From a bacterium (GTDB taxonomy: Bacteria; Electryoneota; Electryoneia; Electryoneales; Electryoneaceae), in NCBI GenBank assembly GCA_963669175.1, contig OY769902.1, positions 5,120,001-5,184,000 of the forward strand: a stretch of DNA of 64,000 bases, written 5' to 3'. How positions within the stretch are numbered: the stretch's first letter is position 1; each line of letters starts with the position of its first letter. The notes beneath the pieces are model-generated. The model saw nothing but the letters and a program-made list of their open reading frames with translations, did not search any database and was not told the origin of the DNA. Of the stretch, positions 1-64,000 are shown in pieces. The position numbers and the translations under genes were made by a program.

Positions 1-205
1 GCGTGACCTCGATCCCATGACCGAGACCTTGTTCGCCCTGATTCCGGCAAATCGCAAGGCGGCACATTTTCATCCACTGCGTGAAAACCGGATTCAAATC
101 GTGGTGCATGCCAAAGCCGATGCAGAACGTACTCAACGGTGTCGAACCCTGCTGAATACGCTATCCACGTTTGTTCATCCCTCGGTGAATACCATTACCA
201 GGTGA
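1..205 (+). CDS. 3' end of a gene entering from the left edge; product uncertain (possibly the C-terminal TRCF domain of Mfd)
   Basis: Frame is open from base 2 to TGA at 203-205; only a vague resemblance to TRCF C-termini. Confidence 0.3.
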   Translation, partial: RDLDPMTETLFALIPANRKAAHFHPLRENRIQIVVHAKADAERTQRCRTLLNTLSTFVHPSVNTITR

Positions 206-272
206 CAAATCCCGTCGAAGTTTGTTACCCACACAACAGTGCGAAGCAAAAAGAGTAAGGACATGGAAGTAC

Positions 273-1517
273 ATGCCGGACAGTTCAACAGCGACACATA
301 CTGCTCATACAAGCACAGTCACATCCAATAATACAGATCAGGCAAAGAGTGCGATCAGTGTGCCGGTGATGGTAACGCTGGCGCTGCTTGCGGCAATGGC
401 TCCACTTGCGACAGACCTGTACCTGCCTGCCTTTCCACAGATGCTGCAGCAATTCAATACCAATGCTGCCGGTATCCAGATGACTTTAACTACGTTTCTG
501 GTTGGCGCCGCATTGGGGCAATTGCTGTTTGGCCCGTTGTCGGATCGTTTTGGCCGTCTACGTCCTGTCATCTTCGGATCAATCGTCTGCGCTATTGCTA
601 CGGTAGCGGCAGCTGTTTCGCCCACGGTCGAGATACTGACCATTTCACGTCTCTTTCAGGGTCTGGCAGCATCAGCCGGGATGGTCGTAGGCCGCGCCAT
701 TATCTCGGACATGGCCCCGTCCAGCGGCGAGGCTGCTCGGGCGTTCAATATTATCATGGCGATTATGGGAATAGCCCCGATTACAGCCCCCTGGCTGGGC
801 AGCCTGCTGGTCGGAATAGTTGGGTGGCGTGGGATCTTCTGGGTGATTTTTGCCCTCGCTTCTGCTGCTGTTTTACTGGTGCTGGCCTTTCTGCGTGAAT
901 CCCACCCGACAGAGAATCGCAGTTCAAGACAACCGATTCAGGTCAAGACATTTTTAAATCGTACCTTCGTTGGGTATACGCTGGCATGTGCGTTCGGCTT
1001 TGGGACGCTGATGGCCTATATCTCGGCATCATCCTTCCTGTTCCAGAACATCATAGGGGTCAGTGTTATTCAGTACGGACTTCTCTTTGCCACGAACGCA
1101 TTCCTCCTGACGGCCACAAGCGGTCTCTCTTCCTTCCTGTCAACACGTGTACCGGTACAGCGATTGATCTTTTTCGGACTTGGCGGGTTGGTTGCCGGTT
1201 CGTTCTGCGTGGCTGGCTTTGTCTTTCTGAACGCTCCACCATTCTGGACGGTATTCCCGATTGCACTGGTTGTCGCCAGTCTGGGCTTCGTGTTTGGCAA
1301 TGCGACAACTCTTGCAATCGCGGCAGTTCCTGAAGCCCTTGGAACGGGTTCGGCATTGCTGGGAGCGTTGCAATTCGGGTTCGGCGCTATGGTCGCACCA
1401 CTGGTCGGTATCGCCGGTGATCACAGCGCTGTGCCACTGGCCCTGGTGATGGTTGTTATGTCCATTCTTACACTTGTCTCATGCCTGATCGCAGTTCGGG
1501 GGGAACAGGAAGGGTAG
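273..1517 (+). CDS. Bcr/CflA (DHA1) family MFS multidrug efflux transporter
   Basis: 'DLYLPAFP', motif A 'GPLSDRFGR', ~12 hydrophobic segments; start moved to ATG 273. Confidence 0.92.
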   Translation: MPDSSTATHTAHTSTVTSNNTDQAKSAISVPVMVTLALLAAMAPLATDLYLPAFPQMLQQFNTNAAGIQMTLTTFLVGAALGQLLFGPLSDRFGRLRPVIFGSIVCAIATVAAAVSPTVEILTISRLFQGLAASAGMVVGRAIISDMAPSSGEAARAFNIIMAIMGIAPITAPWLGSLLVGIVGWRGIFWVIFALASAAVLLVLAFLRESHPTENRSSRQPIQVKTFLNRTFVGYTLACAFGFGTLMAYISASSFLFQNIIGVSVIQYGLLFATNAFLLTATSGLSSFLSTRVPVQRLIFFGLGGLVAGSFCVAGFVFLNAPPFWTVFPIALVVASLGFVFGNATTLAIAAVPEALGTGSALLGALQFGFGAMVAPLVGIAGDHSAVPLALVMVVMSILTLVSCLIAVRGEQEG

Positions 1518-1675
1518 CATTTGCTGTGTTTTCTCATCGGCATGGGATATAATTTCATCCCCACGGGACAAGATATCATCCTCGGCTTGAACCGTAGCGA
1601 AGCGAAGCTTGCGGTGTGCGAAGTACAGCCGTGAACCAAACTGGGATCTCGTGGTCACACACGTAAACTCTTATC

Positions 1676-1723
1676 CCGACTGCTTGCTTTGGTAACGAGA
1701 CGTTTGGCCCGACTGCTTGCTGT
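1676..1723. repeat. Two degenerate REP-like units (CCCGACTGCTTGCT)
   Basis: Reverse complement of the CCCGACAGCAAGCAGTCGGGCC palindrome seen at ~29145, ~29322 and ~53107. Confidence 0.65.
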
Positions 1724-1734
1724 TATGACGAGAA

Positions 1735-2458
1735 TCCACCTCGAAGAGGTGACACTTGAATAGCGCGGTGCGTAAGCGCCGGGAGAAAGGTGTCCCCCCA
1801 TTTTCGATCCCGAAGGGATCGCACAAAATCCATTCACAAACTCTTTCAACAGATACCTGCACTTTTGTCTCAATGAATGATCTATCCCAAAGTGCGTCCC
1901 CTTCAGGGTCGATTGATCATTGGCGACATTATGTTCCCGGCGCTTACGCACCACGCTATCCCGAATATTTCACCAATGCAATTTCAAATGTGGTATTTGA
2001 TGGAATGGCCAGTGCAAGAACCACGGCAGTGGTTCCCTGGATTAGCCCACCGTCCAGCGCCGTCTGTTTGGCACTCACGGTGGGAATAGGATGTACGCTA
2101 CTTGCCAACCCCGGCAGCGGGTTGCCTAAATATTATCACTGTATACTTATGATAATTATTAGGATACTCCTTCCGGAGTAAATATATGGTGCGCATTATC
2201 TCCCCGGGTAGCCGCCAAACTGACGGCAGCTGCCCGGGACTAATACAGGTTGCCCCTGCCGGGGCGGTTGCCGATACTCAGCCTCATTTTGCCAGCGAAA
2301 CAGGGAATAGGCACGCAAAGGGATACCGGAGCAAACTGTACCCATAAAAAAGCTGTATGAATCAGTTGTATTGTGCTGATATGAAATGTGTTAAGATGAT
2401 TATCCATGTTTCGTTCGTGAAATATCCGGGCTATTCAAGTGGCCCACCTTCGGTGGAC
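1735..2458. repeat. Inverted pair of ~50-bp REP-like units; the right unit is split by the MITE
   Basis: 1735-1784 contains CACTTGAATAGCGCGGTGCGTAAGCGCCGGGA; its inverse is rebuilt by joining 1935-1959 to 2435-2458; intact copy at 46629-46677. Confidence 0.8.
1960..2430. mobile_element. MITE-A copy 1 (471 bp, TIR CCCGAATATTTCA, 4-bp TSD CTAT)
   Basis: Ends CCCGAATATTTCAC / GTGAAATATCCGGG; CTAT at 1956-1959 and 2431-2434; two more copies in the window. Confidence 0.9.
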
Positions 2459-2607
2459 TTAAACAACACCTGATCTACTCCTCGGTTATTCACCCCTTCG
2501 GTTAATTTAACCCAGGTCATTTCCCTACATTCCACTGATACTCTTACCCGTACGAAATAGAGATGGATCTGTAAAAAACTCAAAAACCGTGTAACAAACA
2601 CTATCCA

Positions 2608-4857
2608 TCATTTCAGCAGGATTATCTTCTCCACCGCCCTCATTTCCTGCGCCCACAAAGCGAGGAAGTAGGTGCCTGAAGGTAAATCCTCCATTGAAAA
2701 CGTATGCTCGTGTGATCCCGCAGATTGATACCCCTGGTATATAGTTCTGACTGTTCTCCCCAGCAGATCATGAAGAGTGATTTTCATTTCTCCAGGGTGT
2801 GCCAGCATAACCTGCAAACGTGTGGAAGAGTTGCAGGGATTGGGATGGATGCCTGCTATCCCGAAATGCACCGGCGCTTCTTCACCACTACCATCGCTTC
2901 CGGGAACCGCAGTCCAGTCAAACGGATACGCCCCGATGTCAGCAATAGTACCATCCGGATCGTACGGGCTGAACGGATCACCGGCGTCAATCAGCGGCGA
3001 ACCTTCCAGAAGATGATAATTGCCGTTCTCGGGGTCCACAAACAACGGATCAACGTCGTTCAGCATGTGTTGACCGACACTTACAGACTCTCCGAACGGA
3101 GTCTCACCCAGGAAGCCCCCATACCCGGAATAGGCAATCTCCGACTGTACCCCATCAATCAGGATTCCGTAATAGCCAAAGAAGAAAGTGTTCGAAACAA
3201 AAAGTTGCGGATTTAAATTCTGAACTGCAAAAAGGATATTTGCGGCAAACGTGGCATTACGGATAGTCTGAAATCGATTGATCAGGATACCATGAATTTC
3301 AGCATGATCCAGCAGGGACGGCGTATCTTCAGGAAGAAGCGCTTCCATGGTCTGCCCGTCGAAAACAAACGATGTCACCTCATACGGATTCTCTTCATCA
3401 AATTCCAGGTCAGGGTGTGGTTGCAGGGTAAGTGCTCCCCTGCGAAAAGCGCAATCAATCAACTTGCCGGTAGTTGTCATTTGCAAGTGAGTGTTTATTG
3501 ATCCCTCTATCGCCAAGCCGTTCCATTCTTCATCGGTAAGAATGCCAAAACCATCAACTATTGAATCATCCTCTGTAACAAAGATCAGATCATGGATACT
3601 CGCGTCAAGTTCGATTCTTACAGGTTCTTCAGCCGTTCCATTGATCCGTATGCCACCATTGTTCATCAGGTAGAACAGGTTTTCCAACGAACCGTTCACC
3701 TGAATCGTCGTGTTTACCCCAAGCGTAAGAATACTGTTTCTGACAAGAACCGGCCCCTCACAGCAAACTGTGGTGTCCTGCCAGGTCGTGCTTTCATTGA
3801 TTTCAGTAAATGAATAAAGAAAAGGTGGCGGATCATCATGGAAACGGGAATCATACTCGTACCGCTGGCCACTATAACCGGTATGTCCGCAATTGCTGTT
3901 TCTCGTCATCCCGTGTCTTGTTTGTACCAAGCTGCCAAAAATCTTTATCTCCCCTCTGTTATCTTCGGAATTGGGATGATCGCCCTCCGGGTCGCACCAG
4001 TAATACTCATCTCCCGGATTATTCAGATCCTCGATTTGAAAGCTTTCGGACATGGCCAGCACCGCTGCCGTTATGCAGATATTTGCGCTGTCCGCCTCCC
4101 AATAATTCCGTTCTACACCGTTTCCACGTCCGTTCGCCCAGGTGTTGGCGATAAAAACATCCGCTTCTCCCAACAAACCGAGCAAGGAAGTACAGGTATC
4201 CGGTACATCAATCCAAATACCGCTTTGATCTGATCCTGCATAAAGCAGGTCATCAGTCAGGTAGATATCACCTGATGCACCGATACTGGTTATTCCCAGT
4301 ATTTCGGTACCCTGTATGCGTAATTCGCCGTTAAAGTAGATCGCCAGGTCACGGCTGTAGGGAATCAACTCCGTGTAAACCGTATCCGCAGAATCGGGGG
4401 GAATGTTGGCAGATACGGCCGCGATATCCCAGCCGTCGCTGCCACCTTCACAAAGAAAACTGAGGGTAAAGTTTTCATTGTCGAAATAGTGTCCCTGTAC
4501 TGAAGCTTGCTCAGGAAGAGGAAAAGCTTGTGGAAGGACAACTTCCGGAACGTTGAAACGTGGTGGAAACTCAAAATAGGGATGACAAGAAAAGTAAGTG
4601 TTGAAGGTATCTGCAACTGTGCTGAAATATCCCTGGGCAAAAATAGGTGCGTATTGAATTGAGAAAATACCGTTGGAATGAACATTGCCATAAAACGTAT
4701 CCGGTGTCCAGAACCAGAGAATCTCCTCGTACTCAGATTCTTCCGTGTCCGTGAGGTAGAGATAATCCAGGAACAGGGAAAGCTGAGCAAAACTGGGCGT
4801 CACTGCCAGAAGACCGATCAGCAGTACGAAAACAACCTTTGAATTGAAATATTGCAT
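2608..4857 (-). CDS. Secreted protein: PilX/DUF4900-like N-terminal domain, beta-helix region, T9SS-type C-terminal domain
   Basis: Signal peptide; 'GNVHSNG', 'GDIYLTDDL', 'YEYDSRFHDDPPPF'; 'DPLFVD..SPLIDAGDP..DIGAY'; 'HPNPCNS..KIILLK'. Confidence 0.8.
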   Translation of the reverse strand: MQYFNSKVVFVLLIGLLAVTPSFAQLSLFLDYLYLTDTEESEYEEILWFWTPDTFYGNVHSNGIFSIQYAPIFAQGYFSTVADTFNTYFSCHPYFEFPPRFNVPEVVLPQAFPLPEQASVQGHYFDNENFTLSFLCEGGSDGWDIAAVSANIPPDSADTVYTELIPYSRDLAIYFNGELRIQGTEILGITSIGASGDIYLTDDLLYAGSDQSGIWIDVPDTCTSLLGLLGEADVFIANTWANGRGNGVERNYWEADSANICITAAVLAMSESFQIEDLNNPGDEYYWCDPEGDHPNSEDNRGEIKIFGSLVQTRHGMTRNSNCGHTGYSGQRYEYDSRFHDDPPPFLYSFTEINESTTWQDTTVCCEGPVLVRNSILTLGVNTTIQVNGSLENLFYLMNNGGIRINGTAEEPVRIELDASIHDLIFVTEDDSIVDGFGILTDEEWNGLAIEGSINTHLQMTTTGKLIDCAFRRGALTLQPHPDLEFDEENPYEVTSFVFDGQTMEALLPEDTPSLLDHAEIHGILINRFQTIRNATFAANILFAVQNLNPQLFVSNTFFFGYYGILIDGVQSEIAYSGYGGFLGETPFGESVSVGQHMLNDVDPLFVDPENGNYHLLEGSPLIDAGDPFSPYDPDGTIADIGAYPFDWTAVPGSDGSGEEAPVHFGIAGIHPNPCNSSTRLQVMLAHPGEMKITLHDLLGRTVRTIYQGYQSAGSHEHTFSMEDLPSGTYFLALWAQEMRAVEKIILLK

Positions 4858-4941
4858 TCTCCCTCTCCTCGCGATTCATACTAAACTATATGTCTTTTAT
4901 TCAATAATGCAAGCAAGAGAACAAGGAAAATGGTTTGTCGC

Positions 4942-4979
4942 AAAAAACCGGGACCAATCCAAATGGATCAGTCCCGGTT
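4942..4979 (-). terminator. Intrinsic terminator after the LVIVD gene
   Basis: AACCGGGAC..GTCCCGGTT stem with an A6 run (U-tract on the minus strand). Confidence 0.7.
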
Positions 4980-5017
4980 CTCTATGAACAGCTTCCTGCA
5001 AAAGAAAGCAGATTGCT

Positions 5018-7219
5018 TTACTTCACCAATGTCATGCGACGAACCTGCTTCGCACCACCGGTAACAGCTTCCACGAAGTAAATACCGCTGGCCAGGTTTG
5101 CGCCGTTGAACTGCAGAGTATGGTACCCGGCGCTCAGCTTGCCCTGGACCAGTTCTTCCACCAGACGGCCCTGTATATCATACACACGCACCTGCACATC
5201 CTGTGTTGCGGCCAGGGACAGGGTGATCATGGTTGTCGGGTTGAACGGGTTCGGATAAACGGATTCAATCGCGAACTCAGTCGGCGTGGCGACACCGGCT
5301 TCAGTGATCACCTCAAGGTAGTCACTGGCATTCCAGATGGCGAAGTTCTTCTGGTCGGCAATACCGACATAGCTACCGTAACTGGTAATGGAAAGTGGCC
5401 TGTAGGTATCAATGTTTTCCACTTCGACCGGGTTGTCGGGATCGGAAACATCAAAGACGTACGTTTTATAATCTCCGAACTGAGTCGGGATAAAGACATG
5501 ACCACCGGCATAGTGCATGCCAAAAGTGATCTGGTGCGCATCACTCAAAGTCGTGGAACTGCGCAATACAGGATTTTCAACGTCCGAAATGTCCAGAACT
5601 TCAAAGGTGCAGGGAGAAGCTGAGCCTGCGAGGTAGAGCATATCGCCGACACGCACCATCTGTACCGCATAGCTTACAGAGGGGGTCGATACGACGTGTA
5701 CATTGTTTAAATCACTGAAGTCGATAATACAGAGAATATAGTTTTCATAATCTGATGAAGACATGGTATACACATACTCGCCATCGAAGAACAGCCAGGC
5801 GATGTGTTCCACATTCGGAATAGCATAATACTGGGGGTCGCCAATATTCGCCGGATCAGAAACATCCCTGAATTCGAGCTGATTATTATAATCCGTAACC
5901 AGCGTGCCATCCAGAACGTAGGGCCATTTGCGGTAGGAACTGGTCCAGTTTTCCAGCTCACCGATCAGTTGTGGGTCGTTGACATTGCTGATATCCCAGC
6001 ACTGGAGGTTCGGCAGGTTGGCTACCCAGAGATGATCCCCATCTACATACATGGCGGTGGCATCACTATCATCACCAAATTGGCAAACTTCCTGCGGGTT
6101 GGTGGGATCCGTCATGTCGATGACATGCATCCCGCCCCAGCGTGCGGATACGATGGCATAATCACCGTGCTCGACCGCGTACATCACTTCACCAACTGCC
6201 TGATAGCCGCCAGTAATGGTGTACGGAGTTTCAGATACGCTGATGGAATGGAAACCATACTCCCGGTCCATCACAAACCAGTTATCATCACCGTTCACAA
6301 CAGCGATCGGATAGCTGTTGTCGATCACCAGGCTGTCCTGCCTTACCAGGTTCTCCTGGTTGTCAGCCCAGAAGCGAACGAGCTTGCCACTTTCGGTGGT
6401 ATAGAATCCGATAGTGCCTGACGCTTCAACGCTGGTAATCTCTTCGTTCATGACAGGAATATTGTCATATGAGTTAATATTTTCCATGTCTGTCAGGTTC
6501 AGCCAGACTAGCCGATTCCAAGTGTCCTGGTTTGTAGATGTATAGTAAGCGCGTTCCGCGGAGCCGTTACACACCACGTTGTTGCACTCTGTGCTGAAAC
6601 GATCCAACATAGTCGGGTTTGCGGGATCGGAAATGTCAATCAGGTCGAAACCGAATTCACCGTTGGCCAGCATGGCATAAGTGCCCCAGCCGTCTACATC
6701 TATGGCGTCATTACCGTGCTGGTAACTGTACGAACCTGACAGTGTCGGTTCGTACGTATTACTGACATTAATAATGGCCATTCCTTCTTCACCATCTGCC
6801 ACCAGCAGGTAATCGCTGCCATAGCTAAGGTGCAGCTTGGAGGCAAAACCCGGAGTATCCACATGGCCACGCTCTGTATAGCCATCAGTAGCATTGCCGT
6901 AATACGTGTATACACCATCATCACCGGCTGCAATGAACAGATCCAGCACGTTGAACCAGACGCCGTACGCTGTCACATCAGTCACTTCATGAATCAATTC
7001 GGGATTGTCCTCGTCTTCACAATCGAATATCTGGACACCGTTGACACCGGTCGCAACCGCGAGGTAAGGGTGACCGTCAATACCGACTACCATGTCGTTG
7101 GCACCAACCCAACCGGGGAGGATGCTGGTCGCCAGGCTCATGTCATCCAACTCGCCACCTACTACCGCCTGCACACACAATAACAGGCTGAACAAAACTA
7201 CGAACAAATTACGTTTCAC
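5018..7219 (-). CDS. LVIVD-repeat beta-propeller protein with T9SS-type C-terminal domain
   Basis: Repeated 'xxIDISDPxNP' units; signal peptide; 'YPNPFNP..RRMTLVK'; GTG start after AGGAG. Confidence 0.88.
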   Translation of the reverse strand: MKRNLFVVLFSLLLCVQAVVGGELDDMSLATSILPGWVGANDMVVGIDGHPYLAVATGVNGVQIFDCEDEDNPELIHEVTDVTAYGVWFNVLDLFIAAGDDGVYTYYGNATDGYTERGHVDTPGFASKLHLSYGSDYLLVADGEEGMAIINVSNTYEPTLSGSYSYQHGNDAIDVDGWGTYAMLANGEFGFDLIDISDPANPTMLDRFSTECNNVVCNGSAERAYYTSTNQDTWNRLVWLNLTDMENINSYDNIPVMNEEITSVEASGTIGFYTTESGKLVRFWADNQENLVRQDSLVIDNSYPIAVVNGDDNWFVMDREYGFHSISVSETPYTITGGYQAVGEVMYAVEHGDYAIVSARWGGMHVIDMTDPTNPQEVCQFGDDSDATAMYVDGDHLWVANLPNLQCWDISNVNDPQLIGELENWTSSYRKWPYVLDGTLVTDYNNQLEFRDVSDPANIGDPQYYAIPNVEHIAWLFFDGEYVYTMSSSDYENYILCIIDFSDLNNVHVVSTPSVSYAVQMVRVGDMLYLAGSASPCTFEVLDISDVENPVLRSSTTLSDAHQITFGMHYAGGHVFIPTQFGDYKTYVFDVSDPDNPVEVENIDTYRPLSITSYGSYVGIADQKNFAIWNASDYLEVITEAGVATPTEFAIESVYPNPFNPTTMITLSLAATQDVQVRVYDIQGRLVEELVQGKLSAGYHTLQFNGANLASGIYFVEAVTGGAKQVRRMTLVK

Positions 7220-7621
7220 TTACTTTTCTCCTTTTGGGGTTGCAAAAGAATTTACTGTATCTATCCCTGCGTACTTTTTTTCCGGGGTTTCAGCCTAAGG
7301 TTTTCTTGTGGGTTATGAGATAGAGAATTCCCATAGTACCAAACAATGAAAAGTTCAAGAATTATTTCACAAAGGATACTGACGTACGTCACACCTGGAG
7401 GAGTGCCTTTGGAAGGAAGCGAGAATAGATTCACCGGCAGGCAGGTATCCTTCAAGTCCGACAAAAACGGGTTATCAAAGTACAAGCTTCTCCGCAGCGC
7501 GAAAATATACGTGCCGTATGTTAACCAAGAAAATAGAAAATACTTATACGTCTCTCCTGAAACACCTGTGATTTTTGGATGCACGACGCAATATCCCGAT
7601 AAATTTCAACAACTAAGCTAT

Positions 7622-8542
7622 TCAACCTGCGATATCTTCATCATCCTTAATACTGACCACCCGCATGTTAGTACTGACTCCCTGCTTGTCCTGTCCGAAG
7701 TATAGAGTCTGATGCGGGAATGGGATCTCGATATTTTCCAGATCAAAGCGCTTTTTCAGGTTCAACCGGAATGCCCGTCCTACTTCCCATTGACGTCCCG
7801 GTTCCGTCATAAACCGAATGCGAAACAAGATATCACTGTCCCGGAAATCGGAAATACCCACCACCTCCGGCTTACCCATCATGATTTTTTTGAAACGGCT
7901 ATCTTCATAAATTTTCTCTGCTTCTTCTTCCAAAACCCGCATGACATTTTCTGCATCTTCACGATATGCGACACCAAGATTAATCTGAATCTTCGAGAAG
8001 GTTTTGGTCATATTGACAATCTTGCGGATTTCGCCATGAGGTAGAATATGCTGATTGCCGTCACGATCACGTAATATCAATGTGCGAATGGTGATCTCTT
8101 CCACCTGCGCACGATCTCCGACACCATCCTGCAGTTTTATCCAGTCGCCAACTCGAACCTGTCCTTCAAGAATAAAGAAGATGCCATTGAGCACATCTTT
8201 AACCACTGATTGCGCGCCAAAACCAACCGCAACACCAACCACCCCGGCAGCAGCCAGGATAGGACCGAGATTCACTCCCAGCTCCGCCAGTACCCAGGTA
8301 ACCCCCAAGCCCAGTAAACTGACTCCGACAACACTACGGCTCAGGTTGCCCAGTGTTTGCAGGCGTTTTGCTGTTTTGCGGTCCGCTTTGCCCGCACGAG
8401 TAATGATCTTGTTGATGACTTTGCGAGCGATCAACCAGGTAATCAGTAACCCGATCAGGATGAGAGCTATGGTCAGGACACGCGGTCCAATTGCGACCAG
8501 ACGTGTTGTCAGTGTATCCCATGACAACTTGGATAAATCCAT
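7622..8542 (-). CDS. Small-conductance mechanosensitive channel (MscS family, YbiO-like)
   Basis: 'AAAGVVGVAVGFGAQSVVKDVLNG', 'RVGDWI', 'IEIPFPH'; GGAGG before ATG 8542. Confidence 0.92.
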   Translation of the reverse strand: MDLSKLSWDTLTTRLVAIGPRVLTIALILIGLLITWLIARKVINKIITRAGKADRKTAKRLQTLGNLSRSVVGVSLLGLGVTWVLAELGVNLGPILAAAGVVGVAVGFGAQSVVKDVLNGIFFILEGQVRVGDWIKLQDGVGDRAQVEEITIRTLILRDRDGNQHILPHGEIRKIVNMTKTFSKIQINLGVAYREDAENVMRVLEEEAEKIYEDSRFKKIMMGKPEVVGISDFRDSDILFRIRFMTEPGRQWEVGRAFRLNLKKRFDLENIEIPFPHQTLYFGQDKQGVSTNMRVVSIKDDEDIAG

Positions 8543-8569
8543 CCAAACCTCCAATACCCCATGAGGAAA

Positions 8570-10138
8570 CTACATCATCACCACAACCATCATAACCGCC
8601 AACAACAGGAACAGCAGGCTCATCAGTACTCTCGTCAGACCGAAGTGCTCACGGGACCAGGTTGTGAGTTTTTCTGAAGCTACCCCGGAATATGCAAGCG
8701 AAAACACAACAACCAAAGGAAGGATGAACATCAGATTGTACAGGAAGAGATAGATGATCGCATGCCCTCGCATGGCTTCATCCTGTAGTACCAGCACTAT
8801 TGTCGGCAGGTAAACCTGGCCGGTACAGGCGGCTTCAAACAGGCTGACCAACGCCCCTATCCCCAGCGCTCCCAGGAACAGGCTGCCGGTAACCAGACCT
8901 TTCCGCATGACACGGTGAATCCGTTGCTTGCTTTTCTTTGATAATTGAAGCACCTGGCTGCGAGTTTCACCGCCGGAACGGTAATATTTGATCGTATCCA
9001 GCAATGATAGCACAAACAGAACCAGCACCATCAGAAGCGCGATACCATAGATGATCTGCTGGATCAGCAAATTCCGGCTGAATAGCTCCAGCGTATGAAA
9101 TGCGCCTAAGCCTAATAGCAGGTACACGGCGAACACACTCACAGTAAAACCAAGTCCGACTGCCATCACCTGTTTGCGTGTTGATCCGGCATAATTCAGC
9201 AGGCTGATGAAAAAGACTATGGTAGCAAAAGCGCAGGGATTGATGCCGTCGATAAGCCCGGCCCCCAGAACGGTCCAGAAGGTGAACGATTTGAACACAT
9301 CTTTCGCGCTCTCTACGGCGATACTTCTATTTGATTCCGATGGGATAATGGTATGTTCGCCAGTTTGCAACGCCTGGCTGATCGCTTCATCCAAGCGTTT
9401 TTCCAGCCCGCCACGCCCCAGCACGACAGATTTACCAACAAAGAAAGAGAACGGACTGCGACGATCCTGCACATCATAAGCACGCCTCATCTCAAGCAAT
9501 TGGGCGTATCCTGCCGCATGATCAATGTTGATGGGCAAAACGATGACCTGATCGTCCCACTTTTTCTCTACGTCAGGGATCAAACCATCCTTGACCTCCC
9601 TGCATGAGGGACAGCCGGGTGAATAGAAGTAGAATATGAGCAGAACATCAGGGTTGCAATCAATGGCTGAAATGATGTCTTCCGGTGAGAACACATCCTC
9701 GCCGGCAATTTGATCCGGAATGCCCTGTGGATTGTCGGCGGCGGAAAGCACGGTGATGGTAATGACCAGGCGGACAACATCCATATCTACCCTGTCGGTG
9801 AACAGGTACAGGATCTTTTCTACCTTGCCGTCTTCTTCACCTTCTTCGACATGATACGTGAATTCGAGAGAACCATCTTCCAGGATGGATGCGGTTATGC
9901 AGTCACATGTTATCTCTACATCTTCAAGGGTAAGCGGGGAAGGATCATTCTGACCTTCTGAAACAATGGAAAAGAACAGCGTATCGGAGAAAACATCGCC
10001 ACGCCTGTATTCACCATATTCCAACTGGGCATGCGGTCCCTCGACCAGCACCGTTCTGGTAGCTTGAACCGACCAGGGCAAGAACATGCCTGACAGCAAC
10101 AGGATATAAAGTGGCCAGAACCGTGTCGTCTTCATCAA
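8570..10138 (-). CDS. Thioredoxin-like (CPSC) domain fused to a CcdA/DsbD-type transmembrane domain, with a DUF1573-like N-terminus
   Basis: 'FYSPGCPSC', 'GLIDGINPCAF', 'FEAACTGQVYLP', N-terminal 'TCDCI'. Confidence 0.8.
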   Translation of the reverse strand: MMKTTRFWPLYILLLSGMFLPWSVQATRTVLVEGPHAQLEYGEYRRGDVFSDTLFFSIVSEGQNDPSPLTLEDVEITCDCITASILEDGSLEFTYHVEEGEEDGKVEKILYLFTDRVDMDVVRLVITITVLSAADNPQGIPDQIAGEDVFSPEDIISAIDCNPDVLLIFYFYSPGCPSCREVKDGLIPDVEKKWDDQVIVLPINIDHAAGYAQLLEMRRAYDVQDRRSPFSFFVGKSVVLGRGGLEKRLDEAISQALQTGEHTIIPSESNRSIAVESAKDVFKSFTFWTVLGAGLIDGINPCAFATIVFFISLLNYAGSTRKQVMAVGLGFTVSVFAVYLLLGLGAFHTLELFSRNLLIQQIIYGIALLMVLVLFVLSLLDTIKYYRSGGETRSQVLQLSKKSKQRIHRVMRKGLVTGSLFLGALGIGALVSLFEAACTGQVYLPTIVLVLQDEAMRGHAIIYLFLYNLMFILPLVVVFSLAYSGVASEKLTTWSREHFGLTRVLMSLLFLLLAVMMVVVMM

Positions 10139-10728
10139 TCAACCACTCTCTTTTCGATGCGGATGGAATCTACAAAAACCGGCACCAGGGGAATGTTCAG
10201 CAGATCGCGTTCAAACCCGGAGATCTGATCGACAATATCCATTCCCTGCACAACACGGGCAAAAATTGTGTACTTGCCATCCAGATGCGGTTTATCATCC
10301 AGCAGGATATAAAACTGGCAATCAGCCGTATTCAGGAAGGTCTTCTGGTCCGAGTCGGGATCGGCATGACGCGCCATGCCGACAACTCCACGGACATGTT
10401 TCAATTCACTGAATTCCGGTTCCAGTTTAATCCCGCTGCCGCCTTCACCGTAATGGCTGCGTGGAGTTTTCGGGTTCGCGGTTGTAGGATCACCAAGTTG
10501 AATTTTGAATCCGGGCCAGACATAATGCACCTGGGTGCCATCATAGAAATTTTCCCCGGCCAGTTCTTTGAAGCGAGCGACATGAACCGGCGCGTCCTTG
10601 CTGAAAAACTCGAGTACAATCTGACCATACCCGGTATAGATGACCCCCACCTCCTTCCCGCCTCCACACCCGGCCAGAAGGGTGATTCCCAGCAGTAACC
10701 CCGTAAACACGACTATCTTTCTATACAT
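10135..10728 (-). CDS. Cyclophilin-type peptidyl-prolyl isomerase, lipoprotein
   Basis: Lipobox LAGC; 'FYDGT', 'HVRGVVGMAR', 'QFYI', 'LDGKYTIFARVVQGMD'. Confidence 0.9.
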   Translation of the reverse strand: MYRKIVVFTGLLLGITLLAGCGGGKEVGVIYTGYGQIVLEFFSKDAPVHVARFKELAGENFYDGTQVHYVWPGFKIQLGDPTTANPKTPRSHYGEGGSGIKLEPEFSELKHVRGVVGMARHADPDSDQKTFLNTADCQFYILLDDKPHLDGKYTIFARVVQGMDIVDQISGFERDLLNIPLVPVFVDSIRIEKRVVD

Positions 10729-10812
10729 ATTTCACCTGTTGTCTCCCACTGGAAAGTACTGCACCGACAAGCGGCTGTAAACGGCTTTCTTCATTTCCAC
10801 AGTGATTGAGTG

Positions 10813-10848
10813 AAAACCGGGACAGCCCCAAAAGGAGCAGTCCCGGTA
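10813..10848 (-). terminator. Terminator-like hairpin after the HEAT-repeat gene
   Basis: ACCGGGAC..GTCCCGGT preceded by AAAA; near-identical to 51916-51950. Confidence 0.6.
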
Positions 10849-10878
10849 TCTTTCTACAAAACTGGAAGAAGATCAAAA

Positions 10879-12135
10879 CTAGCTGATCTTATCAATTGCT
10901 TTCTGGGCTTCTTTTGCAACATAGGAATCAGAATCAGTCCTGAGTTCCTGCAACCTGGGCAGCGCTTTCCGCGCCGGACGTCCAATATTGCCCAGCACAG
11001 TGCAGGCAGCGCCACGCTGTTGAACACTGGATGAGCTCAGCAGGCGAATCATATCCGGGACGATTTCTTCACCCATATTCGACAATGCCAGCACCGCCGC
11101 ATAACGTGCGCCTGCATCGCTGTCCGCCAGACGTGTGATCAGGATCGGTTTCGCACGGTCGCGTACACTTTCCCAACGCATCACCACCTGGATTGCGCCT
11201 TCACGAATATTGCCATTGTTGCTTTTCATGGCGTCCAGCATCTTGTCCCCGGCGGCGTCCGCGCCAATCGAAGTCAAGGTGCCAATGGTCTCGCGACGCA
11301 TATCCTTGTCTTTATCATTAAGCGCCTGGATTAATTCATCCAGAACGACAATGGCCGCTGGCCCGGTACGACCAATCGCACGAACTGCAGCCACACGCAT
11401 TTTCGGATCTTTATCCTTAAACGCTTCAGTCAAATACGGAAGCGCCTCTTCTACATTGCCGGTAGCTTCACCGAGCACCTGGCAGGCAAGCAACTTCTGC
11501 TCCGATGTTCCATCCTGCAGCCAGCCCATCATATGCTCGACAGTCTTGGAGCCCATTTTCCCCATGGCCTCTACCGCTACAGTGCGCGTACGGGAACGCT
11601 GGGCGGCCTCCATCATGCGTGGAATCGCCTCTGAGGCTCCAGGTCCGATATTACCCAGAGCTTCCAGAATCTTTATCTGTGTGGTGAAATCCGCCGTCAG
11701 AAGCAATCGCGCCAGCATGGGAGTAACATCTGCTGATTGCTCTCCAAAAGAGCCAAGCGCCTGGGCACAATACGCTATCATGTTCTCATCAATACCATCA
11801 ATGCCTTCCACCAGGAGCGGCTTGGCTTTTAAAGCGTTTGGCCCCATCTGGGCAAAAACCTGGGCGATCACATACCGCTCTTCCTTGTTCTCTGTCGCTT
11901 CCCATTTCTTCATCAGGAAAGGAGTCGCCTCAACGCCCATTTCAACCATGGCGTTAAAAGCACGTTCCTGGGTACGCTCATGTTCACCGAACAACCGGCG
12001 ATACCAGTTGCTGAAAGGGATACCATCATAGCTGGGTTCAACAGCCGAACAGGTGATTAAAAAAATCGGCAATAACAGTAATAAAAGTGTTAGTCCCAGA
12101 AGTTTACGCTGAATAGGCTGCAAGTAATACCGCAT
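10879..12135 (-). CDS. HEAT-repeat protein with N-terminal signal/anchor
   Basis: Repeated 'ALGxIGPxAxxAxPxL'; start moved to ATG 12135 (GGGGAG upstream). Confidence 0.85.
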   Translation of the reverse strand: MRYYLQPIQRKLLGLTLLLLLLPIFLITCSAVEPSYDGIPFSNWYRRLFGEHERTQERAFNAMVEMGVEATPFLMKKWEATENKEERYVIAQVFAQMGPNALKAKPLLVEGIDGIDENMIAYCAQALGSFGEQSADVTPMLARLLLTADFTTQIKILEALGNIGPGASEAIPRMMEAAQRSRTRTVAVEAMGKMGSKTVEHMMGWLQDGTSEQKLLACQVLGEATGNVEEALPYLTEAFKDKDPKMRVAAVRAIGRTGPAAIVVLDELIQALNDKDKDMRRETIGTLTSIGADAAGDKMLDAMKSNNGNIREGAIQVVMRWESVRDRAKPILITRLADSDAGARYAAVLALSNMGEEIVPDMIRLLSSSSVQQRGAACTVLGNIGRPARKALPRLQELRTDSDSYVAKEAQKAIDKIS

Positions 12136-12345
12136 ATTCTCCCCCCTGTACATGTTTGAAAAACCATCATTCATGTTGGAATCAACTGCCACTATAATGG
12201 AAGCAAGAAAGAGTGTACAACCGAACCGTCTGTTCTGCAAGTCTTTCTACCCATTAAACATCAGACGCCTGTACCTCCAAAAGACAACAAACCGCTCCTG
12301 GAGAGCAACGCGCGGCTTGACCTTTTGTAAACGACCTACTAATTT

Positions 12346-12381
12346 ATCGATTGATTTAATCATATGATTAAGTCTATTGAT
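12346..12381. promoter_or_regulatory. Probable TetR operator just downstream of a candidate promoter
   Basis: Perfect palindrome TTAATCATATGATTAA (12356-12371) extends to an imperfect 36-bp inverted repeat; TTGACC at 12317. Confidence 0.7.
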
Positions 12382-12469
12382 TAACCCAGTGAGCGCCGAT
12401 GAATTGTGGACCGTTACACGTGAAGTGAATGATCCTGCTTGTCATACGGGAAAAGACAGGAAAGCTTTT

Positions 12470-13198
12470 ATGGATGCACAGAAAAACAGTACTGGCGATA
12501 CAGATCAGGCATGGGCTGAGCTAAGACAAACGGTCATGTCCATGCAGCGCGAAGCGCCGCCGGAGCTGGAGTCGCCTGATCCGGAGACCCCGGAAGGACG
12601 CATTTTCCAGGCGGCGCTGGAGTTGTTTGCCGAAAACGGGTTTGATGGGACCAGCACACGTGCGATTGCGGAACGCGCCAACGTCAATCTTGCCATGATA
12701 CACTATTATTTCGGCACAAAGGTCAAGCTGTACAGACGAATCGTTTCCAGCGCCATTCGTACGATTTTTAAGAAAGTCGCCCTGGACAGAATTGATATGC
12801 TGACCCCTGAGGAATTTCTGCTCACTTATCCGGCCCGGGTAATGGCGGTATTTCGCAACCATCCTCTGCACGCTCGGGTGATGCAGAGTGAAATCGCCGG
12901 TGGGGCCAGGCACCTTCGCGAAACGATTGCCGAGATGGGCCCATTTGGTCCTCTGGGTTTCCGCAACCTCTTCTCCATGGTTTACAGCGCCGGTGTTGAT
13001 CGTAACACACTGCATGATCTTCCGCCGATGGATATTCTGCGCATCATGCTGGCAACCGCATTCGGTCTATTCCTGGCGGCCCCTTTCGCAGAGTATGTGA
13101 CCGGTGCGGATTATTCTGACGAGGCGTTCTGGGACAGCCAGATGAAAACGCTATCCTTTTTGATGCGAAACGGGCTTTCCACGGAGGCAAAGCCATGA
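12470..13198 (+). CDS. TetR/AcrR family regulator
   Basis: HTH 'GFDGTSTRAIAERANVNLAMIHYYFGTK'. Confidence 0.92.
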   Translation: MDAQKNSTGDTDQAWAELRQTVMSMQREAPPELESPDPETPEGRIFQAALELFAENGFDGTSTRAIAERANVNLAMIHYYFGTKVKLYRRIVSSAIRTIFKKVALDRIDMLTPEEFLLTYPARVMAVFRNHPLHARVMQSEIAGGARHLRETIAEMGPFGPLGFRNLFSMVYSAGVDRNTLHDLPPMDILRIMLATAFGLFLAAPFAEYVTGADYSDEAFWDSQMKTLSFLMRNGLSTEAKP

Positions 13199-14505
13199 TA
13201 CACACTTTCCCGAAGCCCCCTGTCGTTGTTCTGATTCTGTTACTCTTGCCAACAATACTACTGGCGCAGGAATACTCGCTTGATCAGTGCATTGAGGAAG
13301 CGCTTGCGACATCACACCTGTTGCTGGCGGGGCATGCGGAGGCGGATGCGGCGCGTGCAGCGCGTGAAAAGGCTGAAGCGGAACTCTGGCCTGTCCTTGG
13401 CTTAACCGGTTCCTATTCATGGGTCAGCGAGACCATGGAACTGAACCTGTCAGATCGTCTTCCGATCCCCGGCCTGAATCTTCCATCCATCGAATTTGGT
13501 GACGGGACAACAACCGACCTGGCCCTGGCGGCCCAGGCAACACTATATGCCGGTGGCGCCAAACGAGCGGCCATCCGTGCCAACCGGGCGTCGGAACAAG
13601 CTGCACATTTCGAGATTGCCACGGACAGCCTTGAACTGGTTAAACAGGTTCAGGCGGTTTATTATCGTACTCTTGGCGCGCAAGCTGGCACTCGTGCCGC
13701 AAGCAGCAGTGTCGCCAGATTGGAAAGGCATCTTGCTTCTGTTCGCCAGACACGTGAAAACGGTATGGCGACACGTGAAGCCGAACTTCTATTCCTTTCA
13801 CATCTGCAAAAAGCAAAGCAGGCGTTTCTGAATGCCGAGTTGGAAGCTTCCTCTTCCCGCCTGCTGTTGGGACTTCTGACCGGTCACCCCGGTGAAGAGA
13901 TTCATCCGGTCGACAACCTTGAGCAGAGCTTGTTGCCGGTGCAGATCATCCCGGATCTGGCCCTCGCCACCCGTCCCGAAATCGCAGTGATTAACAGGCA
14001 TGTGGAGATGCTTGATCATACCCAGCGCGCAGTGAAAGGATCGTACCTGCCGAAAGTGGATATTCAGGGCGCCTATCACTACGGAAAACCCGGCGTGGAT
14101 ATGATCGCGGGCGACTGGATGGATTATGCCACGATCGGAGTCAATCTTTCCTGGGTTTTATGGGACTGGGGTGGACGCTCCAGGCAGCTTCAACAGGTCA
14201 AAGCGTCGCAGCGCGCCCTTTCTCAATCTCGCGCCGGACTCGAAAAAAGTCTGACCAACCAGTATATCGATGCGCGGAATCGTTATCAAAATGCGAGTGA
14301 CCTTCTTTCCAGCGCAAATGACCTGCTTGTTATTGAACGTGAAAGATATAGCCTGGTTCAGTCACGCTATGATCAGGGCATGGCCACGGAAACCGAACTT
14401 CTGGACGCCCAGGACGACCTTACCCTGGCAGAAATCGAACTGGCAGTTACTACAGCCGGACTACGGATGGCAGAAGTCAACCTGATTCACGCTGCCGGAA
14501 ACTGA
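13195..14505 (+). CDS. TolC family outer-membrane efflux protein
   Basis: Signal peptide, 'RPEI', 'RYDQGMATETELLDAQ'; ATGA overlap with tetR. Confidence 0.9.
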   Translation: MIHTFPKPPVVVLILLLLPTILLAQEYSLDQCIEEALATSHLLLAGHAEADAARAAREKAEAELWPVLGLTGSYSWVSETMELNLSDRLPIPGLNLPSIEFGDGTTTDLALAAQATLYAGGAKRAAIRANRASEQAAHFEIATDSLELVKQVQAVYYRTLGAQAGTRAASSSVARLERHLASVRQTRENGMATREAELLFLSHLQKAKQAFLNAELEASSSRLLLGLLTGHPGEEIHPVDNLEQSLLPVQIIPDLALATRPEIAVINRHVEMLDHTQRAVKGSYLPKVDIQGAYHYGKPGVDMIAGDWMDYATIGVNLSWVLWDWGGRSRQLQQVKASQRALSQSRAGLEKSLTNQYIDARNRYQNASDLLSSANDLLVIERERYSLVQSRYDQGMATETELLDAQDDLTLAEIELAVTTAGLRMAEVNLIHAAGN

Positions 14506-14539
14506 TAGTACTAAACCTTCGTGTCAAACGGAGTTTCTC

Positions 14540-15442
14540 ATGAAGCAAACAGTTTTTATTCTCGCATTATTCAGCTTGATCACCCTCATGGCAGGTTGCA
14601 GTGAGAACGGTGAATCCAACTGGCCTTCGGGCACATTGGAAGCAACAGAAGTCAACCTTTCAACGGCGTTGGCGGGTAAAGTCCTTGAAGTTCGCCATGA
14701 TCAGGGCGACCGTGTGCAAAAAGGCGATACCCTGCTGATCCTGGACACGGAACTGATCTCTTTGCAGCGTGAACAGACCGCTACAGGATTACAATCCGTG
14801 AACGCCAACCGTTCTGTGGCAAAGGATCGTCTACAGCAGGCAGAGGAAAGCCTGAAGCTGGCGGAAACGACACTGGCACGTATCGAGAATCTGGCTAACG
14901 CAGGTTCGGTCACCAAACAGCAACTTGACGAAGCCAGAACACAACGCGACATCGCATCATCGAATGTATCAGCCGCGAAAAACAGCATCCGGGCCATTGA
15001 TGCCGAAGCTCAGCGACTGAATGCGACGCTGGCAGTCTTTGACCGTCAACTTGCTGATGGTATGCTGGTGTCACCACTTAGTGGAACAATTCTGCTTCGC
15101 GCCTGTGAACCGGGTGAGATGATTGCTCCGGCAAGTGTGGCGTTCCGTATTGCAAACCTTGAAAGCCTGGAACTCCGGGTTTACCTGAACGAGAAAGATG
15201 TGGACCAGGTTCGTATCGGTCAGCAGGTCGAGGTCAAAGTAGACGCCATGGAAGGGCAATCCTTAAAGGGAAAAGTATCCTGGATCAGCCCGGAAGCGGA
15301 GTTTACCCCGAAAAACGTGCAGACTCGAGATGCTCGCGCCCAACTGGTTTACGCAGTCAAACTGGAATTGCCCAATCCTGATGGCAGGCTTCATATCGGG
15401 ATGCCGGCAGAAGCCAACCTCGGAGACAGCTCCCATGAGTGA
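14540..15442 (+). CDS. HlyD/YbhG-like membrane fusion protein
   Basis: Lipobox MAGC, lipoyl-like halves, 'AEFTPKNVQT'. Confidence 0.92.
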   Translation: MKQTVFILALFSLITLMAGCSENGESNWPSGTLEATEVNLSTALAGKVLEVRHDQGDRVQKGDTLLILDTELISLQREQTATGLQSVNANRSVAKDRLQQAEESLKLAETTLARIENLANAGSVTKQQLDEARTQRDIASSNVSAAKNSIRAIDAEAQRLNATLAVFDRQLADGMLVSPLSGTILLRACEPGEMIAPASVAFRIANLESLELRVYLNEKDVDQVRIGQQVEVKVDAMEGQSLKGKVSWISPEAEFTPKNVQTRDARAQLVYAVKLELPNPDGRLHIGMPAEANLGDSSHE

Positions 15443-16388
15443 TCGCTTCGATCACAAGAGGGGTGATGTACTGCTTCGAATCCAGGACCTGCACAAGAGC
15501 TATGGTGCAACCAGGGCAGTGCAAGGGTTGAGCCTCGAGGTACATTCCGGTGAAATCGTGGGTCTGATCGGCCCTGACGGCGCTGGGAAAACCTCCACCA
15601 TGCGAATCGTCTGCGGCCTGCTTCTGCCGGATCAAGGATACGCCCAGATCAAAGGATTCGATTCGGTTAAAGAACACAAGAAAATCAAACATCATATCGG
15701 GTATATGCCGCAACGATTCAGCCTGTACCCGGACCTGTCCATTGCCGAAAACCTGAAATTCTTTGCCGACCTGTATCTCGTTTCGGGAAAAGAACGGGAA
15801 GAACGGGAACGCCAGGTCTATCATTTCAGCAAACTGGAACCATTCAAGAAACGTCGTGCCGGGGCTCTTTCCGGCGGCATGAAGCAGAAGCTGGCGCTGG
15901 GGTGTACGTTGATTCATACGCCCGATGTCCTGATCCTTGATGAACCGACTACCGGTGTCGATCCGGTTTCACGAAAAGAATTCTGGGCTATCCTCCGCGA
16001 CTTGCGTGAACAGGGATTGGCCCTCCTGGTCAGCACTCCCTATATGGACGAAGCGGAGCTATGCGACCGTGTTGTTCTGATGCACCAGGGACAGGCAATC
16101 GCAAAAGGGACACCGGAAGAAATCACAGGTACTTTCAATAAACACCTGCTGGAGATTTCCGGCGCTGACGCGATCAAGGCACACGGCAGCTTGCAGGAAA
16201 AGCCGCTTGAAGGAGTATCCAGTTTCCGTTTCGGTGACAGCATGCACATTGTTTCTATCAGTGATGTAGCAGTCAAGAAGGTTTATGAAAGGATGATTCC
16301 CTACCAGGTTTCGGTGAAAGAAATCGCCCCGACCGTGGAAGATGCCTTCGTAAACCTGCTGCCCTCTGCGGACGAGGAGGCGGCATGA
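15435..16388 (+). CDS. ABC transporter ATP-binding protein (YbhF-like, first half)
   Basis: GPDGAGKT, LSGGMKQK, LDEPTTGVD. Confidence 0.93.
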   Translation: MSDRFDHKRGDVLLRIQDLHKSYGATRAVQGLSLEVHSGEIVGLIGPDGAGKTSTMRIVCGLLLPDQGYAQIKGFDSVKEHKKIKHHIGYMPQRFSLYPDLSIAENLKFFADLYLVSGKEREERERQVYHFSKLEPFKKRRAGALSGGMKQKLALGCTLIHTPDVLILDEPTTGVDPVSRKEFWAILRDLREQGLALLVSTPYMDEAELCDRVVLMHQGQAIAKGTPEEITGTFNKHLLEISGADAIKAHGSLQEKPLEGVSSFRFGDSMHIVSISDVAVKKVYERMIPYQVSVKEIAPTVEDAFVNLLPSADEEAA

Positions 16389-17119
16389 CAAACATGAATG
16401 AACGCGCCGTCATCGCACATGGTCTGACCCGCCGCTTCGGGAAATTCACGGCTGTTGATCATATCGACCTGGAAGTGGATCGTGGTGAGATCTTCGGTTT
16501 TCTTGGCGCCAACGGCGCCGGAAAAACCACAGCCATCCGCATGTTGTGTGGGCTGCTTTCGCCTTCAGACGGTCAAGCGTGGGTGGATGGAGTGGCAGTC
16601 CACGAGAAACCGGAAGCGATTAAACGCCATATCGGGTACATGAGCCAGAAATTCAGCCTGTACAATGACCTGACAGTCTGGGAGAATCTTGAATTTTATG
16701 GCGGGATTTACCGTCTGACCAAACAGGAAATCCGTGAACGCGGCGAGCACCTGCTGGAACGTGTGGGCTTGACGGATCGCCGCAATGTTCTGACCGTATC
16801 ACTTCCCCTGGGGTACAAGCAACGGCTGGCTTTAGGAGTGGCAGCGCTGCATCAACCTCATATCCTTTTCCTTGACGAGCCGACTGGCGGGGTTGATCCC
16901 ATGGCTCGTCGCGACTTCTGGGATCTCATCTATGACCTGTCCGCACAGGGAACCACCATTTTTGTGACCACGCATTACATGGACGAAGCGGAATACTGCG
17001 GACGAGTGTCCATCATGGTCAAAGGACGTATCGAAGCGCTGAACAGCCCCGCGGTGTTGAAGCAGGAATGGCAGACGAAGACAATGCAGGATGTATTCCT
17101 GAAGGTGGTAGACGCATGA
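16385..17119 (+). CDS. ABC transporter ATP-binding protein (YbhF-like, second half)
   Basis: GANGAGKT, LPLGYKQR, LDEPTGGVD, TTHYMDEAE. Confidence 0.93.
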   Translation: MTNMNERAVIAHGLTRRFGKFTAVDHIDLEVDRGEIFGFLGANGAGKTTAIRMLCGLLSPSDGQAWVDGVAVHEKPEAIKRHIGYMSQKFSLYNDLTVWENLEFYGGIYRLTKQEIRERGEHLLERVGLTDRRNVLTVSLPLGYKQRLALGVAALHQPHILFLDEPTGGVDPMARRDFWDLIYDLSAQGTTIFVTTHYMDEAEYCGRVSIMVKGRIEALNSPAVLKQEWQTKTMQDVFLKVVDA

Positions 17120-18222
17120 AAAGAATCCTTGCTATAGCCTGGAAAGAAATGCTGCACATCCTGCGTGACCCGCGCAGTCTTGGCGTAGCGATCCTGATGC
17201 CCGCCGCCATGATGTTGCTGTTCGGGTATGCTATCGACATGGAGCTGAAAGACCTGAGGGTGGGGATTCTGGATATGGATCAGTCGACAGCGTCACGCAC
17301 GCTGATCCGCGAAATGACCAGCTCTGGTTTTATCGTGGAAGCGAAACGGTTGCATTCACGTGATCAGATCGATCCCGGGTTCCGCAGAAATGAATTCTAC
17401 GCCGCGATAATCATTCCACGCGGGTATGAAGAATCGCTGGCTACGGAACCTGTTACCCGTGTGCAGGCGATTATAGACGGCGCCGACGGTTCGACAGCTA
17501 CCTCCGTTTCCATATACCTGCAAGCAGTCATTCAGCGAATCAATACGTCGATGGCATCCTCGGCAGGCGGGAATGTAGCCATGCCCATCGAAGCAAGGAT
17601 GCGTTTCCTGTTCAATCCACAGTTACGTAGCGCTGATTTTATTGTTCCGGGCCTTGCTGCGCTGGTGCTGATGATGATTTGCGCCCTGCTGACCAGCATT
17701 GCGGTAACACGAGAAAAAGAAACCGGCACACTGGAGCAGATTCTGACTACACCGGTTGCGCCGGGACAGGTGATTATCGGGAAAGTGATTCCCTATACCC
17801 TGCTCTCGGCCTTGGATACTGCGCTGATCCTTGGCGTGGGCTACTGGGTGTTTGATGTGCCGATGCGGGGGAATTGGTTTGTCCTGGCAGGATACTCCTT
17901 CATATACCTGCTTATTGCTCTGGGCTTGGGACTTGTGATCTCTGCCGTATCCAAAACGCAGCAGGTTGCCATGATGCTGGCGCTGGTGGCTACGTTGCTG
18001 CCCACGATGCTGCTGTCCGGGTTCGTGTTTGATCATTCAAGTATGCCGGTCATCCTTCAATGGATCGGGCAGATTATCCCGGCGACTCATTACTTGAAGG
18101 TTGTACGCGGGGTGATGCTTGTCGGACGATCATGGTTCCCGGTTCAACTGGCGGTTTTGAGTGGCATGGCGGTGTTTCTGCTCGTGGTTGCGGTAAAACG
18201 GTTCAATGTGAGGTTGGATTAG
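17116..18222 (+). CDS. ABC-2 permease (YbhS-like)
   Basis: 'KEMLHILRDPR', 'REKETGTLEQIL'. Confidence 0.92.
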   Translation: MKRILAIAWKEMLHILRDPRSLGVAILMPAAMMLLFGYAIDMELKDLRVGILDMDQSTASRTLIREMTSSGFIVEAKRLHSRDQIDPGFRRNEFYAAIIIPRGYEESLATEPVTRVQAIIDGADGSTATSVSIYLQAVIQRINTSMASSAGGNVAMPIEARMRFLFNPQLRSADFIVPGLAALVLMMICALLTSIAVTREKETGTLEQILTTPVAPGQVIIGKVIPYTLLSALDTALILGVGYWVFDVPMRGNWFVLAGYSFIYLLIALGLGLVISAVSKTQQVAMMLALVATLLPTMLLSGFVFDHSSMPVILQWIGQIIPATHYLKVVRGVMLVGRSWFPVQLAVLSGMAVFLLVVAVKRFNVRLD

Positions 18223-18224
18223 AT

Positions 18225-18506
18225 CATTGGACCCAGCATTGGCTCACATTGGCCCCGCATTGGCTCACATTGGCCCCGCCAGCTTGCTGGCGGTGGTCTA
18301 TTCTAAATAGAAGAAGTTAGTCATTATAAAACAATCAATTACAAACACAAACAAATAGACAACCCGCTGCCGGGGTTGATGATATTACTGATCCTCAATT
18401 CCCACCGTAAGCGCCAAACAAACGGCGCTGGACGGAGGGCTAATACAGGGAACCACTGCCGTGGTTCATGAAGTTGATGAAAAGGTAACTGTACCAGATT
18501 TTTCGC
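18225..18506. repeat. Intra-operon repeat cluster: 2x21-bp tandem, a REP hairpin, a free MITE-A internal module and half of repeat module B
   Basis: GCATTGGCTCACATTGGCCCC at 18236 and 18257; CCGCCAGCTTGCTGGCGG; 18360-18467 matches the MITE-A interior; GAAAAGGTAACTGTACCAG. Confidence 0.8.
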
Positions 18507-18543
18507 ACATCGCAAACAGAAACAAGAAAGCATTGAGGGTTGT

Positions 18544-19674
18544 ATGCAGCCCATCATATACCTGGTAAGAAAAGAATTTCGGCAAGTGTTCCGTGACAAG
18601 GCCATGGTACGGATCATCTTTGTCGTGCCCATGCTTCAGCTCCTGGTGCTGGCATATGCTATTACGCTGGATCTGAAAGATGTGAAGCTCACCTTCCTGG
18701 ATCAGGATCAGACCGCGCAGAGCCGAAAGTTGGTTGATTCCTATTTCAGCACGGAGCTGTTCAAATCGTCAGGAATAGCAGCGAATAATCCGGGAGAATT
18801 GCAAGAAGCGTTGATACAGGCAAAAACAGGGCTGGCGATCTGGATACCTCGTGGCTATGCTCAGGCTATCGCGCGTGGAACTCAAGCGACTGTCAGCATA
18901 CAGGTTGACGGCACCAACTCCTCCCTTGCCGGACAGGCGGCCGGATACGCCAATGCACTGGTGCAGATGGAAGCCATGCGATTGCTTGAAGAGAAACTCC
19001 TGGCAAATCCCACGCAAACAGCCCAAATCCACCGTATCGAGCTGGTGAGTCGCTACTTCTACAATCCAGAACTGGAAAGCCGCTATTTCATGGTGCCGGC
19101 TATTGTGGTGTTGCTGATAACGATCATCTCAACCATGTTGACCGGTATGGCTGTGGTGCGTGAAAAGGAAATCGGCACCCTTGAACAACTGATGGTCACT
19201 CCAATTACTCCGATTCAACTGATCGCCGGAAAGACGATTCCGTTCGCCGTGCTTTCCTTTCTCGAACTAACCATCGCAACCACCTTTGCCGTATTGTGGT
19301 TCAAGCTACCCCTGGAAGGTTCAATTCTTGTGCTGGCGTTGGCTGTTTTTGCTTACCTGCTGGTCACACTCGGGATCGGTTTGCTGACATCTACCATCTC
19401 CTCAACTCAGCAGCAGGCCATGTTTACCATCTGGTTCCTGCTCGTGTTCGGTATCCTGATGAGTGGGTTCTTCTTCCCCATTGACAATATGCCTCACTGG
19501 GCACAATACATGACTTATATGAACCCATTGAGGTATATCGTAGCAATTGTACGTGGGATTTTCCTGAAAGGGGCCACACTTGCCGATATCATGCCGAATT
19601 TATTGCCGTTGTTCGGCTTGGGATTGATGATATTCTCCACGGCAATCGTGAGGTTCAGGAAGAGAGTCGGGTAA
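18544..19674 (+). CDS. ABC-2 permease (YbhR-like)
   Basis: 'KEFRQVFRD', 'REKEIGTLEQLMVTP'. Confidence 0.92.
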   Translation: MQPIIYLVRKEFRQVFRDKAMVRIIFVVPMLQLLVLAYAITLDLKDVKLTFLDQDQTAQSRKLVDSYFSTELFKSSGIAANNPGELQEALIQAKTGLAIWIPRGYAQAIARGTQATVSIQVDGTNSSLAGQAAGYANALVQMEAMRLLEEKLLANPTQTAQIHRIELVSRYFYNPELESRYFMVPAIVVLLITIISTMLTGMAVVREKEIGTLEQLMVTPITPIQLIAGKTIPFAVLSFLELTIATTFAVLWFKLPLEGSILVLALAVFAYLLVTLGIGLLTSTISSTQQQAMFTIWFLLVFGILMSGFFFPIDNMPHWAQYMTYMNPLRYIVAIVRGIFLKGATLADIMPNLLPLFGLGLMIFSTAIVRFRKRVG

Positions 19675-19737
19675 CGCCTGGCATTATAAAATATGGATGG
19701 GAATAGGTTGTGCTGTTCCCGACTTGCTCGATGGGAT

Positions 19738-19791
19738 CCCCGGCCAGGCATGGCCGGGCTACCTTTTTCACTGTCTACTTTTTTCACTTCC
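19738..19791 (-). repeat. GTAG-footed REP hairpin plus an AAGTGAAAAA short-repeat tract
   Basis: Minus strand reads GAAGTGAAAAAAGTAGACAGTGAAAAAG-GTAGCCCGGCCATGCCTGGCCGGG. Confidence 0.7.
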
Positions 19792-22014
19792 CTACAATAC
19801 CCACGCATACCCCAACTTGGTAAAGATTGTCCTGTTGGTCTGCGTAAGATCAATCACATGGTCCTGCTGCCAATTATCAGTGTAGCCGAGGTAGAACACA
19901 GTTTGAGGATTGATTGTATAGGAGAACAGAACCTGACCATACATTCCGATGGACACGGGATCAGGCAAACTGCTTGTGGAAGGATAATTATAGATGTTGT
20001 ATTCAACCTCACGGTTCTGCACAACAACTCGCAGATAAGCGCGACGTGTGAACTGGTAAATGGCACGCACAAAATTGATCCGTGCGACAGAAAGCAGCTT
20101 GTTTTGAACCGTCAATTGGTTGTATTCAAATTTGTAGGTCAAACGCAGGTGACGTCCGATGTCAAGTGTGGTCGATCCCTGCCAGTAAAACTGCTTTCCG
20201 GGACGGGCATTTTCGAAATCAATTTTATCGCCGCCCGAGTACCTGGTATATAGATATAGCCATGCGTTGGGACGTGTTGAAACGCTGAAGCTACCGTGAT
20301 TGTTCTTGAAATACTGGCCCGCATAGTAGGTATCTCCAACAATACCCCAGCCATCAAACGTGAATTCTCGTGCTCCATAGACTTTCAACCAATAGTCCAT
20401 TCCACGGTCCAACACTTTGCCATTATAGTCATCATCATAGATCACCCCCATCCCGAATTCACCGTTTTGCAACCAGTGATGGCGTGGTCCGTAGAAATAG
20501 TACCTTGCGCCGGCTTCATTCTCACGCATCCCGACCTGGGTGACATACCCGAGGTCTGCACGCAGATCAGAAGTACGTTCACGACGTCGCAGGTAGGTCG
20601 CAAAATCACGCGTACTCCAGACATGAATGGCGTTGTAACCATACCCGGTGAATTCATCTTCCGGTTGATTGTAGGTTGTATCGATTTCTTCAGAATAGTC
20701 TGTTGACGATGCCACTCCCTGCAGGGTCAGCTTGTGAGAATCAGTCAGCCGCAGGTTCGCGTCAAGACTGCCGAGACGGTTGTAATAGTCGTCCGCTTCT
20801 CGATCACTGAACGTAACGCCGATTGTAGAGCTGTTGGGCAAGTCGCGACGATAACGAAGTACGCTGGCCGTATTCGCCATGGTCACTGCGGTTGAGCTTG
20901 ATCGTTCCGACCCCGGAAAAACCAGGTTGGTTCGGGTATCACGAGCGGTGAAATAGCCGATGCTGTTCTTACCCTCTTTGCCGGTAAGCTTGACACCCCA
21001 GTCCGGGGCCGTGATCGTACGAGTTTGGATGATATTGATATCTGTACTGAAAACTTCAGATCCTTCCAGAAAGAAAGGACGCTTTTCGGAGTAGGTTACC
21101 AGGTATTGCTGATTATGCTCGAATTGCAGAACGTCCGCCTCAATCTGGGAGAAATCCGGGTTGATGGTTCCGGATACTGCCATGTTCGGCGTTATTCCCC
21201 ACCGCGCGGTCAACCCTGCATCCGCTTCATTGTCAATGGCAAACGGGCCTTTTGTGCCATTCTCACGTTGCTCAAGACGATGCGCCGAAATCGTCGGATC
21301 CAGTTCAATATTCTTGCCCGGCTTGACACCGGCAAAACCGACAATCTTCTCTTCCTGGCACAGGTAACAGTTCCGGTTACGCAAACGTGGGAACAGGCCG
21401 ATATGATGACGCGCGTGACGAGGATAGCTACGTACCGCGTCAATTCCCCATACCTGGTCTTCATCCGTGTGCTGGAAACGCAAGGAGCGGAACGGAATCA
21501 CCATCTCAACCGCGTAACCCCAGTCGTGGATACGTCCCCCGCTATCCCATATCGCGTCCCAGGTCACACCGGTACCGTCAATCTCAATACGTTCCCCTTG
21601 CGCCCCCAGGGGATTGCAGGAAAGCCAGAACGCATTCCGCTCATCGTTGAAGGTATCCAGGCTTATCCCGACATAGTCATCCGCATAGATGTTATCACGT
21701 TCACGGTAACGTGCGCGAATCTTCTCCGGTTCGGGATCATATGCCTTGAAGGCGACAAATAGAAATTCGGAGGAATAGGCAATCAAAACTTCGGTACGAA
21801 CCGGCGGGGGTATGTTCTCACCAGGTTTTACTTCGTAATCCAGAGACAGTACCAGCGCTTCCTGCCAGACAGATTCCGCCAGCACACCATCAGCCTGCAC
21901 CTTGCCCTCTATTCTCGGCACAGGATATGGGACTCGGTTGTTTCCCATACCAATAGCGGGCATCAAAAACAACAGACCTGCAAGCAGAAGACTATGGCAC
22001 AACCGTTGAAACAT
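19792..22014 (-). CDS. CBM9-like/DUF5916 outer-membrane protein
   Basis: 'AYDPEPEKIRA', 'INPDFSQIEAD', 'EKRPFFLEG', C-terminal 'FTKLGYAW'. Confidence 0.85.
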   Translation of the reverse strand: MFQRLCHSLLLAGLLFLMPAIGMGNNRVPYPVPRIEGKVQADGVLAESVWQEALVLSLDYEVKPGENIPPPVRTEVLIAYSSEFLFVAFKAYDPEPEKIRARYRERDNIYADDYVGISLDTFNDERNAFWLSCNPLGAQGERIEIDGTGVTWDAIWDSGGRIHDWGYAVEMVIPFRSLRFQHTDEDQVWGIDAVRSYPRHARHHIGLFPRLRNRNCYLCQEEKIVGFAGVKPGKNIELDPTISAHRLEQRENGTKGPFAIDNEADAGLTARWGITPNMAVSGTINPDFSQIEADVLQFEHNQQYLVTYSEKRPFFLEGSEVFSTDINIIQTRTITAPDWGVKLTGKEGKNSIGYFTARDTRTNLVFPGSERSSSTAVTMANTASVLRYRRDLPNSSTIGVTFSDREADDYYNRLGSLDANLRLTDSHKLTLQGVASSTDYSEEIDTTYNQPEDEFTGYGYNAIHVWSTRDFATYLRRRERTSDLRADLGYVTQVGMRENEAGARYYFYGPRHHWLQNGEFGMGVIYDDDYNGKVLDRGMDYWLKVYGAREFTFDGWGIVGDTYYAGQYFKNNHGSFSVSTRPNAWLYLYTRYSGGDKIDFENARPGKQFYWQGSTTLDIGRHLRLTYKFEYNQLTVQNKLLSVARINFVRAIYQFTRRAYLRVVVQNREVEYNIYNYPSTSSLPDPVSIGMYGQVLFSYTINPQTVFYLGYTDNWQQDHVIDLTQTNRTIFTKLGYAWVL

Positions 22015-22375
22015 GAGGAGTCTCGGAGCTACGCAGCACATGCAGTCAGAACCGGAATTACAATCATTGTCTGAACCGTGACAAGGTACTCGGCGAGGGT
22101 AGGCATGGCAAGGTAAATGGGCGGTAAAACTCTCTGTTCCTGGCTGGCATTTCAGGCAACCGAATCACCAGAGCCACAATACTTAAAGCGATGCGTTTAT
22201 TATTACTCCAGCAAGAAATAAAGTAACATGACCAAGTCCTAGAATAATCTTCAAGTTACTTTCAAAATACCTGTAAAAACTTAAAGTTAATGGGGAGACA
22301 AATCATATTCGATAACTGAAGAATAATTACTTGCTGCCGATAAGAAATGTGAACCCAACGCTCAGGGAGAAAACC

Positions 22376-22594
22376 ATGCGTACCGACTGGATGGAATGGA
22401 TTGACGAGATGGACATCTGGTCAGAAGATAGAAGTTCTCTTTCTTCTTTTGATGCTGCCAGTTATGCAACCTTTACCGGGTATAGTCAGCCGGTATCTGA
22501 ACTATCCGCTCGTCTTCAACGACGTGAATTAATGGATCGGCTTTCGCAATCACCCGACTCAACCGACCAGGCGATCTATCGCATGATCAACTGA
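22376..22594 (+). CDS. Small hypothetical protein (72 aa)
   Basis: AGGGAGA-5nt-ATG; followed by hairpins and a terminator. Confidence 0.55.
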   Translation: MRTDWMEWIDEMDIWSEDRSSLSSFDAASYATFTGYSQPVSELSARLQRRELMDRLSQSPDSTDQAIYRMIN

Positions 22595-22671
22595 TTTCAG
22601 TACCGCCCGGCGTCCCCTGGGGGACGCCAACGCGGATGTTGTAGCAAGGGCTCCGGCTGAGTTCCAGCCTG

Positions 22672-22704
22672 AAGACGCTATGGGAAACCATGGCGTCTTT
22701 GTTT
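22672..22704 (+). terminator. Intrinsic terminator / possible attenuator upstream of rrf2-suf
   Basis: AAGACGCTATGG-GAAA-CCATGGCGTCTT followed by TGTTT. Confidence 0.7.
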
Positions 22705-22744
22705 ACCCGCCTCTCGATAGAGCTAAATTTGTCTACGTGTCTTG

Positions 22745-22771
22745 AAATCTTTACTTTTTTGTGATACTTTT
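22745..22771. promoter_or_regulatory. Candidate Rrf2 operator, copy 1
   Basis: AAATCTTTACTtttttGTGaTACTTTT, repeated at 23250. Confidence 0.6.
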
Positions 22772-22790
22772 TGCCAAAACAGGAAACAGG

Positions 22791-23231
22791 ATGAAAATCT
22801 CAGCGCTAGAAGAATACGGTTTGCGTTGCATGGTTCTGCTTGCAGAGGCTGATCCCGATGAGTCCCTGACCATCCCGGATATCAGCGCCAGGGAGAACAT
22901 GTCAGAATCGTATGTAGGCAAGCTGCTCATGTTGCTTCGCAAAGCGGATCTTGTCGTTGCAGAGCGTGGTCGTAACGGTGGCTATACCCTGGCAAAACCT
23001 GCCAGCGAAATTCAACTTAGTGAAATCATGCTGGCCTTTGGCGATCCGATTTATGGGGAACATCACTGCGAACGTTTCCATAGCGATGAGAGCCCCTGTG
23101 TTCATCATGACAGTTGCAAAATGAAGCGGCTTTGGGCAACACTGAACAAGCATACGTTTGACCTGTTGCGCAATGTCTCGCTGGATCAGTTCCTGAATGG
23201 AGAAAAGCTCACTGTAAAACACGCAACCTGA
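22791..23231 (+). CDS. Rrf2 family (IscR/RisR-like) Fe-S regulator
   Basis: 'MKISALEEYGLRC', 'RGRNGGYTLA', three C-terminal Cys; heads the suf operon. Confidence 0.92.
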   Translation: MKISALEEYGLRCMVLLAEADPDESLTIPDISARENMSESYVGKLLMLLRKADLVVAERGRNGGYTLAKPASEIQLSEIMLAFGDPIYGEHHCERFHSDESPCVHHDSCKMKRLWATLNKHTFDLLRNVSLDQFLNGEKLTVKHAT

Positions 23232-23249
23232 CAGCTCTTTTTTTAAGAT

Positions 23250-23276
23250 AAATCTTTACTAAAGTGTGTTACTTTT
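23250..23276. promoter_or_regulatory. Candidate Rrf2 operator, copy 2
   Basis: AAATCTTTACTaaagtGTGtTACTTTT upstream of sufC. Confidence 0.6.
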
Positions 23277-23305
23277 ACAACAAAACATAGACGACGAGGT
23301 TCGAA

Positions 23306-24076
23306 GTGAAGAACGAAGCATTGCTTTCCATACACGACATTCATGTCGAAGTAGAAGACAAGGAAGTGGTAAAGGGTGTATCGCTTGACCTGTTCCCAGG
23401 CGAAAAGCATGTCATTATGGGTCCGAACGGGTCTGGAAAAAGCAGTCTTGCCAACGCATTATCCGGGCATCCGGCTTATAGCATCACGCAGGGCGAGGCA
23501 TCAATTCAGGATCAAGATTTGTTGGATATGGATCCGACTGAGCGTTCCCTGGCGGGGCTTTTCCTGGCTTTCCAGTATCCCCATGCCATACCGGGTGTAA
23601 CGGTTTCCGCGTTTATCCGTTCCATGGTCAAGGCTCATCGTGGCGAGTCGGAAGAGGTGTTCCGTAATCTTCGCAAGGAACTGAACGCTGCTTTCGACAA
23701 GCTGGAGATGGATCGAGCCTTTGCCACTCGTTATGTCAATGACGGGTTCTCGGGCGGAGAAAAGAAGCGGTTGGAAATCCTGCAAATGCTGATGTTGAAG
23801 CCAACTGTCGGCATTCTGGATGAAGTGGATTCCGGGCTGGATATCGATGCGCTTCGCATCGTGTCGGAGGGTATCAACGCCGCATCCACCAGCGAAAATG
23901 CCATCCTCCTGGTCACTCATTACCAGCGGATTCTCAACCACATCAAGCCGGACAAGGTGCATGTGATGATGCATGGCAGGATCGTGCGTTCCGGTGGGCC
24001 GGAGTTGGCGGAAGAGATTGAAGCACGCGGGTATGACTGGATTCGCGCTGAATTGGGTGAGACGGTTGAGGCGTAG
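23306..24076 (+). CDS. sufC: Fe-S assembly ATPase SufC
   Basis: GPNGSGKS, 'FLAFQYP', 'GFSGGEKKR', 'DSGLDIDAL'. Confidence 0.97.
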
Positions 24077-24135
24077 AAATCCGAATAACGGACAAAGGTA
24101 TCTGTTATTTCCTGAAGCTTGAAAAAGAGGCAACC

Positions 24136-25569
24136 ATGAGCGATACAGCAACACAACAACAGGCGGAACTGCAAGGGTTGCGTGGCGATTATAACGAACG
24201 CTACGGCTTCTCTGATCCCGAAAAGATTCTGCGCAAGACGCCCAAAGGGCTGGGTCATGATGTCGTGGAAATGATTTCACGGATGAAGGACGAGCCGGAC
24301 TGGATGCGTGAGTTTCGCCATAAGGCATTGGATATTTTTTTCAGCAAGCCCATGCCCAAGTGGGGCAACCAGGATTTACTGGGCGAGATCGACTTTGATG
24401 ATATCTATTATTATGTAAAATCGTCGGAAAAATCCGAACGCACCTGGGATGAAGTCCCGGAAGACATCAAACGCACCTTTGAAAAGCTTGGTGTACCGGA
24501 AGCGGAACGAAAGTTCCTGGCCGGTGTATCCGCGCAGTACGATTCTGAAGTAGTCTACCATCATTACCAGGATCAGCTCGAGAAGGATGGCGTCATCTTC
24601 CTCGATATGGACAGCGGGCTGCGTGAATACCCGGAACTGGTAAAGAAGTATTTCGCTACCGTTGTTCCGGCGATGGACAACAAATTCGCCGCGCTCAATT
24701 CGGCGGTCTGGTCCGGCGGTTCCTTCATCTATGTGCCGCCAGGAGTGGAAGTATCCATTCCCTTGCAGGCGTATTTCCGTATCAACGCCCGCAACATGGG
24801 GCAATTCGAACGTACCCTGATCATCGCGGATAAGGGATCACGCGTACACTACATCGAAGGATGCACCGCGCCGACCTACAGCAGTAACAGCCTGCATTCG
24901 GCAGTGGTTGAGCTTATCGCACTGGAAGATTCGTACATCCGCTACACCACGATACAGAACTGGTCCAACAACGTATACAATCTTGTGACCAAGCGATCTG
25001 TAGCGCATAGCCGTGCTACGGTTGAATGGGTTGACGGGAACATCGGCTCCAAGCTGACCATGAAGTATCCCTGCATCATTCTCAAGGGTGAAGGCGCCAA
25101 GGGTGAGATCCTGTCGGTCGCGTTTGCCGGGGAAGGTCAGCATCAGGATGCCGGGGCCAAGGTGATTCATGTCGCGCCGAACACAACATCCCGCATCACC
25201 TCGAAATCCATTTCCAAGGATGGCGGACGAGCTTCGTATCGTGGTTTGGCTCGTGTGGTTCCCGGTGCGGACAACTGCAAAGTATCGGTGGAATGTGACG
25301 CCCTGCTGCTGGATGAACGATCTCGTAGCGACACCTATCCCACGATGGAAATCGACAACAAGAACGTGACCATCGAGCATGAAGCGCGAGTCAGCAAGGT
25401 CGCGGAAGAGCAGCTCTTCTACCTGACCAGCCGTGGTCTGAGTGAAGACGAAGCACGACTTCTCATCGTGAACGGTTTCATCAATCCCTTCGTCAAAGAA
25501 CTGCCAATGGAATACGCAATTGAGCTGAATCGTCTGATCCAGCTTGAGATGGAAGGATCGGTGGGATAG
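24136..25569 (+). CDS. sufB: Fe-S assembly scaffold SufB
   Basis: 'GQFERTLII', 'YIEGCTAP', 'LHSAVVE', 'TMKYP'. Confidence 0.97.
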
Positions 25570-25712
25570 AAGTGAAAAAAGTGGGAAGTGAAAAAGGTGA
25601 AAAAAGTCTTTGAGTGGATTGCCTGATTAGTGATGTAGACACTTAACAGCAATCTGACTTTGCAACCTTGGAACTTTTCAACTTTGAAACTTAGAGAAAA
25701 AGCGAGCGAAAG

Positions 25713-27014
25713 ATGCAAAACGATACACAACAGTTTCCATTCCGTGACAACTACACGGATGAGCCCGAGTGGAGCTATAACCTCCGCAAGACGGCATGGG
25801 AGAACTATTTCCGCATGCCGGTGCCCAGTCGTGTGGACCATATCTGGAAGTATTCCGATCCAGCGGACTACCTCCCTGAATACACGGCGGACCTCTTCTC
25901 AGGATTACCGTTGGTCGCTCCAAACGGCCACAGCCTGAAACCTGAAGACCAGGCTGAATGGGCAGGCGCCATGGGGGCGACATTAGACCAGTTTTATTCC
26001 GTCACCACCCTTCCAGCAGAACTTCGTAAGAAGGGCGTGATCTTCATGGGCCTGTCCCAGGCGCTTAGGCAGCATCCCGAACTTGTTCAGGGCAAACTGG
26101 GCGGTTTGATTGCCAGCGATTTCGGCAAGATAGAAAATCTGAACCAGGCCTTCTGGAATACAGGTTTCTTCCTCTATGTCCCGGACAATGTGGTGATCGA
26201 ACGCCCCGTACATATTCAGCGGAATTTTGAAGCGCCTGTTTCCATGACACGTCTTCTGGTCATCACCGGCAGCAACAGCCAGCTAACATTGGTTGACGAT
26301 CTTACCGCCCCTGATGGAAACCCGGCTGGACAGGTGAATTCGGTTAACGAGATCTTTGCTGGCGAAAACTCAAGCCTTGACTATGTCTTCCTGCAGCGTC
26401 TCCAGAAGAACCAGAAGCTGTATTATACACACCGTGGTGAAGTCGCACGTGACGGACGCATGCGTTCTCATTTCCTGTCCCTGGGCGCGAACACGGGAAA
26501 GGCGAACATCGGCGTCACCCTTGCCGGCGAAGGCGCGGACAGCCGTTTGCAGGGATTGTTGTTCGGACATGATACACAACGGTTTGACCATCACACACGC
26601 CACCGTCATACAGCCGGAAACACCTATTCCAAGCTGGACATGAAGGTCGCGGTGCGTGACAAGGCCAACTCCGCCTACACCGGGTTGATCGAGATCGAAG
26701 AGGACGCCAAGAACTGCGAAGCGTACCAGGAAAACCGCAACCTGATCCTGAGCGAGACGGCAAAAGCGGAATCTATCCCGGAACTGGAAATCAAGAACAA
26801 CGAAGTCAGTTGCAGCCACGGGGTCACTATGGGCTCAATTGATCCGGAAATGCTGTTCTACATGCAGTCGCGAGGCCTCTTCTCAGAGGAAGCGATCCAG
26901 ATGTATGTGCATGGATTCTACGCTTCAATCATTGATGAATTGCCGGAAGCGATACGTGAACTGGCGCGCGACCTGCTGGATGAACAGATCGGTTCGAAAA
27001 GTGTTGCTGCGTAG
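25713..27014 (+). CDS. sufD: Fe-S assembly protein SufD
   Basis: 'PELEI..CSHG..FYMQSRGL'. Confidence 0.93.
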   Translation: MQNDTQQFPFRDNYTDEPEWSYNLRKTAWENYFRMPVPSRVDHIWKYSDPADYLPEYTADLFSGLPLVAPNGHSLKPEDQAEWAGAMGATLDQFYSVTTLPAELRKKGVIFMGLSQALRQHPELVQGKLGGLIASDFGKIENLNQAFWNTGFFLYVPDNVVIERPVHIQRNFEAPVSMTRLLVITGSNSQLTLVDDLTAPDGNPAGQVNSVNEIFAGENSSLDYVFLQRLQKNQKLYYTHRGEVARDGRMRSHFLSLGANTGKANIGVTLAGEGADSRLQGLLFGHDTQRFDHHTRHRHTAGNTYSKLDMKVAVRDKANSAYTGLIEIEEDAKNCEAYQENRNLILSETAKAESIPELEIKNNEVSCSHGVTMGSIDPEMLFYMQSRGLFSEEAIQMYVHGFYASIIDELPEAIRELARDLLDEQIGSKSVAA

Positions 27015-27058
27015 CATGTTTACGCAGAATAGCGAATCGATTCAATAGTCAACACGTT

Positions 27059-27326
27059 CATCCCCACGAAGGTGGCTGTCTCAGAATAGAAAACACTCTC
27101 ATCCCAGCGAAGGCTGGGATCCAGGCAAGTGTCGACAATATAACAAGTTGAACACATATGCGACTTTCAATGTACTGTGCTTCTTGAGGATACTTAACCT
27201 CTTGTAATATCGCAACATGACTGGATTCCTTCCTTCGAAGGAATGAGAGTATGGGACATTCTGATACAGTCTGCTTCGCTGGGATGAAAGCACCAGTGAT
27301 TCTGAGACAGCATGGAAGGTGGGGAT
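27059..27326. mobile_element. Small MITE-like element (IR GCTGTCTCAGAAT) nested with REP palindromes between sufD and sufS
   Basis: GCTGTCTCAGAAT 27075-27087 vs ATTCTGAGACAGC 27299-27311 (second, degenerate end at 27258-27271); internal TCATCCC..GGGATCCAG / CTGGATTCC..GGAATGA pair. Confidence 0.65.
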
Positions 27327-27383
27327 AAATGCCATTTCAAATTCAGGATATTCAGCTCATTTTAACCAGAACGGAAAAGAACG

Positions 27384-28634
27384 ATGATAGAAACATTACC
27401 ACAAGCGATAAACACACTGGACATCCGTCGGGATTTCCCGATCCTGCAAAGGCAGGTGAACGGGCATGACCTGGTCTACCTGGACAGTGCGGCGACCACT
27501 CAGAAGCCGAACCAGGTGATCGATGCCATCACACGCTATTACGCGGTGAACAACAGCAATGTTCATCGCGGAATGCACACCTTGGCGTCTGAAGCCACCC
27601 AGGCATATGAAGACACACGCGAGGCGGTGACACGGTTCATCAATGCTCGTTCGTCAAAGGAAGTCATTTTCACACGTAGCGCCACAGAAGCGATTAATCT
27701 CGTGGCCTATACCTGGGGTGAGTCGAACATCAAAAAGGGCGACCGCATCCTGCTGACTGAGATGGAACACCATGCCAATCATGTTCCCTGGTTACGGCTG
27801 GCGCAAAAAAAGGATGCCCATGTCGACTTTATTTCGATTGACGAATACGGCACCCTGGTTTTGGATGATCTCGACCGGTTATTGACACCAGATACGAAGT
27901 TGGTAGCGCTTACGCATATGTCTAACGTGCTGGGTACGATCAACCCTGTGGCTGACGTCATTCGAGCGGCTCATGCCAATGGTTCTGTTGTGCTGGTGGA
28001 TGGCGCGCAGAGTGTACCGCATATGCCGGTTGACGTTCGTGAACTCGATGCCGATTTCCTGGCCTTCTCAGCGCATAAGATGCTTGGTCCGACGGGAGTA
28101 GGTGTGCTATACGGGAAGCAGGCTTTGCTTGAGCAGATGGAACCATTCAATTCCGGCGGCGAGATGATCGAGCAGGTGACCTATGACCGTGTGACCTGGG
28201 CTGAACTGCCTCACAAGTTTGAAGCGGGAACACCGAATATTGCCGGAGTCGCAGCCTTCCGTGAAGCGATCCTCTACCTCGAACAGCTTGGCATGGATAC
28301 AGTTCGTGCGCATGAACGAGCGCTGACAGAATACGCTCTGGATCGACTCGGCGAACTGGATTTCATTCGCATTGTCGGGCCACTTGATGCCGATAAACGA
28401 GGCGGCGCGATTTCCTTTGCCGGAGGTGATTTCCTGCATCCTCATGATATTGCCCAGATTCTTGATAATCACGGCATCGCGGTTCGCGCCGGACATCATT
28501 GTGCGCAGCCGTTGCACCGCAAATTCGGACTTGTCGCTACAGCACGCGCCAGCTTCTACATTTACAACACTATCGAAGAAATTGATACCCTGGTCGAAGG
28601 ACTGATCGCAGCGAAGGAGTATTTCGGGGTATGA
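27384..28634 (+). CDS. sufS: Cysteine desulfurase SufS
   Basis: 'YLDSAATTQKP', 'FSAHKMLGPTG', 'RAGHHCA'. Confidence 0.97.
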   Translation: MIETLPQAINTLDIRRDFPILQRQVNGHDLVYLDSAATTQKPNQVIDAITRYYAVNNSNVHRGMHTLASEATQAYEDTREAVTRFINARSSKEVIFTRSATEAINLVAYTWGESNIKKGDRILLTEMEHHANHVPWLRLAQKKDAHVDFISIDEYGTLVLDDLDRLLTPDTKLVALTHMSNVLGTINPVADVIRAAHANGSVVLVDGAQSVPHMPVDVRELDADFLAFSAHKMLGPTGVGVLYGKQALLEQMEPFNSGGEMIEQVTYDRVTWAELPHKFEAGTPNIAGVAAFREAILYLEQLGMDTVRAHERALTEYALDRLGELDFIRIVGPLDADKRGGAISFAGGDFLHPHDIAQILDNHGIAVRAGHHCAQPLHRKFGLVATARASFYIYNTIEEIDTLVEGLIAAKEYFGV

Positions 28635-29101
28635 ACGACAACCTGAGCGAAATGTACCGGGACATCATCCTGGACCATTATCGTCATCCACGTGGGCACC
28701 ACCATATCGACCACCCGGATGTCAGCAATGAGGGCAAGAATCCCAGTTGCGGCGATGAGATTAGTGTGCAACTCAAACTGAACGGCGATGTTGTCGAGCA
28801 GGTCGGTGTCCATTGCGCCGGGTGCGCAATCTCTGTGGCGTCCGGGTCCATGCTCAGTGAAGTGGTGGAGGGGAAAAGTGTCGCAGAAGTGAAGCAGATC
28901 GCGGCGGCGGTCCGTGCCATGCTGACCGGAGAAAGCGAGCTGCCGGAGGAGTTAAATCTCGGTGATCTGGACGTGCTCGAGGGTGTCAAACAATTCCCGG
29001 TACGGATCAAATGCGCGCTTCTCGCATGGGCGACACTGGTCGATGGATTGGAACAGGCGGAGCAGAAAAACAAGCAGAGCGAGGTCATTTCTACGGAATA
29101 A
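28631..29101 (+). CDS. sufU: SUF system sulfur-transfer protein SufU
   Basis: 'NPSCGDEI', 'GCAISVAS', 'RIKCALL'. Confidence 0.95.
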   Translation: MNDNLSEMYRDIILDHYRHPRGHHHIDHPDVSNEGKNPSCGDEISVQLKLNGDVVEQVGVHCAGCAISVASGSMLSEVVEGKSVAEVKQIAAAVRAMLTGESELPEELNLGDLDVLEGVKQFPVRIKCALLAWATLVDGLEQAEQKNKQSEVISTE

Positions 29102-29349
29102 TCGTTTACTCAATATCGGATTGTGATATTGTTGGGCGCTGATACCCGACAGCAAGCAGTCGGGCCACACGCCCCGGTACGGATCAAATGCGCGCTTCTC
29201 GCGTGGGCAACACTGGTTGATGGATTGGAACAGGCAGAACGGAAGAATAAGCGGGGCGAGATCAGTTCTACGGAATAATCGTTTACTCAATATTGGATTG
29301 TGATATCTTCTGGCGCTGATACCCGACAGCAAGCAGTCGGGCCACGCGC
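28996..29349 (+). repeat. Diverged 177-bp tandem duplication of the sufU 3' end plus REP
   Basis: Units 28996-29172 and 29173-29349, each ending in CCCGACAGCAAGCAGTCGGGCCAC. Confidence 0.92.
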
Positions 29350-29377
29350 CTTTATTCCTTTTGAAGGAAGTTGGCTT

Positions 29378-30211
29378 TTAACTGCCTTTTTTCACCAGCG
29401 ATTTCACCACCCAGACCAGTCCGAACACGGCCAGTCCGGTCAGCACAATCGCAGGGCCGGAAGCGATGCCAGCGTAATAGGACACATACAGGCCGATAAC
29501 ACCTTCCATTGCGGCGAGAAGTGCGGCGAGGATCATCATCCGTGATAAACCGCCGGTTACCATGTATGCTGTAGCCGCTGGGGCTACCAGCATGGCAATC
29601 ATGAGCGTAATACCAACCGTCTGCAGCGATACAACGATTGTCAAAGCGATCAATACCAGCAACAGGAAATCCAGCACTTTCACCGGAAGCCGTAAGGTCA
29701 CAGCCAATACCGGATCAAATGATATAACCAGGAATTCCTTGTAGAACACCAGCACAATGATCAGGATAACAGCGCTAAACGCGCCTGTCAGCCACAGGTC
29801 ACCAGAAGTTACCCCGAGAATGTCGCCGAACAGAAAATGGGTAAGGTCGGTCGTATAGTTGCGGACGGTAGAAATGATGGCGATTCCCAGCGCGAACATG
29901 CCCGCGAAAATAATTCCGATAGCCGTGTCTTCTTTTAATTTCGCGTAGTGACGAATGAAACCGATTCCAATGGCGCTGAAGATCGCAGCGATCACTCCCC
30001 ACCAGAACAGCCAGCGTCGATCACCCTGGCCCAGCAGGTATCCGACCGCCACACCGGGCAGCACCGCATGGGCCAATGCGCCACCGTAGAAAGCCATTCC
30101 ACGCAGCACCACATAACTCCCGACAATGGCGCAGACCACTCCCACCATCACCGCTGCGGCCAGACCTCGCAGCATAAACGCGTATCGCAGGGGTTCGAGC
30201 AGCCAGTCCAT
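29378..30211 (-). CDS. Zn/Mn ABC transporter permease (ZnuB/MntB type)
   Basis: 'ALAHAVLPG', 'EDTAIGI', 'FLFGDIL', 'SFDP'. Confidence 0.92.
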   Translation of the reverse strand: MDWLLEPLRYAFMLRGLAAAVMVGVVCAIVGSYVVLRGMAFYGGALAHAVLPGVAVGYLLGQGDRRWLFWWGVIAAIFSAIGIGFIRHYAKLKEDTAIGIIFAGMFALGIAIISTVRNYTTDLTHFLFGDILGVTSGDLWLTGAFSAVILIIVLVFYKEFLVISFDPVLAVTLRLPVKVLDFLLLVLIALTIVVSLQTVGITLMIAMLVAPAATAYMVTGGLSRMMILAALLAAMEGVIGLYVSYYAGIASGPAIVLTGLAVFGLVWVVKSLVKKGS

Positions 30212-31050
30212 CACTTCTCCCCCCCTTCGCAGAAACTGTCATGGAACGCCAGCAGATCGCCATCCCCTTCACTCAGGTGCAGATGCGCGCCATAAGCTTC
30301 CAGCAGATTGTCACGGTGTAATACCTCGGCGGGAGTTCCAATACCGAAAATCTTCCGGTTCAACAACATGACCTTGCTGAACTGACTTGCGGCGGTTTCC
30401 AGGTCATGCAGGGAAACCAGCATCGGCACGCCATCATGTTCCAGCTCATGCAGGATGGCCAGGATTTCCTTCCGTGAGTTTACATCCAGCCCGGCAAAAG
30501 GCTCATCCATCAGCAGCAATTCGGCTTCTTGAGCAAGGCAACGCGCGATAAACACACGCTGTTGCTGTCCGCCGGATAACTGGTTGATACGTCGGCCTGA
30601 ATACTCCAGCATACGCACACGTTCCAGCGCGGCATGTACCTTGTCGTGATCTTCGCGCCCGGCGCGTTTCAGGAACCCGATTTTACCGGTGCGTCCCATC
30701 ATGACAACATCATGCACATTCACCGGGAAATCCCAATCCACCTGGCTGCGTTGGGGCACATACCCCACACAGATATGCGAGCCGGGATCGTTGTCAAAAA
30801 CACGAACTTCCCCACTGCTCGGATGAATCAATCCGGCCAATGATTTGAACAGGGTGCTTTTTCCAGCGCCGTTTGGACCGACGACAGCGACACGTTCGCC
30901 CGGTCGCAAAGTAAAGGAGACATGATCCAGCGCCGTTTGCCCGTCATACAGCACAGAGAGATCCTTTACCGTCAAAATCGGCACATCACCCGGATGCGCT
31001 TCATGACGGTGAAACAGGGATACACCTAGCTGTCGCCAGAATTTTCTCAT
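30211..31050 (-). CDS. Zn/Mn ABC transporter ATP-binding protein
   Basis: GPNGAGKST, 'GYVPQRSQVDWDFP', LSGGQQQR. Confidence 0.93.
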   Translation of the reverse strand: MRKFWRQLGVSLFHRHEAHPGDVPILTVKDLSVLYDGQTALDHVSFTLRPGERVAVVGPNGAGKSTLFKSLAGLIHPSSGEVRVFDNDPGSHICVGYVPQRSQVDWDFPVNVHDVVMMGRTGKIGFLKRAGREDHDKVHAALERVRMLEYSGRRINQLSGGQQQRVFIARCLAQEAELLLMDEPFAGLDVNSRKEILAILHELEHDGVPMLVSLHDLETAASQFSKVMLLNRKIFGIGTPAEVLHRDNLLEAYGAHLHLSEGDGDLLAFHDSFCEGGEK

Positions 31051-31154
31051 CGCTCTTTCGTTAGCTTTGCCTTACGACAAGGTACAAAGCAGCATGCACT
31101 CAGGAAACAGGGAGTCATAGAAATGACGGGTCAGAAAAGAGAAGAGCGAAAATG

Positions 31155-31821
31155 GGCGAAAAATGGGACTGTGACCTTTTCATGATCACAGATGCAGATA
31201 GTAAAACATCGTTGATGAAAAGGTAACTGTACCAGATTTTTCGCCTCCCGTTTATACCCTGTCTCTTACTCACATCTTCGTGTTTCTGCCACCCCGTGGG
31301 GGTGGGATATTTTAGCGTAGGGTAGGCGCTGTCTGTTTAGCGCCTACCCTACGAAAAAGATCAAACCTCATATCAACCCTGAAAGGGTTGCATAAAGTAT
31401 AATTGATACCCAATTGATTTATAAAGGATATAAATTACGTTATTACCTGTAATAATTGAATAAACTAATATTGACTGCTCATTATGCAACCCTTCCAGGG
31501 TTGATTGTTCGTTAGAAATCCTGACATAGTGTACAGGCCAAACAGACGGCCTGTACACTATGCTAAAATAGGGAATCCCGCCGGGATTCTAAAAATACGA
31601 TGTCCACAATCCTTTTGCTGATAAAGCTTTCAGAGGATGTGGGTAAGAGACAGCGTTTATACCAGCGTCACAGCAGAATGGTCCTGAACTGGCAAATGCT
31701 GGTACAGCCACCTTCTCGCAATATATCTTCCTAAAGGGTCAAGAATTATGCGCGTTAATCAAGCCTGATTAACAGTCTTTGGCGTATCTTTTGGCGAAAA
31801 GTGTGGCAGTCCCCATTTTCC
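31155..31821 (-). repeat. Composite A+B inverted-pair repeat (copy 1), interrupted by MITE-B
   Basis: 31155-31246 and 31694-31821 are reverse complements of the modules at 37156-37420 and 46698-46943. Confidence 0.8.
31259..31653. mobile_element. MITE-B, IS4 family IS50-like ends, 395 bp, 10-bp TSD
   Basis: CTGTCTCTTACTCACATCT (31259-31277) / GGATGTGGGTAAGAGACAG (31635-31653); CGTTTATACC at 31249-31258 and 31654-31663. Confidence 0.9.
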
Positions 31822-31936
31822 GACCTTTGCGAACTATCCTGCACATCCTGTGAATTCAGCATGAGGGCTATGGCATTTCTCGGATTTTCGTGCTACAATC
31901 TGGAGTCATATCTATTTCTTCCTGAAGAGGTACACC

Positions 31937-34900
31937 ATGTTCACATCCTTGACGCCCTCGAGAAAGCTACTGTTTTTTCTTTTCTTAGCTATAGCCTCAG
32001 TTGCATCATCTCAGCAAATTGATATTGAACGAATTGAGGAGATGCCCAATTACCCGAACACGTACGGCATGCGTGACTGGCATACTGTTTCCCTGTCCTA
32101 TGACACGCTGGTGTTCGACTGGGATCGTACCGGTGAATACCTGCCGTTGATCTGGTGGTATTCAAGCGCGATCAATTACCCCGAACATGACGCTTTCGGT
32201 TTGGAAACGGTTGTGGGAACGCCACGCTATCATTCCGGGGAAGCGATCAACGTACTGGCAGCAGTAATCGGAGCTACACTGAACGGTGTGGACAAGAGCA
32301 GTCAGCATGGCAATGATTACGTGTTGATGTGTGAAGAATTTTTCAACCGTCGCCCGGAAGAAAACATATACCTGAACAACCCTGTCGGCCAGAGTGGGAC
32401 AGACTTCTGGTATGACACCATGCCAAACATCTTCTTCTATCAACTGTACGACCAGTATCCCGGGTTCGGTGATTCGGACAGCCAATTTCTCACTGTCGCC
32501 GATCAGTGGCTGGCGGCTGTAGAAACCATGGGTGGCAGCGCAGCTCCCTGGGATGACGCCTATATGAATTACCGCGGATTCTCCTTCTCAACCATGACGC
32601 CCAATGCCAGCGGGGTGCGTGAACCGGAAGCTGCCGGTGCGGTGGGCTGGATTCTCTACCATGCCTACAAAGAGACCGGCGATGAACGCTACCGCATGGG
32701 CGCCGAATGGGCTGTGGAGTTCCTGGACAGCCGTACCACAAACCCTTCCTACGAACTTCAGATGCCGTACGGCGCTTACATAGCGGCCAAGATGAACGCT
32801 GAACTGGGCGCAGGGTACGACATGGGAACCCTGGTCGACTGGTGTTTCAGTTACCAGCCGCTCCGTGCCTGGGGGGTCATGGTGGGAACATGGGGCGATT
32901 ACGATGTCCACGGACTGGTCGGTGAATTGTCCGGCAATGATTACCCATTTATGATGAATGGATTCGAACAGGCAGGCGCGTTGGTTCCCATGGTACGCTA
33001 TGACGACCGTTTTGCCCGTGCTATCGGCAAATGGATGCTGCATCTCGCCAGCGCCAGCCGTCTCTACTACCCTGCATTCCTGCCAGCCGAGAACCAGGAC
33101 AGCGAAGAATGGTCTTTTGAATACGACCCACAATCCGTAATCGGTCATGAAGCCATTCGTGAGACCGTCAACGGTCATTCACCGTTTGCCACCGGCGATG
33201 CCATTTCCGGCGGTTGGGGTGAGACCAACCTGACCCTGTACAGCTCTTCGCACGTGGGCATCCTTGGTGCAATCGTAGACACGACAGATGTTTCCATGAT
33301 CCTGCAACTGGATATGCTGGCCACAGATTATTACCGTGATGACGCCTATCCCAGTTACCTGCTGTACAACCCGTACGATACTGAACAAACTGTTACCCTC
33401 AATGTGGGTAACGATGCTGTGGACATTTACGATGCCGTAGCGAATGATTTTATCGCGACCAATGTATCAGGTGAAACGGAAGTCCAGTTGGCTGCCGATG
33501 ACGCACGTGTGCTGGTCTACTGCCCGGCCGGGGGTACAGTAACGTATGACCTGGCGAAAATGTTGGTTGATGGAGTGTTCGTCGATTATATGAGTGATAA
33601 TACCGTCGCCAACTGGCCGCCACGTATCAAGGGACTTGCTGCAGATCCGGCCTCCCCGGTTCGTAATGAAGAGGTGACATTATATGCCACCGTTGAAGAT
33701 CGTGATGAGGATGAACTCAGTTATACCTGGTTTGCCGGAGCAGGAGAAATTTCCGGGACTGGCGCAACCGTAACATGGACCACACCGGACCAGGCAGGAG
33801 AACAGACCATAAGTGTGATAGCAAATGATGGTACGGATTCAGACACGACCGTCATCATGGTTGAAGTCCTTGCTTCTCACCCACCGGTGATTTCCAACCT
33901 GTATGCCGAGCCCAATGTTGTGGAACTGGGCGGAGTCGCCACTCTTTTCTGCGTGGCAACAGACGCTGATGATGACAGCCTGAGCTATTCCTGGTCTGCT
34001 GATGGGGGCACGATCACCGGCGAAGGCGCTGAAGTTACCTGGCACGCGCCCGACGCAGAGGGCACATTCACCATTTCCTGCGAAGTATCCGATCCCTATG
34101 GCATGTCAGCCTCGGATGAGCTTTCCCTGCCGGTTGGCGACCTGGTTGGGATGTACTGGCTGATGAACGGGCAGGCGCTCGATACGGGAGCATTTGACAA
34201 CGACGGCACCGTGAACGGCGCTACGGCGACTGATGGGCGTGATGGCACCCCCAATGGCGCCCTTCTTTTCGATGGCGAGGATAATGTCATCGTTCCCATG
34301 TCGCCATCGCTGAACTTCAATCGTGCCGTTTCGCTATCCTTCTGGATGAAACCGACGGAACTGCCGGACCGTGAGATTTTCCTGATCTCACACGGTAGCT
34401 GGCAGAACCGTTACAAGGTCTCACTAATTCCGGACGACCGTATCCGTTGGACCTTGAAGACAGACACAACGACCAATAATGGCATCTTTGACCTTGATTC
34501 TGAGACTCATGTGGTGACAGACCAGTGGTACCATGTCGTCGTCACCTATGGAGAAGGACAAGCCTCTGTTTACGTAAACGGTGAACAGGAGGGTTCTATC
34601 ACCTGGAATGGATCCATACTCCAGACCGATGTAGATCTTTGCTTCGCCCAGATGCTGCCCAGTGATGAAGCTTACAATTTCATTGGTGTAATGGATGATA
34701 TTCGCATCTACAATCGTGTGCTGGATGGGACAGAAGTGGATGAACTGTACCACGAAACTGATGTCGCCAACAACAATACAGCGCTTTTACCACGACACTT
34801 TGCCCTTGAAAGTGTGTACCCGAACCCGTTCAATCAGGAAACTTCAATCCGTTTCTCGCTTCCCCTGTCCGGTCCGGTAGAATTGCGTGTATACAATATC

Positions 34901-35056
34901 CAGGGCCAGCTTGTCACGACATTGGTCAATTCACGGATGGATGCCGGGTATCACAACCTGCACTGGGATGCGGCCGGAATCAGCTCGGGCGTATACTTCC
35001 TGCAATTCCACGCCGGAACAGTGAAGCAGGTACAACGGTGTGTGCTTCTCAAGTGA
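31937..35056 (+). CDS. Large secreted protein: unassigned N-terminal domain, 2 Ig/PKD-like domains, LamG, T9SS-type C-terminal domain
   Basis: Signal peptide; 'LSYTW/LSYSW' Ig repeats; 'QWYHVVVTY..VYVNG..MDDIRIYNRVL'; 'YPNPFNQ'. Confidence 0.85.
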   Translation: MFTSLTPSRKLLFFLFLAIASVASSQQIDIERIEEMPNYPNTYGMRDWHTVSLSYDTLVFDWDRTGEYLPLIWWYSSAINYPEHDAFGLETVVGTPRYHSGEAINVLAAVIGATLNGVDKSSQHGNDYVLMCEEFFNRRPEENIYLNNPVGQSGTDFWYDTMPNIFFYQLYDQYPGFGDSDSQFLTVADQWLAAVETMGGSAAPWDDAYMNYRGFSFSTMTPNASGVREPEAAGAVGWILYHAYKETGDERYRMGAEWAVEFLDSRTTNPSYELQMPYGAYIAAKMNAELGAGYDMGTLVDWCFSYQPLRAWGVMVGTWGDYDVHGLVGELSGNDYPFMMNGFEQAGALVPMVRYDDRFARAIGKWMLHLASASRLYYPAFLPAENQDSEEWSFEYDPQSVIGHEAIRETVNGHSPFATGDAISGGWGETNLTLYSSSHVGILGAIVDTTDVSMILQLDMLATDYYRDDAYPSYLLYNPYDTEQTVTLNVGNDAVDIYDAVANDFIATNVSGETEVQLAADDARVLVYCPAGGTVTYDLAKMLVDGVFVDYMSDNTVANWPPRIKGLAADPASPVRNEEVTLYATVEDRDEDELSYTWFAGAGEISGTGATVTWTTPDQAGEQTISVIANDGTDSDTTVIMVEVLASHPPVISNLYAEPNVVELGGVATLFCVATDADDDSLSYSWSADGGTITGEGAEVTWHAPDAEGTFTISCEVSDPYGMSASDELSLPVGDLVGMYWLMNGQALDTGAFDNDGTVNGATATDGRDGTPNGALLFDGEDNVIVPMSPSLNFNRAVSLSFWMKPTELPDREIFLISHGSWQNRYKVSLIPDDRIRWTLKTDTTTNNGIFDLDSETHVVTDQWYHVVVTYGEGQASVYVNGEQEGSITWNGSILQTDVDLCFAQMLPSDEAYNFIGVMDDIRIYNRVLDGTEVDELYHETDVANNNTALLPRHFALESVYPNPFNQETSIRFSLPLSGPVELRVYNIQGQLVTTLVNSRMDAGYHNLHWDAAGISSGVYFLQFHAGTVKQVQRCVLLK

Positions 35057-35194
35057 AAAAAGTGGACAGTGAAAAAGGTGAAAAAGGAAATGAGGAATCA
35101 GCGAATGGCTCTTCGTGTATCTCAACAACAATAATTTAGCATAGTTATTCTGCTATGTAAACAGTCAAGGGTGTAAAGAGCCTTTGTATCGTCC

Positions 35195-35370
35195 CATGTG
35201 CCGTTCTGCTATTCGTGCTCGTGGCACAAGTTTTTTGTTCGCACGGAACAGCGGCGCCCTAAACTCGAATCGTTGTCAAGCAACAGAATAACTACCAGGG
35301 TCGCGTGTTCCCAATGGCATCGGACGATTCAATCACAATCTATGCTTTACCTACCTGCCAGCAGTGCTGG
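35195..35370 (-). ncRNA. Predicted bridge RNA / seekRNA of the IS110 element (ends approximate)
   Basis: Two internal-loop modules whose guides match the target (10/10 and 5 nt) and the donor (4 and 7 nt). Confidence 0.82.
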
Positions 35371-35372
35371 GG

Positions 35373-36434
35373 TTATACGCAGGCAGGATTGTAGTCTTGT
35401 TCTTTGACCAGCATGGCCCACAGTATCACGGCTAGTTTTCGTGCCATGGCGACGATCGCCACTTTCCGTGTTTTCCCGGCATGGATCGCATCGTATTTCT
35501 TCTTTGCATACGGATCTTTTTGCACCCAACGCCACGCAGCTTCGACCAATAGTTTTCGTAGATGGGACGGTCCCCAGTGGGTAATGTGTCCCATATGGCG
35601 TGTGTTGGCGCTTGACCATTCACACGGCGTCAAGCCAAGATGTGCGCCGACTTGCTTACCGGATGCGAAGCGTTCGGGACGATACATCTCGGTCACGAAG
35701 GCGTTCACGGTCAACTCGCCCACTCCCTTCACCTGGCGCAGGCGCTGGGTACGGTCCCGATACGTTGCGGACGCATTCATCGCCTTGATCGCTTTGGTGA
35801 TCACCTTGAGTTGCTGTTCAATGGCCTCCAGCTCATCGAGAGCAACATCAATGGCTATCCGTGTCGCGGCCAGACAATCACACGTTCGCAACCAGCGCCG
35901 GTATTCCTTTGTCCAATAGCGTTGCGGCGGAAACGGTGACTGTAAACCGTGAAACAATAGCAGACTCTTGATTCGGTTTTTGACCCGAACGCGATCATTC
36001 ATCACCTGGTCACGGGTGCGAGACAACTGACGATCCGCCTCTTCCTGTTCTGTAGGGACATGTACCCAGGTACGGGGCGGTGTCCAGAACATGTGGGCCA
36101 AGGTCAGGGCATCCAGATGATCGGTCTTCTGCTGCTTCGCTTGCGCCCCTTTGGGAACTTGGCTGGGCGGCGCGATCTGGCAGTCAACACCTTGGCCGAT
36201 CAGGTAACGACAGAGGCCAAAGCCGGTGAGGCCCGCTTCATAACACGCCCACATGCGGCAGTTGGGAAAACGGGCAAAGAAGCGTTCCCAGGCGGCTGAG
36301 TCATGCTTGATCCGATTCTCAAAGAGCACTTCACCAGTCTGGGTGTCGAGCACAACGGCGAAAGAAGTCTGCGAATCAACATCCAGACCTATAGACAATG
36401 AACGGTCCGCTGCAATAACTTGGTTCTTCGACAT
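35373..36434 (-). CDS. IS110 family transposase/recombinase
   Basis: DEDD: 'GLDVD', 'YEAG', 'KTDHLDA'; C-terminal 'RFASGKQVGAHLGLTPCEWSS', 'AIVAMARKL'; AAGGAG RBS. Confidence 0.96.
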   Translation of the reverse strand: MSKNQVIAADRSLSIGLDVDSQTSFAVVLDTQTGEVLFENRIKHDSAAWERFFARFPNCRMWACYEAGLTGFGLCRYLIGQGVDCQIAPPSQVPKGAQAKQQKTDHLDALTLAHMFWTPPRTWVHVPTEQEEADRQLSRTRDQVMNDRVRVKNRIKSLLLFHGLQSPFPPQRYWTKEYRRWLRTCDCLAATRIAIDVALDELEAIEQQLKVITKAIKAMNASATYRDRTQRLRQVKGVGELTVNAFVTEMYRPERFASGKQVGAHLGLTPCEWSSANTRHMGHITHWGPSHLRKLLVEAAWRWVQKDPYAKKKYDAIHAGKTRKVAIVAMARKLAVILWAMLVKEQDYNPACV

Positions 36435-36628
36435 GGCGCTTCTCCTTGTGTTGGAAAAATGGAATACTGCTAAGATAGCAGTTCCAACACGACTTGATGC
36501 GCCTGTCGTTTAACATAGGAACTCGATTTTATTCCGTCATCATGGAGATTGCCGGGAAAAGGGGACAGGATCCTTTTCCTCACCCTCAAACAGAATACTC
36601 TTGCTGAATCTGTGGAACAGGAAACTAA

Positions 36629-37098
36629 CCCGAATATTTCATGAACGGAACATGGATATTCATCTTAACACAGTTCATATCAACACAATACAACTGATTC
36701 ATACAGCATTTTTCAGGGGACAGTTTGCTCCGGTATCCCTTTGCGTGTCTATTCCCTGTTTCGCTGGCAAAATAGGCTGAGAATCGGCAACCGCCCCGGC
36801 AGGGGCAACCTGTATTAGCCCCGGGCAGCCGCCGTCAGTTTGGCGGCTACCCGGGGAGATAATGCGCACCATATATTTACTCCGGAAGGAGTAACCTGAT
36901 AATTATCAAAAGTATACAGTGGAAATATTCAGGCAACCCGCTGCCGGGGTTGGCAAGTAGCGTACATCCTATTCCCACCGTGAGCGCCAAACAGACGGCG
37001 CTGGACGGTGGGCTAATACAGAGAACCACTGCCGTGGTTCTTGTACTGGCCATTCCATCAAATACCAAATTTGAAATTGCATTGGTGAAATATTCGGG
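36629..37098. mobile_element. MITE-A copy 2 (470 bp, inverted relative to copy 1, TSD CTAA)
   Basis: CCCGAATATTTCA / TGAAATATTCGGG; CTAA at 36625-36628 and 37099-37102. Confidence 0.9.
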
Positions 37099-37155
37099 CT
37101 AACCCCTTTTCCATGTAATTCCTGCCTACTCGCAAGAAAAAGGGGAATTACTGAG

Positions 37156-37420
37156 GGAAAATGGGGACTGCTACTCTTTTTCGCCTACGGAGGTTCGGAA
37201 AGGTGTGAACAATTTACGACATGAACGTGAAATTATTGATTTTATGATAAGATATTGCGAAAAAGGTAGCTGTCCCAGCATTTTCCCTGGTCAAGGCATT
37301 CTTCTGTATCGTTCGCATATACGAGCAGGCGAAAAATCCGGTACAGTTACCTTTTCATCAATCCTGATTTGCTTGTCTTGCATTTGAGAAAATGAAAAGG
37401 CAACAGTCCCATTTTTCGCT
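37156..37420 (+). repeat. Composite A+B inverted-pair repeat (copy 2)
   Basis: GGGGACTGCTACTC..AGGTAGCTGTCCC, then GGTACAGTTACCTTTTC..GAAAAGGCAACAGTCCC. Confidence 0.8.
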
Positions 37421-37453
37421 TGTTTATCCCTCTTCACGATGCTGTATGGGCGA

Positions 37454-40297
37454 TTACTGTTTCTGCGCCAGTAGTTTCGCCCGCATTTCCTTTGCCAGGG
37501 ATATGCGATCATCCAGGTGGTCATATTCGGCCACAGCAACGCAGGAGTCCAAAGCTGTTTCCGCTTCGAGTGGGCGTCCCATGTCCATCAAAGCCTGCGC
37601 CAGGATCAGGTATCCATCGGCCATATAGCCATATTCTTCCAGTTCTTTCAACTCCTGAAGAACTTTATTCATCTTCACCAAGCCGGACTCAGCCTGCCCC
37701 TGGCCAACATCACAAGCGCCCAGAAGTAAACGAGCAAAGGGTCGGACCCCTTCATCTACCTTGGGTTGCAAAAGGATAGTCAACGTATCCCTGGCCGCAT
37801 CATATTCGCCAAGCTGATAACGGCATTCGGCGATATTCAGCAGTACACGGTGAATCTCATCCGGCTGCTCAAGTTCTTTCCATATCGTCAAAGCCTGGTA
37901 ATATTCATCCAAGGCCCAGGGATAGGTTTGCAACTGCATATAAACATCGCCAACCCAACCGCGTGTCAGCGCGGTGTTCCGCTTATCGCCGATTTCTTGC
38001 CGAATGGTCAGCGATTCACGGTAAAAACTCACTGCCGGTTGGAACCTCCCCATACGACGATAGGTGGATGCGATAGCAGCGAGGGCATATCCCTGCTGAC
38101 GTTTCAGTCCCAACTCACGGTCAATTTCCAGGCTACGTTGAAAATTCTCCAGCGCGTCTTCAAAACGGCCCATGTTGCGATAGATGTACCCCATATTCTC
38201 AAGCGCATACCCTTCACCACGGGGATCTCGAGCTTCTCGTGCGATCTCCAGCGCCTTCTGTTGATACACCAGGGCGCTGTCGGGCAGCCCCATACTATTG
38301 AAGGTCGCGCCAATGTTATTATATGCCGGACGCAGGTAAGCGCCTATACGTTTTCGAATATCCAGCGCCTGCTTGTAATAATCCAGCGCGTCCTCATAGT
38401 GGCCCTGTGTATACTGGTAGCTGCCAATACTGTTCAGGGTGACACTTTGTCCGGCAAGGTCATTGATTTCACGTTGCAGCGTGAGTGCTTTCTCATACGC
38501 TTGAATTGCCCGGGTATAATCACCCAGCCATTTGTACACCACACCCAGACGGTTTAAGGTCGTGGCTTCCATATCCTGCGATCCGGTCTCACGCGCCAGC
38601 ACAACCGCTTTACCCAGGTACTCCAGCGCTTCCGGATAGTCTCCACGCGAAGCGTGAATGTGTCCGATAAAATGATTCGCAAACCATTTTCCCTGCAAGT
38701 CCCCCAGTTCATTGCTGACAGTCAACGCGCGTTCAAATAAGGAAATCGCTTCCGGGTAGCGTCCCTGTCGCAGGAATAGACTGCCCAGGCCGTTGAAAGC
38801 GGATCGATAATAAGAACGATAGGATAATGCTTCCAGGTAGGCTTGTTCGGCAGCATCAAGCTTATTCTCTTTTACCAGCACAATCGCATCCGCGAAATGC
38901 GCTTCAGGAAGGTCGGAGGCCAGCGCCAACGCCCTATCCGCACGGCGACGTCCCAGCGAAATCCAACGCGCATCGTTATCCCAGCGTCCATAGACCTTCG
39001 CATAGGCCGCCGCCAGCTCAGCATGAGCCAGGGCAAACTGGGAATCAGCCTGCACTGCGGATTCATACAAACGGATCACATTCTGATAGTCTTCCCAACT
39101 GTAGGCATTGCGTTCCGCATGGCGTGCCTGCAGGAAGAAGTCCGCAGCTACCGGATTGGAAGGAGCATGCAGCGCCAGCGACGCTTCCGTTTCGCCGGAG
39201 ATTCGCCCCACAATGGGAAACAGCATGTCACGTGCAATTTTATCCTGCAATTGCATCCGGTTTTCACGCGCGTCAGCATAACCAACCGAGAAAACCCGTT
39301 TCGATGTTTCCGTGTCGATGATTTCCAGTTTGACTGACAGACTGTCATCGGCTCGGAACAAGGTTCCCTGGACCAGAAATTTCGCCCCAAGGTTACGTTT
39401 GATCCCGCGCGTAGTACGGTTCGACTGGTTCAATGCCATGATGTCACCGAGGGGATACACATGCAACCCGGGTACCTTCATCAGCTTGAAGATGAGGTCT
39501 TCCGCCACACCTTCACAGATGTAATTGTTCATGGAATCGCCGGTGACATTACGCAAAGGCATCACAGCTATTCGGTTCGAGGCTATTAACGCAGAATCAC
39601 CCGGCGCTCGTTCGTAGCCGAACATCTCGGGTTTCTGGAAAAATACCAAGGTTAAAATCAGCATCACTATCGCGATGCCGACAGAAGTCATAAATCGGTT
39701 ACGGTACTTGCGTTCGGATTCCTTACGGTGGGTAAGTTCACGCTGGATCGCTTCCTTTGAAACCTGCGGCGTAACCAGATGCAGAACCTCAACCTTCTCA
39801 ATGACATTCTTCAACGATGTCGGACCGAAGGATTCAAAAGCGATGTCAAGGGCCGGTGAAGCTTCTTCCAGGAGGAAACGTGAGATCGTAATGCCATCGG
39901 TCAGCGCCAATGGTTGCAGACGTGCAGCGATGTTGATCACGCTCCCGAACAACTCATGGTCACGTTCCACCAACTCGCCGCAATGAATCCCAATACGGAT
40001 ATGTACTTCTTCCTGGGGCAGCACCTTTTGGTTGTACGCGGCCAGGTCAGCCTGTATGGCCATGGCACAAGCGACTGCCTGTGCAGCCAGGTCAAAGCGG
40101 ATCATGAACGCATCGCCGATACGTTCCAGCACCTTCCCGTTGTGCTCCGTAACCCGTCCGGCAACCATCCCGGCATGCATCTTCAACAACCGTATAGTGC
40201 GAGGTTCATTCTCAGCCATCATTCGGGTATACCCGACGATGTCCGTGAACATGATCGCGGCTCGTTGTTGACGGTCCTGTTCCGGTCCGGTCATCAT
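37454..40297 (-). CDS. Class III nucleotide cyclase - TM - TolB_N-like domain - TPR repeats
   Basis: 'FTDIVGYT', 'ERIGDAF', 'RIGIHCG', 'FGSVINIAARLQ'; TM segment; 'IAVMPLRN'; multiple TPRs; start could be 40315. Confidence 0.9.
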   Translation of the reverse strand: MMTGPEQDRQQRAAIMFTDIVGYTRMMAENEPRTIRLLKMHAGMVAGRVTEHNGKVLERIGDAFMIRFDLAAQAVACAMAIQADLAAYNQKVLPQEEVHIRIGIHCGELVERDHELFGSVINIAARLQPLALTDGITISRFLLEEASPALDIAFESFGPTSLKNVIEKVEVLHLVTPQVSKEAIQRELTHRKESERKYRNRFMTSVGIAIVMLILTLVFFQKPEMFGYERAPGDSALIASNRIAVMPLRNVTGDSMNNYICEGVAEDLIFKLMKVPGLHVYPLGDIMALNQSNRTTRGIKRNLGAKFLVQGTLFRADDSLSVKLEIIDTETSKRVFSVGYADARENRMQLQDKIARDMLFPIVGRISGETEASLALHAPSNPVAADFFLQARHAERNAYSWEDYQNVIRLYESAVQADSQFALAHAELAAAYAKVYGRWDNDARWISLGRRRADRALALASDLPEAHFADAIVLVKENKLDAAEQAYLEALSYRSYYRSAFNGLGSLFLRQGRYPEAISLFERALTVSNELGDLQGKWFANHFIGHIHASRGDYPEALEYLGKAVVLARETGSQDMEATTLNRLGVVYKWLGDYTRAIQAYEKALTLQREINDLAGQSVTLNSIGSYQYTQGHYEDALDYYKQALDIRKRIGAYLRPAYNNIGATFNSMGLPDSALVYQQKALEIAREARDPRGEGYALENMGYIYRNMGRFEDALENFQRSLEIDRELGLKRQQGYALAAIASTYRRMGRFQPAVSFYRESLTIRQEIGDKRNTALTRGWVGDVYMQLQTYPWALDEYYQALTIWKELEQPDEIHRVLLNIAECRYQLGEYDAARDTLTILLQPKVDEGVRPFARLLLGACDVGQGQAESGLVKMNKVLQELKELEEYGYMADGYLILAQALMDMGRPLEAETALDSCVAVAEYDHLDDRISLAKEMRAKLLAQKQ

Positions 40298-40813
40298 GTA
40301 CGACCATCCCTGCATGAATGAGGTTGCACGCCGAAAAATTCAGGAAGAATAGCTACCACCCTACAGTTACTTAGAATATGTACACAGCGCGGGTAAAGCA
40401 ACGGTGACAGGCGTCAAAATGACAATGGAGACGTGAAAAAAACAAAGAATAAGGGTGGCCCGATTCACACGTGATGAATTGCCCGCTCTCGTTTCGAGAT
40501 GGATACTGTGATGCAGCAATAGCCCCCACCGCAAGCAGGAGTGAGTCGGGACTGAACCCCAGGCTGATCGCATTCCCGACTTTGCCCATCAATTTCTGAT
40601 ACCAGGGGAAAGTCCTGATCTTTAATTGAAAACGACAAGCGAATCAATATCAAAACAGGGCAAAATCGGGCCAACCAGGCTTGTATGCACATGCCAAGAC
40701 GGATGCCAAAATGAAGAAAAGTGTGCAGCCTCAAAACCAACACAGGGCACACGCTAACCTGCCACGTGTACCCTGTTGTTCCCCCATAGAATCCAATCAA
40801 GGATTCCCACGAA

Positions 40814-43513
40814 TCACTTTATCAATGTCAATTTCCGTGTATCGGTCAATCCCTGTCCTGACAACTGCAGGAAATACACCCCACTTGACAGGGTTTCTCC
40901 GTCAAAGGAAAGCGTATGCTGTCCGCTGTTTGCTGATCCATTCAACAATGTTGCCACCCGGCGTCCGGTGACATCGTACAGATGCAGCTCCACATGCCCA
41001 GCCTGCGGCAGAGTAAAACCAACGGTAGCCCGGCTGTTGAACGGATTCGGGTAAACATCCGTCAGCGCAAACTCTGTTGGCGTCTCCACCTGCAGATCCT
41101 GTTCCGGAGCATCGGCGATATTGAACCACTCCATGATGTTAAACAGGACTTCCAGCCGTGATGTGGTATTGCTGGCGCCACTGACAGCCTCAAAGGCAAA
41201 CGGGAAATAGACCAGGTTGTAGTCACCGCTATACCAGAGTGCGCCTACGTTTGAACCACCCAGGTAATAGTATGCGGCATGGGCTCCGCCAATCGCCTCA
41301 ATCACATCCGGGTCTGTGCTGTTGGATGCCCCGCCCGGACCGACCAGTACAAGCTGGCTGTTCTCAACCACAGGACCGCCCGCATCTTCAATTGCGGTCA
41401 GGGCCATCTGTGTATTGCCATCCGCATGCTGTGCGTGCAGGTAATTGCTGTAGAAGGTGGTTCCCGCCAGTTGATCATCAATCTTCTGACCAAACAGGAA
41501 CACGTTTACCCCATTGTCCATAGCATTTTGCAAAGAAGCAATTTCCACATCGGAGAAAGGATCAGAAGCGTTTCCGGTCATCCAGACAATGGCGTTGTAC
41601 TCATCCAGCTCGCTATTGTCGGGCAAGGAGGTCAACACGTTGGTATCATGATGGAAGTAGGCGTAGTCGTAATCGTCCAGATCCTGAATAATCCAGTTCT
41701 CCAGCTCTTCCCCACCATCATCGTCCACCAGCAGGATGGGTGGTGTGCCAAGCATGATACGTTCCTGCACGGCGATCTCGTAGTCATTCGGGCCACATGT
41801 AATGGCGAGGCGAAGCATGACAAACCTTCCATTCACAGCATCCTGCCCGGCGGTGAAGCTGAGCGGCAGGTTGGTATTCAGAATTTCATTCCCGGCAGCC
41901 AATCCACCCAGGTTCACCTCCTGTTGACCATACTCAATCCCATCGGTCAGCACTTCAATCCGTGCGGTGACATCGGTCGCATCCTGCCATCCTTCCGCGT
42001 TGGAGAGACGGAAAGTAACGGAGATTTCCTCGTTGATATCCGGGTGACCGTTACCATCAGGATCGCTGATAGTCCACTCTTCGATTTCCAGTTCCGGCCA
42101 CAGGTTTTGCGTAACGGCTTTGTAGGCATTCACACGTCCTGTTCCGATGGGATGATCAGCATTGGGACAGGGATCAGTGGAATCGATAACACGTTGCCGC
42201 CAGAATTCGTTGTCCTCATCCGGGTTCATGGCAATCACCAGCGCGCCAACTCCTGCTGCAATCGGTCCTGCAACGGAAGTTCCGTCCCATGATGAGTAGC
42301 TGTCATTAAACCAGCAGGTATAGCACCCTTCACCCGGCGCAGCCACTTCGACCCAGTCGCCCCAGTTGGAGAAACTGGCTCGTTCATCCTGCGAGGTTGT
42401 TGCAGCTACCGAGATCACATGATCATAGTTGGAAGGATAATGAACTGTTCCGACTCCGTCGTTCCCGGTAGCGCCGAACAGTAATGCCCCATGGTTCCAG
42501 GCATACTGAATGGAGTTTCTCAGTGAAGTATTCTGCGTATCACCACCGAAAGACAAGTTAATAACCATCACGCCTTTGTCGGTGGCATAATAGATTGCCT
42601 GTGCGGCTGCCGACAGGATGACGCTGCCGATTCCTTCCAGTGGCGTATAGCCCGAACGGCTCGCCATGATCTTGCAATTATAGGCAACACCCAGGCCGCC
42701 GACACCATTATCTCCAATCGCTGCCATTGCCGAAGCGCACCCGGTGCCATGACCATCGAAGTCCATCGGGTTGTTATCCGGAGTCGGGCCATCTTCTCCC
42801 GGCGCGACAGCCCCGGTATGATGTACCCAGTCCCACCCGATAAAATCGTCTACCAGGCCGTTCATATCATCATCTGCATTGTTCCAGTCACCAACTGTTC
42901 CCGGTTGATCGGGAAAGCCCATGGCTCTGTCATAGGGATAGTGATCATCATCAATGTCTTCACCCGGATTTATCCAGATGTGCTCTATCATGTCCGGATG
43001 ATTCCAGTCGGTTCCGGAATCAATCGCCACCACGATAATTTCTTCATCACCGGAAGTAACATCCCAGGCCGCATCCGCGCTGATCTTGGTCAACCACCAC
43101 TGAAGACCAAACGAGGGATCATCCGGGGTATAATATAACGGCAACAACCAATCGGGCGTGGCAAACTCTACCATGTCGAGCTGTTCACATTCCGCCCCGA
43201 TCAGCTCCATGTCGCTGGATGACGGGAAGAAGAGCTTGTAATCATTGGCCAGCCTGTCCCGCCATTCCACATCCTGCAGGATATAGTCACCCAGGAAGGG
43301 CTGTACTTCGGACGCTTTGAAACGGCTAAGAATCCGGTTGACTTCGGGGCTGCTTGAGACCATCTCGCCTGTTGAAGTCGTGGCAAATTCCACAGGTTCG
43401 GTAAACCTGATCAGGAGAACACCGGGAACGTAATCGGAAGAAGAATTCCCCGCCAGGGAAATGGATGCAGCGATCAGCAAGACGAATAACACGACCACCG
43501 GGCAGCGTTTCAT
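40814..43513 (-). CDS. S8 subtilisin-like protease with T9SS-type C-terminal domain
   Basis: Catalytic triad 'IDSG', 'HGT', 'GTSVA'; 'YPNPFNS'; GAGGAG before ATG 43513. Confidence 0.93.
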   Translation of the reverse strand: MKRCPVVVLFVLLIAASISLAGNSSSDYVPGVLLIRFTEPVEFATTSTGEMVSSSPEVNRILSRFKASEVQPFLGDYILQDVEWRDRLANDYKLFFPSSSDMELIGAECEQLDMVEFATPDWLLPLYYTPDDPSFGLQWWLTKISADAAWDVTSGDEEIIVVAIDSGTDWNHPDMIEHIWINPGEDIDDDHYPYDRAMGFPDQPGTVGDWNNADDDMNGLVDDFIGWDWVHHTGAVAPGEDGPTPDNNPMDFDGHGTGCASAMAAIGDNGVGGLGVAYNCKIMASRSGYTPLEGIGSVILSAAAQAIYYATDKGVMVINLSFGGDTQNTSLRNSIQYAWNHGALLFGATGNDGVGTVHYPSNYDHVISVAATTSQDERASFSNWGDWVEVAAPGEGCYTCWFNDSYSSWDGTSVAGPIAAGVGALVIAMNPDEDNEFWRQRVIDSTDPCPNADHPIGTGRVNAYKAVTQNLWPELEIEEWTISDPDGNGHPDINEEISVTFRLSNAEGWQDATDVTARIEVLTDGIEYGQQEVNLGGLAAGNEILNTNLPLSFTAGQDAVNGRFVMLRLAITCGPNDYEIAVQERIMLGTPPILLVDDDGGEELENWIIQDLDDYDYAYFHHDTNVLTSLPDNSELDEYNAIVWMTGNASDPFSDVEIASLQNAMDNGVNVFLFGQKIDDQLAGTTFYSNYLHAQHADGNTQMALTAIEDAGGPVVENSQLVLVGPGGASNSTDPDVIEAIGGAHAAYYYLGGSNVGALWYSGDYNLVYFPFAFEAVSGASNTTSRLEVLFNIMEWFNIADAPEQDLQVETPTEFALTDVYPNPFNSRATVGFTLPQAGHVELHLYDVTGRRVATLLNGSANSGQHTLSFDGETLSSGVYFLQLSGQGLTDTRKLTLIK

Positions 43514-43963
43514 GGGACACTCCTCGTGTTGTCTCTTCCCTGGGCAGCAGGAAAGAACGCATGTGTGCCAATGGGGTATAAGGATCGGCTGCCTCCGCAA
43601 GCAGGGAGGTTTTGGTCAGCAAGCAACACTCCTGTACCATTTCCGGTCGATGGTACCCCGTAAGAAAAACGGGCTCATGAATCTTGCCGCATGCTCAACC
43701 GTAGTCAAAAACATGCGAAAAGATCACAAACATGGCTCCGGCAGCAGTGGATAAATCCACTAACCCCCGTGAAAAAATCGCAAAAACTGTTCCGGTGGCA
43801 ATAAAGAAGAGGGTAGAATCATTTTTTCATATAAATCATACTGTTATCAGCCATTCCTTGAGAGAAGAGTACAGGACAAAGTTCAATACGCGCCTTATCC
43901 TGTAGCGAAACAATACTCAAGATGTAGCATGTAGATCACAGGGCTGTGCAGATTACGCCTGAT

Positions 43964-44419
43964 TTAAGGCTGCCTGCGAACCAGGATAATCGTGCCTGCA
44001 AGGGCAATAATGATGCAGAGCGGTGAGTACAACTGGCGATTCAGTGTCATAAAAGGATCGAGTGAGCCGGCAAAAACCGGCAGGTAGCCAGCCAGTCCAC
44101 GAAGGGCGAAAATGCTGACAATGGCGATCATGAGGATCTGCCAGAGCTTGCGTGGCCCCGGCAGCTCCTTCTCCCACGCCCAGAGACTGAACATGACTCC
44201 CATTGCCATGAAAATCAGCCCGAAGAGCAAAGATAGCAACTGTGGCGGCACAGGACCGGGATCACCGACAAACGTGGACATGAACTGCTCGGCGTCATTG
44301 GCAGGCCAGAAGCTACCAAATCCCCAGACCACATGAAGCAATCCGATCATCACCAGCAGCATGGTGACAACGATGGCAATATTCCTGGATAACAACGGAA
44401 CCTCCATTTTAGACGGCAC
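43964..44419 (-). CDS. DUF3995-like membrane protein
   Basis: 'LHVVWGFGSFWP', 'LYSPLC', 4 hydrophobic segments; start uncertain. Confidence 0.75.
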   Translation of the reverse strand: MPSKMEVPLLSRNIAIVVTMLLVMIGLLHVVWGFGSFWPANDAEQFMSTFVGDPGPVPPQLLSLLFGLIFMAMGVMFSLWAWEKELPGPRKLWQILMIAIVSIFALRGLAGYLPVFAGSLDPFMTLNRQLYSPLCIIIALAGTIILVRRQP

Positions 44420-44519
44420 AAAGTACCTGATCCAGTATGAGAATAGTATTTATTCAAATACCGGTTTTCTGTGAGATTTCTCACACAGAGGAGGTTTCAA
44501 GGGTCAGCCTGAATAAGCT

Positions 44520-45845
44520 TCAGGCAATATGCTCCACAGCGTCTGCCAGATACTCATATCGTGGCGTCAGTTTCCCCTGGTGTGCGATGACAGCGCTCCG
44601 GAACTCAAGCGGAAGTTCCGGCTCCAGTTCCTCGAACGGCTTGCTGAAATCTGCCGCAAGCAATGCCGGGATATAGGGCGAAAGCATATCGCCGAATGCT
44701 ATCGTTGATTCCCTCGGAATTTCAGCGGGTAGAATATCAACCGTCATCATCTGCATTCCCGGCGCTTCAAACCCATCCGTATCTTCACGCGTTTCCGGAT
44801 TGATGACATAAACCGGATTCTCGGGCAATGTCGGCCTTACGGTGCATTCAATGGACCCGAGCGGATCGCAGGTGATGTCGCCAATAACAGTAAGCTTAGG
44901 CAGAGCCTCCTGCAAAAACAACGCAGACAGGTCATCCCAGGTGATCAGGCGCGGGTATTTGTCCAGCCAATATATCGCATTGACCAGCATGGTCAGATGT
45001 GGCAGATATTGGGTGAAGACAGAACGATAGTTGCCGGGATTGTCATAATAGTCCTGAAGTTCAAAAGTTGCGCCATCTTCCACTGGCTCAACCATGTCTT
45101 CTTCCTTGAATACGACAAGGTAAATGGTGTCGGCATCGAGAGTGCCCTGCGCCGAACGCTCCCTCAACTGTGCAGCCGTGATCTCTTCCGGCTCCAGCAG
45201 GTTGAAGATTTCCTGCGCGCCCTTGGACACACTTCCGTAACCTGCTATACCGCATACCATCGGCCCCAGTCCTGACGGCAGGCCAGTCTTTTTAATCTCA
45301 GCGCCAATCTGTTTGATGGATGTTTTGGCGTCTTCCAGCGAATCATAGGTAATCGCCTGCTGCAGGGATGCCAGTGCAGTGTCGTGCCCCTGTGCTTTCC
45401 AACGCTGTCCCAGGCTCCACAACGTGTTCACCATCCCGGCCAATCCCGCCTGCACACCGAAGAAAATGGTTCTGCGGCCTCGTTCGTCCGCGACGACTTC
45501 GTAGTCCAGCAAGGTGATCTTTTCATCCAGCACACGCTTCAGCAGGGGCATGTTGTACGGCTGCGCCTTGATCGTATGTGAGAAAAACAGATGCGGACGT
45601 CCGCTTTGAAAACGCTCCAACGGAATCTCTTTTACCCCTGCCATGAAATCAACCGGCGGCAACTCTTCCACCACCGTCGCACCGGCATCGAGATACTCCC
45701 GGTCCTTAAAAATCCGGTGGGTGGATTTTTCCACCAGAAACTGGAGATCGTGTTTTGCTGCAAGCTCTTTGACGTGCTGTGGCGCTAACGGTGCACGCCG
45801 TTCCTGTTCGGTTTTATCTTCTCGCCGGATTCCGATGGTGCGCAT
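44520..45845 (-). CDS. Lysine-ketoglutarate reductase / saccharopine dehydrogenase (AlaDH/PNT fold)
   Basis: 'IGIRREDK..ERRAPLAP', 'FFSHTIKAQPYN', 'IGDITCD'. Confidence 0.88.
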   Translation of the reverse strand: MRTIGIRREDKTEQERRAPLAPQHVKELAAKHDLQFLVEKSTHRIFKDREYLDAGATVVEELPPVDFMAGVKEIPLERFQSGRPHLFFSHTIKAQPYNMPLLKRVLDEKITLLDYEVVADERGRRTIFFGVQAGLAGMVNTLWSLGQRWKAQGHDTALASLQQAITYDSLEDAKTSIKQIGAEIKKTGLPSGLGPMVCGIAGYGSVSKGAQEIFNLLEPEEITAAQLRERSAQGTLDADTIYLVVFKEEDMVEPVEDGATFELQDYYDNPGNYRSVFTQYLPHLTMLVNAIYWLDKYPRLITWDDLSALFLQEALPKLTVIGDITCDPLGSIECTVRPTLPENPVYVINPETREDTDGFEAPGMQMMTVDILPAEIPRESTIAFGDMLSPYIPALLAADFSKPFEELEPELPLEFRSAVIAHQGKLTPRYEYLADAVEHIA

Positions 45846-45975
45846 GAGGCCAATTCCTTACTCTATCAGGTTGTTTCTTCACACTCTTTGTGCCGTGAGC
45901 ATGGTAGCAAATTGGACCTGCAAGAGCAAATCATTTTGCCCTGGAGCATTCTGAGAGCGCCCTGGAAGAAAATAG

Positions 45976-46446
45976 CCCGAACATTTCATGAACGAAACAT
46001 GGACAACCATCTTAACACATTTCATATCAACACATTACAACTGATTCATACAGCATTTTTCAGGGGACAGTTTACGCCGGTATCCCTTTGCGTGTCTATT
46101 TCCCGTTTCGCTGGCAAGATGAGGCTGAGTATCGGCAACCGCCCCGGCAGGGGCAACCTGTATTAGCCCCGGGCAGCCGCCGTCAGTTTGGCGGCTACCC
46201 TGGGAGATAATGCGCACCATATATTTACTCCGGAAGGAGTAAACTAATAATAACCATGAGTATACAGTGGTAGTATTTAGGCAACCCGCTGCCGGGGTTG
46301 GCAAGTAGCGTACATCCTATTCCCACCGTGAGCGCCAAACAGACGGCGCTGGACGGTGGGCTAATTCAGGGAACCACTGCCGTGGTTCTTGTACTGGCCG
46401 TTCCATCAAGTATCACATTGAAATTGCCATTGGTGAAATCTTCGGG
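45976..46446. mobile_element. MITE-A copy 3 (471 bp, TSD ATAG)
   Basis: CCCGAACATTTCA / TGAAATCTTCGGG; ATAG at 45972-45975 and 46447-46450. Confidence 0.9.
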
Positions 46447-46556
46447 ATAGCGCCTCCTCGTTGAGTTTCAGCAAGCGTAGCCGTGATCAAACTGAAAACA
46501 ACAACAGGCTGAAAGTAATGACAGTTCAGGTTGCTCAGCAGTTCCGATTAAGAACA

Positions 46557-46943
46557 ACGACAGGATTGATCAGGGTTCTTGCAGGTATACTTGCAAACAG
46601 CAACAGGATAGATCAGGGGTCTTTGCAGGTCCACCGAAGGTGGGCCACTTGAATAGCGCGGCTTGTAAGCGCCGGGAATACGATCTTACACCACAAGGGA
46701 AATCGGGACTGCTACTCCATTTCGCCAGATGGAATGCTACTACCAGTTGACGCAGTTCGATAAATCTCCATGATTATCTATTTCCGTGATAACGTATAGC
46801 GAAATAGGTAGCTGTCCCAGGATTTTCCGGATAATCTCTCGCAAAAGCAGGCGAAAAATCCGGTACAGTCACCTTTTCACATACCCTGGCTTGACTGTCT
46901 TGCATTTGTGGAAATGAAAAGGTGACAGTCCCATTTTTCGCCC
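46557..46943 (+). repeat. Repeat cluster: short direct repeat, intact REP unit (46629-46677), composite A+B repeat copy 3 (46698-46943)
   Basis: CAGGATWGATCAGGG..TTGCAGGT twice; similarity to 1735-1784 and 37156-37420. Confidence 0.8.
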
Positions 46944-47096
46944 TCACTGTAGCACACATGAACATTATCCGGGATTTACTCCGATTTTGCTTCAATAAAC
47001 CTTTTCATAACAAAGCTCCCTCCTCAGTATCCTTTCGAGAGGAATTCACCCTGCCTATATTCCCTTACAACTTTTGCCAAGACAAAGGATTTCACC

Positions 47097-47669
47097 ATGT
47101 CCGACAAGTTTATCTATATCGTATCCGGGTTACCTCGCAGTGGCACCTCCATGATGATGCGCATGATGGAAGCGGGTGGCGTTCCAATCATGTCTGACGG
47201 CGAACGTGTGGCGGACATCGACAACCCACGTGGCTACTACGAGCTGGAGAAGGTCAAGCAGATCAAGGAAGATGCGTCCTGGCTGCCTGAATCACAAGGC
47301 AAAGTCTTCAAAATGATCTCCATGCTGTTACTGGACCTGCCCTCGACCTTCCAGTACAAGATTCTCTTCATGAAACGTGAGATCAGTGAAGTGCTGGCCT
47401 CGGAACGGAAAATGCTGGAACGCCGTGGCAAGGAGCGTGATGTGGATGACGCGACCATGGCGGCCATGTTCGGTAAACATTTGACCCATGTGAAAAGCTG
47501 GATGGATCAACAGCCGAACGTCGACTGGCTGGAAATGGACTACAACGCCATGCTGCAAGACCCGCAACCTTGGCTTGATAAACTGCCTGGCTTCCTGCAA
47601 ATGGATGTGGATGTCGCCGCCATGGCGAAAATCGTAGAACCCGCACTGTATCGGAATCGGGGGAAGTAG
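47097..47669 (+). CDS. Sulfotransferase family protein
   Basis: PAPS-binding loop 'VSGLPRSGTSMMM', 'DNPRGYYE'. Confidence 0.88.
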   Translation: MSDKFIYIVSGLPRSGTSMMMRMMEAGGVPIMSDGERVADIDNPRGYYELEKVKQIKEDASWLPESQGKVFKMISMLLLDLPSTFQYKILFMKREISEVLASERKMLERRGKERDVDDATMAAMFGKHLTHVKSWMDQQPNVDWLEMDYNAMLQDPQPWLDKLPGFLQMDVDVAAMAKIVEPALYRNRGK

Positions 47670-47673
47670 ATTA

Positions 47674-48072
47674 CTATTGTTTGCCAGCAATTTTTAAACA
47701 ATATTCCCTTATTTCATCCTCAAGGTTTCCTCTAAACACTGTTCTTACATTATCAAAATCTTTTACTAATTTACTAAGATCTTTACTTGTGTCCTGAGAG
47801 TAAAAATAGATCGGTATTGTACTTAAATGATCCTCATCACGTATTTTCTCTATATAATAATCTCCATTCTTTGGCTCCATATGATAATCCATAATTATTG
47901 CTGCATATGTAAAATACATTAGCTTTTGTTTAATATCGTCTAATTCTCCATTTTCTACATGATGCACTTGTAATTCTATATCATAATCCTTTAATATTAT
48001 TTCTAAATTTTCTTTTGCGCCATTTACCCATGCTGCCATATCGTCTATCCACAGCAATATTATCGTCTTCAT
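47674..48072 (-). CDS. Single-domain response regulator receiver
   Basis: 'LWIDD', phospho-Asp 'IMDY', 'IYFYS'; ATGA overlap with the kinase gene. Confidence 0.85.
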   Translation of the reverse strand: MKTIILLWIDDMAAWVNGAKENLEIILKDYDIELQVHHVENGELDDIKQKLMYFTYAAIIMDYHMEPKNGDYYIEKIRDEDHLSTIPIYFYSQDTSKDLSKLVKDFDNVRTVFRGNLEDEIREYCLKIAGKQ

Positions 48073-50333
48073 GTTTTCTCCTTAATTAATATTTTAAATG
48101 TTACGCCTTCTGTTTCGTTTTTCTTCACCGCAATTGATGCCGCCATACTCTCTACTATTCTCTTCACATGATACAAACCAACTCCTGACCCGTCTGTTGT
48201 TGTATAACCCATGTTATAAATATTTTTAATTTCCTCTTCTTTTATTCCCACTCCATCATCCTTAAATGATATTTCTATATCACCTTTTTCTGTTTTTTGT
48301 GTCTTTATTACCATCACCTTTGCTTTTGCTTTTCTAGCATTTGACACCATATTGTCAATTATAATGTTTATTTCTATTGGTTTTACTTCTATTTCGTACT
48401 TATCCTTATTGTCATCCACATACTTTATCCGCATTTTTTTATCATTTATTGTTGGTATTATATTTTGGACATATTCCTTAATATAATTATTAATATCGAT
48501 TATTGTTGCTTCTGTTTTCAAATTAAACCTTGCTTTTGTTGCAAATATGGCTATGTTTGATATTTTTTTTACCTCTAATCCTATGATGTCTATTATATTC
48601 CATAGTTCTTCATTACTTATTGGTATTTTTCTTTGTGTACGTAGTGATATTCCTTTTAATTTATTTTCTATTGTTCCTGCATAAATACCTACATGATGTA
48701 ACAGGCTAATCATTTCTTTGTAATCTGATGTATTTATTGATTTTAAAAATAAATTTTCAGATATTGTTGTTTTTAATTCTCTTGTCGCCTCTTGTGCTTT
48801 TTTCTCGGCTTCTTTTGCTAATCTGTCAGCCTCTTCCTTCGCCTTCCTCAAATATTCTACTTTTTCTATTGCTTTCTCAGTCACACCGAGTAAATTTTCA
48901 TCACCTATTTCTTTTGCTATTGCCTTTAAATTCTTTACTACACTATTAGCGCTATTTATTTGGCTTGCCTCAATAATATCGATAAAATTTTCAGGCACCT
49001 GAAAATCCACGATATTTTCTGAGTTTGTCAATGTCGCTAACAAATCTATTACTCTTGATGATAATGGTGTATTATTATCATCTTCTATACTGAAGCCCCA
49101 TTGTTGAACATCAACAACATACTTTTCAAGCATTTCTATTGCTTGGAATACAAATTTCGTAAGTTCATCATAATATTCATTCTTAATTAAGCCATCTCCC
49201 CTACTAGACGTTTCAACAAAATGATTATTGCCTGCTTCTGTTATCTCTACCCTACCTATTATTTCTCCTGTTCCAAGTCGGCTTCTTTGCTTTCTGCTTT
49301 TTCTTTTATCTATACCCATTGGATCACTATTGGGCTCACCATACGGATAGACCCTAAAACCGTTTTTGTAAAGAAATAAATTCCCATATAGTCTTGATGC
49401 CATACCCATCTGTTTTGTAAAAGTATATTTTGCCTTTCGACTAAGATAATAAAGAGTTATTTTAATATTATGCAATAATTCATATTCACTATGTTGCTTT
49501 ATTTTATATATTAATGTTCCCCCATCAACTAGAGTTGTCACAATAATATCATTATTGTTTTTTATTCTTGAACATATTTTCGTTGTTTTTAATCCTAATT
49601 GTTCAAATATGAAATTTTTTACCTTTCCGTTTACTTTATCCTTATAATCATCAAATTCATTATCTTTATCCAATTCATCTGAAACCCTTATTATTATGAT
49701 AAAATTCTCATCGTTATCATTTATTGGATTTATTAATTTAGAAAGCGAATCTTTGAGTTTTAATAATTTATCCCTAGACCATTTACTCCTTAATTCTGAT
49801 ATTTCCAGTACAGTACCATATGGCCGAGGATATTTTCTTGCTCCGTTTTCCATATACTCCACTGGAATATCCACAAATTCCTTTTGTGCATCCACTTCAA
49901 AGTTTTCCCAATTAGTACGTAATATTTGAGTTTTTGACGTACCTCTTTTTGTTGTTTCTAGATATAACTTCTTTCCTAATCGGTCACAAGAAAATCTACC
50001 AATACCTTTTGCTCCTGCAAAAGGTCTATTTGCAAATATATTATCTCGATAATCATAATTATTATCTTCTGTCCCATCTTTTTTTGCCGAATAAGCAACA
50101 AATAACCACTTCTTAGAAATATCTTCCCGACTCATTCCTTTACCATTATCACTTATAATAATTCTCGCTTTATTTGTATTTAAATATTTGAATTCTATAA
50201 TAACTTCGGAGGCATGAGCATCAAAGGAGTTTTTTACAAGCTCAAATATTGCAACATAATCATCTGTAATAAGATCACGCCCAATTATATCTTTTAAGGC
50301 TGAACTAATTCTATATTGAAGATTTTCACTCAC
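48069..50333 (-). CDS. MORC/MutL-like GHKL ATPase fused to a C-terminal histidine kinase
   Basis: N-terminal 'ELVKNSFDA', 'DNGKGM', 'GAKGIGRFS'; coiled coil; 'LLHHV', 'DNMVSNA', 'DDGVGI', 'GSGVGL'; GTG 50333 after GAGGAG. Confidence 0.88.
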   Translation of the reverse strand: MSENLQYRISSALKDIIGRDLITDDYVAIFELVKNSFDAHASEVIIEFKYLNTNKARIIISDNGKGMSREDISKKWLFVAYSAKKDGTEDNNYDYRDNIFANRPFAGAKGIGRFSCDRLGKKLYLETTKRGTSKTQILRTNWENFEVDAQKEFVDIPVEYMENGARKYPRPYGTVLEISELRSKWSRDKLLKLKDSLSKLINPINDNDENFIIIIRVSDELDKDNEFDDYKDKVNGKVKNFIFEQLGLKTTKICSRIKNNNDIIVTTLVDGGTLIYKIKQHSEYELLHNIKITLYYLSRKAKYTFTKQMGMASRLYGNLFLYKNGFRVYPYGEPNSDPMGIDKRKSRKQRSRLGTGEIIGRVEITEAGNNHFVETSSRGDGLIKNEYYDELTKFVFQAIEMLEKYVVDVQQWGFSIEDDNNTPLSSRVIDLLATLTNSENIVDFQVPENFIDIIEASQINSANSVVKNLKAIAKEIGDENLLGVTEKAIEKVEYLRKAKEEADRLAKEAEKKAQEATRELKTTISENLFLKSINTSDYKEMISLLHHVGIYAGTIENKLKGISLRTQRKIPISNEELWNIIDIIGLEVKKISNIAIFATKARFNLKTEATIIDINNYIKEYVQNIIPTINDKKMRIKYVDDNKDKYEIEVKPIEINIIIDNMVSNARKAKAKVMVIKTQKTEKGDIEISFKDDGVGIKEEEIKNIYNMGYTTTDGSGVGLYHVKRIVESMAASIAVKKNETEGVTFKILIKEKT

Positions 50334-51561
50334 AGAAACACTCCTCAAATATTATGCCACTTTGTTCAGCAAATAAAGGCGGAATTGCATTCCCTACTTG
50401 AGAATACCTTGGAACTGACATTTTCCTATTTTCTCCGCCAGTAGTGTATGTGCCCTTAAATTCATACCAATCGTTAAAAGATTGAATACGTGCATGCTCA
50501 CGAACTGTTAATATCCGCGGCTCTGAATAATGTATATAATCATCCGGCAATGTCGTTATCGTTGGCGCTTGACAATTTCTTGCAAGCGGAATGATTGTAT
50601 GTTTCTTAATATTGAGTTTTTCTTTTAATCTCCTTGATACAGTTCTATTTTTTTCAGCCTCAAGAAGGATGAGTTTAAGTTTTCTTACGGTATTAGGTCT
50701 ATGCTGCGCAAAACGATGACTATCAGGAATGATATTATCATAATCATGCCGTAATAATTTCTGATAATTACTAGAAGGTAAATTATATAATCCAGCATAA
50801 AAAGATTTTGAATCTGGACAACTTACAATATTTTGTTTCACTAGATCCGATATTGCATCTTGAAGTGTGTTTCTGACACCAATATTCTTACCTTCTAAGA
50901 AAGAATATTTGTTCTCCTCCAATAGCTCAAAAAATGAGGCTGGCGAGTAGTTAATTTTCCTATCCTTTCTAACGCCAACTAAAATAAATCTTGTCCTTTT
51001 CTGTGGGATTCCAAATTCCGAAAAGTTTACTAATTTTCCATATACTTCATAACCAAAATAACCATGCTTTGGGGAACTACGTGCAAGCAACTTTTGGACA
51101 TATTCGGAATATATCCGACCTTTTAATTTGTTTTTATCAAATTTTAACGTAAATCCTCTTACATTCTCAAAGAATATTACTTTTGGCTGAACAAGTCTAA
51201 TAAATTTAATGTAAGAGTGAATCAATTGATTTCTTTTATCACTTTCATCGCGCCGTCCTGCTGTGGAAAATCCTTGGCAAGGTGGGCCTCCAGCAACTAA
51301 ATCAATTTTCCCACGCAATTCCCGTAACTCACTAGAAAAATGTGATATAACATAGTTAATGTCAAGCGATGTTTGTGGCAGCCAATCTGGCCAAATGAAA
51401 TGATTTCGTCGTTCTATTAAATTGAACCTGAGGGTTTCAAATGCTTCAGCATTTTTTTCAAGCGCAAAAACACCATCCCATCGACCTGTGTTATACAGCC
51501 CTAAGGATAATCCCCCACAACCTGCAAAAAGGTCTATGTACTTTGGTTTGAATTTTGTCAT
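50326..51561 (-). CDS. DNA (cytosine-5) methyltransferase
   Basis: Motifs I 'DLFAGCGG', IV 'GGPPCQGFS', VI 'ENV', VIII 'QKRTR', IX 'REHARIQSF', X 'GNAIP'. Confidence 0.96.
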   Translation of the reverse strand: MTKFKPKYIDLFAGCGGLSLGLYNTGRWDGVFALEKNAEAFETLRFNLIERRNHFIWPDWLPQTSLDINYVISHFSSELRELRGKIDLVAGGPPCQGFSTAGRRDESDKRNQLIHSYIKFIRLVQPKVIFFENVRGFTLKFDKNKLKGRIYSEYVQKLLARSSPKHGYFGYEVYGKLVNFSEFGIPQKRTRFILVGVRKDRKINYSPASFFELLEENKYSFLEGKNIGVRNTLQDAISDLVKQNIVSCPDSKSFYAGLYNLPSSNYQKLLRHDYDNIIPDSHRFAQHRPNTVRKLKLILLEAEKNRTVSRRLKEKLNIKKHTIIPLARNCQAPTITTLPDDYIHYSEPRILTVREHARIQSFNDWYEFKGTYTTGGENRKMSVPRYSQVGNAIPPLFAEQSGIIFEECFCE

Positions 51562-51637
51562 CGCGAAGGCACTATGTTAAGCTTCTTTGTTGATCATCCC
51601 CTTAAACTATTAATAATACAGACAATAAGCACACCAT

Positions 51638-51663
51638 ACAATTCTTCAAATTTGAAGAATTGT
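51638..51663. promoter_or_regulatory. Perfect 26-bp palindrome upstream of the methyltransferase operon
   Basis: ACAATTCTTCAAA|TTTGAAGAATTGT. Confidence 0.6.
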
Positions 51664-51915
51664 TAAAACATGAAGGTTTCGCTGATCAAATTATGACATT
51701 TTCAAGATTCCTGTATTTTCCTTCCGCGAAGCAATATACAGGTTACTGCTATATTATACAATATGGATAAGTAAAAAATACTTTGAAACACCTTCTGTAG
51801 CTCCTAAACTGAATATTTTGTCCGAGTCATTACAATACTTCTACCCTTGCCTTGGTGATAATTCCAAGATAATCCTGCCTCAGAATTAGCAATTCTAAAT
51901 GTGTGTTATAAACGA

Positions 51916-51950
51916 AAACCGGGACAGCCCCAAAGGGACAGTCCCGTTTT
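51916..51950. terminator. Terminator hairpin after the DUF3078 gene
   Basis: AAAACCGGGAC..GTCCCGTTTT. Confidence 0.65.
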
Positions 51951-51974
51951 CTTTGTCAAATACAACCCGCCAAA

Positions 51975-52862
51975 TCAGAAACTATAGGTAAACCCGAGCG
52001 AAACGGTTTCCTTGAAGCGTCCGGCCAGGTCGATTTCCTTGTCGTACAGCCACTTGGCGTACAGGTTCACCATAATGTATTTGGTCACGTTCATGGTGAA
52101 GGTCGACTCCAGGCTCATGTCCACTTCTTTCCAGTAGCTGTTCGCGGCGTCGTCTTCCTCGGAATAGTAGAAGGCTTTGTACACGATCAGCTTGCTGTCC
52201 ATTTTGATTTTTTCCGGGACAATCGGCGTGGTCATTTCGGACACGTATTCAAGGCCGGAATCGTTGCCGGTCCACCTGCCACGTTTGCCGGTAGTTTCAT
52301 CCATCAGGAAATTATGGTCCACGTGCTGACGGAAGCCCAGGCCAAGACGATGAATCCAGGTACGGCCTTCCTTGTTCAGCCAAACATCACGCGCAATACC
52401 AACCGCTTCCGAGTAAGTCACCGGGTTGACATAAATGTCTTCTTCACCACGCGAGTCCACAAACTGCGTCAGGATACGTCCACTGACAAACGGATCGACT
52501 ACCCAACCGTGGGTCAAGCGTAAAACCGACTCAAAGTCGATCAGGTCATCCGACTTGATCGGTTCGGACCAGTTGCGTTCTTCGATCGTCTGGTTCTGGG
52601 TCTGTCCGAATTTCAGCTTTAAAGTGTTGCGTGAATTGAACAGCTCGCTGAGTTGCTTCTCGGCAATGCTGTTCAGGGTGAAGGTCCAGGCAAATGACCC
52701 GGCCTCGTCGGTGTCCCAGTTGTCTGAATAGGCGTTCTGGGTCTGTGTCAGGTTAATGTCCGTAGCGAGCTGCCAGCCACCGGGATTGGTGTCCTGGGCG
52801 CTGCTGATAATCGGGAATACAAATGCAAACAAAAGAACGAAAAAGAGTACCGTGCGCTTCAT
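51975..52862 (-). CDS. DUF3078-like outer-membrane beta-barrel protein
   Basis: Signal peptide, 'QNAYSDNW', 'KSDDLID', C-terminal 'LGFTYSF'. Confidence 0.8.
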   Translation of the reverse strand: MKRTVLFFVLLFAFVFPIISSAQDTNPGGWQLATDINLTQTQNAYSDNWDTDEAGSFAWTFTLNSIAEKQLSELFNSRNTLKLKFGQTQNQTIEERNWSEPIKSDDLIDFESVLRLTHGWVVDPFVSGRILTQFVDSRGEEDIYVNPVTYSEAVGIARDVWLNKEGRTWIHRLGLGFRQHVDHNFLMDETTGKRGRWTGNDSGLEYVSEMTTPIVPEKIKMDSKLIVYKAFYYSEEDDAANSYWKEVDMSLESTFTMNVTKYIMVNLYAKWLYDKEIDLAGRFKETVSLGFTYSF

Positions 52863-52979
52863 GTCTCCCCCTGAATTGGAAATGTTCGATGCGCCAATAT
52901 AGGCTTGTAATACTGACAGGTCAGGTGACAAATCGCAAAGGTGGGGGTTCCGGGAGGTTGAATACCGACTGCACGCAGT

Positions 52980-53306
52980 TGGCCCCGCCGGCTTGAAGCA
53001 CGCTGAAGCGAAGCGGAAGCGGCTGCCCGGCGGGGTTTATTGTACTTCAAGAGTGCAGTCCTTCGGTTTTGTAGCCCGGACCGCCCTCGGTCCGGGTAGC
53101 AAGATCCCCGACAGCAAGCAGTCGGGCCAAACGGCCTTGGCCCCGCCGGCTTGAAGCATGCTGTAGCGAAGCGGAAGCGGCTGCCCGGCGGGGTTTATTC
53201 TTAATGAATAAGCGAGTTCAGTCCTTCTGTTTTATACCCCACTGATGATCCCAGCCCCTGACAACTGCATTCAGGAACAGGCTCTTCGTGAGCAGTCGGG
53301 CCAAGC
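52980..53306. repeat. REP cluster: two ~60-bp direct repeats, a GTAG-REP and a CAGCAAGCAG-REP
   Basis: GGCCCCGCCGGCTTGAAGCA..GCTGCCCGGCGGGGTTTATT at 52981 and 53139; GTAGCCCGGACCGCCCTCGGTCCGGG at 53071. Confidence 0.85.
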
Positions 53307-53434
53307 GGATACTGGTCAAGAGCGCATACAGGCCATGCAAGGCAAGTATTGTCTGTGTACATGCGAAACCCGGGTGCAAGCACCCGGGCCACCCATCAAA
53401 GCTACACGGTTCGAAACAGTATTACTTGAATCCG

Positions 53435-54349
53435 CTATTTACTTTTCTCCAGCGGAATCTGGATTTCAACCACCATCTGATCCGGGGGTGTTTCATCAGG
53501 CTTGGTGTGATAGATTTCGAGACTTGGCGCATCTTTGGTCTCGTACCCACTTGTCGGCAACCAATCACGCATCAGGGCGATATAGGTATCATTCAATCCC
53601 TCCAGGCTGCCACGATGCAGGTAGCTGGCATAGATCCCCGCGGGTATGGTCTGGATATCCACACCCGGTCCCGGTTCGACATCCGCATCTCCCAGGGTGA
53701 TACAGGCATCATAGCGCAGGTTCTCCGCAGGGGTCACTTCGGGGTCGTCATAGCTCAACCCGAAAAACTGCGGTCCTTTGGCCAGCAATCCTGCCGGACC
53801 TGCCCACCCGCAGAGTGTTTCCCATGCCGCATGACAATTCTCGTAGGGACCGATATGCCTGACCGATGCGATCTTTGTTTCTGTACGTTCGATGATTTTC
53901 ACATCCATGATCCTGCCCTCCTTTTGCGGCGTGAATACCTCGATCCAGCCGTTTTCACTGTAATGAATGTCGGAGGGAGCGTAAGCTTTCGGGACAAACC
54001 GATGTTCTTTGCGGTACGCGCTGGGCGTCTGCTGAAAGGCTGCCCTGAAGGCTCGTGAAAACGCTTCATGGGTCTCGTACCCGGCATCGAACGCGATATG
54101 GCTGATCGGCTTCTCAGTGGATTTCAACTGGTAAGCGGCACGTTCCAGCCGTAACCGACGCACGTGCTCCAGAACCGGTTCCCCGACCATCCCCTTGAAC
54201 AGGCGATGGAAATAAAACGGGGATACATTCGCCACTTCCGCAAGCGTTTCCAGCGACAAAGCTTCGTCCAGGTGCTGCTGGATGTACAGCAACACGCGCA
54301 TCACTCTTCGGTTGTAGTCGTAGCCTTGCATGGGTTGTCCGTTGCTCAT
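53435..54349 (-). CDS. AraC family regulator with GyrI-like effector domain
   Basis: 'SPFYFHRLF', 'GYETHEAFSRAF', 'HIGPY', 'LRYDAC'. Confidence 0.93.
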   Translation of the reverse strand: MSNGQPMQGYDYNRRVMRVLLYIQQHLDEALSLETLAEVANVSPFYFHRLFKGMVGEPVLEHVRRLRLERAAYQLKSTEKPISHIAFDAGYETHEAFSRAFRAAFQQTPSAYRKEHRFVPKAYAPSDIHYSENGWIEVFTPQKEGRIMDVKIIERTETKIASVRHIGPYENCHAAWETLCGWAGPAGLLAKGPQFFGLSYDDPEVTPAENLRYDACITLGDADVEPGPGVDIQTIPAGIYASYLHRGSLEGLNDTYIALMRDWLPTSGYETKDAPSLEIYHTKPDETPPDQMVVEIQIPLEKSK

Positions 54350-54559
54350 CACTCCTCCTCTTGCCTGCACCAAGGTCAGGAATCAGGGATGATAGTGCTT
54401 GACATGTTTTGCGGAAAACTTATCCGATCTTGCTATTTTGGGAAGATAACGAATTCGACTGTCTTTCCAATTCCATTTCTTCACTTTTATCGTAATGGCA
54501 ATCTCAGTATCTTGCTTTCCGCCAGCGAACGATTATCGGTAATCAATTTTGGATCACTC

Positions 54560-55777
54560 ATGCGGAAGCGGAACATTCTTTTTGTACTGAACGACACCCA
54601 GGGTGGCGCAACATTAAGCGCACGTGATGTGATAAGAGCGCTTCGGAGCACTGGACGCTATCGAGTATTTGTCGTAGTTTCGGATACTCGTACCGACGCG
54701 AAGCGGGAACAGTGGGACCATATTCTACAGGAGGTGGATGGCGGGAAACGTCTGTTCTTGCCATGGTGGTCATTGGAGTATCGTTTATCAGCCACGCGTT
54801 GCACCTTGCGCTACATCAACACCTTGCGGTCCACCCGTTTCCACTGGATTCCGATCCATAATATTGTTCACCTGATCGAGAAATGGAAGATTGACATTGT
54901 TCATACCAATACTTCCCTGAATATACAGGGCGCAATTGCCGCCAGGATAACCGGCAAGCCTCATCTCTGGCACATTCGTGAGGTCATCGGCCCTGACCGT
55001 CTGTTCCGATTCCCGCCCCCATTCTCATTGATCAAGAAGATATTTTATGGCCTGTCAACCCGGGTTGTTTTCAATTCGAAGGAAAGCGCTTCAGCGTTAG
55101 ACGGTCCTTCTCATAAGAAAGCTATTGTATTACCCAATGCGATCCCGCTCGAATCATTTGTTGATCCTGACGCACGGAAACGCGGGCTGGCGTTCCGCCG
55201 AAAACTGGGCTTGAATGATGACAATATCATGGTTGGCATGATCGCGAACCTGACCTCGCCCAAGCACCAGGATTTGTTCATCCAGGCAGCGGAAACACTG
55301 GCCGCTCAAAACAGCAACACCCGATTTGTCATCATCGGTGCGATACCGGAGCCGACGACAGCACATGCCCAGGAAATCCTGAACCTGGTCGCGAAATCAC
55401 AGGTCCGGGATCAGATTATCCTGGCAGGATTTCAGGAAGATGTTCCGGCAGTGGTGCATGCCATGGACATTATGCTGCATACATCCATTGATGAGAGTTT
55501 CGGACGAGTGATCATTGAAGCAATGGCGGCAGGTAAACCTGTTGTCTGTTTCCGTTCCGGCGGTCCTCAGCACATCGTGCAACATGGGATAACAGGCTAC
55601 ATGGCAGAGACCGGGAAGGTTGAGCAGTTGGTATCCTTCACTGAAGAACTGATCCAATCAGCCCCAAAGCGTAAAGAGATGGGGCAGGCCGGGTTCCGTC
55701 TGGCACAGCAGGAATATTCTATGACAACCTTTATGGAGAAACTTGAAACGCTCTATAATGACGTGATCGAAGGCTGA
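54560..55777 (+). CDS. Glycosyltransferase family 4
   Basis: 'DIVHTNT', 'WHIRE', 'ESFGRVIIEAMAAGKPVV'; start moved to ATG 54560. Confidence 0.92.
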   Translation: MRKRNILFVLNDTQGGATLSARDVIRALRSTGRYRVFVVVSDTRTDAKREQWDHILQEVDGGKRLFLPWWSLEYRLSATRCTLRYINTLRSTRFHWIPIHNIVHLIEKWKIDIVHTNTSLNIQGAIAARITGKPHLWHIREVIGPDRLFRFPPPFSLIKKIFYGLSTRVVFNSKESASALDGPSHKKAIVLPNAIPLESFVDPDARKRGLAFRRKLGLNDDNIMVGMIANLTSPKHQDLFIQAAETLAAQNSNTRFVIIGAIPEPTTAHAQEILNLVAKSQVRDQIILAGFQEDVPAVVHAMDIMLHTSIDESFGRVIIEAMAAGKPVVCFRSGGPQHIVQHGITGYMAETGKVEQLVSFTEELIQSAPKRKEMGQAGFRLAQQEYSMTTFMEKLETLYNDVIEG

Positions 55778-58204
55778 TTATCTTTTGATGACCGTAACCC
55801 CATCTCCCCCTTCACCGGGTTCACCGTCACGGAATGCCCATACACTGCCACTGCGACGCAAGTGTTGACGAACCAGGCTTCTCAGAGCGCCGGTTCCTTT
55901 CCCGTGAACGATACGTGCGAACGACATTCCGGCCAGTTCCAACGCTTCGAGATAACGTCCCAGCTCTTCTTCCGCTTCTTCGTAGCGTTTGCCTCGTAAA
56001 TCCAGTTCCATTGAGACCGGCTCATCATCCGCAGGCTGAAGCACGACTTGTACGCCGCCGCCCTTTGGCTTCTCTCCCTGTATCGGCGTCATTTGCTCAA
56101 GCGGCATCCACAACTTTATAGAACCGACAGCGACTTGTGCACGATTCCCCTGCAAGGCCAGCACTTCACCCTTCTCGCCATTTTCCAGCTTTACCCGGCT
56201 TCCCACTTTCACCGGCTCTGGCAGATCTGGCTTTACCGGCTTTTTCGCAACCGGTTTTTGTGCCTTCTCTTTCTTAGGCTTCATTTTCGGTTGAACCGGC
56301 CGTTTTTTCGGGGCCATTCCAGCACGAATGGACTCAACAACTTCCTTCTGAGTATCTACCAGCTCATGCGCCTTTTTGATCGCTTCTTTGGAGGCCTGGT
56401 TCTCACGGATTTCTTTCACCGCCTTTTCGATCGTGCGGTTCGCCTCTTTCAGGATGATATCCGCTTCACGAGCCGCTTCACCCGCGAGCTGCTTTTTGTC
56501 CCTGTCAAGAACATCCAGGCGTTCCCGTAGCAACCGTTCCAATCCGGCCGTGCGTGTCGATTTAATTTCCAGCGAACGCTGTAATTCTTCCGTCTTCTCA
56601 AGACGACCGGAAAGCTCCTCAATCAGGTCTTCCATCTTCAAGCGTTCCTGGCCTAACAGGTCACGCGAACGCCGGATAATCTTTGCCGGAAGGCCGACCC
56701 GGTCAGCGATCTCAAGCGCATAGGAGGAACCGGGTGTGTCCGCCTGAAAACGGTAGGTCGGACATAACTTCTCACGGTCGAACTGCATGGAACCGTTTCG
56801 AACACCTTTGTTCTTATGCGCGAACAGCTTCAGCTCACCCATATGAGTGGTTACTACCGCCCACCAGCGTTTACGGACGATTTCCTCCAGGTACGCCATA
56901 GCCAGTACGGAGCCTTCTGTTGGGTCCGTGCCGGCGGCAATCTCATCGATCAGGATCAGCTTCGATTCGCCGGTGTCGGCGAATACTTCGTTCAAGCGGG
57001 TGAGGTGCCCGGAAAAAGACGAGAGGTCGCTTTCCAGCGATTGATCATCACCGATGATCACATGCCATGCATCAATCGGCGGTATGGATGTATCAGCCCC
57101 CACTGGTGGAATGATTCCCGCATGCGCCATCATGGTGATCAGGCCGAGTGTCTTTAAGGCTACCGTCTTGCCGCCTGCGTTCGGCCCCGTTATAATCAGG
57201 GTTCGGCTGTTCGATTCGAGCTGCATGTTCAACGGGATGGTGGCCTTCAGCCCTTTCCGGTTCAGCAGCAGTGGATGTCGCGCCTCCACCAGCTTCAGGT
57301 CGCCTCCCCCCAGAACGGGCTTGAAGGCGCCGCATTTCTCAGCATAGACAGCACGCGCCTGCAAGCTGTCCAATTCCGCCACGGTAGCCATCGTGGTCCG
57401 GATGTCCGCCAAGCGTTCACGGACCTGATCGGTGAGTTCAGTCAGAATCCGTCGCTCTTCCTGTAATTCTTCTTCCATCAGGCGGCGAATCTCATTGGCT
57501 ACTTCAACCAATTCATCGGGCTCGATATATACTGTACCACCGCTGGCCGAATGGCTGTAGACAATTCCCCGGATCTTGGACCGATAACTGGATTTCACCG
57601 CAAGCACAAAACGGTCATCTTCTACCGTATACCCGATATCCAACAAGTAGCCCAGACCGCTGAACTTTTTCAGCAAGTCGTCCAGTTTTCTCCGGTTCTT
57701 CTGATGAGACGACCGTAGAGAATGCCGGATCTCACGCAGTTTGGTGGAAGCATTATCCTTTACTATCGCTGAATCGGAATCAATCTTTGCATGTATTTCG
57801 GACACCAGTTCAGGCGCATCGATAAGCCGTTCAGCCAGGTGAGTCAAAGAAGCGAGCAGTTCATCTTCTTCCAGGATATGCCTTCTCAGCTTTATCGCCC
57901 CGCGAATCACACCGGCAATATCAAGCAGCTCACCCGGTTGCAGAAACGAGCCGGGAATGCGACACTGTTTGACTGGTTTGGTCACGTCCCGGATGCCTTC
58001 GAAAACGAGTCCCTTGTCGCGCTGTAACGCGATCATCAAGTCCTGGATGCGCTGGAATTCACGTTCCTGCAAGTCTTGAAGGGGGCGTGGTTCGAGAGCG
58101 AGGATGTCCTGACGGCCATAATCTGTAAAGGCATGGCTGCTGATTATCTCGAGAACGGACTGAAAATTCAGTGCCTGAAGCGGTTGGTGGTGACGTGTAT
58201 CCAT
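55778..58204 (-). CDS. mutS2: MutS2 (ATPase + KOW + Smr)
   Basis: 'ITGPNAGGKT', 'DEIAAGTDP', 'TTH', Smr 'LDLRG..IVHGKGTGALR'. Confidence 0.95.
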   Translation of the reverse strand: MDTRHHQPLQALNFQSVLEIISSHAFTDYGRQDILALEPRPLQDLQEREFQRIQDLMIALQRDKGLVFEGIRDVTKPVKQCRIPGSFLQPGELLDIAGVIRGAIKLRRHILEEDELLASLTHLAERLIDAPELVSEIHAKIDSDSAIVKDNASTKLREIRHSLRSSHQKNRRKLDDLLKKFSGLGYLLDIGYTVEDDRFVLAVKSSYRSKIRGIVYSHSASGGTVYIEPDELVEVANEIRRLMEEELQEERRILTELTDQVRERLADIRTTMATVAELDSLQARAVYAEKCGAFKPVLGGGDLKLVEARHPLLLNRKGLKATIPLNMQLESNSRTLIITGPNAGGKTVALKTLGLITMMAHAGIIPPVGADTSIPPIDAWHVIIGDDQSLESDLSSFSGHLTRLNEVFADTGESKLILIDEIAAGTDPTEGSVLAMAYLEEIVRKRWWAVVTTHMGELKLFAHKNKGVRNGSMQFDREKLCPTYRFQADTPGSSYALEIADRVGLPAKIIRRSRDLLGQERLKMEDLIEELSGRLEKTEELQRSLEIKSTRTAGLERLLRERLDVLDRDKKQLAGEAAREADIILKEANRTIEKAVKEIRENQASKEAIKKAHELVDTQKEVVESIRAGMAPKKRPVQPKMKPKKEKAQKPVAKKPVKPDLPEPVKVGSRVKLENGEKGEVLALQGNRAQVAVGSIKLWMPLEQMTPIQGEKPKGGGVQVVLQPADDEPVSMELDLRGKRYEEAEEELGRYLEALELAGMSFARIVHGKGTGALRSLVRQHLRRSGSVWAFRDGEPGEGGDGVTVIKR

Positions 58205-58257
58205 ATCGGTAACATCGAAAAACGACTGTTTTCTACCTCAACTTTACTGGTTTGCTG

Positions 58258-58962
58258 TTATTTATCCTTCTGGACCACAGCCATCAGGTTCACGGCCAGG
58301 AAAGGTATTCGGGTCATATCCTGCGAGAACAGGGTTTTCTGGAGAAAGGTTCGCAACAAGGCGGGTCTGGCCCGGTCCATCGGTGCCATGATATACCAGA
58401 TACGCACCTTGGAGAACCCCCCATCCCGTAGCAGGTTGTACAGTCTTCTACGTGTGTATATGCGTGCTTTGGCCCAGCGTTCATGAAGCGGTGTCGGCAA
58501 CCAGGAAAAAAACGGCACCCGATTCCAGGGCAGCAGAGGCAGATAAGCGCCATGAGTTTCAAAAACCCACCACTTATTCGGCACTGAGATTACTGCCTGC
58601 CCGCCCGGTTTTAATACTCGGTAAAATTCCCTCACAGCTTCATGCGGGTCGTTGACATGCTCCAGAACCTCAAAGCTGGTGATGGCATCCATACTTTCGC
58701 TTTTAAACGGGAGATATTCACCGGCAGCGGCGACCCAACCAGCATCAACCGTAGATTGCGCCATGGGGTGAACCTGTACATCCACGCCGATGACCTGCTT
58801 GAAATCCTGTACAAACAAGGCCGTCTGAGCGCCATTGCCGCATCCGGCGTCCAACAGCCTGCCACCACGTTTCAGGATACGAGAAAGCCGACCGGCTAAC
58901 GTGTACCGGCGGGAAAGGATCTTTTCGCCTGTCTCAGCAGGTTTACCCAGTGCAACATTCAT
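58258..58962 (-). CDS. Class I SAM-dependent methyltransferase
   Basis: 'LLDAGCGNG', 'FEVLEHV', 'RVLKPGG'. Confidence 0.9.
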   Translation of the reverse strand: MNVALGKPAETGEKILSRRYTLAGRLSRILKRGGRLLDAGCGNGAQTALFVQDFKQVIGVDVQVHPMAQSTVDAGWVAAAGEYLPFKSESMDAITSFEVLEHVNDPHEAVREFYRVLKPGGQAVISVPNKWWVFETHGAYLPLLPWNRVPFFSWLPTPLHERWAKARIYTRRRLYNLLRDGGFSKVRIWYIMAPMDRARPALLRTFLQKTLFSQDMTRIPFLAVNLMAVVQKDK

Positions 58963-59084
58963 GAATTCACTTTACCCCTGTTAAATCCAGCATAAAACTA
59001 CTGCCGGCAAACGATCCTCACAAGCATTAAAAGAGCCCGGTCAGTTTCTAACCGGGCCCGGAATATCGATTCTGGATGAAAGGG

Positions 59085-61400
59085 CTACTTCATCAGGATC
59101 AGCGCTTTCATCTGGGTTTCGTTGCCGATGGAAACGCGCAGGAAATACGTGCCCGAAGCGTTGTTCACGGCATTCCACTGAAGCTGGCTGACACCGGCAG
59201 GCAGATAACCATTGGTCAGGGTAACAACTTCACGTCCCAGCGCATCAAACACAACCGCGTGGACACGATCACTGTGCTGCAGGCTGATGGACACGTTGGA
59301 CACCGGGTTAAACGGGTTGGGATACGCATCAACCAGGCCGTGGGTCAGCGGCAGGTTCTGATCATCGACATCGGTATATGGGAACACGTCAATGGTCAAC
59401 ACCTCGTCGGTGGTGCCGTATTCGTTCAATGTCACATTGTTGCAAAGAATCTGAGCTGACTCTTCCACATTGCGAAGACGGAAGGAGAGTTCCAACAAGG
59501 TACCGTTCTCGCCAACCGGTGCAGTGCGTGCGACATAAATACGCGCCCCATCTTCCCGCATGGTGTAGGATGCAGAGGCGCCGGGTTCCACCGCGCTGAT
59601 CATCGCCAGGTTGATTTGAGTCGGATCGAATTGCAGGTCGACAGTTGCCGCCAGAACATCTTCAGCATATTCAATCTGGATCGGAACCGTAAAGGTGCCT
59701 GTAACCGATGCATTCACTTCTTCTGGCGCAATTGGCGTACCTTCTCCGGTAGCCCAGAACTGGCCGTTTTGTGCCGGGAATTCATCAATGTTGCCCACAG
59801 TGTATGCCAGAATCAGGGCAGCATCCAATGGCGACAAGGTGCCATCACCGGACACATCGGCAGCAAATATCTCTTGTTCTGTCAGTTCATCACCCTGGGC
59901 AAGATGCGACAGGATCATCGCTGCATCAAACGCCTGCACTTCACCGTTATCGCTGACATCGCCACGCATCCGGTCAATAAAGAGCAGCGAACCATCACGC
60001 GTAATGACTTCCGGATCACCCTCGTTCAGGATGGCAGATTCAAACTCCAGATCAAAGCACTCGCCCTGCGGTGCAGAAGGCGACACCATCGCAACAATCG
60101 CGACAATCGGCCCGGAATCTTCCAGCGGGGAAGGCCCGGCAACTGAAATCTCGACACCGTCTTCTGTCTCATTCCAGTCAAACATCCAGCCATCACCCGG
60201 TAAAATTGGGCTGCCAGGCGCCGGGAATACCGACAGACTATCCAGGTATTCCATGGGCAAACTAATCTCTACTTCAAACGCAGTAATATCATCTTCTACA
60301 TCAACACCACGAATCAGCAAGGGGATACCTACACGGTGTCCCGGAATAGCCATCATATCAGGCATTGCCAGAACGACATAGTCACCCACAACCGTTTCGT
60401 ACCAGTAGGCGCCCAAGTCAGTAATCGTACCATCCGGATCGATTGGGCTCCCCGGATTACCTGCATCAATACAGGGCGAATCTTCTTCCAAATGGAAATC
60501 CAGGTTATTCGGGTCAACCAGCATCGGATCTTCGTAAATCTGATTTGTGCCTGCAATGCTTGAGTCAGACGTCAGGCAATAATTGGCCACATTCGAAACC
60601 TGTCCGTAAAGCGCTGTTCCCAGCGGGAATTGAGAAACATCATTGTAAAGGATGCTGTTTTCAATGGTTCCGCCACCGTACACCTCAACAAATTCAGAGG
60701 CATGCTGATCACCGGTGTTGTTATAGAATGTGATGTGGTCCAGTTCATGTTCGCCATCGTAGTACAGAATCGCACCACCGGCCATGGCATGGTTGAAAGC
60801 AAGCACATTGTGGCTGAATACGCCACCATCGCCGCCGGCAAAGTCAACAGCCGAGCCCAACCGGCCACAGATGTTATGATGGAAAAGTGTGCCGCTGATA
60901 TCAAAATCAACATGATACAGGTAAATGCCGCCACCATCCTGGTTGGCCTGGTTGAAACGGATCTCGCAATTGTACATGGTCAGCTTGCAATAGCGTGCGT
61001 TCATCGCGCCGCCATGTATCGCATATCCCTCAGTGGAAAAACCATACTCAATGATGGTGTTAGCGAAAACAATGGCGTTTTCGTTTTCAGGGATGATAAA
61101 TCCGCCCCAACCCTGGTTGGGATCCTGAGCCGTAAACAGGACCGGATTGCCATCTACACCTTCAGACCAGAACTCGCCTTCGATGTAAAATGCACAATAC
61201 GGCGCAGCCAATACTTCTACACCATCTTCAATGGAAAGAATAGACCCATCCTCAAGCGTCACGTCCGAATCCAGGTAGTACGGTCCATCGTCAACCGTCC
61301 AGGCATAGTCCGTGATCGTTCCTGTGATGTGTGTCTCTGCGAATGCGGCAGGCAGGAGCAAAAACAGGCAGAGAAACGAACTCAAAATAATCGAACGCAT
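59085..61400 (-). CDS. Secreted protein: beta-helix - cohesin-like - dockerin - cohesin-like - T9SS-type C-terminal domain
   Basis: 'GGGIY' repeats; twin EF-hand dockerin 'GDVSDNGEVQAFDA..ADVSGDGTLSPLDA'; 'LQFDP'; 'YPNPFNP'. Confidence 0.85.
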   Translation of the reverse strand: MRSIILSSFLCLFLLLPAAFAETHITGTITDYAWTVDDGPYYLDSDVTLEDGSILSIEDGVEVLAAPYCAFYIEGEFWSEGVDGNPVLFTAQDPNQGWGGFIIPENENAIVFANTIIEYGFSTEGYAIHGGAMNARYCKLTMYNCEIRFNQANQDGGGIYLYHVDFDISGTLFHHNICGRLGSAVDFAGGDGGVFSHNVLAFNHAMAGGAILYYDGEHELDHITFYNNTGDQHASEFVEVYGGGTIENSILYNDVSQFPLGTALYGQVSNVANYCLTSDSSIAGTNQIYEDPMLVDPNNLDFHLEEDSPCIDAGNPGSPIDPDGTITDLGAYWYETVVGDYVVLAMPDMMAIPGHRVGIPLLIRGVDVEDDITAFEVEISLPMEYLDSLSVFPAPGSPILPGDGWMFDWNETEDGVEISVAGPSPLEDSGPIVAIVAMVSPSAPQGECFDLEFESAILNEGDPEVITRDGSLLFIDRMRGDVSDNGEVQAFDAAMILSHLAQGDELTEQEIFAADVSGDGTLSPLDAALILAYTVGNIDEFPAQNGQFWATGEGTPIAPEEVNASVTGTFTVPIQIEYAEDVLAATVDLQFDPTQINLAMISAVEPGASASYTMREDGARIYVARTAPVGENGTLLELSFRLRNVEESAQILCNNVTLNEYGTTDEVLTIDVFPYTDVDDQNLPLTHGLVDAYPNPFNPVSNVSISLQHSDRVHAVVFDALGREVVTLTNGYLPAGVSQLQWNAVNNASGTYFLRVSIGNETQMKALILMK

Positions 61401-61679
61401 AATAACCTCCCGTGCTGGAACAACTCGATATACGCAATTTCCGTCTCGTCGTTACTAAACTAGGAACGTCATCTTCCGCGGTGCAATAGACCTTCAGCAA
61501 AAAGGGAAAAGAAAATGTCTCCTGGAGCAGAAACAAATACAACCATTTCACGGGTTACAGCGATGAAACAATCCTTATTGTTAAGAAATTGTTAACTGAA
61601 CATTCATCCCTGCTCAGACAAACAGATAACACCAAAACAGACTGCTATTTCAGCTTTTACAGATAGCACAACAAGCATT

Positions 61680-61940
61680 CTCAACAAAATCTCTCTTTGC
61701 ATTGATATTCTTGCTGTTCTCGATTTTATTCCGACATAATAAAGATTGCCGGGAAAAGGGGACGGGATCCTTTTCCTCGCGCTTATGCAGAATATTCCTG
61801 AAGTATTCATGGAAAAGGAAACTGTCCCCTTTTTGCGTGTAATTCATGCCTGCTCTCAGGAAAAAGGGTACAGCCACCTTTCCCGGTCCATGTTCACAAC
61901 GGGAAGGCTTTACCCCAGGGAAAGGAGGCAGTCCCCTTTT
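61680..61940 (+). repeat. Uninterrupted copy of the repeat that hosts IS110 and MITE-A at 35120-37145
   Basis: CTCGATTTTATTCCG..AGATTGCCGGGAAAAGGGGAC.GGATCCTTTTCCTC..GGAAACT..CCCCTTTT..TGTAATTC.TGCCT shared by both loci. Confidence 0.85.
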
Positions 61941-62242
61941 TCATCACTTTTTTCCAACTATATAGTTGATCCTTCACCGATATAGAACCTGACCATATGA
62001 CGGATTAATAATGGGAATCGCTATTCTTGCTGCACCAGGATCAGAGTAATCAATCTGTTTTCCCAGCTCAATTGTATACGATTTGGCGCCTCGCCATTTC
62101 GTGTGGGTAAGTATATCCATATAACGACAACAAGATAGACCAGATCACTTTTCATGTCCACTAAAGGTGGAGTATACCGCAAAAGAGATAAACAGTAACC
62201 GACCATCAACCTTCGCTAAGCTTCAGTATTATAGACGGGCGC

Positions 62243-63076
62243 TTACTTCTTCAGGCTTTTGAGTACCCGTAAATCTTCTGCGTATTTCGCTTCACCTTCG
62301 GGTGTCTCAAGGATGGCGGGTACTTTGGCGAATCGTTCATCATTCATTAACCGCCGGAAAGGTTCCAGTCCCAGTAATCCCTCGCCGATCTGGTCATGAC
62401 GATCTACACGGCTTCCCAATGGCTTTTTCGTATCGTTGATATGAAATACCTGCAACCGGTCCAATCCAATGATCCGGTCGAATTCGCTAAAAACATCATC
62501 ATATTTTTGAAGAATATCATACCCCGCAGAATAGGCATGGCAGGTATCGAAACAAACTGCCAACCGTTCCGGCTCAGACGACAATTCGATCATCTGCGCG
62601 ATCTGTTCAAACGTATAGCCGAGGTTTGTGCCCTGCCCCGCTGTGATCTCAAGCGCGATCTTTGCCTTGTAGCCGGGCAAACGTGCGTGGATCTCGTTGA
62701 TGCTTTCCGCGATTTTCCTGATCCCCCACTCCTCGCCTTCCTTCAAGTGACTGCCCGGATGGGCCACCACATGGCTCAGCCCCAACTGCTCGGCACGCTC
62801 CAGCTCGTCAGTCAGGCCGTCAATCGATTTCTGCAACTTCTCCGGGTCCGGTGCGCAAAGATTGATCAGGTAGGAATCGTGAGAAACGGCATGCGTGATC
62901 CCGCAACGCTTGATCTCCTCATGCCAGCGCGTGATCTCCTTCTCCTCCAACGGCTTCGCTACCCATTGCCGCTGGTTCTTGGTGAAGACCGCGATAGCCG
63001 CTATCCCCAAGGCTTCCGCATTGGCCGGGGCGTTGGATACACCACCAACAGTTGAAACATGTGCGCCTAGAATCAT
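62243..63076 (-). CDS. nfo: Endonuclease IV
   Basis: 'GAHVS', 'HDSYLINL', 'HPGSH', 'DTCH', 'HIND', 'DRH', 'LETP'. Confidence 0.96.
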   Translation of the reverse strand: MILGAHVSTVGGVSNAPANAEALGIAAIAVFTKNQRQWVAKPLEEKEITRWHEEIKRCGITHAVSHDSYLINLCAPDPEKLQKSIDGLTDELERAEQLGLSHVVAHPGSHLKEGEEWGIRKIAESINEIHARLPGYKAKIALEITAGQGTNLGYTFEQIAQMIELSSEPERLAVCFDTCHAYSAGYDILQKYDDVFSEFDRIIGLDRLQVFHINDTKKPLGSRVDRHDQIGEGLLGLEPFRRLMNDERFAKVPAILETPEGEAKYAEDLRVLKSLKK

Positions 63077-63092
63077 GTGACTTCCTTACCAG

Positions 63093-63180
63093 CAAAACCG
63101 GGGACTGACCCTTTTGGGAAATCAGCCAATCCCTCAATATCATATCAATACAATGAAAATGAGGGTCTGTCCCCGGTTTC
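63093..63180. repeat. Inverted pair of the GGGACTG core between xth and nfo
   Basis: AAACCGGGGACTGACCCT .. AGGGTCTGTCCCCGGTTT. Confidence 0.75.
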
Positions 63181-63189
63181 TGCTCTTTT

Positions 63190-63948
63190 TTACACCTCTA
63201 TCCCCAGGGGGCAATGATCCGAACCCATCACATCCGGCTCGATCCAGGCGTTCTTTACCTGGTCGACAAGGTTGTTGGATACGAAGAAATAATCGATACG
63301 CCAGCCGATGTTCCGGTCACGTGCGCGGGTACGCATGTCCCACCAGGTGTACTGTTCCGGCTGATCGTTGAAGTTACGGAATACATCGATGAAACCGGCC
63401 TCGATCCAACGGTCGATCCATTCACGTTCTTCCGGGAGGAAACCGCTGGTTTTCTCGTTGGCTTTCGGATGAGTCAGGTCGATGGGCTTGTGAGCCGTGT
63501 TGTAATCGCCAACCACGATCAGCTTTTTGCCATCGGCCAGCATCTCACTGAAATGCTTCAGGGTCGCTTCATAGAAATCCATTTTGTATTTCAGACGGGT
63601 GGCGTTCTGCCTGCCGTTGGGGTAATAAATATTGGCGATGATGAAATCCTCGAAATCGCTGATCAGGACTCGTCCTTCACGATCGAACTCTTCAATGCCA
63701 TAGCCCAACCAACTTATCACCGGCGGCTTTTTTGAGAAGGTGGCGACACCGCTGTAGCCCTTACGTTCCGGCTGGCTGAAGTCCACGTGATAACCATGCG
63801 GGGCAAGCTGATCTTTCGTGAGCTGCTCAGCCCACGCCTTGGTTTCCTGGATGCACAACACATCCGGTGACGCCTCCTTTAGCCAGTCCGCAAAACCCTT
63901 TTTCCATCCTGCACGATAGCCGTTCACGTTCCACGACAGCAGTTTCAT
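63190..63948 (-). CDS. xth: Exodeoxyribonuclease III
   Basis: 'SWNVNG', 'IQETK', 'GYSGV', 'GDYN', 'GWRIDYF', 'SDHCP'. Confidence 0.96.
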   Translation of the reverse strand: MKLLSWNVNGYRAGWKKGFADWLKEASPDVLCIQETKAWAEQLTKDQLAPHGYHVDFSQPERKGYSGVATFSKKPPVISWLGYGIEEFDREGRVLISDFEDFIIANIYYPNGRQNATRLKYKMDFYEATLKHFSEMLADGKKLIVVGDYNTAHKPIDLTHPKANEKTSGFLPEEREWIDRWIEAGFIDVFRNFNDQPEQYTWWDMRTRARDRNIGWRIDYFFVSNNLVDQVKNAWIEPDVMGSDHCPLGIEV

Positions 63949-64000
63949 CGTATATATCCTCTCAATGTTGTTCTGGACTTACTTCCTCTCCCAATTACAC

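Follow-up and report, generated by a model that had tools for sequence, protein, structure and literature searches.

A putative bridge RNA downstream of an IS110-family recombinase gene, with guides matching the element's own target and donor sites

Insertion sequences of the IS110 family whose recombinases are directed by an element-encoded RNA have been known since 2024, from IS621 with its bridge RNA and from IS1111-type elements with their seekRNAs. In the sections of Siddiquee et al. 2024 (PMC11187229) drawn on here, seekRNAs encoded downstream of the transposase gene were demonstrated by experiment for four IS1111 members (ISEc11, ISPa11, ISKpn4 and ISPst6); IS1111-type seekRNAs are recovered together with the purified transposase, the elements do not move without them, and joining of the element's ends creates a promoter. 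Retargeting of ISEc11 required matching changes in the donor flanks. The same sections give IS1111 members as having 7 and 3 bp (or 6 and 3 bp) beyond their inverted repeats, which are usually 11-13 bp long. IS621 is treated by Durrant et al. 2024 (PMC11208160) and in a further paper by Hiraizumi et al. 2024 (PMC11208158), both used here in part. Durrant et al. also predicted, in the portion consulted, that 93.0% of IS1111-group elements carry a bridge RNA in their right end, with pairing patterns of 8-14 nt.

Here we describe an element that fits this prediction for the IS1111 group, found in a 64-kb window (the whole stretch of DNA that was analysed). It is probably best explained as an IS110-family insertion sequence, active now or until recently, that has an IS1111-type layout and carries a bridge RNA (seekRNA) guiding its insertion, and to this reading we assign a probability of roughly 0.88. 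The element is 1370 bp long, lies at 35152-36521 on the minus strand, and is flanked on both sides by a CT core dinucleotide (35150-35151 and 36522-36523). On the plus strand the left core is preceded by the left target flank TAGTTATT (35142-35149), which the left target guide repeats in its first 8 nt, and the right core is followed by the right target flank CGA (36524-36526), which opens a repeat family of about 190 nt or longer. Insertion is site-specific with a 2-nt core, and terminal inverted repeats are absent, both of which are IS110 traits.

Several features of the layout are those of IS1111-type elements, as far as the consulted sections describe them: the non-coding region lies downstream of the gene (221 nt at 35152-35372, versus 87 nt upstream at 36435-36521), the inverted repeats are subterminal, and insertion is both site- and orientation-specific. 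The plus-strand repeat arms are CTATGTAAAC (35153-35162), on the RNA side and 1 nt inside the element end, and GTTTAACATAG (36508-36518), upstream of the recombinase gene and 3 nt inside the other end; by reading they match at 10 of 11 positions with one indel. With 10-11 bp and an indel the repeat is slightly short for an IS1111 member, and the extensions differ as well: only 3 nt (TTC) and 1 nt (C) lie beyond the repeats, plus the 2-nt core, giving 5+1 or 3+3 depending on the end to which the core is assigned, where the published IS1111 members have 7 (or 6) and 3 bp. Compared with IS621, in the available text, the candidate RNA here is downstream of the gene and not upstream, gene and RNA are on the strand opposite the CT core strand, and the subterminal repeats are long.

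The recombinase (or transposase) gene occupies 35373-36434 on the minus strand and encodes 353 aa with the domains DEDD_Tnp_IS110 and Transposase_20 (Pfam PF01548, E 5e-18, and PF02371, E 8e-20; 65.7 and 71.5 bits, above the curated cut-offs). D18, E66, D105 and D108 do not vary across 23 homologues, and conservation of S275 among them is at least 90%; by these sequence marks the protein is an IS110-family DEDD recombinase with its catalytic residues in place. It shares with IS1111-type proteins, as described in part of PMC11187229, the GL-P----S motif (G267, L268, P270 and S275), but the residue after the catalytic serine is A, not G, so that the serine motif is SA and not SG or TG. It resembles IS621 in combining DEDD and serine residues; among PDB entries its C-terminal domain is similar to the transposases of IS621 and ISCro4 (E ~3e-9), with the KTD..DA and serine motifs aligned, and in the sequence search only this domain was significant against IS621. 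The protein is at most about 51% identical to any relative with readable DNA; closer matches, at the protein level, are 53-85% identical (P0002-P0012), with the figure of 85% belonging to one metagenome protein. Identity to any named insertion sequence is at most 31%: the best, ISEc45 (locus L102), reaches 30.8% over 94% of the length, and IS4321/IS5075, the named IS1111 members found, reach 25-26% over 71%. A search of plasmids returned no close named relative.

The predicted bridge/seekRNA core, of about 150 nt, spans 35182-35334 on the minus strand (as do all RNA features given below) and would be closed by a long-range stem with 15-nt arms at 35184-35198 and 35318-35332 that are 87% complementary. 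Within it two modules can be read, and the guide matches and closing stems that the initial annotation had proposed for them all hold. In the target module the left guide, UAGUUAUUCU (35285-35294), would pair with the strand complementary to left flank plus core: its reverse complement, TAGTTATTCT, is identical at 10 of 10 positions to 35142-35151, the 8-nt left flank with the core CT. In the 64-kb window this 10-mer has exactly two occurrences, the flank and the guide (expected 0.05; two or more in 0 of 100 shuffles), and the match extends to a perfect 11-nt inverted repeat between 35142-35152 and 35284-35294. The guide is followed by an inner hairpin, GUUG-CUUGA-CAAC (35272-35284), by GA, and by the right target guide (U)UCGAG (35264-35269), predicted to pair with the core and right flank on the plus strand (35264-35268, CTCGA, equals 36522-36526) over 5 nt in the window and 6 nt at CGAA-type sites. 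The loop would be closed by CCCU (35297-35300) with AGGG (35257-35260), extended by GCG/CGC across a bulged A. One internal loop thus holds two guide segments, of 10 (11) and 5 nt, one for each target strand, that share the core.

The donor module is of the same design. Its closing stem, CCGU (35246-35243) with ACGG (35204-35201), is read from the sequence, and it encloses an inner hairpin, GUGC-CACGA-GCAC (35215-35227), again followed by GA. The right donor guide, AUAGCAG (35206-35212, CTGCTAT on the plus strand), is predicted to pair with the core plus element end CT-GCTAT at 35150-35156, and the left donor guide candidate, AACU (RNA positions 35232-35229), equals the other element end AA with the core CT (36520-36523); position 35229 is altered in three of the 12 genomic copies, giving AACC. 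Alone, the 7-mer CTGCTAT is not rare in the window, where it is commoner than expected (11 matches against 5.3), and it gains its weight because it is conserved in relatives; the 5-nt and 4-nt matches are too short to carry weight by themselves.

By this reading both donor and target modules are simple internal loops. Two loops of similar design, and a CT core that takes part in every pairing, are found in IS621 too, according to the consulted parts of PMC11208160, as is the geometry: a long guide on the 5' side that ends in the core beside the inner hairpin, and a short guide on the 3' side that ends in the core beside the closing stem. The left donor guide, at about 4 nt, differs from the 8-9 nt of IS621. 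The order of the matches, with the top-strand match 5' of the bottom-strand match in recombinase orientation and the two overlapping at the insertion point, is that described for IS1111-type elements. A separate donor-binding loop is readable here, whereas the sections of PMC11187229 used here describe no donor-matching sequences in seekRNAs, and in many IS1111 orthologues the donor-binding nucleotides lie, according to part of PMC11208160, in a multi-loop.

Folding, which the initial annotation had named as a check, bears its reading out in part. The 153-nt core folds with z = -2.37, a value equalled or bettered by 3 of 200 shuffles, and both inner hairpins as well as the target-loop closing stem appear in the minimum-free-energy structure of the 223-nt tail; the stability of that whole tail, at z = -1.05, is unremarkable. 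Rfam gave no family match to the tail, only weak chance matches to a palindrome (36812-36865) outside the element.

Relatives were collected with a search pattern for the element end, which returned 54 records (47 metagenome loci, 6 genome loci and the window). The right donor guide, the -35 box and the end are part of this pattern, so their conservation in the metagenome set is by construction. After records with less than 150-170 nt upstream or 9-12 nt downstream of the pattern had been dropped, 44 records in 39 clusters of non-coding-tail sequences were left, and one representative per cluster entered the covariation test: 37 had a usable right-end flank, and 21 had a left end that could be found by regular expression. 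Loci L032, L033 and L039 (32-35% identical), which lack the end pattern, are excluded from every count, and L031/L038, with a broken recombinase gene and no recognisable right end, was used for reading only. A protein scan of genome contigs and a phylum-wide genome search yielded a handful of relatives, all at most 48% identical, and viral contigs scanned with the element-end pattern gave 0 matches.

Both target guides covary with their flanks across this diverse family, in which the recombinases (from genomes and metagenomes) are 29-51% identical to that of the window; this is the behaviour that the initial annotation had named as a check on the guides. The left target guide matches its own flank at 8.03 of 11 positions on average, against 6.89 (sd 0.75) for the flanks of other elements (37 representatives), and the right target guide matches its own other flank at 6.62 of 8, against 5.50 (21 representatives); neither value was reached in 20000 permutations. 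A 7/7 match is found in 12 of 24 elements with a known left end. The signal is uneven: in 11 of the 37 representatives the best match to the own flank is 7/11 or less, within background. In most of 20 representatives, folds in which the guides are kept unpaired show a guide on either side of the inner hairpin, with the closing stem around them, and by reading the closing stems vary in sequence among relatives yet stay paired. The CNNGA loops followed by GA, to which the initial annotation had drawn attention, are present in both hairpins of the window, but CNNGA is by reading not conserved, the loops of relatives varying in sequence and length; the four relatives found by protein search all retain the GA that precedes the right donor guide. 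An alignment of nine close relatives (MAFFT/RNAalifold) misaligned the window and gave only 8 poor pairs and no useful consensus.

The right donor guide and the element end with which it would pair are invariant in the protein-found relatives L035, L036, L037 and L031, so covariation is impossible there. The left donor guide is short in relatives as well, as had been suspected: by reading, the match to the left end covers only about 3-5 nt together with the first base of the core (7 nt in L031), and 3-nt changes track the element end (UUAC, UUGC, GAAACU), the window's segment of about 4 nt being too short for a test. An unbiased search for this guide found best matches of 4-6 out of 8 scattered over the region, with none singled out.

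Searching the genome with the whole element gave 12 full copies, which differ from the window copy at 0-10 positions, and copies of the flanking repeat, but nothing else. The element resembles ISPpu9 of Pseudomonas putida (PMC12288879; by description, from part of the paper), an IS110-family element that lies in repeated extragenic sequences and has a small-RNA gene downstream of its transposase; unlike here, solo copies of the RNA gene occur in P. putida. The 12 copies have 12 different left flanks, each with an exact 2-bp core boundary, and whereas empty sites consist of left flank, a single core dinucleotide and right flank, occupied ones have the core at both junctions. All 12 copies lie at sites resembling the guides, with left flanks of the form ATAG-[T/C/A]-[T/A]-[G/A]-TT. 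Against these the left target guide scores 7-10 out of 10, the full score being reached in only two copies, and eight have G where the guide would need A. Occupied copies of the target repeats are better guide matches than empty ones: in the first repeat family (71 copies), the 7 occupied score 10-13 of 13 against the guides (mean 11.4) and the 64 empty copies average 9.7 (Mann-Whitney p = 0.0002).

Since one to three guide positions are mismatched in most copies, and since two copies have a common long right flank that makes shuffling of flanks by inter-copy recombination possible, the element might be thought a fossil, with the RNA module a relic and the copies spread by duplication or by recombination between repeats. 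We regard this as improbable: the 12 copies differ from the window copy at no more than 10 of 1370 positions, the RNA region is invariant except at one position, the recombinase frame is open in all 12, and neither the diversity of left flanks with exact core boundaries nor the better guide matches of occupied repeats agrees with it.

If the ends were joined in a circle, they would form a sigma-70 promoter, TTGACT-17-TATGTT, from a -35 hexamer in one end (35163-35168, minus strand) and a -10 hexamer in the other (36517-36512, minus strand, within the subterminal repeat arm); such a promoter from joined ends is an IS1111-type feature, described for members in the consulted sections of PMC11187229 and predicted here from the sequence. 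A spacer of 17-18 nt is found in 20 of 22 family members, or in all 22 if an alternative hexamer is read, and the -10 half was absent from the pattern with which the relatives were collected. In the integrated element a promoter scan found no sigma-70-like promoter before the RNA, and one promoter-like site facing out of the element (35161-35133), against 1.1 expected. In one metatranscriptome run, two 151-nt pieces (95-99% alike, depth 2) fall inside a related recombinase gene and none on 35152-35372; three other runs, of unrecorded kind, resemble the genome's own sample, and the outcome speaks neither for expression nor against it. Contigs from the runs show no circle joints, and could not have shown rare forms.

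Because the RNA is deduced from sequence, and each guide is complementary to one strand so that pairing alone is strand-neutral, the guide-like segments could instead act as DNA, with single-stranded element DNA pairing with the target as in IS200/IS605-type elements, or the antisense transcript could be the active one. Folding energy is no guide to the functional strand: sense and antisense are about equally stable, with the recombinase-sense strand ahead in 21 of 37 representatives (Wilcoxon p = 0.74). This alternative nevertheless seems very improbable: the protein is a DEDD/Ser recombinase of the IS110 family and not an HUH enzyme, RNA co-purified and was required in four IS1111-type relatives and IS621 (in the portions of those papers used here), only the recombinase-sense reading yields the IS621 geometry, and the junction promoter points in that same direction. 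Chance, or the capture of a piece of the target repeat by the element, is a scarcely credible origin for the matches: those of 4, 5 and 7 nt are unremarkable taken singly, but the one of 10/11 nt is found nowhere else in 64 kb, and the equivalent positions in relatives differ, matching their own different flanks.

In the mechanism that we favour, the downstream region would encode, on the recombinase strand, a bridge RNA of about 150 nt with two internal-loop modules, in the donor module of which the 3' side (AUAGCAG) would pair with the core and element end, and the 5' side, of about 4 nt (AACU), would serve the other end. The element would be circularised, its ends joined across one CT, so building the junction promoter that would drive the recombinase gene and then the RNA; the RNA would be processed and bound by the DEDD/Ser recombinase, and the two together would recombine the circle with ATAGYTRTT-CY-CGA sites, located mainly at the left edge of two repeat families in the genome, the guides being presumably necessary for this choice. 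Every computational test came out as the bridge/seekRNA reading predicts, and the view of the initial annotation that this is a programmable RNA-guided recombinase is supported by the domains, the loop design, the covariation and the site preference.

The genomic copies also bear on strand exchange. By our own count, the second target repeat family has CC rather than CT at the core in 8 of 10 empty boundary copies. The right core is CT in all 12 insertions and the left core is CC in four of them; all four insertions with a CGAA-type right flank have a left junction with CC and a right junction with CT, three lying in the second repeat family and one elsewhere. The reverse arrangement, CT left and CC right, was not seen among the 12 copies. 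Two-strand exchange with a 2-nt stagger would leave a heteroduplex core, from which either arrangement is expected, and the observed outcome is not mixed; the target core at the left and the donor core at the right are what would follow from exchange and inheritance of the CT-bearing strand alone. Single-strand (top-strand) insertion has been proposed for IS110 elements in vitro in preprints by Sun et al. 2025 and Xie et al. 2026, as far as the parts consulted show. We hold this interpretation only tentatively, jointly with the conjecture that donor recognition may be hard-wired and one-sided, with a left guide of about 4 nt and a right guide of 7 nt that does not change among elements whose recombinases are 29-51% identical. 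If the interpretation is true, the single-strand model would gain independent support from the natural footprints of an IS1111-type element and would reach the other branch of the family.

The kind of system has been known since 2024, and the element is a divergent new member of it, not a new system; the supplementary tables of Durrant et al. 2024 and Siddiquee et al. 2024, papers used here in part, may list relatives. As the picture of how such elements work is unchanged, the finding confirms more than it surprises. What the RNA-guided IS110/IS1111 recombinases gain is one more member, divergent, apparently active and readable in full. With 71 copies of one target repeat, of which 7 are occupied, the genome holds a natural specificity experiment, and the four insertions with mismatched cores bear on one- versus two-strand exchange in vivo. 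The collected family, with one common donor arm and dozens of target guides, amounts to a natural reprogramming series, which could help to define the RNA positions that are free to change.

The insertion element spans 1370 bp (35152-36521) with CT on either side, and a genome search retrieved 12 full copies in the 5.45-Mb host genome. All 12 have the same boundaries and an open recombinase frame, relative to the window copy the others carry 0-10 differences, and empty sites consist of left flank, a single dinucleotide and right flank; the boundaries assumed in the initial annotation are therefore correct. The recombinase (35373-36434, minus strand, 353 aa) carries both Pfam domains of IS110-family recombinases, and its C-terminal domain has matches (E about 3e-9) among transposases of solved structure, those of IS621 and ISCro4. 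In an alignment of 23 homologues the DEDD residues (D18, E66, D105 and D108) are invariant, and nearly so is S275, the serine of the GL-P----S motif given for IS1111-type enzymes (Siddiquee et al., PMC11187229), although the residue after this serine is A instead of G. The element belongs to the IS110 family. As in the IS1111 group, its non-coding region lies downstream of the recombinase gene and a 10-11-bp subterminal repeat is present; its extensions, however, are 3 + 1 nt plus core, against the 7 + 3 bp described in parts of PMC11187229, and its recombinase is only 25-31% identical to those of named elements, so that we call it IS1111-like in layout only.

On the recombinase strand the tail (221 nt) is readable as two modules, CCCU-GG-UAGUUAUUCU-GUUG(CUUGA)CAAC-GA-UUCGAG-UUU-AGGG for the target and CCGU-GCGAACAAAAAACUU-GUGC(CACGA)GCAC-GA-AUAGCAG-A-ACGG for the donor. 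The initial annotation had placed guides in both, and its coordinates all check out when both strands are read. The 10-mer of the target module equals the left flank plus core at 10/10 positions, as had been claimed, and is present at two places only in the 64 kb, the flank and the guide, where 0.05 would be expected; the match forms a perfect 11-nt inverted repeat. Reading also reproduced the other proposed pairings: UCGAG is complementary to core plus CGA on the right target side, AUAGCAG to core plus the element end GCTAT, and AACU equals AA of the other element end plus core. The 7-mer among these is common in the window, and the still shorter matches carry no meaning by themselves. A 15-nt long-range stem (35184-35198 with 35318-35332) encloses both modules. 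In folding, the 153-nt stretch is equalled or bettered by just 3 of 200 shuffles, whereas the 223-nt tail as a whole is unremarkable. Among the 12 copies the RNA region varies at one position only, 35229 (A to G in three copies); in the short left donor guide this is the core position.

Protein searches of genome collections yielded few relatives, all at ≤48% identity, whose tails have in common GACCCYG preceding the first guide, ...AG-UAU following the second guide, GAAUAGCAG, and the end CCCTTGAC-N7-8-ATAGC|AG. The last three of these motifs, used as a metagenome pattern, gave 47 loci, whose recombinases have 29-51% identity to that of the window; right donor guide and right end are fixed by this pattern, which leaves target guides and flanks free. 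Taking one representative per cluster of tail sequences, and scoring own flank plus core by its best match without gaps within the 161 nt before the donor guide, we found that the first guide matches its own flank at 8.03/11 positions and other elements' flanks at 6.89 (sd 0.75; n = 37), and the second guide matches the flank at the other end at 6.62/8 against 5.50 (n = 21), each score being reached in 0/20000 permutations. Both guides thus track their own flanks in homologues. First-guide matches of at least 8/11 occur in 26 of the 37 representatives, the remaining 11 lying within background, possibly as mismatched sites, degenerate copies or contig ends; second-guide matches of 7/7 occur in 12 of 24 elements with known left end. 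The strong matches fall at equivalent positions, right after the conserved lead-in. Folded with guides held unpaired, most of 20 representatives showed a closing stem enclosing the two guides with an inner hairpin between them, and by reading the closing stems vary in sequence among close relatives but stay paired (GCG/CGC in the window; 6-9 bp of unrelated sequence in the protein-found relatives L035, L036, L037 and L031). MAFFT misaligned the window sequence, and a formal consensus structure was not obtained. Two metagenome loci, L068 and L093, keep the donor module and right end, with an upstream part that has neither the GACCCYG lead-in nor any flank match; they look like copies whose target loop was lost or replaced.

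The main insertion site of the element is the left edge of a 71-copy repeat of at least about 190 nt (36524 to about 36720 in the window, with 70 further copies across the genome, one of them from about 61718 of the window on), where 7 of the 12 copies lie. This repeat opens T-W-G-CTGTTCT-CGATTTTATTCCG and holds two GGAAAAGG...CCTTTTCC hairpins; a MITE, a REP-like element and a small RNA gene are candidates for its nature. Scored against the two target guides, the 7 occupied copies reach 10-13/13 and the 64 empty copies a mean of 9.7 (Mann-Whitney p = 0.0002), and an empty site with a perfect match is no longer present in the genome (0 among 110 sites that lie within two mismatches). The fit is loose, with the long guide matched 10/10 by only 2 of 12 insertions and a G where it would need A in 8; natural IS110 sites usually have zero to two mismatches, as stated in part of Durrant et al. 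(PMC11208160). Downstream of the element there is also a GC-rich long palindrome (36812-36865, about 20-bp arms), to which F6 sRNA and microRNA models of Rfam match weakly, below threshold, on either strand; it is probably a terminator or repeat hairpin.

A second repeat family, outside the window (on contig C1 of the host, with examples near 2143818, 2369213 and 3017000), consists of tandem 18-nt units (CGAAAGTATTTGCTGATT-like) terminated by a AGCCTGCTTCAGCAGG hairpin and is usually preceded by TATA..GTT-CC; by reading, the core position is CC in 8 of its 10 empty boundary copies. Insertions with a CGAA-type right flank (+4231561, +5242043, -3527013 and -1688542) show a left junction with CC and a right junction with CT in 4/4 cases, never the reverse; three of the four can be placed at the edge of this family. 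The constancy of this arrangement hints that it is the CT-bearing strand of target and donor that sets the core at either junction, the outcome expected if the CT strand alone were exchanged, a model put forward for IS110 elements in two recent preprints (Sun et al. 2025; Xie et al. 2026), although this is a hint from four events, two of which have one right flank in common. A mismatch-repair bias could also produce this pattern. A 2-nt staggered two-strand exchange would leave a heteroduplex core from which either arrangement should be passed on, a model that gives 4/4 in a single direction a chance of 1 in 16.

On the donor side, the four protein-found relatives all share the right guide and its paired element end, which cannot covary. 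The left donor guide is short in the window element, as the initial annotation had it, and in relatives too; by reading, the three bases before its conserved C vary with the left end (UUAC/TAAC, UUGC/CAAC), and L031 has GAAACU alongside a TTTC left end, while an unbiased search did not single out this tracking. Given an invariant right guide and a short left one, the initial annotation's suggestion that donor recognition may lean on the right guide and the subterminal repeats is reasonable. The leader between left end and start codon contains a 7-bp hairpin, ACUGCUA-UCU-UAGCAGU (36466-36482, minus strand), whose sequence includes CUGCUAU, complementary to the right donor guide. With a weak T-run behind it, the hairpin was picked out as terminator-like; it may be a chance product, since reading found no such hairpin in the corresponding region of relatives.

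The mechanism is taken by analogy from well-studied relatives. With the CT-bearing strand as top, the 3' side of the guide pair would bind core plus right part on the top strand, with a long 5' guide and a short 3' guide, the same geometry as in IS621 (Durrant et al., PMC11208160). The layout differs from IS621 in that CT is on one strand and both RNA and recombinase gene are on the other, the RNA coming after the gene, as in the IS1111 arrangement; in IS1111 elements the order of strand matches appears reversed in recombinase orientation (Siddiquee et al., PMC11187229). Joining the ends across one core would bring TTGACT (-35; 35168-35163, minus strand, right end) and TATGTT (-10; 36517-36512, minus strand, left end) together as a promoter with a 17-nt spacer. 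Of 22 relatives with both ends, 20 have this spacer at 17-18 nt, and the other two, by reading, reach 17 with a hexamer lying three bases beyond; the same paper describes a junction promoter of this kind, from which recombinase and long RNA are transcribed together. A promoter scan found none ahead of the RNA in the integrated element. One outward promoter-like site, TTTACA-17-TAAATT (35161-35133, minus strand), straddles the boundary, the -35 lying within the element end and the -10 in the flank, one such site being the chance expectation for the region. Folding energy does not fix the functional strand, which we assign because of the geometry, the promoter direction and homology; the only RNA run found gives no coverage of the tail, and by the same analogy the RNA would be transcribed, processed and bound, and a circle formed.

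At the level of sequence, covariation and site preference together support a bridge RNA/seekRNA in this element and, with it, the initial annotation's reading of a further programmable RNA-guided recombinase. Published work has predicted bridge RNAs in 93% of IS1111-group elements (Durrant et al., PMC11208160) and shown seekRNAs for four IS1111 members (Siddiquee et al., PMC11187229). RNA-guided IS110/IS1111 recombinases being already known, the window element would be one more, of modest novelty.

Follow-up and report, generated by a model that had tools for sequence, protein, structure and literature searches.

The transposase gene of an IS1111-group insertion sequence in the window (the whole 64,000-nt stretch that we analyzed) is preceded by a leader in which a hairpin beside the ribosome-binding site, here called P2, bears an 11-nt sequence identical to the inverted circle junction of the element's own joined ends. 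There is good support for the hairpin, for selection on it within one group of lineages, and for its sequence identity with the inverted junction. Judged from sequence, the feature is real, non-random, and lineage-restricted, and it lies inside the conserved leader of a well-defined IS1111-type element. RNA-guided self-regulation through this junction copy is a plausible possibility with strong rivals, and a resident promoter or a relic of duplication appears about as likely.

The transposase matched PF01548 (5.3e-18) and PF02371 (8e-20) in Pfam and NF033542, "IS110 family RNA-guided transposase," in NCBIfam (247.8 bits; cut-off, 140). By its domains, end layout, subterminal repeats, and site-specific insertion, the element belongs to the IS110 family, IS1111 group. 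Twelve copies are present in the genome, and the copy in the window is flanked by a CT core at 35150-35151 and 36522-36523. The element ends and core were fixed from these 12 filled sites and 19 empty sites, the latter being uninterrupted copies of a host repeat. In 18 of the 19 empty sites, ...TT is followed by CTCGA...; at the filled sites the right core is CT in 12 of 12, and the left core is CT in 8 of 12 and CC in 4 of 12. The four copies with a CC left core occupy other targets (right flank CGAAAG.. or CGAAGA..), and the CC/CT split suggests a mismatch between donor and target cores that was settled differently on either side. In an independent assembly run, a collapsed repeat contig ended at 35152 and 36524, and 11 loose contig ends at 36522 matched the empty site. 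An element spanning 35152-36521 with CT on each side gives joined ends of ...GGAA, CT, GCTAT... on the plus strand, and the reverse complement of GGAA-CT-GCTAT is the leader 11-mer. The circle junction that the original prediction had assumed is thus borne out by the 12 copies and the 19 uninterrupted target sites. No contig spanning the circle junction was seen among the assembled contigs of four runs; those of the RNA-labelled run X4 included two 151-nt contigs inside the transposase gene with 95-99% likeness.

Table 1. Features of the element and its leader, in window coordinates.
Feature	Position	Strand	Basis or detail
IS1111-group insertion sequence, 1,370 bp	35152..36521	-	copies, flanks, empty sites
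Right-end non-coding region, 221 nt, encoding predicted bridge/seek RNA	35152..35372	-	guide matches
Right subterminal inverted repeat (35153-35162) and junction-promoter -35 TTGACT (35163-35168)	35153..35168	-	sequence
Donor guide AUAGCAG	35206-35212	-	complementary to core and right end
Inner hairpin, donor-side loop	35215-35227	-	
Short left-donor-guide-like AACU	35229-35232	-	
RTG	35264-35271	-	match to right target flank
LTG	35286-35295	-	match to left target flank
Transposase/recombinase, 353 aa, DEDD_Tnp_IS110 and Transposase_20	35373..36434	-	ORF, Pfam, NCBIfam
Transposase start codon (CAT on plus strand)	36432-36434	-	ORF
Leader fold; P1 = GGCGC (36499-36503) with GCGCC (36435-36439), enclosing P2 and Shine-Dalgarno sequence	36435..36503	-	predicted fold
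Shine-Dalgarno sequence AAGGAG, 7 nt before ATG, adjoining P2 (plus strand: CTCCTT)	36442..36447	-	sequence; conserved in alignment
Hairpin P2	36448..36490	-	outer stem 36448-36456/36482-36490; inner stem 36464-36470/36474-36480
11-mer GGAACTGCTAT (sense strand) = inverted circle junction; left-end positions 37-47	36475..36485	-	sequence, counts, shuffles
Left terminus TTC and left subterminal inverted repeat, including junction-promoter -10 TATGTT (36512-36517)	36508..36521	-	sequence, relatives
Host repeat start carrying insertion target (...TT, CT, CGATTT...)	36522..36626	+	flanks, empty sites

The non-coding ends measure 87 nt (left) and 221 nt (right), the longer one lying 3' of the transposase gene, and this short-left, long-right layout is repeated in all 20 related loci in which both ends are present. 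The subterminal inverted repeats, CTATGTTAAAC at 36508-36518 and GTTTACATAG at 35153-35162 (sense strand), differ by one indel and sit 3 nt (left) and 1 nt (right) from the cores. When the ends are joined, TTGACT, 17 nt, and TATGTT form a predicted junction promoter whose arrangement is conserved in relatives, with TTGAC kept in 20 of 20 related loci whose right end was found. We also observed an outward promoter-like site at the right end (35133-35161, minus strand), with a -35 box, TTTACA, inside the subterminal repeat and a TG-extended -10 box, TAAATT, that falls in the flank of the window copy.

The insertion lies at the beginning of a host repeat made up of two modules (window positions 36522-36626 and 36625-37000 and beyond). 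The 105-bp first module has at least 19 further uninterrupted copies of 83-91% identity, each reading ...TATAGCTGTT and then CTCGATTTTATTCC, and the adjoining module has more than 40 copies. Within the host repeat lies a long, GC-rich, perfect-looking palindrome (36812-36865) for which both strands gave Rfam matches below threshold (F6 sRNA, 26.9 bits; gathering score, 46). Inside the element, Rfam returned no family at E values up to 1.

The original prediction required correction in its anatomy, as a bridge/seek RNA with its donor guide is encoded 3' of the transposase gene and the leader hairpin belongs to a family-wide leader fold. Two stretches of the right-end RNA, UAGUUAUUCU and GAUUCGAG, match the left and right target flanks at the 12 copies and 19 empty sites, and in the predicted fold they lie in an internal target loop. 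A further motif of this RNA, CGAAUAGCAG, contains AUAGCAG, and all 19 rows of related elements retain the guide motif CGAATAGCAG. Guide variants occur as AUAGCUG in L048, L050, and L051 and as AUAGUAG in L042, all four from clades in which the leader motif is missing. In three of these four elements the variant guide matches the element's own right end and core, which supports the donor-guide assignment. On the plus strand, the donor-side inner hairpin (35215-35227) is followed by a T run and was listed as terminator-like; from its sequence, this site could stop antisense transcription entering via the right end.

Confirming the prediction of an exact inverted 11-nt copy, plus-strand positions 36475-36485 read ATAGCAGTTCC, which reproduces in inverted form the 11 bp spanning the junction (GGAA, CT, GCTAT). 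The 11-mer holds all positions readable by both donor-side guide stretches, the 7 nt of AUAGCAG and the 4 nt of AACU, and the similarity extends weakly beyond it (14/17 against the inverted right end, by eye). Positions 36461-36472 of the plus strand read GGAATACTGCTA, so the sequence proposed as a second, interrupted copy is present there, but it represents no more than the opposite hairpin arm. Across the 5.45-Mb genome we counted 14 occurrences of the exact 11-mer against 2.6 expected, and 12 of the 14 are the 12 element copies. A chance likeness is unlikely because only 1 of 2000 leader shuffles reached 11/11; by our own arithmetic, if any 11-mer from the 20-bp junction is allowed at any position and on either strand of the 1,370-bp element, the expectation is about 0.007. 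With up to one mismatch allowed, the whole window yielded one match against 0.96 expected, so that the significance lies solely in the exact match at the leader site.

The 11-mer was also considered as a known subterminal inverted repeat, an identity that we rejected since the motif sits at left-end positions 37-47, outside the range of such repeats, and takes in the core together with the first 4 nt of the element's own end. In a pattern scan of viral contigs, at least 118 matches to the motif were found, and none of the 84 loci retrieved encodes a transposase relative, so we regard the viral matches as chance. A regular-expression search for the motif over all other loci collected matched only integrated right-end junctions.

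The leader of the transposase gene is 87 nt long, and its stretch from the predicted junction-promoter start to the AUG folds with a minimum free energy (MFE) of -29.3 kcal/mol (z, -4.92), a stability equaled by 0 of 200 shuffles. In the predicted fold, helix P1 ties the 5' part of the leader to the stretch between the ribosome-binding site and the AUG, and the Shine-Dalgarno sequence and start codon are enclosed in structure, as in leaders that occlude the ribosome-binding site. The 11-mer forms the 5' arm and first loop bases of P2, whose outer arms on the plus strand are GTGTTGGAA at 36448-36456 and TTCCAACAC at 36482-36490. A stem abutting the AAGGAG ribosome-binding site had been predicted and is indeed present, with its start one base away from the position first given (36448 rather than 36449). 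By eye, UUUUUCC between the P2 3' arms (36448-36470) can pair with the Shine-Dalgarno stretch GGAGAAG, including two G-U pairs, and the leader of the window's element may toggle between folds in which the Shine-Dalgarno sequence is open and closed.

Most of the 19 related leaders that we folded likewise contain a long-range helix to the stretch from the Shine-Dalgarno sequence to the AUG and an inner hairpin, and in 12 of the 19 the hairpin sequences are unrelated. In the distant IS1111 members IS5075 and ISEc45, the left repeat is also predicted to pair with the Shine-Dalgarno-to-AUG stretch. Because related leaders and those of IS5075 and ISEc45 fold alike, we regard the hairpin adjacent to the ribosome-binding site as part of a family-wide leader fold. 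Complementarity between the left subterminal repeat and the Shine-Dalgarno-to-AUG stretch was observed in L240:889-948 (IS5075) and L241:819-873 (ISEc45) and also in L061, L065, L075, and L082. In distant IS1111 members, the ribosome-binding region is by this complementarity a third copy of the repeat in right-end orientation; this may be a general leader design of the IS1111 group, and we did not find it stated in the available text of PMC11187229 or PMC11208160.

In all seven leaders bearing the motif, GGAACUG is paired in the MFE fold, with compensated arm changes in L049 and L040. CUAU is unpaired in the loop in four of these seven predicted folds, and stem pairing therefore does not explain its conservation. 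We rejected P2 as a donor-binding loop of the bridge RNA or a circle-specific extension of that RNA since its two arms pair together (MFE and centroid folds; 7/7 relatives) and because the right-end RNA already holds both donor-side guide stretches. Duplex predictions between the whole leader and the right-end RNA, compared with shuffles, gave long, loop-ridden duplexes and no significant signal in 17 of 18 elements; the one exception, L040 (p = 0.025; 40 shuffles), was discounted as one of 18 tests. In the window's element, P2 was listed as terminator-like, its inner hairpin (7 pairs, 3 of them GC) being followed by AUUCCAUUUU. We rejected its assignment as an intrinsic terminator or attenuator, as the U run is absent after P2 in L045, L040, L049, L037, and L039.

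Related elements, collected from genome searches and metagenome contigs, encode transposases 44-56% identical to that of the window's element (designated REF). Nineteen distinct elements were counted, with L020 merged into L045, L046 into L047, and L023 and L025 into L018. The closest transposases stand outside the leader comparison (P0002, 85%; P0003, 64%; P0004, 60%; P0006-P0011, 53-58%; and the partial P0005, 80%). Transposase matches were found in 6 of 79 genomes of the window's phylum, including the window's own, and a further search of genome contigs gave three loci; 401 genomes of the phylum of L014 gave no transposase match at an E value of 1e-70. Common to the relatives are a left-end start of TT(C/T)CTAT, a right end of ...TTGAC-N11/12-ATAGC, and the guide motif, and their core reads AG in the sense direction, with TG, GG, or AA in a few.

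The motif occupies the same leader position in 7 of the 19 elements: REF, L045 (with its decayed twin L020), L037, L039, L040, L038, and L049. The match to the element's own junction is 11/11 in REF, 10/11 in L045, L037, and L039, and 9/11 in L049, and the motifs of L038 and L040 carry indels. Of the 12 elements in which the motif is absent, 11 score 6-7/11 (shuffle p, 0.61-0.99), and the leader of the twelfth, L043, whose contig holds no right end, was judged by eye. Since these 12 elements have a guide that is the same or differs by one base, the system can do without the motif. In the transposase tree, the seven motif bearers fall in three deep lineages that form an unresolved polytomy with two motif-less clades, a topology with which a single origin of the motif would be compatible. 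Conservation of the motif in homologs, proposed earlier as a check on the prediction, was thus found in 7 of 19 elements at about 50% transposase divergence and failed in 12.

Within the seven motif-bearing leaders, the majority fraction is 0.78 for the P2 5' arm and loop start, 0.48 for the rest of P2, and 0.52 for the linker, compared with 0.84 for the terminal repeat and 0.88 for the Shine-Dalgarno sequence. The best-kept part of the motif is CTGCTAT, which is complementary to the conserved guide AUAGCAG, and the single-base variants in L037 (CTGTTAT) and L020 (TTGCTAT) are C-to-U changes that still allow wobble pairing with the guide. Covariation with the junction had been proposed as a further check. 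The motif tracks the left-end start (TTCC, TTTC, or ATTC) in L038, but no such tracking is seen in L045, L039, or L040: L045 and L039 go the opposite way, and the L040 motif is broken by an indel. In L049 (ATTC start), agreement is limited to the core-adjacent base. With so little variation in the right end and core, covariation of the motif with the junction cannot be shown.

No junction copy of this kind was found in the leaders of other IS1111 clades (L064, L065, L075, L076, L080, L085, L090, and others) or in those of IS5075 and ISEc45. In L048 (core TG, guide AUAGCUG), GAACAGC-G-TAT just upstream of the Shine-Dalgarno sequence (L048:592-604) is a one-insertion copy of the element's own variant inverted junction, at a leader position that differs from that of the P2 motif; this copy is probably a chance occurrence, as the relatives L050 and L051 are without it.

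We rank first a reading in which the element recognizes its own leader, because the 11-mer holds all that both donor-side guides read and because its best-kept part is the guide complement. The leader would control transposase output, with P2 placed between the junction promoter and the ribosome-binding site, inside P1. In the window lineage, P2 would have become a look-alike of the donor junction on which the element's own transposase-RNA complex would dock, with the guide AUAGCAG pairing with CUGCUAU in the P2 loop and 5' arm. The complex would dock either to the leader RNA or, about 25-35 bp downstream of the predicted junction-promoter start, to the DNA, and both modes would damp expression beside the ribosome-binding site. 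We put forward leader control of output, with P2 as a docked donor-junction look-alike, as a tentative possibility in which the binding and the effect on expression are what we infer. That the complex recognizes the mimic, as RNA hairpin or as duplex DNA, through AUAGCAG and thereby throttles its own synthesis is a claim that, from the sequences compared, we consider doubtful.

Speaking for recognition of P2 by the element's own complex are the rarity of 11/11 identity among the shuffles, its carriage by 12 of 12 copies, and the recurrence of the motif at one leader position in seven elements of three deep lineages with transposases about 50% identical. The motif segment is kept nearly as well as the Shine-Dalgarno sequence (0.78 and 0.88), with CUAU left unpaired in four of seven folds; the L037 and L020 variants retain wobble pairing with the guide, and guide variants fit three of four elements. 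A precedent exists in ISPpu9, in which the 5' untranslated region folds over the ribosome-binding site and is tuned by element-encoded small RNAs (PMC8450116, available text). Against this stand the 12 of 19 elements that lack the motif despite the same or a one-base-different guide, the tracking of the left-end start in L038 only and partly in L049, and the pairing of GGAACUG in the fold, where it is not freely accessible. Furthermore, CTGCTAT is interrupted in L038 and L040 although TATATT is retained in both, a pattern more in keeping with a -10 box than with guide pairing. According to the available text of PMC11187229, a short seekRNA with the target-recognition regions sufficed for ISEc11 transposition, so that RNA reading of the donor in IS1111-type elements is not established there. 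A different account of the same bases is one that we regard as possible but open to considerable doubt: integrated copies would transcribe the transposase gene from an extended -10 promoter (TGnTATnTT) whose -10 box is the P2 loop, giving a short leader without the P1 and P2 5' arms. TGnTAT would then be kept for the promoter and GGAAC for the hairpin, and the junction likeness would be inherited from a duplicated end segment, the subterminal repeat itself carrying the junction-promoter -10. In 16 of 19 leaders, those of motif-less clades among them, the last base of a TAnnnT hexamer lies 34-49 nt before the ATG; such a hexamer is missing from L053, L019, and L047. The hexamer is preceded by TGn in REF, L045, L037, L039, L049, L017, L041, and L042; within the motif group, the hexamer in the P2 loop is TATATT, TATCTT, or TATCGT, and TGn precedes it in five of seven. 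A TTGCCT or TTGCCA box lies 16-17 nt upstream in L043, L048, L050, and L051, the variant base of L037 is the free "n" of TGn, and native promoters are reported for ISPpu9 and ISPpu10 (PMC12288879, available text). In REF, however, the -35 box is unusable (2/6), the -10 box is only TATCTT, and a promoter scan did not list the P2 site; a promoter alone also leaves the five further matching bases, GGAAC, unexplained. On sequence grounds, the regularity of the hexamer would be explained by a resident extended -10 promoter no less well than by guide pairing.

Most related leaders also fold as P1 plus an inner hairpin of unrelated sequence in 12 of 19, IS5075 and ISEc45 likewise pair the left repeat with the Shine-Dalgarno-to-AUG stretch, and the stem changes of L049 and L040 are compensated, all of which favor P2 as an ordinary leader hairpin serving mRNA stability or translation control. 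Its likeness to the junction would then date from an old duplication or be accidental and would play no sequence-specific role today, and the free pattern search by which the motif was first noticed inflates its apparent significance. We judge this unlikely, given the rarity of an 11/11 match and the far better conservation of the P2 5' arm and loop than of the 3' arm at about 50% protein divergence, which is not expected of a purely structural hairpin. Fold-back inhibition of read-through transcripts is known from IS10. A similar sensor in the present element would work through RNA that crosses the junction or enters from the flank (AUAGCAGUUCC or AGUUCC) and pairs with the P2 5' arm, refolding the leader so that outside or second-lap transcripts are translated differently from junction-promoter transcripts. 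The perfect 11-nt complementarity of junction-spanning RNA to the P2 5' arm, which is the same fact as the finding itself, agrees with such a sensor, as do the AUUCCAUUUUU that follows the terminator-like inner hairpin of REF and the co-transcription thought to link the transposase mRNA and right-end RNA (PMC11187229, available text). Since the U tract is absent after P2 in the five relatives named above, and since sequence alone cannot separate a sensor from the other readings, we give it a low probability. Equally improbable to us is a cis-acting DNA site, in which a half-site at left-end positions 37-47 would be a second docking point of the recombinase complex for synapsis, excision, or circle handling. 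In its favor, the motif falls inside the outermost 50 bp of the left end, a length kept in the still-mobile ISEc11 mini-element (PMC11187229, available text), repeated end boxes giving alternative circles are known in ISPpu9 (PMC12288879, available text), and the 14/17 similarity to the inverted right end, by eye, reaches beyond the 11-mer. The leader site is not used for recombination: 12 of 12 right halves are joined to their left half. All 12 genomic occurrences are intact, both predicted target joints occur 0 times, and no truncated element copies end at the site. The flanking subterminal repeat is missing on one side, and 12 of 19 relatives lack the site altogether.

In its general design, the window's element resembles ISEc11, IS5075, and ISPa11, members of the IS1111 group with a 3' bridge/seek RNA (Siddiquee 2024, PMC11187229; Durrant 2024, PMC11208160; available text). 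It shares with them a DEDD and Transposase_20 recombinase, short left and long right non-coding ends with subterminal inverted repeats, and a promoter, here predicted, assembled at the junction, as well as site-specific insertion without duplication beyond the 2-bp core and right-end RNA guides that match both target flanks. Unlike the IS1111 elements described in these texts, it has an internal inverted junction copy in its leader. Our literature search found no description of a junction copy in an IS110 or IS1111 leader, including in the main texts, without supplements, of PMC11208160 and PMC11187229, and no bridge-RNA-based autoregulation, including in the available text of PMC13626964, PMC12288879, and bioRxiv 10.1101/2025.10.25.684509. 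The terms "autoregulat," "UTR," and "decoy" were not found in the available text of PMC13626964, and the accessible part of bioRxiv 10.64898/2026.09.15.751765 is unrelated to a leader junction copy.

The closest parallel for the leader is again ISPpu9 (Gomez-Garcia 2021, PMC8450116, available text), an IS110-family element whose transposase leader folds over the ribosome-binding site, as is predicted here, and whose expression is adjusted by small RNAs that the element encodes both upstream and downstream of the gene. According to the same text, the ISPpu9 regulators are an antisense RNA and a second small RNA that sequesters it, with no donor-junction mimic or recombinase-RNA complex, and its 5' untranslated region is long compared with the 87-nt leader of the window's element. 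In IS1111 elements, the subterminal inverted repeats measure 11-13 bp and are found at distances of 7 and 3 bp from the ends (PMC11187229, available text). Like these repeats, the P2 motif is related to the element ends, sharing CTATnTT, but it is located 37-47 nt into the element, and it reproduces the core and the first 4 nt of the opposite end as well. Similar to the donor loop of a bridge RNA, P2 has a left-donor-like GGAACU and a right-donor-guide-like UAGCAG in the order found in the element's own right-end RNA. Unlike in a donor loop, these stretches are mutually complementary over 10-12 nt and pair, leaving no internal loop to read DNA, and 1.2 kb separate P2 from the target-binding loop.

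Autogenous control by molecular mimicry is known from ribosomal-protein and ThrRS operators, in which a leader by the ribosome-binding site imitates the normal nucleic-acid substrate; unlike in these operators, the mimicked substrate here would be a DNA junction read by RNA guides. How natural elements limit their own expression and how IS1111-type ends are recognized are open questions (PMC11187229, PMC13626964; available text). The complete, well-bounded IS1111-type element reported here, with its target, donor, guides, junction promoter, and leader fold, comes from a little-studied phylum and is useful even if the motif is a promoter box or a relic. Bridge/seek-RNA recombinases are in development as programmable genome-insertion tools. 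If recognition of the leader by the element's own complex is true, the guides would serve regulation as well as recombination in a compact, reprogrammable feedback module, and donor-like sequences inside constructs could titrate the complex, a warning for engineers. It would also amount to autogenous control that is RNA-guided and based on substrate mimicry, and to the first case of a bridge-RNA guide put to a regulatory rather than a recombination use, through which the junction copy in the leader may let the element sense itself.

Follow-up and report, generated by a model that had tools for sequence, protein, structure and literature searches.

A computational study of 2021 described, as HEF_HK/Response_reg_2 modules (PMC8011034), soluble histidine kinases that combine HATPase_c_3, DHp and HATPase_c domains and whose genes lie next to those for a receiver and a C5 methylase; the modules are also linked to paraMORC ATPases, Vsr and HNH_2 are frequent neighbours of them, and the Discussion of that paper speculates that the signalling pair controls restriction-modification (R-M) systems. 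The Ambrosia cassette of methylase, kinase, receiver and HNH genes has been validated as anti-phage (bioRxiv 10.1101/2025.09.30.679545). According to the parts of the preprint consulted, all five genes are required, receiver D60A abolished defence, the genes are induced on infection, the methylase gave phage no protection, and the authors favour transcriptional control, proposed to act through a receiver-wHTH protein. Detocs is a defensive two-component system whose lone receiver, DtcB, is proposed to buffer stray phosphate (bioRxiv 10.1101/2023.01.24.525353). Prokaryotic MORC and paraMORC proteins are GHKL and S5 ATPases found beside cytosine methylases, and the text available from the paper that describes them mentions no histidine-kinase or receiver fusion (PMC2292703).

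The locus analysed here lies in a 64,000-nt stretch of bacterial DNA (the window) and occupies positions 47674-51900, where GC content is 0.320 against 0.519 and 0.520 in the 10-kb flanks on either side. Between adjoining 400-nt intervals, GC falls from 0.532 (47200-47599) to 0.325 (47600-47999), and it is back at 0.520 by 52000-52399. An ORF scan found three minus-strand ORFs, each overlapping the next, for a C5 methylase, a central kinase and a receiver; the methylase and kinase genes overlap by 8 or 23 nt, depending on the kinase start, and the kinase and receiver genes by 4 nt. The receiver stop codon starts 4 nt past the point where the convergent sulfotransferase ORF (47097..47669) stops. 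At the other end, the cassette has an AT-rich non-coding leader (51562..51900, minus strand; GC 0.333; spacer of 340 nt) whose largest ORF is at most 36 aa and which has no XRE ORF. The promoter presumably lies in this leader, where promoter-like matches occur at chance level (23 found, 22.2 expected). A hairpin at 51933-51919 (minus strand), directly past the stop of the DUF3078 gene, is the host side of the island border. No defence island surrounds the cassette; its neighbours are of housekeeping type, comprising sulfotransferase, DUF3078, AraC-like, glycosyltransferase and MutS2 genes.

Beyond the three genes, the ORF scan found no ORF of at least 60 aa in the island, and together with Pfam it found no endonuclease, Vsr or integrase there. 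Vsr (PF03852) and HNH_2 (PF13391) gave zero matches genome-wide, with positive controls detected. Sixteen related genomes held no DNA match to the island except one 250-nt stretch, and the kinase-cassette gene was not found in a genome of the same genus (92% complete). Given the GC contrast, this absence from related genomes and the placement of its nearest tree neighbours in Bacteroidota, the cassette is, by sequence criteria, a foreign, horizontally acquired three-gene operon.

The central gene (48069..50348, minus strand) encodes a soluble GHKL/S5 ATPase-histidine kinase of 759 aa when read from TTG 50348; the alternative start GTG 50333, which has AGGAG before it, yields the 754-aa form present in the protein database and is probably the true one. 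Pfam places HATPase_c_3 (PF13589, 1.1e-26, aa 32-159) at the N-terminus and HATPase_c (PF02518, 6.9e-24, aa 658-757) at the C-terminus of this one soluble protein. No 19-residue window in any of the three island proteins exceeds a Kyte-Doolittle value of 1.6 (maximum 1.39), and thus no TM segment is seen. The GHKL (Bergerat) ATPase domain (aa 13-200; 49749..50312, minus strand) keeps E36, N40, D43, D67, G69, G71 and A111/G112/K114-R118 invariant across 111 sequences, with A113 kept in at least 90% of them. It is followed by an S5-like transducer domain (aa 201-426; 49071..49748, minus strand) with the family-conserved motif YKNGFR.YPYGEP..D, the domain order that marks MORC/paraMORC proteins. 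A PDB profile search with the N-terminal domain gave PMS1/MutL N-terminal matches, and VIA-align matches of the GHKL model were MORC2, SMCHD1 and MutL.

In the AlphaFold2 model of the central protein (mean pLDDT 81.8), aa 13-426 resemble the ATPase modules of MORC2, SMCHD1 and MutL, with MORC3 as a further structural match, and aa 539-759 resemble DHp-CA kinases. The two parts are connected by a small alpha/beta linker and a long coiled-coil helix (aa 427-538; 48735..49070, minus strand; DSSP helices 427-441, 455-481 and 484-534), for which no family match was obtained. The hallmarks of a two-component kinase are present: a DHp helical hairpin (aa 539-605; 48534..48734, minus strand) with the H-box LLHHVG, in which the phospho-accepting H551 (codon 48696-48698) is invariant and followed by H552 rather than an acidic residue, and then a CA (catalytic ATP-binding) domain (aa 614-759; 48072..48509, minus strand) with N (N666/N670), G1 (D697/G699/G701) and G2 (G720/G722/G724) boxes. 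The model leaves no unassigned domain of nuclease size, which answers the suggestion in the preliminary description that structure prediction might reveal a hidden one.

The downstream gene (47674..48072, minus strand) encodes a single-domain receiver of 132 aa that matches only PF00072, at 21 bits (cut-off 30.2). It has D10, D11, the predicted phospho-acceptor D62 (codon 47887-47889), S92 and R114, the last at a position that in most receivers is Lys; Pfam found no output domain in this ORF, wHTH or other DNA-binding domain included. The upstream gene (50326..51561, minus strand) encodes a C5 cytosine DNA methyltransferase of 411 aa (PF00145, 3.3e-51; TIGR00675, 2.8e-41) with the catalytic Cys95 in a PPCQ motif (codon 51277-51279) and PDB sequence matches to bacterial C5 MTases, DNMT1, M.HaeIII and M.HhaI. 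The 5.45-Mb genome holds no other PF00145 match, and no cognate restriction endonuclease lies beside the methylase within the island (ORF scan, Pfam). A PADLOC search, one of the checks proposed earlier, recognised the methylase (MTase_II, 6.2e-76, with DruM and DrmMII types also matching) but returned 0 families for the kinase and for the receiver (PADLOC-DB 2.0.0, E 0.1). All three genes are intact and keep their catalytic residues. The preliminary description is thus borne out on the low-GC island and its abrupt edge, the three overlapping genes, the central protein with two GHKL modules and no TM segment, the receiver without an output domain, and the lack of nuclease, Vsr and integrase genes.

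Among the described systems, HEF_HK/Response_reg_2 shares with the island a soluble HATPase_c_3-DHp-HATPase_c protein, a receiver-like gene directly downstream and a same-strand C5 methylase directly upstream of the kinase, as far as PMC8011034 was consulted. The island kinase is colinear with a true HEF_HK member that has the same gene order, the similarity running over the GHKL domain (28%), a middle motif common to both and the CA domain. However, the island kinase gave no match to PF19191 (the HEF_HK DHp) even at E 10; this profile had 0 matches in the island genome and, among 79 genomes from the phylum, matched two at ~1e-27. The island receiver likewise did not match PF19192 (Response_reg_2), on which a true member scores 133 bits. 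HEF_HK has an acidic residue after the H-box His, whereas the island family has H-H-[VI]-G; the island kinase is ~240 aa shorter than the member examined (759 vs 995 aa), and its receiver is short, at 132 aa, and apparently of canonical type, where the Response_reg_2 member examined has 590 aa. By these comparisons, the island proteins are a distant sister family of HEF_HK/Response_reg_2, and we hold this identity and family placement with little doubt.

Other resemblances are more partial. The best NCBIfam match of the N-terminal region was NF050001 (BbrUII/HgiDII; aa 34-220 vs profile positions 25-198 of 659), a GHKL-type protein also paired with a C5 methylase, but the score was 78 bits against a cut-off of 550, and the match covered the GHKL domain only, with no C-terminal counterpart. 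The GHKL-S5 ATPase with intact motifs, the adjacent cytosine methylase, and Vsr and HNH in related loci recall prokaryotic MORC/paraMORC as described in the available text of PMC2292703. ParaMORCs carry or accompany nucleases or helicases, whereas the C-terminal partner in the island is a DHp-CA kinase, and ORF scan, Pfam and the model gave no fused or neighbouring nuclease or helicase in the island.

Ambrosia, in the parts of the preprint consulted, likewise clusters a methylase, a kinase/HSP90-like ATPase and a receiver, and places HNH after the receiver, as do the closest island relatives L005 and L074. It differs in having an XRE regulator, an N6-adenine methylase, a receiver-wHTH protein and a type IV HNH; the island has three genes, with a methylase of C5 type and a receiver free of added domains, and neither XRE nor HNH occurs there. 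The two are likened here by gene content. Among four gammaproteobacterial dual-GHKL kinase operons, three have a C5 methylase beside the kinase and one has none adjacent, and none of the four is of Ambrosia type. The architecture had thus been published in 2021 (PMC8011034) and the related Ambrosia shown to defend (10.1101/2025.09.30.679545), which makes the system less novel than the preliminary description took it to be.

To place the island in its family, we searched species-representative genomes and obtained 600 pattern matches, 589 of which were stretches encoding relatives of the island proteins. In 67 of the 78 related loci, the kinase gene directly adjoins one for a C5 methylase homologue; the homologue is one gene off in six and 1.4-1.5 kb downstream in three, and two loci lack upstream sequence. 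These methylase orthologues are 44-67% identical, with one at 33%, and the kinase module also accompanies unrelated methylases, namely an HpaII-type (~30% identity), a 735-760-aa type and, in Ambrosia, an N6 type. Lone-receiver kinases number 119 database proteins (47-65% identity), 117 of which have both ATPase domains, and make up large conserved clades. In the tree, the clades of lone receivers (support 100 and 99) sit within a 49-row clade (97) that also contains fused forms, and fused forms occupy deep branches too; as judged from this topology, the lone-receiver form is derived.

The 73 treed cassettes, classed by receiver form, comprise 48 with a 276-315-aa receiver carrying a C-terminal domain, 12 with a lone receiver (the island included), 10 with a 222-248-aa receiver plus a second, uncharacterised gene, and three unclassed. 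The fused receivers' C-terminal domain is all-alpha, and a regular-expression search found the motif R-N-x-x-[A/S]-H in 47 of the 48. Across 133 diverse fused-receiver representatives, R245 and H250 are invariant (133/133) and N246 is kept in at least 90%. HEPN RNases, which are known from abortive-infection and R-M settings, are described as having Rx4-6H, in which R is followed by a polar residue, where helix 3 of a four-helix core ends (available text of PMC3710099). The fused receivers show this pattern as Rx4H, and the position of the motif in a modelled fused receiver, at a helix end ahead of the loop to the last helix, fits that description; nowhere does the same text mention a receiver-HEPN fusion with a kinase. 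Pfam HEPN models gave sub-threshold matches only, in 3 of 23 and 3 of 133 fused-receiver members, and hhalign of the domain against four bona fide HEPN_MAE_28990 proteins returned a probability of 2.7%. Searches with the domain returned no PDB or Atlas family, and fold searches with fused receivers returned receiver-domain matches. We tentatively regard the domain, which is found in relatives and not in the island, as a HEPN-like RNase.

Eight of the 12 lone-receiver cassettes carry a restriction or HNH endonuclease (four RE_HpaII, two MvaI_BcnI and two HNH/HNH_2), and four, the island among them, have no nuclease gene. The preliminary description had taken an invariable extra nuclease in homologous loci as the sign of a truncated known system, and the relatives come near to this pattern, with the HEPN-like motif in all but one fused receiver and a nuclease in most lone-receiver cassettes. 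Because most homologous loci bear an effector, the island seems minimal or truncated, and we judge it somewhat likelier than otherwise that the island copy is an effector-less minimal version.

One way to account for this is decay, in which the cassette lost a nuclease or RNase, the orphan methylase alone matters, and the kinase and receiver are deteriorating. The receiver stop marks the very end of the island, with the convergent host gene 4 nt away; two of the six cassettes in the closest subclade have an HNH gene behind the receiver, and this gene toggles between sister pairs (L074 vs L022, L005 vs L003); and the terminal branch of the island is 0.62 against 0.28-0.41 for its five neighbours. 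Decay is nevertheless unlikely in our estimate, given ORFs of full length with every catalytic residue kept and the size and conservation of the lone-receiver clades. Against the effector-less reading, the intact genes and the four independent nuclease-less cassettes suggest that the three-gene core may act alone.

The classical R-M pairs (HpaII, MvaI/BcnI) that carry the kinase-receiver pair in six of the 12 lone-receiver cassettes raise another possibility, that the ATPase-kinase and lone receiver tune the methylase or an R-M partner in timing, gating or expression. Such a role agrees with the signalling control of R-M proposed in the 2021 Discussion (PMC8011034), with the induction of Ambrosia on infection and its wHTH-bearing receiver (10.1101/2025.09.30.679545), both as far as these sources were consulted, and with the integrity of all three genes in the four nuclease-less cassettes. 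However, the island receiver lacks an output domain, DNA-binding or otherwise, the receiver's fusion partner in the commonest family form is a probable RNase rather than a regulator, and receivers 46-48% identical lie beside methylases that share only ~30% identity, a pattern that speaks against specific contact between receiver and methylase. We therefore consider a purely regulatory module improbable, about as much so as decay.

A defence-type function probably applies to the family, in view of the effectors of relatives and of Ambrosia, and we lean towards the island being a minimal version within a large family of phosphorelay cassettes that are linked to methylases and resemble Ambrosia. 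The defence-type phosphorelay proposed in the preliminary description thus stands as the best reading, without its novelty or its methylation sensing. In this phosphorelay reading, the methylase would mark host DNA, and the MORC/MutL-like ATPase module, in place of a sensor domain, would act as an ATP-driven dimerising clamp that answers DNA or an infection cue, perhaps unmodified target sites. The specific claim that the GHKL clamp detects unmethylated DNA found no support; the kinase module accompanies methylases of unrelated types, and in the text consulted the Ambrosia methylase gave phage no protection and the authors favour transcriptional induction. Judging from conserved residues and family knowledge, the coiled coil would relay clamp closure to the DHp, the CA domain would autophosphorylate H551, and the phosphoryl group would move to receiver D62. 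In most relatives, the phosphorylated receiver might then turn on the fused HEPN-like RNase and cause abortive infection; lone-receiver relatives would use an operon HpaII, MvaI/BcnI or HNH endonuclease instead of the fused domain.

In the island, the relay would end at the bare receiver, either as a phosphate sink or acting on an unlinked partner, so that the cassette probably provides methylation with little or no killing output. Detocs, as far as its preprint was consulted, is alike in principle, with a soluble kinase that senses infection and phosphotransfer that activates a receiver-fused effector, and the island receiver may buffer as DtcB does. Detocs differs in its sensor, its lack of a methylase and its PNP ATP-nucleosidase effector, and it has both buffer and effector receivers, whereas the island has only the bare one. 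By analogy alone, the clamp could itself be the effector, trapping or compacting unmethylated incoming DNA uncut while the kinase and receiver time or reset it, since the matches of its ATPase module include the chromatin-compacting ATPases MORC2, MORC3 and SMCHD1, and the three-gene core persists nuclease-free in four of the 12 lone-receiver cassettes. Most relatives bear a separate effector, however, and we regard this as very improbable. The family also occurs on mobile elements: 37 relatives, 18 of them full length, were found on IMG/VR viral contigs, and one on a Stenotrophomonas plasmid.

ORF calling identified three overlapping minus-strand genes in the low-GC island: a C5 cytosine methyltransferase of 411 aa (50326..51561), a central ATPase-kinase protein listed at 759 aa with a TTG start (48069..50348), and a receiver of 132 aa (47674..48072). 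An alternative start of the central gene, a GTG at 50333 with AGGAG ahead of it, gives a 754-aa form that matches a protein-database entry at 100% identity, so the methylase and kinase genes overlap by 8 nt with the GTG or 23 nt with the TTG. The kinase and receiver genes overlap by 4 nt, and the receiver stop codon starts 4 nt past the stop of a convergent sulfotransferase ORF (47097..47669; PF00685, 1.1e-8). GC content was 0.320 over 47674-51900 compared with 0.519 and 0.520 in the flanking 10 kb on each side, and both borders were sharp, falling within one or two 400-nt windows. The AT-rich 340 nt upstream of the cassette (51562-51900) contained no ORF longer than 36 aa, and a hairpin at 51933-51919, directly past the stop of the adjacent DUF3078 gene, marks the host side of the border. 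No flanking direct or inverted repeats of note were found at the island borders, promoter- and terminator-like sites around it were at chance level, and Rfam gave 0 matches over 45800-52100. The preliminary description of this cassette was accurate and the feature is real: the overlapping genes, the low GC content, and the abrupt edge 4 nt from the sulfotransferase stop were all recovered, and the ORF and domain search likewise found no endonuclease, Vsr, or integrase within the island.

The methylase matched PF00145 (3.3e-51), TIGR00675 (2.8e-41), and the PADLOC model MTase_II (6.2e-76), but the same PADLOC search, one of the checks proposed earlier, returned no model for the kinase or the receiver. 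In the central protein, Pfam assigned aa 32-159 to PF13589 and aa 658-757 to PF02518, and no hydrophobic segment was found. The two ATP-binding modules and the lack of a transmembrane segment had been noted in the preliminary description. A structure predicted with AlphaFold2 from 111 relatives (mean pLDDT 81.8) was compared with 48,161 PDB representatives; aa 13-426 resembled the ATPase modules of MORC2, SMCHD1, and MutL, and aa 539-759 resembled DHp-CA kinases. The N-terminus of the kinase family profile aligned to PMS1 and MutL, and positions 531-756 aligned to the entire DHp and CA domains of HK853 (3e-16) and ZraS (8.5e-18); between the two modules, the model shows a small alpha/beta piece and a 50-residue helix. 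A suggested search of the predicted structure for a hidden nuclease found none, and since GHKL+S5, linker/coiled coil, DHp, and CA use up the whole model, such a domain is ruled out as far as the prediction goes. The clamp itself could serve as a non-cutting effector, a reading that we regard as very unlikely. Identity with the restriction enzymes BbrUII/HgiDII was rejected, as the likeness is confined to the GHKL domain (78 bits against a cut-off of 550).

Kinase and receiver form a textbook pair. No variation was seen among 111 family members at the N-terminal Bergerat residues, at H551 (H-box LLHHVG), at N670 (N box), or at the three glycines of G2, and conservation of N666 and of the G1 positions reaches at least 90%. 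The H-box histidine is not followed by an acidic residue, and the Pfam HisKA-type models did not match the window kinase. The receiver retains D10, D11, D62, and S92, with R114 at the position where receivers usually have Lys; its PF00072 score is only 21 bits (cut-off 30.2), with clade relatives at 27-32 bits. It has no output domain, as had been noted. Phosphate would pass from H551 to D62, with the ATPase module as the putative input. A decaying remnant that keeps a working orphan methylase is an unlikely account of this cassette.

Searches of the protein database returned 119 relatives of the window kinase, which share 47-65% identity with it; both ATPase domains are present in 117. Species-representative genomes held at least 589 relatives among the 600 pattern matches listed. 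We kept 80 loci from the latter scan, and the ORF caller recovered the kinase in 78. A C5 methylase homologue abutted the kinase upstream in 67 of these 78, lay one gene upstream in 6, and lay 1.4-1.5 kb downstream in 3; the remaining 2 had no upstream sequence. The neighbourhood analysis that had been suggested upheld the methylase linkage; most homologous loci also carry a nuclease or an additional C-terminal domain. Some kinases of the lone-receiver clade (database proteins P0086, P0090, and others of about 850 aa) have an extra conserved, unannotated N-terminal domain of about 100 aa (columns 1-100 of alignment A1).

Receiver form was compared across 73 cassettes, the window's among them, whose kinase is 700 aa or longer. 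The receiver is 276-315 aa long in 48 of these and includes a C-terminal domain that spans about 180 aa. Of the others, 12 encode a lone receiver (124-141 aa), 10 encode a 222-248-aa receiver with a second gene of 220-250 aa behind it, and the form is ambiguous in 3. Receivers of the third form (L009, L010, L034, L056, L058, L060, L061, L064, L071, and L079) contain an insert, are extended C-terminally by about 100 aa, and lack RNxxAH. Their second gene, called in all of these loci except L079, is conserved, has no Pfam or NCBIfam match, and is a possible candidate effector.

The fused receivers' C-terminal domain is probably HEPN-like and would act as an RNase. The motif R-N-x-x-[A/S]-H was present in 47 of the 48 fused receivers, and among 133 diverse representatives of the domain R245 and H250 were invariant, N246 and A249 were at least 90% conserved, and an M-R-G motif lay upstream. 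In a 50%-clustered library, the domain family numbered 1,189 representatives with E values of 0.001 or lower. Pfam HEPN models gave sub-threshold matches in 3 of 23 and 3 of 133 members, and a Pfam scan of the 133 returned two HEPN_Swt1, one Abi_2, and one HEPN_RES_NTD1 match, all weak. Alignment with hhalign to four bona fide HEPN_MAE_28990 proteins placed the motifs in register with a probability of 2.7% (obtained twice). A PDB profile search of the domain reached a best E of 0.34 and no family, and an Atlas search returned no named family; the Foldseek and VIA-align lists for the fused receiver were filled by receiver-domain matches. In a profile search of 1.84 billion proteins, the best 150 were close receiver-fused relatives only, with no bridge to named HEPN proteins among them. 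To our knowledge, a receiver-HEPN fusion in a methylase-kinase context has not been described; a literature search found no such report.

Pfam annotation of 11 lone-receiver loci, which with the window make up the 12 cassettes of this form, revealed differing nuclease content. Four loci (L044, L051, L070, and L080) carry an HpaII-type methylase and an RE_HpaII endonuclease ahead of the kinase, and two (L001 and L004) carry a 735-760-aa methylase and an MvaI/BcnI endonuclease. The other five (L002, L003, L005, L022, and L074) have a window-type methylase abutting the kinase, with an HNH or HNH_2 gene directly after the receiver in L005 and L074. The preliminary description had held that a nuclease present in every homologous locus would make the window cassette a truncated known system; a DNA endonuclease occurs in 8 of the 12 lone-receiver cassettes, but not in the window, L002, L003, or L022. 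The methylases of L001 (3529-5811) and L004 (3599-5806), located ahead of the kinase-receiver pair, have an N-terminal Arm-DNA-bind_5 domain, and the MvaI/BcnI-type endonuclease of these loci is longer at its N-terminus by an additional part of about 160 aa.

A FastTree phylogeny of the 73 kinases, with SH-like supports only, placed the lone-receiver cassettes in two clades (100 and 99), both within a 49-row clade (97), next to a clade in which most receivers are fused. The deep branches likewise bear fused forms, which extend over many phyla (Bacteroidota, Planctomycetota, Acidobacteriota, Chloroflexota, Campylobacterota, and Bathyarchaeota), so the bare receiver looks derived. The window kinase grouped with the five window-type loci in a clade of 6 rows (100), in which HNH presence toggles between sisters (L074 versus L022 and L005 versus L003). 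Genes for Vsr, HhH-GPD glycosylases, and metallophosphatases recur near related cassettes. Glycosylase genes directly follow the receiver at three loci (L033:10171-10881, L035:5158-5823, and L003:9715-10377, minus strand) and may substitute for Vsr in the repair of deaminated 5-methylcytosine. Calcineurin-like metallophosphatase genes directly follow the receiver at three others (L006, L023, and L065; second downstream genes).

The architecture is a known one. A 2021 in silico study (PMC8011034, Genome Biol Evol) describes 644 regions in which an 'HK-like' protein with HATPase_c_3, HEF_HK, and HATPase_c has a 'Response_reg_2' protein and a C5 methylase as neighbours, with HNH_2 and Vsr frequent nearby; the available text assigns no function to the modules. 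Membership of the window proteins in these families was rejected by Pfam, as both PF19191 (HEF_HK) and PF19192 (Response_reg_2) were missed even at E 10. These models had 0 matches in the window's whole genome and matched 2 of 79 genomes of the phylum at about 1e-27. One true HEF_HK locus, in genome G041, encodes a methylase, a 995-aa HK-like protein, and a 590-aa Response_reg_2 protein. The window kinase showed a colinear distant likeness to this HK-like protein across the GHKL domain (28%, 6e-13), a middle 'Y..G.R..PYG' motif (3e-5), and CA (2e-4). Because the Pfam models are missed yet this similarity is colinear, the window belongs to a sister family of HEF_HK with the same gene order. The available part of the 2008 MORC/paraMORC paper (PMC2292703) makes no mention of a kinase or receiver fusion.

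A related form has been validated. The Ambrosia cluster, comprising an XRE regulator, an N6 methylase, a kinase/HSP90-like ATPase, a receiver-wHTH protein, and a type IV HNH protein, is reported to guard P. aeruginosa against two phage groups, with all genes required, defence abolished by receiver D60A, and gene induction on infection; phage grown on the Ambrosia methylase alone remains sensitive (bioRxiv 10.1101/2025.09.30.679545). Detocs provides precedent for a kinase to receiver-effector relay acting as a defence system and for a lone receiver acting as a phosphate buffer (bioRxiv 10.1101/2023.01.24.525353). The window cassette is the bare-receiver, nuclease-less form, in a sister family, of a kind published in silico and validated in a related form. 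No Ambrosia-type operon was present among four dual-GHKL kinase operons inspected from 400 gammaproteobacterial genomes; a C5 methylase adjoins the kinase in three, with variable downstream genes, and the fourth (L156, genome G472) has no adjacent methylase and none among the ORFs examined. L156 also encodes a second HATPase_c_3 protein of 520 aa (11132-12694), 3 kb downstream of the dual-GHKL kinase, with an ankyrin-repeat gene between them.

We somewhat favour the reading of the window copy as a minimal, effector-less member of a methylase-linked phosphorelay family, which would be a defence family. Because the pair travels with unrelated methylases, direct contact of the kinase or receiver with the methylase is unlikely, and this association fits either DNA sensing or an infection cue. 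A regulatory role, exerted on methylation or on restriction-modification, seems improbable. It is also unlikely that the nuclease-free lone-receiver cassettes (window, L002, L003, and L022) are distinct working circuits rather than wrecks, in which a MORC-like clamp would read DNA methylation and His-Asp transfer to the bare receiver would reset the clamp or signal to a host target; bacteria would then have an epigenetic-sensing or DNA-silencing relay whose protective or regulatory action involves no cutting. If the family works as proposed, restriction-modification logic would run through a phosphorelay, with a MutL/MORC-type DNA ATPase as histidine-kinase input and outputs that can be exchanged: a probable RNase, a nuclease of the type II or HNH kind, or no output at all. 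Bacterial MORC relatives would thereby be connected with two-component signalling and with abortive infection, and the family would offer a tractable model of GHKL clamps reporting on DNA. The window copy is a natural 'output-less' version, which could serve as a control or hint at an independent function of the three-gene core.

Relatives occurred on 37 IMG/VR viral contigs (18 full length), and a metagenome scan yielded one only. One relative is plasmid-borne (L092, on the 315-kb Stenotrophomonas rhizophila plasmid CP031730.1; record 261395-274627). Its identification as a restriction enzyme was rejected: it is another dual-GHKL kinase, of 711 aa, located after a C5 methylase and 33% identical to the window protein across the whole ATPase module. 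A TnsA gene lies 2 kb away, and no receiver is annotated in the 1.3-kb gap after the kinase. Two loci from different families have near-identical kinases (L048, Wandonia, and L050, Flavobacterium aerium; branches of 0.0015 and 0.014), two from different phyla have sister kinases (L006, Aliarcobacter, and L023, Paceibacterota), and cassette copies occur in archaeal MAGs (L059/L069, Bathyarchaeota); this distribution indicates either recent wide horizontal transfer or binning artefacts.

The window cassette is of foreign origin. Its kinase is single-copy in the genome, and the island DNA had no match in 16 related genomes except for 250 nt in G032, a genome of the same family and another genus. 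The same-genus genome (92% complete) has no kinase gene, and the genes that flank the island lie on different contigs there. G032 carries a 43%-identical cassette of the fused-receiver type (motif RNTLAH), a difference that points to independent acquisition. Genome-wide searches, in which positive controls were detected, found no HNH_2 and no Vsr, and neither the HEPN-like domain nor the HNH protein of L074 has a homologue in the window's genome. The consequence for this genome is modest: the cassette provides its only PF00145 gene across 5.45 Mb, and hence its sole C5 methylase, with no Vsr to act as repair partner. The window also contains a dispersed repeat, about 475 bp long, at 45973-46450, ~36621-37107 (plus strand), and ~1954-2435 (minus strand); genome-wide, at least 17 copies occur that are 92-96% identical. 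The repeat had no Rfam match and contains no long ORF; about 15 copies of its 110-nt core occur in the same-genus genome at ~80%. Its ends are inverted repeats of 13 nt (CCCGAATATTTCA ... TGAAATATTCGGG) and several GC-rich hairpins lie inside it, so that it resembles a MITE.
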